32,000 nucleotides of DNA, taken from the NCBI GenBank assembly GCA_023898645.1, contig CP060232.1:450001-482000 (forward strand), given 5' to 3'. The notes under the pieces are model-generated. The model worked only from the letters and a program-made list of their open reading frames with translations, searched no databases and was not told where the DNA came from. Positions 1 to 32,000 of this stretch are shown piece by piece (position 1 is the first letter of the stretch; the number at the start of each line of letters is the position of its first letter). The position numbers and the translations under genes are program-made. The DNA comes from Candidatus Saccharimonadota bacterium (GTDB lineage: Bacteria; Patescibacteriota; Saccharimonadia; Saccharimonadales; Saccharimonadaceae).

Positions 1-201
1 AAGGTGTATGCGAGACGGTATATTCATTTCATAAGCTTGCTCTAAAGTAAAAGCCATATTATGGGACATGTTGCTGGCTGACGAGCCGCAGCAATTTACT
101 TGAAACTTGACTACAATTCGCGTGGATAGATATGCCCATAACGCAGTGGCGTTGCTCAGCATACCCCGACGAAACCTGTAGTCTTAACAGAAAGGAACAA
201 C

Positions 202-729
202 ATGAAAGCATTTACCAAATCACTTATAGTAGCGGGCGCCGTAGGGACGGTCGGCTTAGGCACGCTTACGGCGGGCGCAGTCGCTAACGCAGAATCAGGT
301 ACGGGCAACGGCTCGGGAGGTCCCGCGTCTAGCCTCGTGGGCAAGATTGCTTCGACATTTCATTTGGACAAGTCAAAGGTGCGGCAGGTTTTTGACCAAC
401 AAAGATCTGAAAATGAGGCGAAGCACGAGCAAAGAGCGGGCGACCGGCTACAAAAGCTCGTAGACGATGGTGTGATTACGTCTGCGCAAAAGAGCGCAAT
501 TGAGTCTAAGCTGGCCGAGCTGAAGACTGAACGCCAATCTGATCGTGGCACTTTTAGAGATTTGACACCAGCACAGCGCAAGGCAAAAATGGATCAAAAG
601 CGCAGCGAGCTAGAGACGTGGGCAAAGCAACAGGGTCTTGATCTGAGTAAGCTCATGGGTATCTTTGGCGGTCCCGAGGGTCATGGGCGGCATGGTGGCC
701 ACGGTACGCCACAGGAATTAGGCACCTAA
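202..729 (+). CDS. Secreted hypothetical protein (signal peptide, helical charged body, Gly/His-rich C-terminal tail)
   Basis: 175-aa ORF with AAAGGA 6 nt upstream of the ATG. The N-terminus MKAFTKSLIVAGAVGTVGLGTLTAGAVANA/ES looks like a Sec signal with an AxA site. The C-terminus is GGPEGHGRHGGHG. A GC-stem terminator follows. No family recognised. Confidence 0.7.
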   Translation: MKAFTKSLIVAGAVGTVGLGTLTAGAVANAESGTGNGSGGPASSLVGKIASTFHLDKSKVRQVFDQQRSENEAKHEQRAGDRLQKLVDDGVITSAQKSAIESKLAELKTERQSDRGTFRDLTPAQRKAKMDQKRSELETWAKQQGLDLSKLMGIFGGPEGHGRHGGHGTPQELGT

Positions 730-752
730 GCCTGGAACATTCCTCACATCAG

Positions 753-778
753 GAAGCGCCCACCGGGGCGCTTTCTTT
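753..778 (+). terminator. Rho-independent terminator of the 202-729 gene
   Basis: Stem agcgccc (755-761) / gggcgct (766-772), 4-nt loop accg, followed by ttctttac. Confidence 0.7.
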
Positions 779-888
779 ACGAGGCTCAGGGTTCTATAAG
801 CACAGGCTGTCATACTAATAGTAGTGCTTCGGGTATATACACGAAGCCGCACAGAAGCAGATAAAAATGCAATCCCTCCATATTATTA

Positions 889-914
889 AAAACGCCCCGC
901 TTGGGGCGTTTTTA
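889..914. terminator. Bidirectional-type intrinsic terminator (A5-stem-T5)
   Basis: aaaaa-cgcccc-gctt-ggggcg-ttttt. The GC stem is 894-899 / 904-909 and is flanked by A and T tracts. Confidence 0.65.
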
Positions 915-1008
915 AAAAATTATTGTTGCTATGTATTTTATGAGACTGGCTTTTTGGATATCGCAAACCGTTGCCGTTAATAGTATACAATTAAATAACA
1001 TTGATTAA

Positions 1009-1036
1009 TTGTCACAAATAGATTAAAATATATATA
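1009..1036 (+). promoter_or_regulatory. Candidate sigma70-type promoter of the CE4 gene
   Basis: TTGTCA (1009-1014), 16-nt spacer, TATATA (1031-1036), then 5 nt to ATG 1042 (8 nt to ATG 1045). No SD. The region is AT-rich, so alternative hexamers exist, for example TTGATT-17-TAAAAT at 1001-1029. Confidence 0.35.
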
Positions 1037-1041
1037 GCTTT

Positions 1042-3258
1042 ATGATGAAATATTTAAAAAAATCTATTTACATTATTCTTAGCGTAGTGCTACTTTCGCC
1101 TATGCTTTTACCTTATTCACGTGCATTGGCCGATGGTTCCAACTTGATTGCCAACGCTTCTGTCGAGGCGGCGGCAAGTAACAAGCCACTTAACTGGACT
1201 ACAAATAGTTGGGGCACAAATACAGCTACATTTGATTATGCGACAACTGGTCATACGGGGAGTCGAAGTCTTTCTGTGTCCGTATCTAATTATACTAACG
1301 GTGACGCTAAGTGGATGGCTGATCAGGTCGCTGTAACTGCGGGTCAAACATACACGTATACTGATTATAGTAAGTCAAATGTTATGACTGAGCTCGATCT
1401 TGCATATATGAAAGCTTCTGGTGGCATGAGCTTTGTGTATCTTAAATCTATACCAGCAAGTAACACGTGGCAACAAACATCTACTACTTTTACAGTACCC
1501 GCAGGGATGGTGAGTGTTTCTGTGTACCATATTGTGTATTCTAACGGTTCAATGCAGACCGATGACTATAGTTTGACTCTGCAGGGCCAACCTACACCTA
1601 CACCTACACCTACACCTACACCTACACCTACACCTACACCTACACCCAACCTTATAGGGAATTCTTCGTTCGAAACGGCAAATGGAATTGATCCGGCAGG
1701 GTGGCATCGTGGCGGTTGGGGTACAAACACTCCTACATTTACGTACGCGTCAAGCAGTGCACGTACAGGTAGCCGTAGTGTAAGCGTTAGTCTGTCGAGT
1801 GTGAGCAGTGGTGATGTGAAGTGGTATGCCGATCCAGTACCTGTGAGTGTCGGCACGACGTACACGTATGAGGACTATTACACTTCAACCGTAGGTACTC
1901 GTGTTCTTGTGGCTATGACCAATACAAATGGTGTCAACAGTTACAGCGAGTTGACTGCCGCGCCAGCTGAAGCAACGTGGGCTCTTTATACGGATAGCTT
2001 TACCGTACCAGCTGGGATACAATCAGTTACTATTTATCACATACTTGATCAGGTGGGTACGTTGACAATTGACGACGTGTCGCTTGTTTCAGACACTAAA
2101 AGCACGCCTTCGACAGATGGACTTATAGCGAATAGTTCATTCGAAGATGCAACTGGAACGAAGCCGACGGGCTGGGCGACGGACAAATGGGGTTCAAACA
2201 CCGCTACGTTTACATACGTGCAAAACGATGGTCATACAGGCACTAGCAGTAGTAAGGTGACGATAAGTAACTACGTGAGCGGTGACGCAAAGTGGGACTT
2301 CACGCCAATCACCAACCTCGTACCTGGAAGTCAGTATAGCTTCTCGGCATGGTATAAGACGAATACTCAAGCTCATGTCGTAGCTACGTATGTAGACACT
2401 AATGGGGTTGATCAATACCTTACCCTTCCAAATCCAATTTCAGGCGGCGGTGCGGCGAACACTTGGCAGCAGTACAAGACCATTCTAGACGTACCAACAA
2501 ATGCCGTTTCGGTGTCAATCTATTTCCTTATCGCAAGTAATGGCTGGCTACAAACCGACGATTTCAGTCTGGATCCGTATACTCCGACTGGATTTGATGC
2601 GCCAATAATTAGTTTGACGTTCGATGATGGCTGGGACTCAATCTACACTAACGGATTGCCTTTATTACAAAAATACGGCCTTGTTTCAACCCAATATTTA
2701 ATTAGCGGTAAACTGAATACTCCGAATTACATGACAACAGCTATGGCTCAGGCATTTCTAGATTCTGGCAGTGAAATCGGGGCTCATACCGTTACTCATC
2801 CTGACCTAACGCAAATTAGTGGCGCACAGTTAACTGCAGAACTTAGTGGCTCACAAGCGACGCTTCGTCAACTTTTTGGAAATAATGTAGCGCAGACGTT
2901 TGCGTCACCTTACGGTACATACGATGCGACAACACTATCTGCTATAGGACAGTATTATCAGTCTCATCGCTCAACGGATGTTGGATATAATACGAAAGAC
3001 AATCTTAATATCTACAATATTATTTCACAGGATGTCACTACATCAACGACTCCTGCGGAGGTCGCTCAATGGGTCGCCAAAGCCAAAGCAGAGAAATCTT
3101 GGCTTGTCATCGTGTATCACGCAGTAACTAACATACCCAGTGATGATTATGCGACGAGTCCGGCTGATTTAGACGCAGAATTGAGTAATATTAAAGCCTC
3201 GGGTGTTAACGTTGAAACCGTCAGTCAAGCACTTGCTCATCTTACGGGCCAGCATTAA
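1042..3258 (+). CDS. Secreted polysaccharide deacetylase (CE4/NodB domain) with three N-terminal CBM_4_9-like carbohydrate-binding modules and a PT linker
   Basis: 738 aa with Sec signal MMKYLKKSIYIILSVVLLSPMLLPYSRALA/D. Three ~150-aa repeats each carry NLI(A/G)NSSFE...GW...WGTNT(A/P)TFTY...GHTGS(R/S)S..V..SNY.SGDAKW...TDD(Y/F)SL. The C-terminal CE4 motifs are LTFDDGW (TFDDG), GAHTVTHPD (H-S/T-x-x-H), SPYG and IVYH. Confidence 0.9.
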   Translation: MMKYLKKSIYIILSVVLLSPMLLPYSRALADGSNLIANASVEAAASNKPLNWTTNSWGTNTATFDYATTGHTGSRSLSVSVSNYTNGDAKWMADQVAVTAGQTYTYTDYSKSNVMTELDLAYMKASGGMSFVYLKSIPASNTWQQTSTTFTVPAGMVSVSVYHIVYSNGSMQTDDYSLTLQGQPTPTPTPTPTPTPTPTPTPNLIGNSSFETANGIDPAGWHRGGWGTNTPTFTYASSSARTGSRSVSVSLSSVSSGDVKWYADPVPVSVGTTYTYEDYYTSTVGTRVLVAMTNTNGVNSYSELTAAPAEATWALYTDSFTVPAGIQSVTIYHILDQVGTLTIDDVSLVSDTKSTPSTDGLIANSSFEDATGTKPTGWATDKWGSNTATFTYVQNDGHTGTSSSKVTISNYVSGDAKWDFTPITNLVPGSQYSFSAWYKTNTQAHVVATYVDTNGVDQYLTLPNPISGGGAANTWQQYKTILDVPTNAVSVSIYFLIASNGWLQTDDFSLDPYTPTGFDAPIISLTFDDGWDSIYTNGLPLLQKYGLVSTQYLISGKLNTPNYMTTAMAQAFLDSGSEIGAHTVTHPDLTQISGAQLTAELSGSQATLRQLFGNNVAQTFASPYGTYDATTLSAIGQYYQSHRSTDVGYNTKDNLNIYNIISQDVTTSTTPAEVAQWVAKAKAEKSWLVIVYHAVTNIPSDDYATSPADLDAELSNIKASGVNVETVSQALAHLTGQH
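1591..1644 (+). repeat. Perfect hexanucleotide microsatellite (CCTACA)x9 encoding a (Pro-Thr)9 linker
   Basis: Nine uninterrupted CCTACA units, in frame with the CE4 ORF, lying between CBM-like modules 1 and 2. Confidence 0.95.
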
Positions 3259-3278
3259 TCGAAATTATCTTCATTGCA

Positions 3279-3305
3279 ACAGTATATTTTAATAAAATAT
3301 ACTGT
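3279..3305. repeat. 27-nt perfect AT-rich palindrome in the CE4-GT2 intergenic region (operator or weak terminator candidate)
   Basis: acagtatatttta-a-taaaatatactgt has 13-nt arms around a single central base. It starts 21 nt after the CE4 stop and contains TATACT on both strands. Confidence 0.6.
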
Positions 3306-3331
3306 ACAAATTAACACAAATAGTGTATAAT
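3303..3331 (+). promoter_or_regulatory. Candidate promoter upstream of the GT2 gene
   Basis: TGTACA (3303-3308), 17-nt spacer, TATAAT (3326-3331). The -35 overlaps the right arm of the palindrome. This would give a ~90-nt leader. Confidence 0.35.
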
Positions 3332-3353
3332 AAATACGAAACGACGTAAGTGG

Positions 3354-3392
3354 AATAGGTGCCTTCTGTAATGGCGGTACCTATTTACTTTT
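3354..3392 (+). terminator. Hairpin plus U-rich tail: either the CE4 terminator or an attenuator in the GT2 leader
   Basis: Stem aataggtgcc (3354-3363) / ggtacctatt (3376-3385) gives 10 bp including one G-U pair. The loop is 12 nt and tactttt follows. Confidence 0.45.
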
Positions 3393-3425
3393 GTCAACAT
3401 TAATTAAATGAGCGAGAGGTGACAA

Positions 3426-4520
3426 ATGGTTGCAAAACCACGTGTAGTTGCATTGGTTCCGGCACACAATGAAGAAGATATTATCAAAGAGACGATAGCC
3501 TCTTTGATGACTCAGACATATCCTTTTACGTATGTTCTTATTATTGCCGATAATTGTACTGATGGGACTATTCGTATTGTAAAGCGAGCTCAGCGAAAAT
3601 ATGGTTCAAAAAAGTTACGCCTATTAGAGACCGTCGGAAATACTCACAAAAAGGCTGGTGCACTCAATCAGGGCTTTGAAATAACTCGCAAGAGTAGGCC
3701 GGACTTTATATTCGGCATGGATGCAGATACGATTATTGACTCTCAAATGGTAGAAGAGGCTGTTAAACAGTTTATGCTTGAACCAAATACGGCCGGTATC
3801 TGCTCGGCTTACCGTACACTTCCTCTTAAAAGTGAAGCAAGCTATTGGGAACGTTACCTGTGGAGGCTTCAAAATATCGAGTTTGGCCTCGCTAATGCAT
3901 GGAGGGTCGAAAATAATGATAGCGCTCGAGTACTTCCTGGCGTATCTGTCATGTTTAGAGCAAAGGCCTTGCGAGATGTCTACGAGCTCCATAAAGGAAT
4001 TGTTTGGGCTACGGATAGTCTCGTTGAAGATTATCGCCTTACTCTTGAACTGAAGGATCTAGGTTGGGACGCTAAATCATCACTTCGTATGATTTCTTGG
4101 TCAGACGTGCCATTACGCCTTTTTGGTAAGGCGGGCCTATTTGATCAACGTCAACGATGGTATAGCGGTACAGTAGATGAGTTGCGTCGTCGTGGTGCAA
4201 TGAAACATTCTCGCTACGAGTTGTTCACTATCGCACTGCTCGTCATAAACTTCTTGATGCGTCTGCTTCTTATTTCTGCCTACGTTACGATTATCGCAAT
4301 GGGCAATAGTATTCAGTGGATATCATTCTTCCTTTTTCTCCCCGTTGCAGCGGCGTCGATTCAATATTATCGATGGGTTAAGTATACCGATCAACGTGAC
4401 CGATGGCAGGGTGTTATGACGTTAGCGCTGATTCCGAACGAGCTGTACGCCATATTTAGAGAGTTTATTTACTTATATGCGATTTGGATTAGTTACAGAC
4501 GGCCTAATCGAGCATGGTAA
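3426..4520 (+). CDS. Family 2 glycosyltransferase, processive beta-glycan synthase type (cellulose, chitin or PNAG synthase-like)
   Basis: 364 aa with SD GAGGTGA upstream. Motifs are VPAHNEE, DNCTDGT (D), GMDADT (DxD), VEDYRLT (ED) and FDQRQRWYSG (Q-x-x-R-W), followed by 3-4 C-terminal TM helices (LFTIALLVINFLMRLLLISAYVTIIAM, WISFFLFLPVAAASI, LYAIFREFIYLYAIWI). Confidence 0.88.
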   Translation: MVAKPRVVALVPAHNEEDIIKETIASLMTQTYPFTYVLIIADNCTDGTIRIVKRAQRKYGSKKLRLLETVGNTHKKAGALNQGFEITRKSRPDFIFGMDADTIIDSQMVEEAVKQFMLEPNTAGICSAYRTLPLKSEASYWERYLWRLQNIEFGLANAWRVENNDSARVLPGVSVMFRAKALRDVYELHKGIVWATDSLVEDYRLTLELKDLGWDAKSSLRMISWSDVPLRLFGKAGLFDQRQRWYSGTVDELRRRGAMKHSRYELFTIALLVINFLMRLLLISAYVTIIAMGNSIQWISFFLFLPVAAASIQYYRWVKYTDQRDRWQGVMTLALIPNELYAIFREFIYLYAIWISYRRPNRAW

Positions 4521-4550
4521 AGATAAAGGAAAAAGAAAGGAGAGCATAAT

Positions 4551-4775
4551 ATGTACGTCCCAACAAATATGACACTTGTCGGCAGTTTGGCCCCAATTAC
4601 GACCGTGGATTTTTCACTTCATACGTTTCTCGGCGTCAGCTGGCTCGTTTTGTTGCCCTATACTGTTTTTGGTGTTGTGCTGATGGTTCACAGTCAAAGC
4701 AAGCTTATCCGTGGTGAGCGAGAGCTGAAGCGTCAGAACGACTCTATAGATGCACTAAGTATAACCCGTAAATAG
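4551..4775 (+). CDS. Small membrane protein co-transcribed with the GT2 (positional analogue of IcaD/PgaD-type accessory subunits)
   Basis: 74 aa. AAGGAG lies 8 nt upstream of the ATG, which is 30 nt after the GT2 stop. It has a hydrophobic segment FLGVSWLVLLPYTVFGVVLMV and a charged C-tail. No family recognised. Confidence 0.6.
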   Translation: MYVPTNMTLVGSLAPITTVDFSLHTFLGVSWLVLLPYTVFGVVLMVHSQSKLIRGERELKRQNDSIDALSITRK

Positions 4776-4788
4776 TGTATGATTCATT

Positions 4789-4827
4789 AAATAACACCCA
4801 GTTACACAAAGACTGGGTGGTGTTATT
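4789..4827. terminator. Hairpin between convergent genes (bidirectional terminator)
   Basis: aataacacccag ... ctgggtggtgttatt forms an imperfect ~12-bp stem between the 4775 stop (+) and the 4842 stop (-). Confidence 0.55.
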
Positions 4828-4841
4828 GCTATTTAAATACC

Positions 4842-5885
4842 TTACGAACCAACATAGGGGTAGTAGTAGATGGAGCCGATATCTAACGATGCAGGTAAAG
4901 CGCTGTTATCGATACCGTTACCTGGATAATGAGCGGTGTCCATTCCACCCCAGGTTCCGCCCATTGCTAGATTGACGATAAGATAAAAGGGCTGATCGAA
5001 CGGCCACGTTGTATAGTCTGCCTTTTTGGTGCGAGTGTATGTGTAGTACGGCGTATTATTAACAGCAAATGTAACGCTTGTCGGAGTCCATAGAAGCGAA
5101 TAGAGATTAAAACTTGCACTGTCATCAGGTACTTTTATAGTGCCAAATGATCCGGTGCCGTCGGGGTGACGATTAGCGTCTGATGCCGTATGAACGACTC
5201 CGTAGATAATATCTGGCTTAAATCCCACAGCTTCAACGATGTCAATTTCTCCGCCGTTTTTATAACGTGCGGTATTATTTATCGGACTTCTTTTGGCATA
5301 TTTGTCATTCGCTGGCAACAGCCAAATCGCAGGCCAGGTACCTACGCCACTCGGTAATTTGGCAGTTATATCTATTCTTCCATATAAAAATGATTGTTTT
5401 CCTTGGGTTTCAAGTCGCGCAGATCCGTATTGATATCCAGATGGCTGAGAATCATGACTTGCAATAAGGCGTAACGTTCCATTTTCTATTCTTAAGTTTG
5501 CAAAGCTATCGGTGTAATATTGTTGCTCATTATTGCTATTTTCGGCTGGTCCAACAAGAACGTTCCAGTATTTAGGATCGGGGAAACCAGATGTCTTGTT
5601 TGCGAAGTTTTGGAACCAACTCGGTTTGGTTGCAAAGAGGGGGTTGTATTGCGCGGGTGTGCTTAAGTTAGAGTCTACTGAAGCTACTACGTTTGGCATC
5701 TTTTCTTTAATAAGAGTACGGATTATATAAGGGTATGCAAACAAGAGGCTACATATTGTAACCATAATTACAAAAACGCCAGTGTTCGCCAGTGTCTTTT
5801 TTACTTTCAGTTTTCGCCGTCGCATACGTGCATTGCTTACTTTGCGGAACGGACGTTGCGATACGGCTGGAAGCAGACGATCCAT
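4842..5885 (-). CDS. Membrane-anchored GH16 beta-glucanase (laminarinase/lichenase-type)
   Basis: GEIDIVEAVGFKP matches the GH16 active-site pattern E-[LIV]-D-[LIVF]-x-E-x2-G-[KRNF]-x-P. The N-terminus is a basic tail plus TM (VFVIMVTICSLLFAYPYII). I place the start at ATG 5885 (MDRLL...) rather than ORF-track 5957, because a consensus promoter sits directly upstream of 5885. Confidence 0.88.
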   Translation of the reverse strand: MDRLLPAVSQRPFRKVSNARMRRRKLKVKKTLANTGVFVIMVTICSLLFAYPYIIRTLIKEKMPNVVASVDSNLSTPAQYNPLFATKPSWFQNFANKTSGFPDPKYWNVLVGPAENSNNEQQYYTDSFANLRIENGTLRLIASHDSQPSGYQYGSARLETQGKQSFLYGRIDITAKLPSGVGTWPAIWLLPANDKYAKRSPINNTARYKNGGEIDIVEAVGFKPDIIYGVVHTASDANRHPDGTGSFGTIKVPDDSASFNLYSLLWTPTSVTFAVNNTPYYTYTRTKKADYTTWPFDQPFYLIVNLAMGGTWGGMDTAHYPGNGIDNSALPASLDIGSIYYYPYVGS

Positions 5886-5891
5886 CTGTTT

Positions 5892-5920
5892 ATTATACGA
5901 TATATAATAAATATTGTCAA
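5892..5920 (-). promoter_or_regulatory. Consensus sigma70 promoter giving a leaderless GH16 mRNA
   Basis: On the minus strand: TTGACA (5920-5915), 17-nt spacer, TATAAT (5897-5892), 6 nt, ATG (5885). No SD. Confidence 0.6.
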
Positions 5921-5974
5921 TATTGTTATATATATTACACCTTATATTTTTAATCACTAAAGTGTGAGCTGCAC

Positions 5975-5983
5975 TGGTATACT
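5975..5983 (+). promoter_or_regulatory. Extended -10 promoter candidate for the GH6 gene
   Basis: TGgTATACT at 5975-5983. It lies ~15 nt upstream of the SD GGGAGG (5998-6003) and ATG 6009. Confidence 0.4.
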
Positions 5984-6008
5984 TAGAATTAGTGCAAGGG
6001 AGGTATAT

Positions 6009-7208
6009 ATGATTTTGGCACGCCGAAGTGCTACTTCTCGTTACCGGTACAGGAAGGTGATGAGATTACGACGATTTGCGAAGCGATGGAAGCTTCGTTC
6101 GGTGTATATGGTAGCAGTATTTTGTGTCATGTCTTTTTCAATCTCCACGATATTTTCAGCTATTAGCGAAGGAGCCGAAGTGGTATCACCTGAAAGACGC
6201 ATCGCGACAGCCTCAACGAATGGGAAGGCGGGTGTCTCAAGCCCCGTCAGCATTCAGAAGATGGAAGAAGTAAAAAGTACAAAAGCAGTCCTTGGGGCTT
6301 CTACGAATAAGCAGATTTTTAGCCAGATACCGCCAAAACCTTCGTGGGTTACTATGCCGCTATATACAGATCCTAATAACGGAGCGGCTCAATATATCGC
6401 TAAGAATCCTTCAATAAATGGCGCTAGTTATATAGAACGTATGGCGAAAGTTCCGGTTGCGCAATGGTTTGGCGATTGGAATTCAAACGTAAAAGTTGAT
6501 GTTGATAATTATGTTGCTGCCGCTGCGGCAAAAAGGAGCGTTCCTGTAGTGGTGGTGTATAACATTCCGCATCGTGATTGCGGAGGTTATTCAACTGGAG
6601 GTGCTAACAACTTTTCTTCATATACAAAATGGATCGAACAGGTCGCCGCCGGCATAGGTAATAGAACGGCAGTCGTAATATTAGAACCAGATGCGCTCGG
6701 TGCCCTTAACTGTCTTCCTTCGTCTCAAAGACAAGAACGAACTCAATCTATAGCTCAGGCAGTAACTATACTGAAGGCGCACGCCCAGACTGCTGTTTAT
6801 ATTGATGCGGGTACACCTGTTTGGCAACCTGTAAATGTAATGGCTTCACGTCTGAAGATTGCCAATGTGGCTGCGGCTAATGGATTCAGCTTAAATGTCT
6901 CATATTTTTCATCAACGGCTAAGAATCGAACTTACGGTAATCAACTTTCGAGTCTTATTGGTAACAAGCATTATGTCATTGATACGTCACGAAATGGCGC
7001 TAATCATGCAGTAACAGGTATGCAGTGTAATCCTTCTTTCGCCGCACTAGGTGAGATGCCGACGACGAATACAGGGAGTGCGTTGAACGATGCGTTACTA
7101 TGGATAAAAATTCCTTGGGAGTCGGACGGATCTTGTAATGGAAGTCCAGGTCCAGGTGAGGGATATTGGAGTTATGCTGTCGAGCTTGCGAAAAACGCTG
7201 GTTGGTAG
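6009..7208 (+). CDS. Membrane-anchored GH6 glycoside hydrolase (endoglucanase/cellobiohydrolase family 6)
   Basis: VVILEPDALG matches GH6 signature 2. VVYNIPHRDCGGYSTGG closely resembles GH6 signature 1 (V-x-Y-x2-P-x-R-D-C). The start is set at ATG 6009 (GGGAGG 5 nt upstream), not GTG 5964. The N-terminus is a basic tail plus TM (VYMVAVFCVMSFSISTIFSAI). Confidence 0.88.
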   Translation: MILARRSATSRYRYRKVMRLRRFAKRWKLRSVYMVAVFCVMSFSISTIFSAISEGAEVVSPERRIATASTNGKAGVSSPVSIQKMEEVKSTKAVLGASTNKQIFSQIPPKPSWVTMPLYTDPNNGAAQYIAKNPSINGASYIERMAKVPVAQWFGDWNSNVKVDVDNYVAAAAAKRSVPVVVVYNIPHRDCGGYSTGGANNFSSYTKWIEQVAAGIGNRTAVVILEPDALGALNCLPSSQRQERTQSIAQAVTILKAHAQTAVYIDAGTPVWQPVNVMASRLKIANVAAANGFSLNVSYFSSTAKNRTYGNQLSSLIGNKHYVIDTSRNGANHAVTGMQCNPSFAALGEMPTTNTGSALNDALLWIKIPWESDGSCNGSPGPGEGYWSYAVELAKNAGW

Positions 7209-7275
7209 GCTTAAGACACATATTCACAAGAGCAACTAGTCTTGTGGCGTGTGAAAAGGCGCAATAAAGAAAAAA

Positions 7276-7314
7276 AGCCCGCCGAGTAGACTATACGTCT
7301 ACCTGTGACGGGCT
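7276..7314. terminator. Hairpin between convergent GH6 and SDR genes
   Basis: The outer stem is agcccg (7276-7281) / cgggct (7309-7314), with an inner gtagac/gtctac stem. An A7 tract precedes it. Confidence 0.55.
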
Positions 7315-7322
7315 TGTGGTGC

Positions 7323-8186
7323 TTATGGAGTTGGGGGCAGATTGGTCGTGCGCTGGCTATTTTCTGCAAGCGCCTTGTCCTTGGCTTTCTTCATGCGTGG
7401 GCCTACGTAGAATTCCAAGGTGCGCTGGGCGACCCAAGGATGAAGACGTAGGAGCCTGACTCGGCGCGGGTAATCGACATTGCGACGCTGTTTGCGGATC
7501 GCTCTGGCGATTGCCTTGACGGCTGGTCCGGACTTTGCCACTGGCATGATTCGAAAGCTTCGTCCGAAGAGGCGAACCCCGACCAGATATTCACCGGCTT
7601 TGGTACCGAATCCTATGCTAGTCATCTCGGTTTCGAGCTCCGAAAAAACGCCGACTCCAACCTTGATGCCGCGCGGTTTTACCTCAACACGGAGTGTTTC
7701 GGCAAAGGCACGAACGGCAGCTTTGCTGGCGTTGTATGAGCCAATCATGGGCGCGCTGACGTACCCTGCTAGCGACGACATAAAGAATATGTAGCCGCCC
7801 TCGGTCATGTAGGGTAGTGCAGCTATTGCAGTATTTGCACTTCCCGTAGCGTTAACTGCCATGGTAACGGCAAATTCTTCCATGAATTTAGGGTCTTCGA
7901 TAACCATCTGACGAGCAACGCCCGCATTACAGATGACGTCGTCGATTCCGTTCATGATAGTGTTTGCCTTTTGCAGGGCAGCAGTTACCTGATCCATGGA
8001 GCGTACGTCGCAAATTGCCCATGCGGACGAGTCGCCACACTCCTCGGCGAGTTTTTTCAGCTCCGCTTCTTCGCTGGGTAAACCAGTTACGAAGACGTGT
8101 GAGCCGTCACGGGCCAGTGATCGAGCGGTTGCGCTACCGAGGCCACGACCGGCTCCGGTAATGAAAACCTTGCGTCGTATAAACAC
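7323..8186 (-). CDS. Short-chain dehydrogenase/reductase (SDR) family oxidoreductase
   Basis: 287 aa with a GTG start and GGAG 4 nt upstream. It carries TGAGRGLG (TGxxxGxG), CNAG (NAG) and SS...YNASKAA (S-YxxxK). Confidence 0.88.
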   Translation of the reverse strand: MFIRRKVFITGAGRGLGSATARSLARDGSHVFVTGLPSEEAELKKLAEECGDSSAWAICDVRSMDQVTAALQKANTIMNGIDDVICNAGVARQMVIEDPKFMEEFAVTMAVNATGSANTAIAALPYMTEGGYIFFMSSLAGYVSAPMIGSYNASKAAVRAFAETLRVEVKPRGIKVGVGVFSELETEMTSIGFGTKAGEYLVGVRLFGRSFRIMPVAKSGPAVKAIARAIRKQRRNVDYPRRVRLLRLHPWVAQRTLEFYVGPRMKKAKDKALAENSQRTTNLPPTP

Positions 8187-8330
8187 GATTCTCCTAAGCT
8201 AGTAGTGAAATGAACTCCCACAAGAATATGTGAGTACTGCCCATATTTTTCATTTAAAGGGCAAAAATGTCAAGTCATAAGTTTACGAATAAGGTTTACT
8301 CAGTTGTAATTCGATGACGTGCGGTTGCTA

Positions 8331-8358
8331 TTGAAGCTGCTGGTAACCGGCGTATACT
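8331..8358 (+). promoter_or_regulatory. Promoter giving a leaderless PAP2 mRNA
   Basis: TTGAAG (8331-8336), 16-nt spacer, TATACT (8353-8358), 7 nt, ATG 8366. The GGAG directly abutting the ATG is too close to act as an SD. Confidence 0.45.
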
Positions 8359-8365
8359 AAAGGAG

Positions 8366-8860
8366 ATGCAATTTATCACTCGACTCATCGCCGACGGTAC
8401 ATTAATCCCTATCGTTCTCATTGGGCTATATGCACTTACTTATAAAGTACCGGCAAAAAGTCGATATGCTGCGTATTCTAGGGTGCTCATGGCGGGACTA
8501 ACGACGCTACTCGTAGCAAAATACATGGCTACGTTGTGGCAGCCGACGGGCGAGCGACCGTTTCAGATATTAGGTGTCGCACCGGGTGCTGCTTACTTAC
8601 CGAATCCTGGTTTTCCATCTGACCACGCCATTCTTTCTGCCTCAATTTTATATGCAGTATGGTTTGAGACTAGATCAAAATTATGGACTCGAGTACTCGT
8701 GGTACTCGTACTGTTAGTGTGCGTGGGTCGTGTTTTGGCACTTGTGCATACTCCGATGGATATCTTGGGTGGCTTAATCGCTGCAACCGTAGGTGCGATA
8801 TGGTACTTTACTCCTCGAATTGGAAATGACTTACCTAAGCGACACAAGCGCGCGAAGTAA
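8366..8860 (+). CDS. PAP2-family membrane phosphatase (undecaprenyl-diphosphatase/BcrC-like)
   Basis: 164 aa with multiple TM helices. The PAP2 motifs are ...ERPF (KxxxxxxRP-like), PSDH (PSGH) and GRVLALVHTPMD (SRxxxxxHxxxD). Confidence 0.8.
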   Translation: MQFITRLIADGTLIPIVLIGLYALTYKVPAKSRYAAYSRVLMAGLTTLLVAKYMATLWQPTGERPFQILGVAPGAAYLPNPGFPSDHAILSASILYAVWFETRSKLWTRVLVVLVLLVCVGRVLALVHTPMDILGGLIAATVGAIWYFTPRIGNDLPKRHKRAK

Positions 8861-8902
8861 GTTAATTCACAGGTCTTTCTATTTATTTATACTTCGACTG
8901 GA

Positions 8903-8911
8903 TGCTACAAT
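8903..8911 (+). promoter_or_regulatory. Extended -10 promoter candidate
   Basis: TGcTACAAT lies 17 nt upstream of ATG 8929. The leader carries AAGGA. Confidence 0.35.
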
Positions 8912-8928
8912 AGAAGAAAGGAAAAACC

Positions 8929-9423
8929 ATGGCCTGGAGAGATTCGACAGATACGCACCAGCTTTTGGGAGGGCTCATCGATATGCCGCAGCAGCATGTC
9001 ATACGAATAATACTCTTGGGTGTTGGACTGGGAGTCGTCGGCTTTTTACTTTCATTTATCATTAGAGATGTTATTTTGGTGCCGGTTTTTTGTGGAAATG
9101 TCCCGATTAGTAAGTGTTCTGGGGTAGCAGACAACGCCGCAAATATCGCGAATGTGATCGTGGCAATCGCAGGATTGCTTGGTTTGGTTCGCTTGAGTGT
9201 GTATCGACCGCTGCTTATCGTACTCGCGGTAGTTCTGTCGTTTTGGGGCCTGGGAGGACTTATGACGAATTTGTCGTGGTTCGAGGCATTGTCATGGTGG
9301 GTTTTGCTATATGCGATTGGGTACACCGCTTTTGCGTGGTTGGTGCGTCCGCGCGCCTTTGCGCCTACGCTGTTAATCGTTGTCTTAGCTGTCATATTGA
9401 TTCGCTGGTTGCCAACACTATAG
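8929..9423 (+). CDS. Hypothetical integral membrane protein (4-5 TM helices)
   Basis: 164-aa ORF with an SD-like AAGGA and a strongly hydrophobic helical pattern. It is preferred over the overlapping antisense 262-aa ORF. No family recognised. Confidence 0.6.
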   Translation: MAWRDSTDTHQLLGGLIDMPQQHVIRIILLGVGLGVVGFLLSFIIRDVILVPVFCGNVPISKCSGVADNAANIANVIVAIAGLLGLVRLSVYRPLLIVLAVVLSFWGLGGLMTNLSWFEALSWWVLLYAIGYTAFAWLVRPRAFAPTLLIVVLAVILIRWLPTL

Positions 9424-9446
9424 TTCATTGTCGAACATAAGCTATA

Positions 9447-10511
9447 ATGAGTGCTATGGAACTTATTATTTTGGGTATTGTGATAATCGGCCTCGTGGCA
9501 ATCATTGTCGTGCTGCTTCAACGTACGCGCGACACACAAGGAGGAGGATCTGTTGATCTTATTAAGTCCGACGTGACGGAGTTGAATAGGTCTATCATGA
9601 AGTTGCAAGAAAGCATGGGAGACAAGTTGGAGCGCAACAACGATACTATGCAGAAGTCCGTACAAAAACAATTGACGGAGAGCGCAAAGTTAATTGCAGA
9701 CGTCACGCAACGATTGGCAAAGCTGGACGAGACGAATCGGCGAGTCGTCGATGTAGCGGATGAATTAAAAACGCTGCAAAACGTACTGCAAAATCCAAAA
9801 CAACGAGGCGTGTTCGGAGAATTTTATTTGGAAAGCGTTTTAGACAATGTTATGTCGCCGAAACAATACCAAACTCAGTACAAGTTTAAGGACGGCAAGA
9901 TCGTCGATGCGGTAATCTTTCTCGAAAAGGGACAGATTTTACCTATCGATAGTAAATTCTCACTAGAAAATTATAATCGTATGGTAGAAAGTAAAGACAA
10001 AGCAGAGCGTGACAGGTTACTGCAAAAAGTTAAGGTTGACCTGAAGGGTCGCATAGACGAAACCGCTGATTACATACGACCAAGTGAAAATACGATGGAT
10101 TTTGCATTTATGTTTATTCCGAGCGAGGCGCTTTACTACGATCTGCTCATTAGTAATATCGGCGCCAGTAGTAAAGATTTAATCGAATATGCATTTCGCG
10201 ACAAGCGAGTCATTATTGTCAGTCCGACTAGCTTTATGGCGTATCTGCAGACGGTTCTACAGGGATTGCGCAGCTTGCAGATCGAAGAACAGGCAAAGGA
10301 CATACAGGTACGAGTGGGCAAGCTTGGCCAGCATATTGGCCGGTTTGAAACATACATGCAAAAGCTTGGTAATTCACTTGGTACGACAGTCAATCACTTT
10401 AATAGCGCCCATAAAGAGCTCGGTAAGGTAGATAAAGACATCGTCAAGATAGCCGGCAGTAACAGTGGCGTAGAACCGCTTTTGCTCGACAAACCGGCCG
10501 TAGATGAATAA
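9447..10511 (+). CDS. rmuC: DNA recombination protein RmuC
   Basis: N-terminal TM, a coiled-coil region, then RmuC-type core motifs (DAVIFLEKGQILPIDSKF, FAFMFIPSEALYY, VIIVSPTSFMAYLQTV). The start may be ATG 9456, because TATAAT at 9443-9448 lies 7 nt upstream of it. Confidence 0.85.
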   Translation: MSAMELIILGIVIIGLVAIIVVLLQRTRDTQGGGSVDLIKSDVTELNRSIMKLQESMGDKLERNNDTMQKSVQKQLTESAKLIADVTQRLAKLDETNRRVVDVADELKTLQNVLQNPKQRGVFGEFYLESVLDNVMSPKQYQTQYKFKDGKIVDAVIFLEKGQILPIDSKFSLENYNRMVESKDKAERDRLLQKVKVDLKGRIDETADYIRPSENTMDFAFMFIPSEALYYDLLISNIGASSKDLIEYAFRDKRVIIVSPTSFMAYLQTVLQGLRSLQIEEQAKDIQVRVGKLGQHIGRFETYMQKLGNSLGTTVNHFNSAHKELGKVDKDIVKIAGSNSGVEPLLLDKPAVDE

Positions 10512-10523
10512 AATTCGTAGGCA

Positions 10524-10823
10524 ATGAGTGAACGTAACGATGAGCAAGTATTGCTTCCTGTAGTGTCTGAGGAGACGGTAGATGTCCGCGTGCATGATTT
10601 TGCTGAGTCTGATTCCCGTGAGTATGTAGGCAGAATGTTTGGTAAATTTATGAATGAGCAGCCGCATCTTGCTGAAGTAGTCACGAACTATATTAGTCGA
10701 GCGGCGCAGTCGAATGCTGAAGCAGCAAAAATGGCGACTGTTGCGATAGTGATGTATGAGCACTTGAGTATTCAAGCTGAAGTGGATGAGTTAGACAGAC
10801 AATTTAATTCACAACAAGAATAA
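10524..10823 (+). CDS. Hypothetical acidic protein
   Basis: 99-aa ORF starting 12 nt after the rmuC stop, with a strong terminator after it. No recognisable motif. Confidence 0.5.
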   Translation: MSERNDEQVLLPVVSEETVDVRVHDFAESDSREYVGRMFGKFMNEQPHLAEVVTNYISRAAQSNAEAAKMATVAIVMYEHLSIQAEVDELDRQFNSQQE

Positions 10824-10835
10824 TATATAGACAAT

Positions 10836-10865
10836 AAATAGACCCCGCTCATGCGGGGTTTATTT
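10836..10865. terminator. Bidirectional intrinsic terminator
   Basis: aaata-g-accccgc-tcat-gcggggt-t-tattt lies between convergent genes (stops at 10823 and 10884). Confidence 0.75.
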
Positions 10866-10883
10866 ATTGTGTTCAGTACTTTA

Positions 10884-11708
10884 CTAAACTTCGACTGCGT
10901 CGCGTAGTGCGAAGCCAACGACACCACCAACGAGTGGTGCAACTAGGTAGGCAGCAACTGCAAACCAGTCAATGTTTACCCAGTCAACAGCTGAAGCTGC
11001 TACGGCGATTGCTGGGTTTAGTACGATGTTAGCGCCAACATAGCTTACGGATACACCGGCAATAAGCATTGCGACGAACAGGCCGAAACCGGCTGTGATC
11101 GACTTAGCAACACGGTCGGTCTTTTCGCGCCATGCGCTTGCAAAAGCGAATGCAAAGATGGTGCTACCGAGAAGCTCGGCGAAGAATACGTACCAGTGGC
11201 TGTTGTTGGTGAGCGCTGCAAGCTTGAATACGTCAGGAGTAGCTTGACCAAGTGCAGAAGTGGATGACGCGTCTGTGTGGTAGCCGCTGATGAATGTTGA
11301 CAGCACGACGTAAGCAGCGCCTGCGCCGAGAAGCTGTGCCAACACGTATGTAAGTGCGCGAACGTTGCCTAGCTTACGAGTAACCCATGCACCTACGGTG
11401 ACGACAGGGTTTAGGTGTGCACCAGAAAGCGTGCCGACCATAAGTAGCAACGTGACAAGCACGAAGCCCATGTATAGTGGTTCGCCCTTTGTGACTAAGT
11501 AAGCGCTAGTTAGTAGAAATGCACCAATGAACTCACCGATGAGAGCTGCTGCTACGACAGTTCTCTTGTCGGTTAGCTTGAAGCGTGGAACCGATAGAGA
11601 TTTTTTCGTTGTACTAACGGCCTTTACGGTTGTTTCAGTTTTTTTTGTAGATGGGCTTTTTGACCGGGTGGTTTTTTTTGCAGTAGAGCCGGCTTTTTTA
11701 GTCGCCAT
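10884..11708 (-). CDS. MIP-family channel (aquaporin/glycerol facilitator-like) with a basic Lys/Thr/Ser-rich N-terminal tail
   Basis: Two NPA-type motifs (HLNPVVT and VLNPAIA) and six hydrophobic helices. The start is set at ATG 11708 (AAGGAGGG 6-7 nt upstream), not ORF-track 12059. Confidence 0.88.
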   Translation of the reverse strand: MATKKAGSTAKKTTRSKSPSTKKTETTVKAVSTTKKSLSVPRFKLTDKRTVVAAALIGEFIGAFLLTSAYLVTKGEPLYMGFVLVTLLLMVGTLSGAHLNPVVTVGAWVTRKLGNVRALTYVLAQLLGAGAAYVVLSTFISGYHTDASSTSALGQATPDVFKLAALTNNSHWYVFFAELLGSTIFAFAFASAWREKTDRVAKSITAGFGLFVAMLIAGVSVSYVGANIVLNPAIAVAASAVDWVNIDWFAVAAYLVAPLVGGVVGFALRDAVEV

Positions 11709-11820
11709 GGAATTCCCTCCTTGTATAGAAATTATGTGCTCAGTATAACATAACCTGAACGATATACTAGACCAAAGCGTCGACGCAATGAACAGTGGTT
11801 TATGGAGTATAATGATATAT

Positions 11821-12069
11821 ATGGGAATCATAGTAAACCAAGATGACAGACGGACAGAGTTGCAGAAACGTATTGCCGCAGATTTGACCGACAAAGCCAA
11901 AAAAAAGAGTGAACCACAAGGCGATATGCCAGACGGTGTCGATGACTCTGCGTACATGGAAGGTACGTCGTCGACGTCACGATTTGCAGGAGTATGGATT
12001 TTACTCATAGCCGTGATTATCGTTGCGGCTGTTATATATTTATTAGTCTCGTCTGGCAATCACAAGTAA
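11821..12069 (+). CDS. Small tail-anchored membrane protein, hypothetical
   Basis: The ORF is 11788-12069. TATAAT (11808-11813) lies 7 nt upstream of ATG 11821. It has a charged N-region and a single C-terminal TM (GVWILLIAVIIVAAVIYLLV). Confidence 0.5.
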   Translation: MGIIVNQDDRRTELQKRIAADLTDKAKKKSEPQGDMPDGVDDSAYMEGTSSTSRFAGVWILLIAVIIVAAVIYLLVSSGNHK

Positions 12070-12090
12070 GATAATTTATACTCTAGCTTA

Positions 12091-13128
12091 ATGATCGATA
12101 CCAATGAACTGCGCGAAAATTTGCTACAGCGCATCCGTGAAAGCAATCAGCCACACGAAGTGTTGCGAACTCCTGAACTCAGGGCGCTTGCTGATGGGCT
12201 GAGGGACTTGCCGCCTGAAGAGCGATCTGGTGCCGGCCGCGCGCTCAATGAATTGAAGCAGTCACTGCAGGCGGCCGTGCAGGAGCGTGAAAATGAATTG
12301 CTTGACCAAGCCGTAGTGCCAATCGACGTAACGGCTCCGATGGATGTTAATAGCGCCTTGCCTACACTTTTATCAACGGAGCGGGGTACGGTGCATCCAA
12401 TTTCGCGCGAGATTGCCGTGATGAGCGACATTTTACAGCGCATGGGCTTTACTGTTTATGAGTCGCGTGAGATTGACGATCAATATCACATGTTTGAATC
12501 TTTGAACTTTCCCGCCGGACACCCCGCTCGTGACGATTTTGATACATTTATGACTGTTGAGACTGACAAAGACGGTGAGCCGCTTATAGCGCCCGCGCAT
12601 ACGAGTACTATGCAAAACCGCATAATGCGTGAACTCGCACCGCAACTTGAACGTGGCCTGCCAGTTGCTGCGGCGTCAATTGATCGCGTGTTTCGAAACG
12701 AAGATCTGGACCCGCGCCATGAACACACGTTTTATCAGCACGAAGGTATATTTATAGACAAAGACGTTCACGCCGGTATGCTTGTCGCTACGCTCAAGAC
12801 ATTTCTGGAGAGTTACTATCAGACTGAGCTCAACGTCCGCGTTAATCCGTTTTACTTTCCATTTACCGAACCATCATTCGAGTTCTCGCTCAGCTGTCCG
12901 TTCTGTAAGGGTGAGGGTTGCAACGTTTGCTCACAGTCTGGATGGATTGAATTACTTGGCTGCGGCATGATTCATCCTAATGTGCTCAGGATGGCAGGGA
13001 TTAACCCCGAAGTCTATACCGGCTTTGCATGGGGCGGCGGTGTTGATCGATTGGTTATGATGAAACGCGGCGTCGAAGACGTGCGACATTTTGAATCAGC
13101 AAAATTAGATTTTTTGAGGCAGTTTTAA
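12091..13128 (+). CDS. pheS: Phenylalanine--tRNA ligase alpha subunit
   Basis: 345 aa. Class II aaRS motifs are present: GHPARD, RVFRNEDLDPRHEHTFYQHEG and GFAWGGGVDRL. Confidence 0.95.
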   Translation: MIDTNELRENLLQRIRESNQPHEVLRTPELRALADGLRDLPPEERSGAGRALNELKQSLQAAVQERENELLDQAVVPIDVTAPMDVNSALPTLLSTERGTVHPISREIAVMSDILQRMGFTVYESREIDDQYHMFESLNFPAGHPARDDFDTFMTVETDKDGEPLIAPAHTSTMQNRIMRELAPQLERGLPVAAASIDRVFRNEDLDPRHEHTFYQHEGIFIDKDVHAGMLVATLKTFLESYYQTELNVRVNPFYFPFTEPSFEFSLSCPFCKGEGCNVCSQSGWIELLGCGMIHPNVLRMAGINPEVYTGFAWGGGVDRLVMMKRGVEDVRHFESAKLDFLRQF

Positions 13129-15573
13129 ATGAAAGTTAGTCTAAATACAGTAAAGCAATACACGACTGTCGACTTACCGATCGATGAGCTAGTGACGCGT
13201 ATCAACGAGCAGCTAGGCGGCGTAGAAGAGATTATAGATATTGCGGAAAAGTATCGCGGAATAACTATCGTACGAGTAGTCGAATGCGGGCCACTTGAAG
13301 GTACGGATCATCTGAACGTGACGAAAGTTGATGACGGCGGCGTGGTCGAGGGCGTGGAACGAGATGCGAATGGTTTGGTGCAGGTTGTGTGCGGAGCGCC
13401 AAATGTGCGTGCGGGAATGCTGGCCGTATGGTTAGCGCCGGGTGTAACGGTTCCCGAGTCGTATGATGAAGCTGAGCCGTTCGTACTTGGTGCCAAGCCT
13501 CTTCGTAGCGTGATGAGTAATGGCATGTTGGCAAGTCCAAAAGAACTTTCTTTTGGTGATTCGCATGAAGGTATTCTCGAAATTGATCCAAACGAATGGA
13601 AGCCCGGTGGTATTGAAATTAAAGAGGGTACGGATTTTGCGCAGGCTTATGGTCTGAACGATACGGTGATTGATATTGAAAATAAAATGTTTACTCATCG
13701 GCCGGACTGCTTTGGTCAGCTGGGAGTCGCGCGAGAGATTGCGGGTATATTGGGCAAAAAATTCGTAAGTCCAAACTGGTATAAAGATACGGTAGAGTTT
13801 GGTGGCGGCGAAGGATTGAACCTCGAAGTGCAGAACGATGCACCTGACAAGGTTTCGCGCTTTATGGCCGTTGCCATCAAAGACGTGACCGTAAAACCTA
13901 GCCCTGTGTGGCTGCAAGCTGAATTGGTGCGTCTGGGCGCAAAGCCAATCAACAATATTGTCGACGTCACGAATTATGTGATGTTACTCACGGCACAGCC
14001 AATGCACGCTTATGACTATGACAAAGTTGGCAGTAAGCTTGGCGTACGCATGGCGCATGATGGCGAACTGATTGCGCTACTTAATGGTAAAAATGCTGAA
14101 TTGAATTCGTCTGACATTGTCATCACTGACGGCGAAAAAGCTATCGGGATTGGTGGCGTCATGGGCGGTAGCGAGACAGAAGTTTCGGACGACACGAAAA
14201 ATATTATCTTGGAATGTGCCAACTTTGACATGTATACGTTGCGCCGCACGAGTATGCGCCATGGTTTGTTTACTGACGCAGTGACACGGTTTACGAAAGG
14301 CCAGTCACCATTACAAAATCCAGCAGTACTACAACTTGCTATGAAGTCGGTATACGATGTCGCCGGTGGCCAGCAGGCAAGTGATGTTGTCGACGTGAAT
14401 CATGTCGATGGGTCGCGCGATATGCGATCAATTGAAGTTGCATTTATCAACAAGCGCCTGGGGCTGGCTTTGTCTTCAAGTGAAGTAGCTTCACTTTTGG
14501 GCAACGTTGAGTTTACCATTGATGCAAGTGCCGAAGACCGCTTGAGTTATGACGTACCGTTTTGGCGTACCGACATAGAGATCTCCGAGGACGTCGTAGA
14601 AGAAGTTGGGCGTTTATTTGGTTTTGATAAATTGCCGCAGGAATTGCCACGTCGCACACTTACGCCTGCGCCGGTCAGCCCGCGACAAGTACTCAAGGCG
14701 AAGCTTCGCGATACGTTGAGCCGCGCTGGTGCCAACGAAGTTTTGACATATAGTTTTATACACAAGAATTTATTAGAAAAGGCTGGCCAAGACATTGAAG
14801 ATACGTATAAGTTATCAAATGCTCTTAGTCCCGATTTGCAATACTTGCGCCGGACTGTCCTTCCGAGTTTGCTTGACAAGGTCAACATGAATGTTCGTGC
14901 AGGCTATGATAAGTTTGCGATTTTCGAGATTGGTAAGGGCCACAAAAAGTCGGCCGGTCGCGATGATCAAGGCGTGCCTGTTGAGCAGCAGTACGTTGCT
15001 ATGGTGCTTGCAGGCGGTGATTTTTATCAGGCAAAGGCGTTTACTGAATTTATAGCCAAGTCACTTGCCGTGCAGTTTGAATATGTATCGGTTAAGCAGA
15101 GTGAAATCTTTGAACCAAAAAGAAGCGCTCATATATATGTTGGTGAAAAAGTTGTTGGTGTGATTGGCGAATACCGTGCGTTAATAAAGAAGAACTTTAA
15201 ATTGCCAGATGTTGCTAGCGGAGTTGAGATTGATTTTGATGGACTGCTTAACGCCACGAAAAATGCAAAAGAAAGTTATCGACCACTTAGTAAATTCCCA
15301 AGTGCTGAACGTGACGTGACTCTTCAAGTTTCGCGAGATAGTTCGTTCACCGACGTAGAGGGCGCGGTTATCGAAAGCCTATCCTCGACAGGCCTAGATG
15401 TGCTCGTTTCACCCTTGGGAATTTACCAGCCAGACGAGGGCGACACAAAGAACGTTACATTACGGTTGAAGCTAACCTCGTACGAAAAGACAATGACTGG
15501 CGATGAAGTCGCGGTCATTATGAGAGCGTTAGAGCAACATGTTTCGTCCAAAATCAATGCTTCTATCATATAG
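13129..15573 (+). CDS. pheT: Phenylalanine--tRNA ligase beta subunit
   Basis: 814 aa. The ATG directly abuts the pheS TAA. It has an N-terminal tRNA-binding (OB) region, B3/4 and B5 regions, and a C-terminal anticodon-binding-like domain (FPSAERDVT). Confidence 0.95.
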   Translation: MKVSLNTVKQYTTVDLPIDELVTRINEQLGGVEEIIDIAEKYRGITIVRVVECGPLEGTDHLNVTKVDDGGVVEGVERDANGLVQVVCGAPNVRAGMLAVWLAPGVTVPESYDEAEPFVLGAKPLRSVMSNGMLASPKELSFGDSHEGILEIDPNEWKPGGIEIKEGTDFAQAYGLNDTVIDIENKMFTHRPDCFGQLGVAREIAGILGKKFVSPNWYKDTVEFGGGEGLNLEVQNDAPDKVSRFMAVAIKDVTVKPSPVWLQAELVRLGAKPINNIVDVTNYVMLLTAQPMHAYDYDKVGSKLGVRMAHDGELIALLNGKNAELNSSDIVITDGEKAIGIGGVMGGSETEVSDDTKNIILECANFDMYTLRRTSMRHGLFTDAVTRFTKGQSPLQNPAVLQLAMKSVYDVAGGQQASDVVDVNHVDGSRDMRSIEVAFINKRLGLALSSSEVASLLGNVEFTIDASAEDRLSYDVPFWRTDIEISEDVVEEVGRLFGFDKLPQELPRRTLTPAPVSPRQVLKAKLRDTLSRAGANEVLTYSFIHKNLLEKAGQDIEDTYKLSNALSPDLQYLRRTVLPSLLDKVNMNVRAGYDKFAIFEIGKGHKKSAGRDDQGVPVEQQYVAMVLAGGDFYQAKAFTEFIAKSLAVQFEYVSVKQSEIFEPKRSAHIYVGEKVVGVIGEYRALIKKNFKLPDVASGVEIDFDGLLNATKNAKESYRPLSKFPSAERDVTLQVSRDSSFTDVEGAVIESLSSTGLDVLVSPLGIYQPDEGDTKNVTLRLKLTSYEKTMTGDEVAVIMRALEQHVSSKINASII

Positions 15574-15656
15574 ATGCAGTACGTATAGATTTAATTTGTA
15601 GACTTTAAAATACCGTCTGGCATCTGACGACCATTTCGTATAGAATAGGCATTAGC

Positions 15657-16640
15657 ATGAAGAAACGGGGTAAGTCTTTTTGGAATCCAATTCGCGTAGC
15701 GATCTGTGTCGTGCTTTTGTTTGTTGCGGTCGGGGTGGCTCTTTGGGCGTACTTGCAGGGTAAAAATGTTGCCGTGCTAGATCCGCAAGGTGTCGTAGCG
15801 GCACACGAAAAAAGCCTCATGATCTTTACTCTTTTATTAAGTTTAGTGGTTGTCGTACCTGTATTTACTATGCTGTTTACAATCGCCTGGCGTTACCGCG
15901 AAGGCAACCCAAAAAAGGTAAAGTACACACCCGACGTTGACGGAAGTCGCTGGATGGAAACGCTCTGGTGGGGCGTCCCAATCGTTATCATCGGTATATT
16001 ATGCGTGGTGACATGGGTTAGTACGCATCAACTCGATCCTTACCGAGCTCTTGACTCCAAGGTTAAGCCATTTCGCGTACAAGTCGTCGCACTGCAGTGG
16101 AAGTGGTTATTTATCTATCCTGATTATCACGTAGCGTCGCTCAACCAACTTAAGATTCCTGCTAAAACACCTGTGAATTTTGAGATTACTGCAGACGGTC
16201 CTATGAGCGCATTTTGGGTGCCAAATCTTGGTACTCAGACATATGCTATGACAGGCATGTCTGCGCAGCTCAGCCTCATGGCCGATCATGCGGGCACGTA
16301 CCGTGGCAGCAATAGCAATATTAGCGGCACGGGGTATGCGGACATGACTTTTGACGTACAGGCCTTGCCAACACGACAGGCGTTCTATGAATGGGCAAAG
16401 TCGATTGCTAACGATCAGTGTCGTGAACACCTGGCCTGGGATGAATATGAACAATTAGCAAAGCCGAGTATAGTGAATCATGCTGTTTATTATCACCTCC
16501 ACGATGACAAGCTGTATACTGATGTGGTGAACAAATACATGATGACCGGTATGGATATGAATCGTATGAACATGAGTCACTCAGATGATCATGGCGGTGA
16601 TGATGATGTTGATGGAGGTAGTCAATGTGGGGTAGGTTAG
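15657..16640 (+). CDS. cyoA: Cytochrome o (bo3) ubiquinol oxidase subunit II
   Basis: 327 aa with two N-terminal TM helices and a cupredoxin fold lacking CuA Cys/His ligands (quinol-oxidase type). [27 protein letters not shown] is homologous to E. coli CyoA [27 protein letters not shown]. Confidence 0.9.
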
Positions 16641-18586
16641 GTCTTGACGCAATTCAGACCAATCCGGTTACATTGGGTGCTGTCGTTGGCGCTCTTGTCG
16701 GAGTATTGGCTGTTGTAGTCGGGCTGACATACTTCAAAAAATGGAGCTGGCTATGGCGCGAATGGTTGACATCTCTTGATCCTAAGAAAATTGGTGTCAT
16801 GTATATCGTCGTGGCGTTTATCATGTTGCTGCGAGGTTTGGCAGATGCGGCTATGCTACGAGCGCAACAGGCTGTTTTTGCGACTGGCCCGCATAGTCCG
16901 ATTTCTCCTGATATGTTTCAACAGGTCTTTACGGCACATGGTACGATTATGATCTTTTTCGTAGCCATGGGTATTATATTCGGAATTATCAATTTGATTA
17001 TGCCTCTCCAGATTGGAGCACGCGACGTCGCATTCCCCCTATTAAACGCCATTAGTTTTTGGTTGTTCGCAGCTGGCATGGTTCTCATAAACGTGAGCTT
17101 GGGGCTAGGTGAGTTTGCTGCTGCCGGATGGTTGGCGTACCCGCCACTTTCAGAACTGGCATACAGTCCGGGGACGGGGATTGATTATTGGATATGGAGC
17201 TTACAGATAGCCGGCATAGGTAGCTTACTCTCAGGTGTGAATTTCCTGGTTACGATCTTTACTATGCGCAGGCCCGGCATGACACTTATGAAAATGCCTG
17301 TATTCGTGTGGTCAGTAGTCGGTAGTTTATTGCTCGTTGCATTTGCGTTCCCCATACTCACGGCAACACTTGCCATGCTGGCACTTGATCGCACGCTCGG
17401 CATGCACTTCTTTACCGCCGACATGGGGGGCAATCCAATGATGTATATCAATTTAATTTGGGCTTGGGGGCACCCCGAGGTATACATTCTTGTTTTACCG
17501 GCGTTTGGTATATTTTCTGAAATCGTTCCCGTGTTTAGTCGCAAGAAGCTATTTGGTTATAAGAGCATGGTTTGGGCTATTATCGCCATTATGCTGCTGT
17601 CGTTTACTGTTTGGCTGCACCATTTCTTTACTATGGGCGCGGGCGCCGATGTTAATGCGTTCTTTGGCATTATGACCATGGTGATTGCCATACCTACGGG
17701 GGTTAAGGTCTTTAACTGGATATTTACTATGTATCGTGGTCGAGTGAGCTTTACTACACCAATGCTATGGTTCATGGGATTTGTAACGACATTTACACTT
17801 GGGGGCGTGACTGGGGTTCTCATGGCGGTACCCGGTATTGATTTTCAGGTCCACAACAGCCTGTTTTTGGTGGCCCACTTCCACAATATGATTATTGGCG
17901 GAGTTGTCTTCGGCGCCTTTGCAGGATTTGCCTACTGGTTCCCGAAGTTTACAGGTTTTCGTTTGCACGAAGGCCTAGGAAAAATTGCCTTTTGGTGCTG
18001 GCTAATCGGTTTCCTTGTCGCGTTTATACCACTTTATATTCTTGGCTTTATGGGTGCCGTACGACGACTTGATCATTACGATCCGAGTCTTGGGTGGCAG
18101 GGGCTGTTCATCGTTGCCGGCGTCGGTGTGATGATTATTCTAATCGGTGTGCTCTTCCAGGTGCTTCAACTCGCCTACAGTATATGGAAGCGAAAGGAGC
18201 TTGCTGTCGGTCCTGATCCATGGGATGCTCGCACGCTTGAGTGGTCTACATCTACGCCAATTCCTGAGTACAACTTCGCTACGCTCGATGCGGTACACAC
18301 TCGTGACGCCTTTTGGACTATGAAGCATTCACACAAGGAAAAGAAGTCGGTAAAGTATGAGCCGATTCACGTACCAAAAAACACTGGTTTTGGCGTGTAT
18401 ATCGGTGCCATCGCATTCGTCATTGGCTTTGCAATTATCTGGCATATTTGGTGGTTGATGGCCGTTGGTTTTATGGCCTTGATCGCAACTGTTGTAGCAT
18501 CGACGCAACGCGAGGATACCGAAAAGACATTTTCCGTACATCAAATTACTGCTACTGAAGCTAAGTTATGGGGTACTGATGTATGA
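16625..18586 (+). CDS. cyoB: Cytochrome o ubiquinol oxidase subunit I
   Basis: 653 aa. The N-terminus [11 protein letters not shown] resembles E. coli MFGKLSLDAV. The heme and CuB ligand motifs [22 protein letters not shown] and [11 protein letters not shown] are all present. It overlaps cyoA by 16 nt. Confidence 0.95.
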
Positions 18587-19167
18587 GTGAGAAAACTGAA
18601 GTAGTCGCACTGCTCAATAGGACGACCGTTGGATTCTGGTTGTATCTCATGACTGACTGTATATTGTTTGCGAGTTTGTTTGCTACATATGTAGTGTTGA
18701 GGGGTGAGACGGCAGGCGGGCCAAGTGGTCACGAAATCTTTGAAATGCCAACGGCGCTCGCTGAGACTATTATTCTGTTGACGAGTAGCTTCACGAGCGG
18801 AATGGCGCTCATAGCTATGAAACAAAAGAATATTCGGCAGTTGTATGTTGCTCTTGCCGCCACGTATCTGCTGGGTGTATCATTCCTGACTATCGAAATA
18901 AGTGAGTTTTCCAAATTTGTGGCCGAAGGGCACGGCTGGCAACAAAGTGCGTTTTTGTCGTCATTCTTTACGCTGGTTGGTACGCATGGACTTCACATAC
19001 TGACTGGACTTATTTGGCTATTGGTATTGGTGACGGTCTTGGCACGCAAAGGCTTGACGGATAAGTTGGTACGACAAATGACGCTCTTTGGTTTGTTTTG
19101 GCACTTCCTTGACTTGGTATGGATATTTATCTTCACGGTTGTATACCTCATAGGAGTTGCTACATGA
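18583..19167 (+). CDS. cyoC: Cytochrome o ubiquinol oxidase subunit III
   Basis: 194 aa, 5 TM helices, ATGA overlap with cyoB. It has heme-copper oxidase subunit III-like helices ([13 protein letters not shown]). Confidence 0.9.
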
Positions 19168-19508
19168 GAACTAGATATGTAGCTGGGTATGTACTGTCAC
19201 TCATCCTGACACTCTTGGCTTATGATGCTGTAGTTAATCATTTCACGTATGGTTTTCAGCTATTACTTTTACTTGGTGTGTTGGCTGTAATCCAAGCGGT
19301 TGTGCAGCTGGTGTTCTTCCTTCACATAGATCAAGAAAGCGGTCCGCGATACAAGCTCATTACATTTTTAGTCATGATAGTTATGCTGCTTATCGTAGTG
19401 GTTGGGTCATTCTGGATTATGTACCATCTTAATTACAACATGATGCAATTGTCGCCAGACGCAAAGACGAACTTGATGCTCAACAAGTACGATAAGGGCG
19501 GCTTCTAA
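19164..19508 (+). CDS. cyoD: Cytochrome o ubiquinol oxidase subunit IV
   Basis: The start is set at ATG 19164 (ATGA overlap with the cyoC stop), giving 114 aa with 3 TM helices. YVAGYVLSLILTLLAY resembles E. coli CyoD YMTGFILSIILTVIPF. Confidence 0.85.
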   Translation: MRTRYVAGYVLSLILTLLAYDAVVNHFTYGFQLLLLLGVLAVIQAVVQLVFFLHIDQESGPRYKLITFLVMIVMLLIVVVGSFWIMYHLNYNMMQLSPDAKTNLMLNKYDKGGF

Positions 19509-19546
19509 ATAACTATATCTTCGATGACGTAGGTTGCTGTTTAAGA

Positions 19547-19555
19547 TGATAGAAT
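19547..19555 (+). promoter_or_regulatory. Extended -10 promoter giving a leaderless cyoE mRNA (internal operon promoter)
   Basis: TGaTAGAAT (19547-19555), 7 nt, ATG 19563. No SD. Confidence 0.45.
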
Positions 19556-19562
19556 AGTTATC

Positions 19563-20429
19563 ATGGAACGGCGGACGAAATCTTACCTGCAGTTGATCAA
19601 GCCGGGAATTACTCTTAGCAATAGTATGACAGCGGCCGCTGGGTTTTTTCTTGCAGCTAGTCAGTTTGGGTTTTCGTGGTCGCGATTCGCCGGCACGATA
19701 GGTGGTGTGGCGTTAATTATTGCATCCGCCTGTGTAGTGAATAATATCTATGATCGAAACATTGACGCAAAGATGAGTCGGACGAAGGGCCGTGAAATAG
19801 CGTCTGGGCATATTACACTTCAAATGGCCGCACTCTATGCGATGGCGTTGGGATCATTAGGGCTGTGGTTGCTATATACGTTTACGAATCAAACTACGGT
19901 GCTTCTTGGGTTATTGTCATATTTTTGGTATGTCGTCGTGTATAGTGTCGCCAAACGTACGACACCTTTATCGACAGTTATTGGTGCAGTGTGTGGCGCG
20001 TTACCCCCGATGGCAGGATACGCGGCTTTAGCGGGCAAGATTGACGATACAGCTTGGGTGTTGTTTTGGGTTCTTATGGTTTGGCAGTTGCCACATTTTT
20101 ACGCGATAGCAATTTTCCGAGAAAACGACTATCGTAAAGCTAATTTGCCGGTGTGGTCTGTGTTGCTTGGGGCTGAAAATACCAAGGCTCAGATATTGTT
20201 TTGGGTTGCTGTATTTACAATCGTCGTTGCGCTACCTTCAGTAATTGGGGCGACAGGCAACATATATCTAACTGTTATGCTTGCGCTGAGTGTGTACTGG
20301 TTGGCGCAGGGTGTTTGGTACTATCGACGTGAAAAAACTGATCGATGGGCAAAGCGCATGTTCGGTATCTCACTTGTTGTGCTTTTGACTTTTTGCGCCA
20401 TGATAAGCGTTGGCGGAATCATAGCATAA
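19563..20429 (+). CDS. cyoE: Protoheme IX farnesyltransferase (heme O synthase)
   Basis: 288 aa, UbiA-family polytopic membrane protein with NNIYDRNIDAKMSRT (NxxxDxxxD) and a second Asp-rich region. It sits immediately downstream of cyoABCD. Confidence 0.9.
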   Translation: MERRTKSYLQLIKPGITLSNSMTAAAGFFLAASQFGFSWSRFAGTIGGVALIIASACVVNNIYDRNIDAKMSRTKGREIASGHITLQMAALYAMALGSLGLWLLYTFTNQTTVLLGLLSYFWYVVVYSVAKRTTPLSTVIGAVCGALPPMAGYAALAGKIDDTAWVLFWVLMVWQLPHFYAIAIFRENDYRKANLPVWSVLLGAENTKAQILFWVAVFTIVVALPSVIGATGNIYLTVMLALSVYWLAQGVWYYRREKTDRWAKRMFGISLVVLLTFCAMISVGGIIA

Positions 20430-20448
20430 GTGCTATTATTGAAACAAT

Positions 20449-21636
20449 ATGAAAATTACTATAGTAGGTGGCGGCTTCGGTGGTGTCAAAACAGCACTCG
20501 AACTGTCCAAGAACAAACACAATCGAATCACGCTTATCAGCGATAGGCCTGACTTTCAATATTATCCCGCACTATATGGCACAGCGACTGGCCATAGTCA
20601 TTTAGAATCATGGGTACCGCTTGGCACGATTTTTGCTGGCAAAATGAATGTCGATGTCGTGATTGACAATATTACGTCGCTCGACCCCAAAGTCAAAACC
20701 TTACAAAGCAAAAATGGAAACACGTATCACTACGAACATTTAGTGCTAGCACTTGGGGCAGTTACAACATACTTCGGCATCGAAGGACTTGATCAATACG
20801 CATTCGGTATTAAGTCTGAGGAAGAGATCAAGGAACTGAAACACCATCTGTATCAAGAAATAGCCGAACAACATGAAGTCGAAAAACAATACGTTGTAAT
20901 TGGCGGTGGCCCTACGGGCGTTGAGCTAGCATCGGCACTCGGCTCATACATTACACGCCTTTGCGGACATCATAAAGTTCCGCACGGTCGAATTGGAATT
21001 ACACTTGTAGAGGCGGCTCCTCGTATATTGCCACGGATGCATCCAACGACGAGCAAAAGGGTGGCGGAGCAGCTTCGGGAATTAGGCGTTAAGGTTCAGG
21101 TTAATAAAAAAGTTGAGTCCGCTACTGTTGATGGGTTGGTGGTGAATGGCAAGCCGCTTTCGAGTCATACGATTATATGGACATCCGGTGTCGCTAATAA
21201 TCCATTCTTTGCTGCAAATAGTGAACATTTTGAACTTGCTAAGAACGGCAAGGTTGTGGTTAATGATTATTTGCGAACTAAAGACGGTATCCATGTAATT
21301 GGAGACAACGCCTTTACGCCATATAGCGGTCTTGCGCAGACGGCACTTCATGACGCGCTCTTTGTCAGTCGCAATTTTGCCCGATGGCAGTCTCATAAGT
21401 CGCTAAAGAAATACAAGCCAACAACACCAGTTGTTAGTATTCCTGTAGGTAAGAATTGGGCGGTATTTGAGTGGCATTGGGTTAGGTTCTACGGCTGGCC
21501 GGCGTCGCTTATACGGCAAGCTGCAGATTTTATTGGCTATCATGACATTCTTCCTGTCGGTCAGGCGCTTGGCGCATGGCGTGCGCAGACGGTCATCGAG
21601 GAAGATTACTTTACGCCAACCCCTCAAGAGCAATAG
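20449..21636 (+). CDS. ndh: Type II NADH dehydrogenase (NDH-2) / FAD-dependent pyridine nucleotide-disulfide oxidoreductase
   Basis: 395 aa with two Rossmann GxGxxG motifs (IVGGGFGGV and VIGGGPTGVELA) and GD at VIGDNA. It starts 19 nt after cyoE. TGcTATTAT lies 9 nt upstream of the ATG. Confidence 0.85.
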   Translation: MKITIVGGGFGGVKTALELSKNKHNRITLISDRPDFQYYPALYGTATGHSHLESWVPLGTIFAGKMNVDVVIDNITSLDPKVKTLQSKNGNTYHYEHLVLALGAVTTYFGIEGLDQYAFGIKSEEEIKELKHHLYQEIAEQHEVEKQYVVIGGGPTGVELASALGSYITRLCGHHKVPHGRIGITLVEAAPRILPRMHPTTSKRVAEQLRELGVKVQVNKKVESATVDGLVVNGKPLSSHTIIWTSGVANNPFFAANSEHFELAKNGKVVVNDYLRTKDGIHVIGDNAFTPYSGLAQTALHDALFVSRNFARWQSHKSLKKYKPTTPVVSIPVGKNWAVFEWHWVRFYGWPASLIRQAADFIGYHDILPVGQALGAWRAQTVIEEDYFTPTPQEQ

Positions 21637-21676
21637 GCGTATCTATGAAGGACTACGTGAGCACTTCTGTTTAATT

Positions 21677-21685
21677 TGGTATAAT
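21677..21685 (+). promoter_or_regulatory. Extended -10 promoter candidate for the FKBP gene
   Basis: TGgTATAAT. A ~29-nt leader follows, with SD GAGGGAG before ATG 21715. Confidence 0.45.
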
Positions 21686-21714
21686 GGAGTGAATAGAAAG
21701 AAGAGGGAGTAAAC

Positions 21715-22278
21715 ATGTCTACCACCAAAAGCCAACGAATAGGTATATGGGTCATCGCTGTCGTGCTGACCGTTGGAACTATAGGATCATTTTTTGTTGT
21801 CATTCTCGCCAACAAAAATAACCAAGCAGATCAAGCTGCGCTACAAAAGCAGTACCAGAAGCAATTAGACGATTACAAAAAGTTACAGGAAGAAGCGAAA
21901 AAAGCCAACAAGCCACTGGATGGCTATTCGGCAACACCGTTTGACAAAAACAGCGTCACCAAGTTGAAAGTAGAGACGCTAAAAGAAGGTACGGGCGCAG
22001 TTGTCAAAGCTGATTCGACAATTACGGCAAATTACTTTGGCTGGACATCTGACGGTAGTATCTTTGATAGTACGAATAAAAATGACAAAGTAACGCCAAT
22101 CGACTTTAGCCTAACTGGCGTGATTAAGGGGTGGACGAATGGTTTGACTGGCGCCAAAGTGGGCTCAACAGTCCGTTTGACTATACCTGCCGATCAAGCG
22201 TACGGCAGTAAGGACGATGGCTCGGGTCGACCGGTTGGTCCGCTCATGTTTGTCGTAGAAATCCAAGCATTGAAGTAG
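21715..22278 (+). CDS. Membrane-anchored FKBP-type peptidyl-prolyl cis-trans isomerase
   Basis: 187 aa with an N-terminal TM anchor. The FKBP_C pattern is ITANYFGWTSDGSIFDST...FSLTGVIKGWTNGLTGAKVGSTVRLTIPADQAYG. Confidence 0.9.
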   Translation: MSTTKSQRIGIWVIAVVLTVGTIGSFFVVILANKNNQADQAALQKQYQKQLDDYKKLQEEAKKANKPLDGYSATPFDKNSVTKLKVETLKEGTGAVVKADSTITANYFGWTSDGSIFDSTNKNDKVTPIDFSLTGVIKGWTNGLTGAKVGSTVRLTIPADQAYGSKDDGSGRPVGPLMFVVEIQALK

Positions 22279-22332
22279 TTAATATGCTATACTTAGTATA
22301 GTAAAATATAAATATTAATTAGGGACGAATAT

Positions 22333-23307
22333 ATGGCAGAAGTAATAGACACAATAATGATCGGTGCGGGTCCAAGTTCGCTTGCAGCGGCAGTATATAC
22401 CACTCGCGAAGATATTAAGACTGTCTTGTATGAAAAGGGTGTCATCGGCGGATTAGCTGCGATAACCGACATGGTAGACAATTACCCTGGATTTCCAGAG
22501 GGTATTGAGGGCATGAAGCTAGCTGATCAACTTCAAAAGCAGGCTGAACGGTTTGGTGCAAAAATTGAGTTCGGTCAGGTTGACTCACTCAAGGTTGATG
22601 GCGAAATTAAAAATCTTGTTGTTGATGGTCAGCCGGTACAGGCAAAGACTGTATTGATCGCAACGGGAAGTGATTACAACAAATTGGGTATTCCTGGTGA
22701 ACAGGAACTTTATGGACGCGGCGTGCACTATTGTGCTACTTGTGACGGTGCATTTTACCGTGAGAAACGTTTGGTTGTTGTCGGTGGCGGCAACTCGGCA
22801 GTGCAAGAAGCTATCTTTTTGACTCGCTTTGCGACACACATTGATCTGTTGGTGCGAAGTACCGTAAAGGCAAGTGACGTATTGCAGCAGGATCTGCAGA
22901 AGTGTGTCGATGAAGGTAAAATAACTATTCACTTGGGTGTAACTCCAACTGAAATTGTGGCTGGAGATGATGGCAAGGTTACTCATGTTGCTGCAAAAAA
23001 GAATGAAGAGGACGTCAAATTTGAAACCGATGGTGTATTTATATTCGTAGGTCTAAAGCCAAATACGCAGTTCCTTGAGGGTAGCGGTATTGAGCTAGAT
23101 GAACAGGGGTTGATTAAGACAAATGAACATCTGGAAACGAACTTACCAGGTGTGTTTGCTAGCGGTGATGTGCGTAGCGGGGCGACTATGCAGATTGCAA
23201 GTGCAGTTGGCGAAGGTGCCACGGCGGCACTTTCTATTCGCGAATACCTGGACAACCTACACCACGTGGAAGTTTCATCGGTTACTGAATCACCGGTCGC
23301 TGCTTAG
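22333..23307 (+). CDS. trxB: Thioredoxin-disulfide reductase (low-Mr type)
   Basis: 324 aa with FAD motif GAGPSSLAAAVY, redox-active CATCDG, a second dinucleotide motif GGGNSAVQEA, and GDV near the C-terminus. Confidence 0.92.
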   Translation: MAEVIDTIMIGAGPSSLAAAVYTTREDIKTVLYEKGVIGGLAAITDMVDNYPGFPEGIEGMKLADQLQKQAERFGAKIEFGQVDSLKVDGEIKNLVVDGQPVQAKTVLIATGSDYNKLGIPGEQELYGRGVHYCATCDGAFYREKRLVVVGGGNSAVQEAIFLTRFATHIDLLVRSTVKASDVLQQDLQKCVDEGKITIHLGVTPTEIVAGDDGKVTHVAAKKNEEDVKFETDGVFIFVGLKPNTQFLEGSGIELDEQGLIKTNEHLETNLPGVFASGDVRSGATMQIASAVGEGATAALSIREYLDNLHHVEVSSVTESPVAA

Positions 23308-23313
23308 ACAAAA

Positions 23314-23343
23314 ATAGCTAACAGGCTATAGCTTGTTAGCTAT
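23314..23343. terminator. Hairpin shared by convergent trxB and GDPD genes
   Basis: Perfect 10-bp stem atagctaaca (23314-23323) / tgttagctat (23334-23343). The loop contains the GDPD stop codon. Confidence 0.6.
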
Positions 23344-23985
23344 TCGATCGGGATAGTCGGTGACGACTGCGTCGATTTCTCGCCGGTCGAGTAATTTTGC
23401 CGCTTGAGGTCGGTTTACCGTATATACATAGGTGAAGATTTTCGACTTCTTGGCAATTTCAATCGCAAGTTTATTTACATGAAGACGGTGCCAGCCGACG
23501 GCAGCAAGCTTGAGTTTGCGATTGTATGTGATGAAGGCGAATGGGTTTACGCTGTGTAATAGAGCCAGGTTTATGTATTTGTTTAACGAGCGCAGCTTCC
23601 ATAGTGTACGTATGTGAAATGATGAGATAAGTACATTGTCCCACTCGTTTGGCTGATTGATGTACTTTTTGTCGAGTAGGTCGTAGACAATTTCTATGCC
23701 GTCGACTGGCTTGTATTCTAGATTAAGTAATATTTCACCAAAGAATTCATCTAGTACCGACGCAAGAGTGACAACCGAACCGGCTTTTTTGAGTTCGGCG
23801 AGCGTTGACTTGCGCACGGAGTGACCATGGAGTGCGGCATCGTGGCTAAGTATAGGGGTGCCGTCAGATGTTAAGCGGACGTCGAATTCAAGTATGTCAG
23901 CACCAGCATCCTTGCCGACGCGCAAGGACTCCAAAGTGTTTTCTGGCGCCAAACCTGCTGCGCCTCGATGTCCGATTACTAACAT
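23326..23985 (-). CDS. Glycerophosphodiester phosphodiesterase family protein
   Basis: 219 aa. The GDPD motifs are VIGHRGAAGLAPENTLES, EFDVRLTSDGTPILSHD and TDYP near the C-terminus. Confidence 0.88.
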   Translation of the reverse strand: MLVIGHRGAAGLAPENTLESLRVGKDAGADILEFDVRLTSDGTPILSHDAALHGHSVRKSTLAELKKAGSVVTLASVLDEFFGEILLNLEYKPVDGIEIVYDLLDKKYINQPNEWDNVLISSFHIRTLWKLRSLNKYINLALLHSVNPFAFITYNRKLKLAAVGWHRLHVNKLAIEIAKKSKIFTYVYTVNRPQAAKLLDRREIDAVVTDYPDRIANKL

Positions 23986-24044
23986 ATCCTAGCTATAGTA
24001 TACTGGATGGAGACAATACAGACGAAAAGAATACAGGAGAAACA

Positions 24045-24572
24045 ATGGCAGATTTTAACAAGATACTTACACCAGGTGATGTCGATGGCGGCGTCGTAAA
24101 CGTAGTGATTGAAATTCCGGCTGGCAGCAGCCACAAGATTGAGTGGAATCGCGAACTCGCAGTGATGCAGTTAGACCGCATCGACCCAGCTATTTTCGCT
24201 AAACCTACTAACTATGGTTTCATACCACAGACGCTCGATGAAGATGGCGATGAATTGGACGCATTGATTGTAACTGACGCTCCGCTACCCACGGGTATAT
24301 TCCTAGAAGCAAAGGTGATCGGTGTGATGAAGTTTGAAGATGACGGTGAAGTGGATGACAAGATTGTCGTGGTGCCTGCCGACGACCGAAATAGCGGCAA
24401 TCGTATCCAGAGCCTGAGTGACATCCCACAATTGGTTAAGCAGATTGAAAACCACTTTAACCACTATAAGGATCTTAAAAAACCCGGCACTACAATTGTT
24501 AAAAGTTGGGGCGACGTCGAAGAGGCTAAGGTTGTTATACACGAATCGATTGAACGCTGGAATAATCGCTAA
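24045..24572 (+). CDS. ppa: Inorganic pyrophosphatase (family I)
   Basis: The start is set at ATG 24045 (AGGAG 5 nt upstream), giving 175 aa. Motifs are VVIEIPAGSSHKIE, YGFIPQTLDEDGDELDALIV and DDKIV. Confidence 0.93.
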   Translation: MADFNKILTPGDVDGGVVNVVIEIPAGSSHKIEWNRELAVMQLDRIDPAIFAKPTNYGFIPQTLDEDGDELDALIVTDAPLPTGIFLEAKVIGVMKFEDDGEVDDKIVVVPADDRNSGNRIQSLSDIPQLVKQIENHFNHYKDLKKPGTTIVKSWGDVEEAKVVIHESIERWNNR

Positions 24573-24574
24573 CA

Positions 24575-25045
24575 ATGGCAAAGACGAAGTTTGTCGCAAA
24601 GGTATTACTCCTTGATGGCAACGGAGACTTTTTGTTGCTTACGAGAAGCGACACACACCCAAGCTTGGCTGGTTTTTATGACCTGCCAGGTGGAATGATT
24701 GAAGACGGCGAAGAGCCTGGCGCTGCGGTTATAAGAGAGGTAAAAGAAGAAACTGGCATTGAATTGCCTCATCATGCAGTCAAGGTGATATACACCACGA
24801 CGCATGTCATGCATGACAAAAGCTACCCTACATTGCTGTATCTTGCGCGCATAGAAATGAAGAGTCCTGATATACAGATTAGCTGGGAACATAAGTCACA
24901 CGAGTGGGCCCCACTTCATCGCATGGCTGATGTTGAGCCACAGTTGGCATCTACATACCAAGAGGCGTTTGCTTATGTTCGAGCACACAATATCATTGAA
25001 GATATAGATATCGTCGTAGGCGAAATTCAGGAAGCCGCAGCTTAG
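24575..25045 (+). CDS. NUDIX hydrolase
   Basis: 156 aa. The Nudix box is GGMIEDGEEPGAAVIREVKEETGI (GX5EX7REUXEEXGU). It starts 2 nt after the ppa stop. Confidence 0.9.
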   Translation: MAKTKFVAKVLLLDGNGDFLLLTRSDTHPSLAGFYDLPGGMIEDGEEPGAAVIREVKEETGIELPHHAVKVIYTTTHVMHDKSYPTLLYLARIEMKSPDIQISWEHKSHEWAPLHRMADVEPQLASTYQEAFAYVRAHNIIEDIDIVVGEIQEAAA

Positions 25046-25088
25046 TTTTTTGTATACATAGCAAGCTTTGGCCTAAGTTTACTCTGGT

Positions 25089-26633
25089 TTACTTACGCGC
25101 TTTGCCTTTTTTGCGAGCTGCTTTATCGCGGATTATAGCCGCAGCGCCGCTGACGGCTTGCAGGAGGCCGAGCTTCCGGAGTTGCATACGTAATTTTGCT
25201 CGAGCATGACTTGTGGTGACGAGCTCTAACCAGTCGCTTTTTGGTTGGGATAATTTACGAGTTATGACTTCGACGACGTCGCCATTATGAAGCGGTTTGT
25301 CAAAAGCGTGAATCCTACCGTTAACGCGGAAGCTGTATGAGTGTTTACCGATGTCGCTATGGACCAGATAGGCAAAATCAAGCGGCAATGCGCCTTCGGG
25401 TAAGTTGTAGATGTCGCCTTTTGGTGAATAAACAAAGATGCGATTGCCAAAAAGATCGACATTTAACTGGTCCTGGCTAATCTCTTCGCCGTCCTTTAAG
25501 CGCGCTGCCACTTCTTGCATCTGTGTAATCCACTGTAGTTCGGCGGGTAGATGACTGGATTTTTTACGGGCGTAATTTTTGCTGCTTTTTTGCTCGTGGT
25601 AGTGAAAACTGGCGGCTAGTCCGCGTTCGGCATATTCGTGCATTTCGTTGGTACGAATCTGAAATTCAACAATCTGCTTACTCGGCGTAATGACGGTGGT
25701 GTGGAGACTTTGATAACCGTTTGGTTTCGGTATGGCTATGTAGTCTTTAATTCGGGCGAGCATTGGCTGATACATGCCGTGCAATATACCTAGTACTCGG
25801 TAGCAGGTTTCGTTGTTTGGCACGATGATTCGTAGAGCCATGAGGTCGTAAATGTCATCGATGTTGCCGTCGACTTTTTCAAGCTTTTTGTGCAAGCTAT
25901 AGACGCTTTTCACGCGACCGTTAATTTCAAACTCTATGCCTTGTTTTTTGAGCTCACGTTCAACGTCGGTGCGGACGGCACCAAGTTTACGGGTACTTTT
26001 TCCTAGGCGCTTACGGATGATGTTTTTAAGCCTGTCAAACTCACTAGGGTCCAGGTATCGAAAAGCCAGCTCTTCGATTTCCATACGCACGCGACCCATA
26101 CCAAGGCGATCGGCCATTGGGGCAAAAACCTCGAGTGATTCACGGGCGATTTTTTGTTGTTTGTCGGTTGGCATGTATTTTAACGTCTGTAGATTGTGTA
26201 GTCGGTCGGCTAGTTTGATGATGATAACGCGAACGTCCTGACTGACGGCGATGAGTAATTTGGAAAGATTGTCCTTTGTTTGAGGTAAATAATTTCCTAG
26301 GTCTTGCATACCGGAGCGGGCTTGGCTGACTTTAGTGACGCCGTCGACCAAGAAGGCGACATCATGGCCGAAAAGTGACTCAATTTCATCAAGTGTAGCG
26401 TCGGTATCTTCGACGGTGTCATGTAAAATACCAGCCAGGACGGTGTCGATGTCCATGCCCCATTCAATCAAAAGACGGGCTACTGCTAGCGGGTGAACGA
26501 TGTATGGCTTGCCACTAAGGCGTTTTTGTCCCAGGTGTTTCTCGGTTGCAAAATTAATAGCATGCGTGAGCTCTGCGAGCTGGTTTTCATCGTATAGCTC
26601 CTTTGCTAGTAGTAATACCTCACGTCGTTCCAT
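25089..26633 (-). CDS. rel: Bifunctional (p)ppGpp synthetase/hydrolase, short RelA/SpoT homologue (HD + synthetase + TGS; no ACT/RRM region)
   Basis: 514 aa with HD motifs (HPLAVA, HDTVEDT), a synthetase core (YDLMALRIIV, GYQSLHTTV, EFQIRT) and TGS (IFVYSPKGDIYNLPEGALPLDFAY...). It ends ~60 aa after TGS with the basic tail KAARKKGKARK. Confidence 0.92.
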   Translation of the reverse strand: MERREVLLLAKELYDENQLAELTHAINFATEKHLGQKRLSGKPYIVHPLAVARLLIEWGMDIDTVLAGILHDTVEDTDATLDEIESLFGHDVAFLVDGVTKVSQARSGMQDLGNYLPQTKDNLSKLLIAVSQDVRVIIIKLADRLHNLQTLKYMPTDKQQKIARESLEVFAPMADRLGMGRVRMEIEELAFRYLDPSEFDRLKNIIRKRLGKSTRKLGAVRTDVERELKKQGIEFEINGRVKSVYSLHKKLEKVDGNIDDIYDLMALRIIVPNNETCYRVLGILHGMYQPMLARIKDYIAIPKPNGYQSLHTTVITPSKQIVEFQIRTNEMHEYAERGLAASFHYHEQKSSKNYARKKSSHLPAELQWITQMQEVAARLKDGEEISQDQLNVDLFGNRIFVYSPKGDIYNLPEGALPLDFAYLVHSDIGKHSYSFRVNGRIHAFDKPLHNGDVVEVITRKLSQPKSDWLELVTTSHARAKLRMQLRKLGLLQAVSGAAAIIRDKAARKKGKARK

Positions 26634-26715
26634 GCTTACCAGTATAAATCAGTTATGATAATTAAAAAACCACCATTAGAGGTGGTGACGGTTCGCATGG
26701 ATTGAGGGTAAATAT

Positions 26716-26745
26716 TTGCACATTCCGCTAACGCTGTTATACAAT
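26716..26745 (+). promoter_or_regulatory. Candidate gap promoter
   Basis: TTGCAC (26716-26721), 18-nt spacer, TACAAT (26740-26745), with a ~40-nt leader to ATG 26791. Confidence 0.35.
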
Positions 26746-26790
26746 TGGGTATGAAATTACTAACACTTAATAAGAGGGTGGTTAACACGA

Positions 26791-27810
26791 ATGGCAGTAG
26801 TAAAATTAGGTATCAACGGTTTCGGACGTATTGGTCGTAATGCATTTAAGATTGCATTTGAGCGTAGCGATTTAGAAGTTGTCGCAATCAACGACCTGAC
26901 AGATACCAAGACGTTGGCGTATCTTCTCAAACATGACAGCAACTACGGTACGTATCAGTATGACGTAAGCTATGATGACACTAACATTATCGTGAATGGC
27001 AAGCACGTGAAAGTTTTGGCGGAGAAGGATCCAGCAGTTTTACCTTGGGGTGACTTAGGTGTTGATCTTGTCATCGAGTCAACTGGACGCTTCACAAAGA
27101 AAGAAGATGCTGAAAAGCACATCACCGGTGGTGGTGCGAAGCGAGTTGTTATCAGTGGTCCAAGTAAGTCTGACGGTGTCGACACGATTGTGCTTGGTGC
27201 GAACGACGACAAGATCGGCAGTGCTACAGAAGTAGTAAGCAACGCCAGCTGTACTACGAACAGCCTTGGTGCAGTCATGGCGATTCTTGATAGTGAATTT
27301 GGCGTAGAGAAATCGCTACTTACGACTGTCCATAGTTACACGGCCAGTCAGGTTGTTCAGGACGCACCGAACAAAGACTTGCGCGAAGGCCGCAATGCTG
27401 CAGAAAACATGGTTCCTACAACGACCGGAGCTGCTATTGCAGTCACGAAAACGCTTCCAAATCTCGAAGGTAAATTTGACGGTTTGTCGATTCGTGTGCC
27501 AACCCCTGTCGTCTCTATTAGCGACGTAACTGCACTCTTGTCTAAGGATGTTACTGTCGAAGAAGTGAATGACGTGTTTAAAAAAGCCGCAGCTGATCCG
27601 TTCTATCAGGGTATCTTAGCAGTTAGCGAAGAGGCGCTTGTAAGTCGTGACTATATTGGCGATAGTCACTCTGGCACAGTTGACTTGTTGCTAACAAAGG
27701 TTGTCGGCGGTAACTTGATTAAGATTTGTGTCTGGTATGACAACGAATGGGGCTATAGTAACCGTTTGGTCGAACTAGTGGCTGACCTCGGCAAAAAACT
27801 CGGCGAATAA
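26791..27810 (+). CDS. gap: Glyceraldehyde-3-phosphate dehydrogenase (type I)
   Basis: 339 aa with INGFGRIGR (NAD binding), the catalytic SNASCTTN, and WYDNEWGYS. Confidence 0.96.
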   Translation: MAVVKLGINGFGRIGRNAFKIAFERSDLEVVAINDLTDTKTLAYLLKHDSNYGTYQYDVSYDDTNIIVNGKHVKVLAEKDPAVLPWGDLGVDLVIESTGRFTKKEDAEKHITGGGAKRVVISGPSKSDGVDTIVLGANDDKIGSATEVVSNASCTTNSLGAVMAILDSEFGVEKSLLTTVHSYTASQVVQDAPNKDLREGRNAAENMVPTTTGAAIAVTKTLPNLEGKFDGLSIRVPTPVVSISDVTALLSKDVTVEEVNDVFKKAAADPFYQGILAVSEEALVSRDYIGDSHSGTVDLLLTKVVGGNLIKICVWYDNEWGYSNRLVELVADLGKKLGE

Positions 27811-27821
27811 TCAATATATGA

Positions 27822-27850
27822 AAATGGTGCACTCGTTAAGTGCACCATTT
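27822..27850. terminator. Bidirectional terminator hairpin
   Basis: Perfect 11-bp stem aaatggtgcac / gtgcaccattt with a 7-nt loop, between convergent gap and the 100-aa gene. Confidence 0.7.
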
Positions 27851-27861
27851 AGCGCTGGGCG

Positions 27862-28164
27862 CTAAGTTATCTCAGAAAGCACTTGAAGATTTACGAGTTT
27901 AGATGGCGCTCTCTGCGTTATGGCTACCAGGTAGAGCCTGCCGCTAATCTTGGCATACCCTGTAACGTACCATATGACCGCAATTTTTCCGAACTCTCTT
28001 TTTTTGGGCGTCGACTGGATGTTGACGGTTGTTAGAGGGGATACGGATAAATTAGACCGATTGAACACGTCGATATAGTGACCGCGTCTCATGTTTGACA
28101 CGTGTAGTCTACCAATCGATAGGTCCGCATACTGCTTGATCGGTTGAGCGATCGCAGAACTCAT
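27862..28164 (-). CDS. Hypothetical protein (100 aa, predicted beta-rich, no recognised family)
   Basis: AGGAG lies 5 nt upstream of ATG 28164. It is a monocistronic unit with a terminator at 27822-27850. Confidence 0.6.
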   Translation of the reverse strand: MSSAIAQPIKQYADLSIGRLHVSNMRRGHYIDVFNRSNLSVSPLTTVNIQSTPKKREFGKIAVIWYVTGYAKISGRLYLVAITQRAPSKLVNLQVLSEIT

Positions 28165-28288
28165 ATTTACTCCTGTCGAGCTGTGCTTTTGAGGACAATA
28201 CTACAATACGTAATTTATCGGATTTTGTCAAGTTGTCACATGTGTAAAAAATGCCGATGCTGGACTTTTATTTTCTTCAAAAAACGCT

Positions 28289-28294
28289 TATACT
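28289..28294 (+). promoter_or_regulatory. -10 element giving a leaderless rpiB operon mRNA
   Basis: TATACT (28289-28294), 6 nt, ATG 28301. No SD. The upstream region is T-rich. Confidence 0.4.
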
Positions 28295-28300
28295 TAAGAC

Positions 28301-28756
28301 ATGAAAATCTATTTGGGCTCTGATCATGCTGGTTTCGATTTAAAAGAAGACGTGTTTGCTTATCTGGTGAAGCGCAATATTGACGTTGATGATGTTGGTG
28401 CGAAAGTACCTGATCCAAACGACGATTTCCCTCAGTTTGCCCAAGCTGCCGCCATTAAAGTGATTGGTGACGATGATCCTGACGCTCGAGCAATCTTGAT
28501 TTGCGGTGGCGGGCAGGGTATGGCGATGGCTGCAAATCGTTTTCGCGGAATCCGCGCTAGTGTCATATGGGACGCAGAAGAAGCGCGCATGACTCGCAAC
28601 GACAACGATTGTAACGTACTGTGCTTACCGGCGCGTGTATTGCAGCGTGAAGATGAAGCTGTCTGGCAGGACATTTTAGATACATGGCTCAATACGCCAT
28701 TCGCAGATGCTGCTCGATATAAACGCCGAAACGCAGAACTGGATGAGCTTTCGTAA
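28301..28756 (+). CDS. rpiB: Ribose-5-phosphate isomerase B
   Basis: 151 aa with MKIYLGSDHAGFDLKE and ILICGGGQGMAMAANRFRGIRA, as expected for the RpiB/LacAB family. Confidence 0.93.
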   Translation: MKIYLGSDHAGFDLKEDVFAYLVKRNIDVDDVGAKVPDPNDDFPQFAQAAAIKVIGDDDPDARAILICGGGQGMAMAANRFRGIRASVIWDAEEARMTRNDNDCNVLCLPARVLQREDEAVWQDILDTWLNTPFADAARYKRRNAELDELS

Positions 28757-29400
28757 TGTCGACAATCGTCCCATGCGTTACTGTTAGTACTCCCGAGGAC
28801 TATAAGACGTCTCTAGGGCGAGTTCACACGTTTGCTCGTCGAATCCACATTGATTTTTCAGATGGTTCGTTTGCGCCGAATCAGTCCATAGCCGCTAACC
28901 AGATCTGGTGGCCGCAAGAGTGGCAGACAGACATCCATGCGATGGTTGCCGATCCGACGATTCATGTTGATTCTTTGCTTGCACTCCGACCACACTTGAT
29001 TATTTTTCATGTAGAAGTGAAAATCGATTTAATGCCCGTGTTGCAAAAAATAAAAGCGGCAGGTGTCAAAGCTGGGGTTGCACTAATGAGAACGACCGTT
29101 CCGTCGGACGTCTCACAATTGATTGGTGCTGCGGACCACGTGATGATTTTCAGTGGTGATCTGGGTAAATATGGCGGAAAGGCCAGCTTGATGCAACTCG
29201 AAAAAATCCGCTTGATTAAAAACATCAATGCCGGAGTCGAAATCGGCTGGGACGGAGGAATTAATTTGGACAACGCGTTTAGTTTAATGCAGGGTGGCGT
29301 CGATGTGTTATACGTTGGCGGCGCGATTCAAACGGCGGCAAATCCCGAGTCTGCGTATGCGGCATTGGTTAAAGAAGTAGGAAAACAGGGGGCGATGTAA
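28756..29400 (+). CDS. rpe: Ribulose-phosphate 3-epimerase family protein (divergent)
   Basis: 214 aa, aligning motif by motif to E. coli Rpe: IHIDFSDGSFAPN / VHFDVMDNHYVPN, DIHAMV / DVHLMV, IIFHVE / ITFHPE, GWDGGIN / EVDGGVK. It has a TAATG overlap with rpiB. Confidence 0.8.
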   Translation: MSTIVPCVTVSTPEDYKTSLGRVHTFARRIHIDFSDGSFAPNQSIAANQIWWPQEWQTDIHAMVADPTIHVDSLLALRPHLIIFHVEVKIDLMPVLQKIKAAGVKAGVALMRTTVPSDVSQLIGAADHVMIFSGDLGKYGGKASLMQLEKIRLIKNINAGVEIGWDGGINLDNAFSLMQGGVDVLYVGGAIQTAANPESAYAALVKEVGKQGAM

Positions 29401-30260
29401 TGCATAAAAATTTAACAGTAACTGACCTTGAGCATAAGGCATATACAATCCGCGAAGATATCATCCGTATGCTTGAGCATGCCGGTAGCGGTCATAGTGC
29501 CGGTCCACTGGGCTTGGCTGAAGTCTTTTCGGCGCTGTATTTCAATATTATGCGCATAGATCCGAAGAATCCCGATTGGGAAGATCGCGATTTCTTCTTC
29601 TTGAGTAACGGCCACTGTGTGCCGGTGCAGTATGCGGCGATGGCTGAGGCAGGCTATTTTGACAAAGACGAACTTATGACGCTACGAAAATTCGGTAGTC
29701 GTCTGCAGGGTCACCCAGAGCGCACACGGCTACCGGGGCTCGAAAATACCAGCGGACCGCTGGGTAGTGGTTTGTCTCAAGCGGCGGGGGTTGCGCACAC
29801 ACTGCAACATATTGACAAGCAGATACACAGGTTTGTGTATGTAGTGACCGGAGACGGTGAGCTAAACGAAGGTAATATATGGGAAGCGGCGATGTTTGCC
29901 GGAAAGTACAAACTGTCCCAATTGGTCGTATTTGTTGATCGCAATAACATACAGATCGATGGCACCACCGAAGACGTTATGCCACTCGAAGATTTACATG
30001 GCAAGTGGGAGTCTTTTGGCTGGCACGTGCAAGAAGTCGACGGACATAATATCGAAAGCATTGTAGACGCTGCCAGTATGGCTCGAGCAATTACCAACAA
30101 ACCAAGCGTTATAATCACACACACGATACCCGGCAAGGGCGTTGATTTTATGGAATACGACTATCACTGGCACGGTGCGCCACCAAACGCAGAGCAAGCA
30201 AAGGACGCGTTGCACAAACTACGCACGCTAGACGGTAAGATCAAGGGGGAGCACGAGTAA
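29400..30260 (+). CDS. Transketolase, N-terminal (TPP-binding) subunit
   Basis: 286 aa with GSGHSAGPLG, GHPE and the TPP motif VTGDGELNEGNIWEA. It has a TAATG overlap with rpe. Confidence 0.93.
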   Translation: MHKNLTVTDLEHKAYTIREDIIRMLEHAGSGHSAGPLGLAEVFSALYFNIMRIDPKNPDWEDRDFFFLSNGHCVPVQYAAMAEAGYFDKDELMTLRKFGSRLQGHPERTRLPGLENTSGPLGSGLSQAAGVAHTLQHIDKQIHRFVYVVTGDGELNEGNIWEAAMFAGKYKLSQLVVFVDRNNIQIDGTTEDVMPLEDLHGKWESFGWHVQEVDGHNIESIVDAASMARAITNKPSVIITHTIPGKGVDFMEYDYHWHGAPPNAEQAKDALHKLRTLDGKIKGEHE

Positions 30261-31258
30261 TGAGCCACTATCAACTTTCTGACAAGCTATTTACAGACGA
30301 CCAGGGAAGTGAGCCAATTCGTGCTGGTTTTGGACGAGGTCTAAAGGCTGCTGGCGAAGCGAATGAAAATATCGTTGCACTTTGCGCTGACCTGACCGAT
30401 AGTACGCAGATGAGCAAGTTTAAAGAAGCTTTTCCGGAACGTTTCGTAGAGATTGGCGTGGCGGAGCAGAACCTCGTGACGGTCGCAAGTGGCATGGCTC
30501 GTGTCGGCAAGATTCCTTTTACGAGTAGTTACGCTGCATTTAGTCCTGGCCGCAACTGGGAGCAAATCCGCACGACGGCATGTTTGAATGATCAGCCTGT
30601 CAAGGTTGTTGGAAGTCATGCGGGCGTGAGCGTAGGGCCGGATGGCGCTACTCACCAGATGCTTGAAGACATTGCGCTTATGCGCGTTCTGCCAAATATG
30701 GTTGTCGTTGCTCCTGGAGATGGCATAGAAGCAGAGAAGGCCACGAAGGCCATAGCTGAAAATGGCAAGCCTAGCTATCTGCGCCTAGCTCGCGAAAAAA
30801 CGCCGATCTTTAGTACCGAGCATTCACCTTTTGAAATAGGCAAGGCCTACGTACTGCGAGAAGGCTATGACGTTAGTCTGCTGGGTACCGGCACGATGAC
30901 CTACCAGATGCTTGCAGCGGCCGTGGAGCTTGAAAAGCATGGCATCAGTGCCGAAGTGGTACATGTGCCGACGATCAAGCCACTTGACGACCATACGATT
31001 TTGGCGAGTGCCAAAAAAACCGGTCGTGTTGTGACGGCGGAGGAAGCGCAAATTAGCGGTGGGTTTGGTGCTGCAGTGGCGGAACTATTGTCTGAACATC
31101 TGCCAACTCCACTGAAGCGTATTGGTATGATGGACCGGTTTGGCGAGTCTGGCACACCGGATGAATTGCTAACGCACTTCGGTTTGACAGGTGATAAAAT
31201 TGCGCACACCGTGAAAGAGTTTGTAAGTGAAAAACCACAATATCATAGGGAATTTTAG
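30260..31258 (+). CDS. Transketolase, C-terminal (pyrimidine-binding) subunit
   Basis: 332 aa with FVEIGVAEQNLV and GPDGATHQMLEDIALMRVLPNM. It has a TAATG overlap with the N-terminal subunit gene. Confidence 0.93.
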   Translation: MSHYQLSDKLFTDDQGSEPIRAGFGRGLKAAGEANENIVALCADLTDSTQMSKFKEAFPERFVEIGVAEQNLVTVASGMARVGKIPFTSSYAAFSPGRNWEQIRTTACLNDQPVKVVGSHAGVSVGPDGATHQMLEDIALMRVLPNMVVVAPGDGIEAEKATKAIAENGKPSYLRLAREKTPIFSTEHSPFEIGKAYVLREGYDVSLLGTGTMTYQMLAAAVELEKHGISAEVVHVPTIKPLDDHTILASAKKTGRVVTAEEAQISGGFGAAVAELLSEHLPTPLKRIGMMDRFGESGTPDELLTHFGLTGDKIAHTVKEFVSEKPQYHREF

Positions 31259-31273
31259 GGAGGGGCTATTGCG

Positions 31274-32000
31274 ATGAGTTTAACAATTCCATATATCAGG
31301 GCTAATACCATGAGGGCAAGGCACCTGTACCAGCGCACGCGAAGTCAGCATTTTGCCGTTGGTGCGTTTAATATCGATAACCAGGAAACTTTGATAGCTG
31401 TAGCACGTGCGGCACAGAAGCTGAAATCTCCAGTGCTTGTTGAAGTTAGTCATGGTGAAGTAAAAGCCATTGGTCTAGAAAACATTCGCGATATGGTCGA
31501 TAACTACAAAGAAGAATTTGGCGTAGAAATGTATATTAATCTTGACCACAGTCCATCTGTTGACGATTGTAAGCGCGCTATCGATGCTGGTTTTGAGTTT
31601 ATTCATATCGACATAAGCCAAGAAAACCATGACGCTAGCTTGCAAGACATCATTGCCAAGACAAAAGAGGTGGTGGATTATGCCAAATTTACCGGAGCGT
31701 TGGTAGAGAGCGAGCCGCACTACTTCGGCGGTTCGTCAAATGTCCACACAGAGAAGATTGACTACGAAGCAATTAAAAAGACGTTTAGCACACCCGAGGG
31801 TGCCAAGTATTTTATCGACATGACAGGTATTGATACATTTGCCGCTGCAGTTGGCAATTTACATGGTAAGTACCCAGTGCCTAAAGAACTCGATCTTGAG
31901 CTATTGCAGCAGATCCGCGACAGTATTGACTGTCAAATCAGTTTGCACGGAGGTTCTGGTACTCCTTTGCATTTCTTTGAAGATGCCGCTAAGATCGGCG
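31274..32000 (+). CDS. fba: Class II fructose-bisphosphate aldolase (partial, runs off the 3' edge)
   Basis: My own translation from ATG 31274 is open to the end of the window. It reads MSLTIPYIRANT...HFAVGAFNIDN...INLDHS...GNLHGKY...ISLHGGSG, with GGGAGG upstream. This ORF is absent from the ORF track because it has no stop in the window. Confidence 0.85.
   Translation, partial: MSLTIPYIRANTMRARHLYQRTRSQHFAVGAFNIDNQETLIAVARAAQKLKSPVLVEVSHGEVKAIGLENIRDMVDNYKEEFGVEMYINLDHSPSVDDCKRAIDAGFEFIHIDISQENHDASLQDIIAKTKEVVDYAKFTGALVESEPHYFGGSSNVHTEKIDYEAIKKTFSTPEGAKYFIDMTGIDTFAAAVGNLHGKYPVPKELDLELLQQIRDSIDCQISLHGGSGTPLHFFEDAAKIG

What the first reader, a model, noticed from the sequence alone, without database searches (positions are those of the whole stretch)
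1042..7208. CE4 deacetylase + processive GT2 synthase + micro-membrane protein, flanked by membrane-anchored GH16 and GH6: candidate minimal exopolysaccharide or attachment system
Seen in sequence: the GT2 (3426-4520) has the full D / DxD (MDADT) / ED (VEDYRL) / QRQRW set followed by 3-4 C-terminal TM helices. This is the architecture of processive membrane beta-glycan synthases such as BcsA, PgaC/IcaA, NodC and HAS. A 74-aa TM protein with a strong SD starts 30 nt downstream, in the position IcaD or PgaD occupies next to IcaA or PgaC. A secreted CE4 enzyme with intact TFDDG and HxxxH motifs and three carbohydrate-binding modules lies directly upstream, in the role of IcaB or PgaB. Two beta-glycanases, both N-terminally membrane-anchored, lie immediately downstream. 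This matches the common pairing of a synthase with a cognate hydrolase, as with bcsZ beside bcsA or the endoglucanase cslZ beside cslA-glxA in Streptomyces. There is no Wzx/Wzy, ABC exporter, PilZ domain or outer-membrane component. Inference: a stripped-down synthase-dependent pathway that makes, partly deacetylates and trims a beta-linked surface polymer. If the organism is an epibiotic reduced-genome bacterium, such a polymer could serve for adhesion to the host or a matrix. I do not know of a characterised system with this composition in this lineage. An alternative reading is a catabolic locus for acetylated xylan or chitin and beta-glucans, with the GT2 functionally unrelated.
Basis: partly seen in the sequence, partly recalled or inferred. 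Interest (0 to 1): 0.7.

Follow-up and report, generated by a model that had tools for sequence, protein, structure and literature searches.

The report
Conserved surface-glycan synthase module in Saccharibacteria
A small, unusually built sugar-polymer synthase, its one-helix partner protein, a deacetylase and one or two beta-glucanases travel together as a conserved gene module in environmental Saccharibacteria, and most likely make and remodel a cell-surface polysaccharide whose chemistry nobody has tested.

Summary
Corrections: GH16 is on the minus strand; GH16 and GH6 probably start at 5885 and 6009; the GT2 has at most three C-terminal helices and no N-terminal one.

The genome is a Saccharibacteria MAG, labelled 'Nomurabacteria' at NCBI.

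GT2, the small TM protein, GH16 and CE4 stay adjacent in at least six different gene orders. This holds down to 54-56% GT2 identity, while the flanking genes differ. Unbiased clustering of ORFs around GT2 recovers only these five families. GH6 is an accessory member, found in 10 of 22 loci.

The 74-aa ORF is a real gene under purifying selection. It belongs to a family of only 18 clusters among 1.8 billion representatives.

D, DxD, ED and QRQRW are invariant in 66 GT2 homologues. The AlphaFold model matches hyaluronan, cellulose and chitin synthases. It matches almost as well a non-processive archaeal mannosyltransferase of the same minimal build. The nearest curated family is PgaC/IcaA, far below its cut-off, so this is not a Pga/Ica or Bcs system.

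Best reading (about 0.55): a minimal two-piece synthase with tethered remodelling enzymes. The polymer is unknown: either GlcNAc-based or a beta-1,3/1,4-glucan. This is a new variant of a known kind.

The parts
1042..3258 (+). Secreted or anchored CE4 deacetylase. N-terminal signal or anchor helix (aa 1-22). Three CBM4_9/CBM22-like beta-sandwich repeats (about aa 33-180, 203-350, 361-512), with a (PT)n linker at aa 183-200. CE4 catalytic domain at aa 520-735.
3303..3331 (+). Promoter of the GT2-microprotein operon (TGTACA-17-TATAAT with an extended -10, TGTATAAT). Conserved in related loci as TTTAC[AT]-17-TAGTGTATAAT.
3343..3395 (+). Leader hairpin flanked by an A-rich and a U-rich tract, lying between the promoter and the GT2 start codon. 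Candidate attenuator or terminator.
   Evidence: dG -24.9 kcal/mol, z -3.4; equivalent hairpins in other loci
3426..4520 (+). GT2 synthase-like glycosyltransferase, 364 aa. N-terminal GT-A domain with D46, D99xD101, E201-D202 and Q241RQRW245. Interface helices, 2-3 C-terminal TM helices, and an invariant C-terminal R362/W364.
4551..4775 (+). 74-aa single-pass membrane microprotein. Conserved core LH.f.G.SW..L.PYT..G..LM.YSQ.RL.RGQ, with a basic C-terminal tail, so predicted N-out/C-in. Candidate synthase subunit.
4790..4826 (.). Hairpin between the convergent ends of the microprotein gene and GH16. Probable bidirectional terminator.
4842..5885 (-). Membrane-anchored GH16 laminarinase-type endo-beta-1,3(4)-glucanase. 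Maximal ORF runs to 5957; probable start is ATG 5885. TM helix at aa 54-83 of the maximal ORF; catalytic EIDIVE.
5892..5920 (-). Perfect sigma-70 consensus promoter (TTGACA-17-TATAAT) for GH16. The -10 ends 6 nt before ATG 5885, which suggests a leaderless or near-leaderless mRNA.
6009..7208 (+). Membrane-anchored GH6 endo-beta-1,4-glucanase. Maximal ORF starts at 5964; probable start is ATG 6009, behind SD AAGGGAGG. Accessory member of the module.

Best explanation
This is a conserved, self-contained module of environmental Saccharibacteria for making and remodelling an extracytoplasmic beta-linked glycan.

Proposed mechanism (inferred from fold and motifs):
- The GT2 is a minimal member of the membrane-embedded, QxxRW-type family-2 synthases. 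It polymerises a UDP-sugar at the cytoplasmic face of the membrane.
- The co-translated 74-aa single-pass protein is its obligate membrane partner. It may supply in trans the N-terminal transmembrane helix that PgaC, NodC and HAS carry in cis. With it, and possibly with oligomerisation, the glycan passes through or is presented at the membrane.
- Outside the cell, the CE4 enzyme is held on the glycan by three CBM4/9/22-like modules and removes acetyl groups.
- The membrane-tethered laminarinase-type GH16 cuts or trims the polymer at the cell surface. In a subset of genomes the GH6 endo-beta-1,4-glucanase does so too. BcsZ, CslZ and PssZ play this role for their synthases.

Shown: gene content, motifs, fold, co-conservation, and purifying selection on the microprotein.
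Inferred: processivity, export, the GT2-microprotein contact, action of the hydrolases and CE4 on the cell's own product, and any role in adhesion.

The polymer is not identified. The GT2's nearest relatives and the CE4 point to a GlcNAc polymer that becomes partly deacetylated. The two hydrolases point to a beta-1,3/beta-1,4-glucan.

No c-di-GMP module is present. A conserved promoter-plus-hairpin leader suggests that control is transcriptional.
For: Co-conservation:
- tblastn of the window proteins on 19 Saccharibacteria loci finds CE4, GT2, microprotein and GH16 together wherever the flank allows. The window's flanking genes are not found in those loci.
- More distant clades keep the same set in other orders. 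L017 has CE4(-) GH16(-) GT2 micro. L021 has GH16 CE4 GH16 GT2 micro. L023 has GH16 GT2 ... CE4(-). L007 has CE4 downstream and inverted.
- Unbiased ORF clustering over 22 loci gives GT2 in 21, GH16 in 19, CE4 in 17, microprotein in 12 (strict cut-off) and GH6 in 10. The next family is in only 4.

GT2:
- The motifs are invariant in 66 homologues. PF13632 and PF13641 are above gathering.
- The AF2 model has pLDDT 92.6.
- Top Foldseek matches are Xenopus and Chlorella-virus HAS (TMq up to 0.73), BcsA and chitin synthases.
- A profile of the motif half hits only chitin synthase PsChs1 in the PDB. It aligns VLPG, ED, S/TDVP and QRxRW.
- All 66 homologues have PgaC_IcaA as their best NCBIfam family; 51 of 66 also hit NodC.

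Microprotein:
- It lies 0-55 nt after GT2 in every locus, overlapping the GT2 stop in L021. It has a conserved TM core.
- dN/dS is about 0.1.
- The family has only 18 clusters among 1.8 billion representatives.

Extracellular enzymes:
- Catalytic residues are intact and N-terminal anchors are present.
- CBM folds are supported.

Precedent: the GH6 CslZ is divergently encoded next to the cslA-glxA synthase genes of Streptomyces (PMC9040799).
Against: - The GT2 has only 2-3 C-terminal helices and no N-terminal TM. From my own knowledge of the published structures, BcsA and HAS build their channels from six or more helices, so an autonomous translocon is doubtful.
- Foldseek matches the non-processive PcManGT, which has the same minimal build, nearly as well (TMt 0.62-0.68, 20% identity).
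- PF13506 (GT21, which includes lipid glycosyltransferases) is also just above gathering.
- GH16 and GH6 are ordinary-looking laminarinase and endoglucanase homologues. They share about 50% identity with catabolic enzymes. Soil Saccharibacteria have been interpreted as degraders of cellulose and fungal beta-1,3-glucan (PMC6031116).
- The hydrolase specificities (glucans) and the GT2/CE4 affinities (GlcNAc) do not point to one polymer.
- The genes are not one transcription unit.
- No GT2-microprotein contact could be modelled.
Confidence: 0.55

Rival explanations
1. The GT2 is not a polymer-exporting synthase. It is either a non-processive or short-product enzyme of the minimal 'half-tunnel' type. 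On this reading it adds sugar(s) to a polyprenyl phosphate or a membrane lipid (as PcManGT, HpnI or GT21 glycolipid synthases do), or it makes short oligosaccharides (as NodC does). The microprotein helps bind the lipid acceptor. The product is a lipid-linked glycan or lipoglycan, which the extracellular enzymes then process.
For: - The architecture equals that of PcManGT: an N-terminal GT-A domain and about 3 C-terminal helices. Foldseek gives TMt 0.62-0.68 and the highest identity in the list, 20%.
- There are only 2-3 TM helices.
- PF13506 GT21 is above gathering. HpnI and NodC appear among the NCBIfam hits.
Against: - QRQRW and the ED motif are invariant. They align to a processive chitin synthase, whereas PcManGT aligns by sequence only over the nucleotide-binding half.
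- The best full-length NCBIfam matches are polymer synthases.
- The conserved partners carry polysaccharide-binding modules and endo-glycanase folds, which suit a polymer rather than a lipid head group.
Confidence: 0.22
2. The locus is essentially catabolic. The cell-anchored GH16, GH6 and CE4-CBM enzymes harvest exogenous fungal, plant or host beta-glucans, chitin or acetylated xylan. The GT2-microprotein pair has an unrelated job, such as cell-envelope glycosylation. It sits there through shared regulation or by descent.
For: - GH16 and GH6 are close homologues of characterised laminarinases and endoglucanases.
- The closest solved structures to the CE4 domain are acetylxylan esterase domains.
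- Extra GH16 and CE4 paralogues accumulate around the locus in L003, L013 and L021.
- Published genome interpretations of soil Saccharibacteria stress degradation of cellulose and 1,3-beta-glucan.
- The hydrolases have their own promoters and strands.
Against: - The GT2-microprotein pair is never found without GH16 next to it in any locus with enough flank.
- The set survives at least six rearrangements while the flanks turn over.
- No sugar transporter, kinase or phosphorylase is a conserved neighbour, as a utilisation locus would predict.
Confidence: 0.18
3. The adjacency is phylogenetic inertia among closely related genomes and carries no functional meaning.
For: All loci come from one phylum, and many share the same gene order.
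Against: - There are six different orders and orientations.
- Flanking genes are not conserved.
- GT2 identity goes down to 54-56%, and microprotein identity down to about 33%, with the association kept.
Confidence: 0.05

Closest known systems
PgaABCD (E. coli) and IcaADBC (Staphylococcus) poly-beta-1,6-GlcNAc systems
   Same: - A QxxRW GT2 synthase.
- A small membrane protein encoded directly after it.
- An extracytoplasmic CE4 deacetylase.
- PgaC_IcaA is the best-scoring curated family for all 66 GT2 homologues.
   Different: - Scores are far below the equivalog cut-offs: 89 vs 422 bits for PgaC/IcaA, 24 vs 248 for IcaB and 21 vs 322 for PgaB.
- The GT2 lacks the N-terminal TM segment of the PgaC/IcaA model, because the alignment starts at model position 44.
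- The microprotein has one TM helix and matched no Pfam-A or NCBIfam family at E<=0.01.
- There is no c-di-GMP link and no PgaA porin.
- The partners here are GH16 and GH6, not a GH153 domain.
Streptomyces CslA-GlxA-CslZ (cellulose-like tip glycan) and MatAB (PNAG)
   Same: - A Gram-positive-type synthase with a membrane-tethered GH6 hydrolase encoded divergently beside it (PMC9040799).
- MatB combines GT2 and CE4 functions (own knowledge).
- Actinobacteria are typical hosts of Saccharibacteria (own knowledge). The GH6 is closest to actinobacterial enzymes: M. tuberculosis CelA1 and T. fusca E2.
   Different: - No GlxA-like copper oxidase or LPMO is present.
- CslA is a multi-TM BcsA-like protein, and only 3 of 66 homologues touch the CelA model.
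- GH6 is accessory here. The constant hydrolase is GH16.
NodC-NodB (rhizobial chitooligosaccharide synthase plus CE4 deacetylase) and eukaryotic chitin synthases
   Same: - GT2 next to a NodB-homology deacetylase.
- NodC is hit by 51 of 66 homologues.
- The motif half aligns only to chitin synthase in the PDB.
- NodC also has few TM helices, 1 N-terminal plus 3 C-terminal (own knowledge). That equals GT2 plus the microprotein in number.
   Different: - NodB is cytoplasmic, whereas this CE4 is secreted and carries three CBMs.
- No NodA or NodIJ is present.
- The score is 35 vs 550 bits.
- The N-terminal helix, if it is equivalent at all, is a separate gene here.
PcManGT (Pyrobaculum calidifontis; PDB 6yv7), the 'minimal cellulose-synthase-like fold'
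   Same: Same size and layout: about 350 aa, an N-terminal GT-A domain, interface helices and three C-terminal TM helices. It gives a strong Foldseek match.
   Different: - PcManGT is a GDP-mannose, dolichyl-phosphate-dependent, non-processive enzyme of an N-glycosylation cluster (own knowledge of Gandini et al. 2020; the paper is not in the searchable library).
- Sequence similarity is limited to the nucleotide-binding half.
- The genomic context is entirely different.
Other Gram-positive synthase-plus-hydrolase EPS loci (Listeria pssA-E/pssZ, Bacillus ydaJ-N, clostridial ccsABZ)
   Same: The logic is the same: a membrane GT2 synthase, small membrane partner(s) and a cognate glycoside hydrolase, with no outer-membrane component (own knowledge).
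   Different: Those systems use GH8 or GH5 hydrolases, c-di-GMP receptors and multi-TM synthases. None of these was found here.

Membership tests
Membrane-integrated processive family-2 glycan synthases (BcsA / HAS / chitin synthase / NodC / PgaC class) | GT-A domain with D, DxD, (T)ED and QxxRW motifs | tested here: met
   D46, D99-A-D101, E201-D202 and Q241-R-Q-R-W245 are invariant in 66 homologues. PF13641 and PF13632 are above gathering.
Membrane-integrated processive family-2 glycan synthases (BcsA / HAS / chitin synthase / NodC / PgaC class) | Overall fold, including interface helices and TM region, superposes on solved synthases | tested here: met
   AF2 pLDDT is 92.6. Foldseek gives probability 1.0 and TMq 0.60-0.73 to HAS, BcsA and chitin synthases. 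The non-processive PcManGT also matches.
Membrane-integrated processive family-2 glycan synthases (BcsA / HAS / chitin synthase / NodC / PgaC class) | A transmembrane channel formed by the enzyme's own helices (six or more in BcsA and HAS) | tested here: not met
   Only three C-terminal helices, two of them strongly hydrophobic, and no N-terminal TM. A fourth helix could come from the microprotein, or more from oligomerisation, but this was not testable.
Membrane-integrated processive family-2 glycan synthases (BcsA / HAS / chitin synthase / NodC / PgaC class) | Processive polymerisation coupled to export | not testable with these tools
   Needs biochemistry.
PgaC/IcaA poly-beta-1,6-GlcNAc synthase (TIGR03937 equivalog) with PgaD/IcaD and PgaB/IcaB | Score at or above the curated equivalog cut-offs for synthase and deacetylase | tested here: not met
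   PgaC_IcaA scores 89.3 vs 422.3 bits, IcaB 24 vs 248 and PgaB 20.6 vs 322. It is the best family for all 66 homologues but never near the cut-off.
PgaC/IcaA poly-beta-1,6-GlcNAc synthase (TIGR03937 equivalog) with PgaD/IcaD and PgaB/IcaB | Small partner homologous to PgaD or IcaD (two TM helices) | tested here: not met
   The microprotein has one TM helix and no Pfam or NCBIfam hit. The analogy is positional only.
Bcs cellulose synthase system | BcsA with a PilZ domain, BcsB, and a GH8 BcsZ | tested here: not met
   There is no PilZ, BcsB or GH8 in the window. The CelA model is touched by 3 of 66 homologues only.
Streptomyces CslA-GlxA-CslZ | A GH6 hydrolase beside the synthase, plus a GlxA copper oxidase | tested here: inconclusive
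   GH6 is present and membrane-tethered, but only in 10 of 22 loci. No GlxA-like gene is a conserved neighbour.
PcManGT-like or polyprenyl-phosphate GT2 enzymes (non-processive) | N-terminal GT-A plus three C-terminal TM helices forming a half tunnel; single sugar transfer to a lipid-linked acceptor | tested here: inconclusive
   The architecture and fold match. Sequence similarity covers the N-terminal half only. I could not verify whether PcManGT has a QxxRW motif. Activity is not testable.
GH16 laminarinase subfamily (endo-beta-1,3(4)-glucanases) | ExDxxE catalytic motif and close similarity to characterised laminarinases | tested here: met
   The motif reads EIDIVE. It scores 188 bits (E 2e-54) to Rhodothermus laminarinase 3iln, and beta-1,3(4)-glucanases come next.
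GH6 endo-beta-1,4-glucanases | GH6 domain with the catalytic Asp motifs | tested here: met
   PF01341 scores 187 bits. It scores 215 bits to M. tuberculosis CelA1. PHRDCGG and ILEPDAL align.
CE4 (NodB-homology) metal-dependent deacetylases | TFDD, HxxxH and LxH motifs; RxPY motif | tested here: met
   F527-D-D-G530, H582/H586 and H693 are invariant. PF01522 scores 86 bits. The Arg of the RxPY motif is replaced (FASPYG). R643 is invariant elsewhere in the domain, with unknown consequence.

The most novel reading that the evidence does not exclude
GT2 plus the 74-aa protein is the smallest two-piece glycan synthase-translocon yet seen, with 3 + 1 TM helices. The N-terminal channel helix of NodC, PgaC or HAS has become a separate, co-translated microprotein. 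With its dedicated tethered deacetylase and glucanases it builds a chitosan-like or mixed beta-glycan coat or holdfast. That structure mediates attachment of free-living or soil Saccharibacteria to their hosts or substrates. Control is by a conserved leader terminator rather than by c-di-GMP.
Probability: 0.3. Interest if true: 0.75.

Novelty: new variant of a known kind. Interest (0 to 1): 0.55.

Why it matters
- Saccharibacteria and other CPR bacteria live attached to other cells. What they attach with, beyond type IV pili, is largely unknown.
- A conserved, compact and experimentally tractable module could provide a candidate adhesin or matrix polymer for environmental lineages. Two genes would do synthesis and two or three would do remodelling.
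- For glycobiology it offers a natural 'minimal' synthase: no N-terminal helices, and a single-pass partner. This bears on how few helices are needed to couple polymerisation to membrane passage, and on where the line runs between processive synthases and PcManGT-type lipid glycosyltransferases.
- If instead the hydrolases prove purely catabolic, the finding reduces to an unexplained but robust gene linkage.

Tried and rejected
- Co-folding GT2 with the microprotein as a read-through translation of 3426-4775.
- Word-index protein search with the microprotein. It found only itself. The exhaustive HMMER search was needed.
- phmmer of the C-terminal half of GT2 against the PDB gave no hit. Only a profile reached chitin synthase.
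- PF02018 in the window's own CE4 was not detected even at E<=10. This was settled through homologues and fold.
- RNAalifold on the GT2 leaders, run twice, predicted no consensus pairs because MAFFT puts the hairpins out of register. Per-sequence folding was used instead.
- Rfam gave nothing at gathering and only noise at E<=1.
- Literature searches combined Saccharibacteria or Patescibacteria with glycosyltransferase plus deacetylase, exopolysaccharide plus cellulose synthase, PgaC, or GH16/GH6. None describes this module. Starr et al. 2018 only mention a 'capacity for biosynthesis of cellulose'.
- The original PcManGT paper is not in the library, so whether that enzyme has a QxxRW motif could not be checked.
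- Rejected: membership of the Pga/Ica or Bcs systems, because the cut-offs are not met.
- Rejected: a single five-gene operon, because of strands and promoters.
- Rejected: P0254 as a natural GT2-microprotein fusion. It looks like a frameshifted fragment.

Full report
**What is there**

The window comes from a Saccharibacteria genome of about 1.13 Mb. The GT2 and the 74-aa protein are identical to NCBI entries labelled 'Candidatus Nomurabacteria' (locus tag H6797_02225 for the small one). Every relative at 54-87% identity is from Saccharibacteria or Saccharimonadales MAGs.

All five ORFs of the finding exist and carry the stated domains.
- The CE4 protein (1042-3258) has an N-terminal hydrophobic helix, three roughly 150-aa repeats and a C-terminal PF01522 domain. 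The Asp-Asp, His-His and His residues of that domain are invariant in 61 homologues.
- Pfam does not recognise the repeats in this copy. Most homologues carry PF02018 CBM_4_9. The AF2 model (pLDDT 90.6) shows three beta-sandwiches that match tandem CBM22 modules. The catalytic domain matches an acetylxylan-esterase CE4 and a peptidoglycan GlcNAc deacetylase.
- The GH16 (minus strand) has the ExDxxE site (EIDIVE). It scores 188 bits to the Rhodothermus laminarinase 3iln.
- The GH6 scores 215 bits to M. tuberculosis CelA1 and 181 bits to T. fusca endoglucanase E2, with the catalytic motifs aligned.
- Each hydrolase has one N-terminal TM helix preceded by a basic stretch.

**Corrections to the anatomy**

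- GH16 is on the minus strand. It converges on the GT2 operon, and a strong hairpin lies between them (4790-4826). GH6 is transcribed divergently from GH16.
- A perfect TTGACA-17-TATAAT promoter on the minus strand (5920-5892) lies inside the maximal GH16 ORF. Its -10 ends 6 nt before ATG 5885, so GH16 probably starts there, possibly on a leaderless mRNA.
- GH6 probably starts at ATG 6009, behind AAGGGAGG.
- The GT2 domain begins at residue 5. The ORF cannot be extended upstream. Homologues with longer N-termini have polar extensions, not TM helices.
- AF2 gives three C-terminal helices (260-291, 300-320, 336-358) after the QRQRW interface helix. Only 264-307 is strongly hydrophobic.

**Is the association real?**

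- A scan of one genome per species gave 19 Saccharibacteria loci. tblastn with the window's proteins finds CE4, GT2, the small protein and GH16 together wherever the contig extends far enough. GH6 appears only in the closer relatives. None of the window's flanking genes (175-aa upstream protein, SDR, PAP2, RmuC) appears, apart from a distant SDR.
- Three more distant lineages were fetched individually, and they keep the same families in different orders:
  - L017 (GT2 56% identical): CE4(-) GH16(-) GT2(+), then a 74-aa one-TM ORF 25 nt later.
  - L021 (417-aa clade, 54%): GH16, CE4, GH16, GT2 and a 98-aa ORF that overlaps the GT2 stop and carries the same H-G-W...LM-YS-H-KL-GKR core.
  - L023: GH16(+) GT2(+) ... 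CE4-CBM4_9(-).
- In L007 and L013 the CE4 gene has moved or flipped but stays adjacent.
- L020, found through a 33%-identical microprotein, again has GT2-micro-GH16(-).
- An unbiased clustering of all non-nested ORFs in 22 loci finds exactly five recurrent families: GT2 in 21, GH16 in 19, CE4 in 17, the microprotein in 12 (at a strict cut-off) and GH6 in 10. The next most frequent family occurs in 4 loci.
- The core module is therefore GT2 + microprotein + GH16 + CE4, with GH6 as an accessory member.

**The microprotein is a gene**

- It is found 0-55 nt after GT2 with a Shine-Dalgarno sequence. It has a conserved core, LH.f.G.SW..L.PYT..G..LM.YSQ.RL.RGQ, and a variable basic tail.
- Synonymous sites are saturated while dN is 0.15-0.4. 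Where it can be computed, dN/dS is about 0.1.
- An exhaustive HMMER search of 1.8 billion representatives finds only 18 clusters. The family is small and lineage-restricted, and it matches no Pfam or NCBIfam model.
- By the positive-inside rule its N-terminus is outside and its tail is cytoplasmic. From my own knowledge, that is the orientation of the N-terminal helix of NodC. Whether it plays that helix's role in trans is inference.

**What kind of GT2?**

- D46, D99xD101, E201-D202 and Q241RxR244W245 are invariant in 66 homologues. So are many polar and aromatic residues in the membrane part, and the C-terminal R362 and W364.
- PF13641, PF00535 and PF13632 are above gathering. PF13506 (GT21) is just above.
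- All 66 homologues have PgaC_IcaA as their best NCBIfam family (best E 9e-30), 51 hit NodC and only 3 hit CelA. Nothing approaches an equivalog cut-off.
- The AF2 model (pLDDT 92.6, pTM 0.88) is most similar to Xenopus and Chlorella-virus hyaluronan synthases (TMq up to 0.73), BcsA and fungal or oomycete chitin synthases. It also resembles PcManGT (6yv7; TMt 0.62-0.68; highest identity, 20%).
- By sequence, PcManGT and the other non-processive GT2s align only over the nucleotide-binding half. A profile of the motif half (residues 120-300) hits only the chitin synthase PsChs1. It aligns VLPG, ED, S/TDVP and QRxRW (E 0.004).
- On balance the enzyme belongs with the QxxRW synthases, nearest to the GlcNAc-transferring ones. 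It has the stripped-down membrane domain of PcManGT. As I recall from Gandini et al. 2020, that domain was described as 'half' of the BcsA tunnel and was proposed to bind a lipid-linked acceptor. This is the main reason my confidence is not higher.

**What polymer?**

The evidence splits.
- For a GlcNAc polymer that is partly de-N-acetylated:
  - The closest families are PgaC/IcaA, NodC and chitin synthase.
  - A CE4 deacetylase is constantly present.
  - No acetyltransferase is present that could O-acetylate a glucan.
- For a beta-1,3- or mixed beta-1,3/1,4-glucan:
  - The constant hydrolase is a laminarinase-type GH16.
  - The accessory hydrolase is an endo-beta-1,4-glucanase.
  - The CBMs are of the CBM4/9/22 type.
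- I cannot resolve this with sequence tools.
- The pairing of a synthase with a tethered, divergently encoded GH6 has a documented precedent in Streptomyces cslA-glxA-cslZ (PMC9040799).

**Regulation (side observation)**

- GT2 has its own conserved promoter: TTTAC[AT]-17-T(A)GTGTATAAT, at 3303-3331 in the window.
- About 13-30 nt after that promoter (42 nt in L021), where a promoter could be identified, there is a stable hairpin flanked by A-rich and U-rich tracts, ahead of the start codon. In the window it lies at 3343-3395, with dG -24.9 kcal/mol and z -3.4.
- The stem sequences differ between loci while the hairpin persists. This includes L007, where CE4 is not upstream.
- Z-scores for the eleven hairpins folded from other loci range from -0.7 to -8.2, with a median near -2.6.
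- This looks like a leader terminator or attenuator, and no Rfam family matches. Alignment-based covariation could not be shown.

**Comparison with what is known, and novelty**

- The module works like a synthase-dependent exopolysaccharide system of the Gram-positive kind: synthase, small membrane partner and cognate hydrolase or deacetylase, with no outer-membrane parts.
- It is not a member of the Pga/Ica, Bcs, Csl or Nod systems by any curated criterion tested.
- Its distinctive points are:
  - a synthase without N-terminal helices and with only 2-3 C-terminal ones;
  - a single-pass, lineage-specific partner;
  - a laminarinase-type GH16 as the constant hydrolase;
  - a triple-CBM CE4;
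  - no c-di-GMP module.
- I found no paper that describes it. One genome paper mentions a 'capacity for biosynthesis of cellulose' in a soil saccharibacterium, and treats the beta-glucanases as catabolic (PMC6031116).
- I rate it a new variant of a known kind and of moderate interest. The linkage is solid and the biochemical meaning is open.

Noticed in passing
window 3303-3425 (+); equivalent regions upstream of GT2 in L001-L008, L012-L014, L017, L019, L021: A conserved promoter with an extended -10 is followed within about 13-42 nt by a stable hairpin flanked by A- and U-tracts, before the GT2 start codon. Stem sequences differ between loci. It is also present where CE4 is not upstream (L007). 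This is a candidate leader attenuator or terminator controlling the GT2-microprotein operon, and no Rfam family matches. Per-locus z-scores run from -0.7 to -8.2. RNAalifold found no consensus because of alignment register problems.
   Followed up: partly
window 5883-5920 (-): A perfect sigma-70 consensus promoter (12/12) has its -10 ending 6 nt before an in-frame ATG of GH16. This implies a leaderless or near-leaderless mRNA and a shorter protein than the maximal ORF. CE4 likewise has a promoter-like site ending 12 nt before its ATG, with no Shine-Dalgarno (1001-1029).
   Followed up: partly
window 15657-21636 (+): There is an aerobic respiratory gene set: cytochrome bo3-type quinol oxidase subunits II, I, III and IV, a UbiA-family heme O synthase and an NDH-2-like flavoprotein. 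This is unusual for CPR bacteria in general, but has been reported for soil Saccharibacteria (PMC6031116).
   Followed up: no
whole window; NCBI names of P0001 and P0121: The source MAG is labelled 'Candidatus Nomurabacteria bacterium' at NCBI. Yet all close relatives of GT2, CE4 and the microprotein are Saccharibacteria or Saccharimonadales, so the taxonomic label is probably wrong. Short contigs with the same module are binned as Verrucomicrobiia (L015) and Mycobacterium (P0168), which is probably mis-binning.
   Followed up: no
P0254 (151 aa, from the representative library): This predicted protein joins the C-terminal membrane part of the GT2 to the microprotein through an unrelated 40-aa stretch. 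It is most likely a frameshift or assembly artefact rather than a natural fusion.
   Followed up: partly
L021, L022 and L023; proteins P0087-P0101 (417-437 aa): One clade of the GT2 family carries an insertion of about 55 aa, charged and probably helical, in the GT domain after the 'R..AL.DV' segment. In L021 three GH16 genes surround the GT2.
   Followed up: no
window 1588-1647 (+), CE4 aa 183-200: A (Pro-Thr)n linker lies between the first two CBM-like repeats (pLDDT < 50). Its repetitive DNA creates long spurious antisense ORFs rich in Arg-Cys and Gly-Val.
   Followed up: no
window 2899-2916 (+), CE4 aa 620-625: The Arg of the CE4 'RxPY' motif is replaced (FASPYG), and this holds throughout the family. 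Another Arg (R643) is invariant instead. The effect on catalysis is unknown. From memory, PgaB/IcaB-type deacetylases also deviate at this motif.
   Followed up: no
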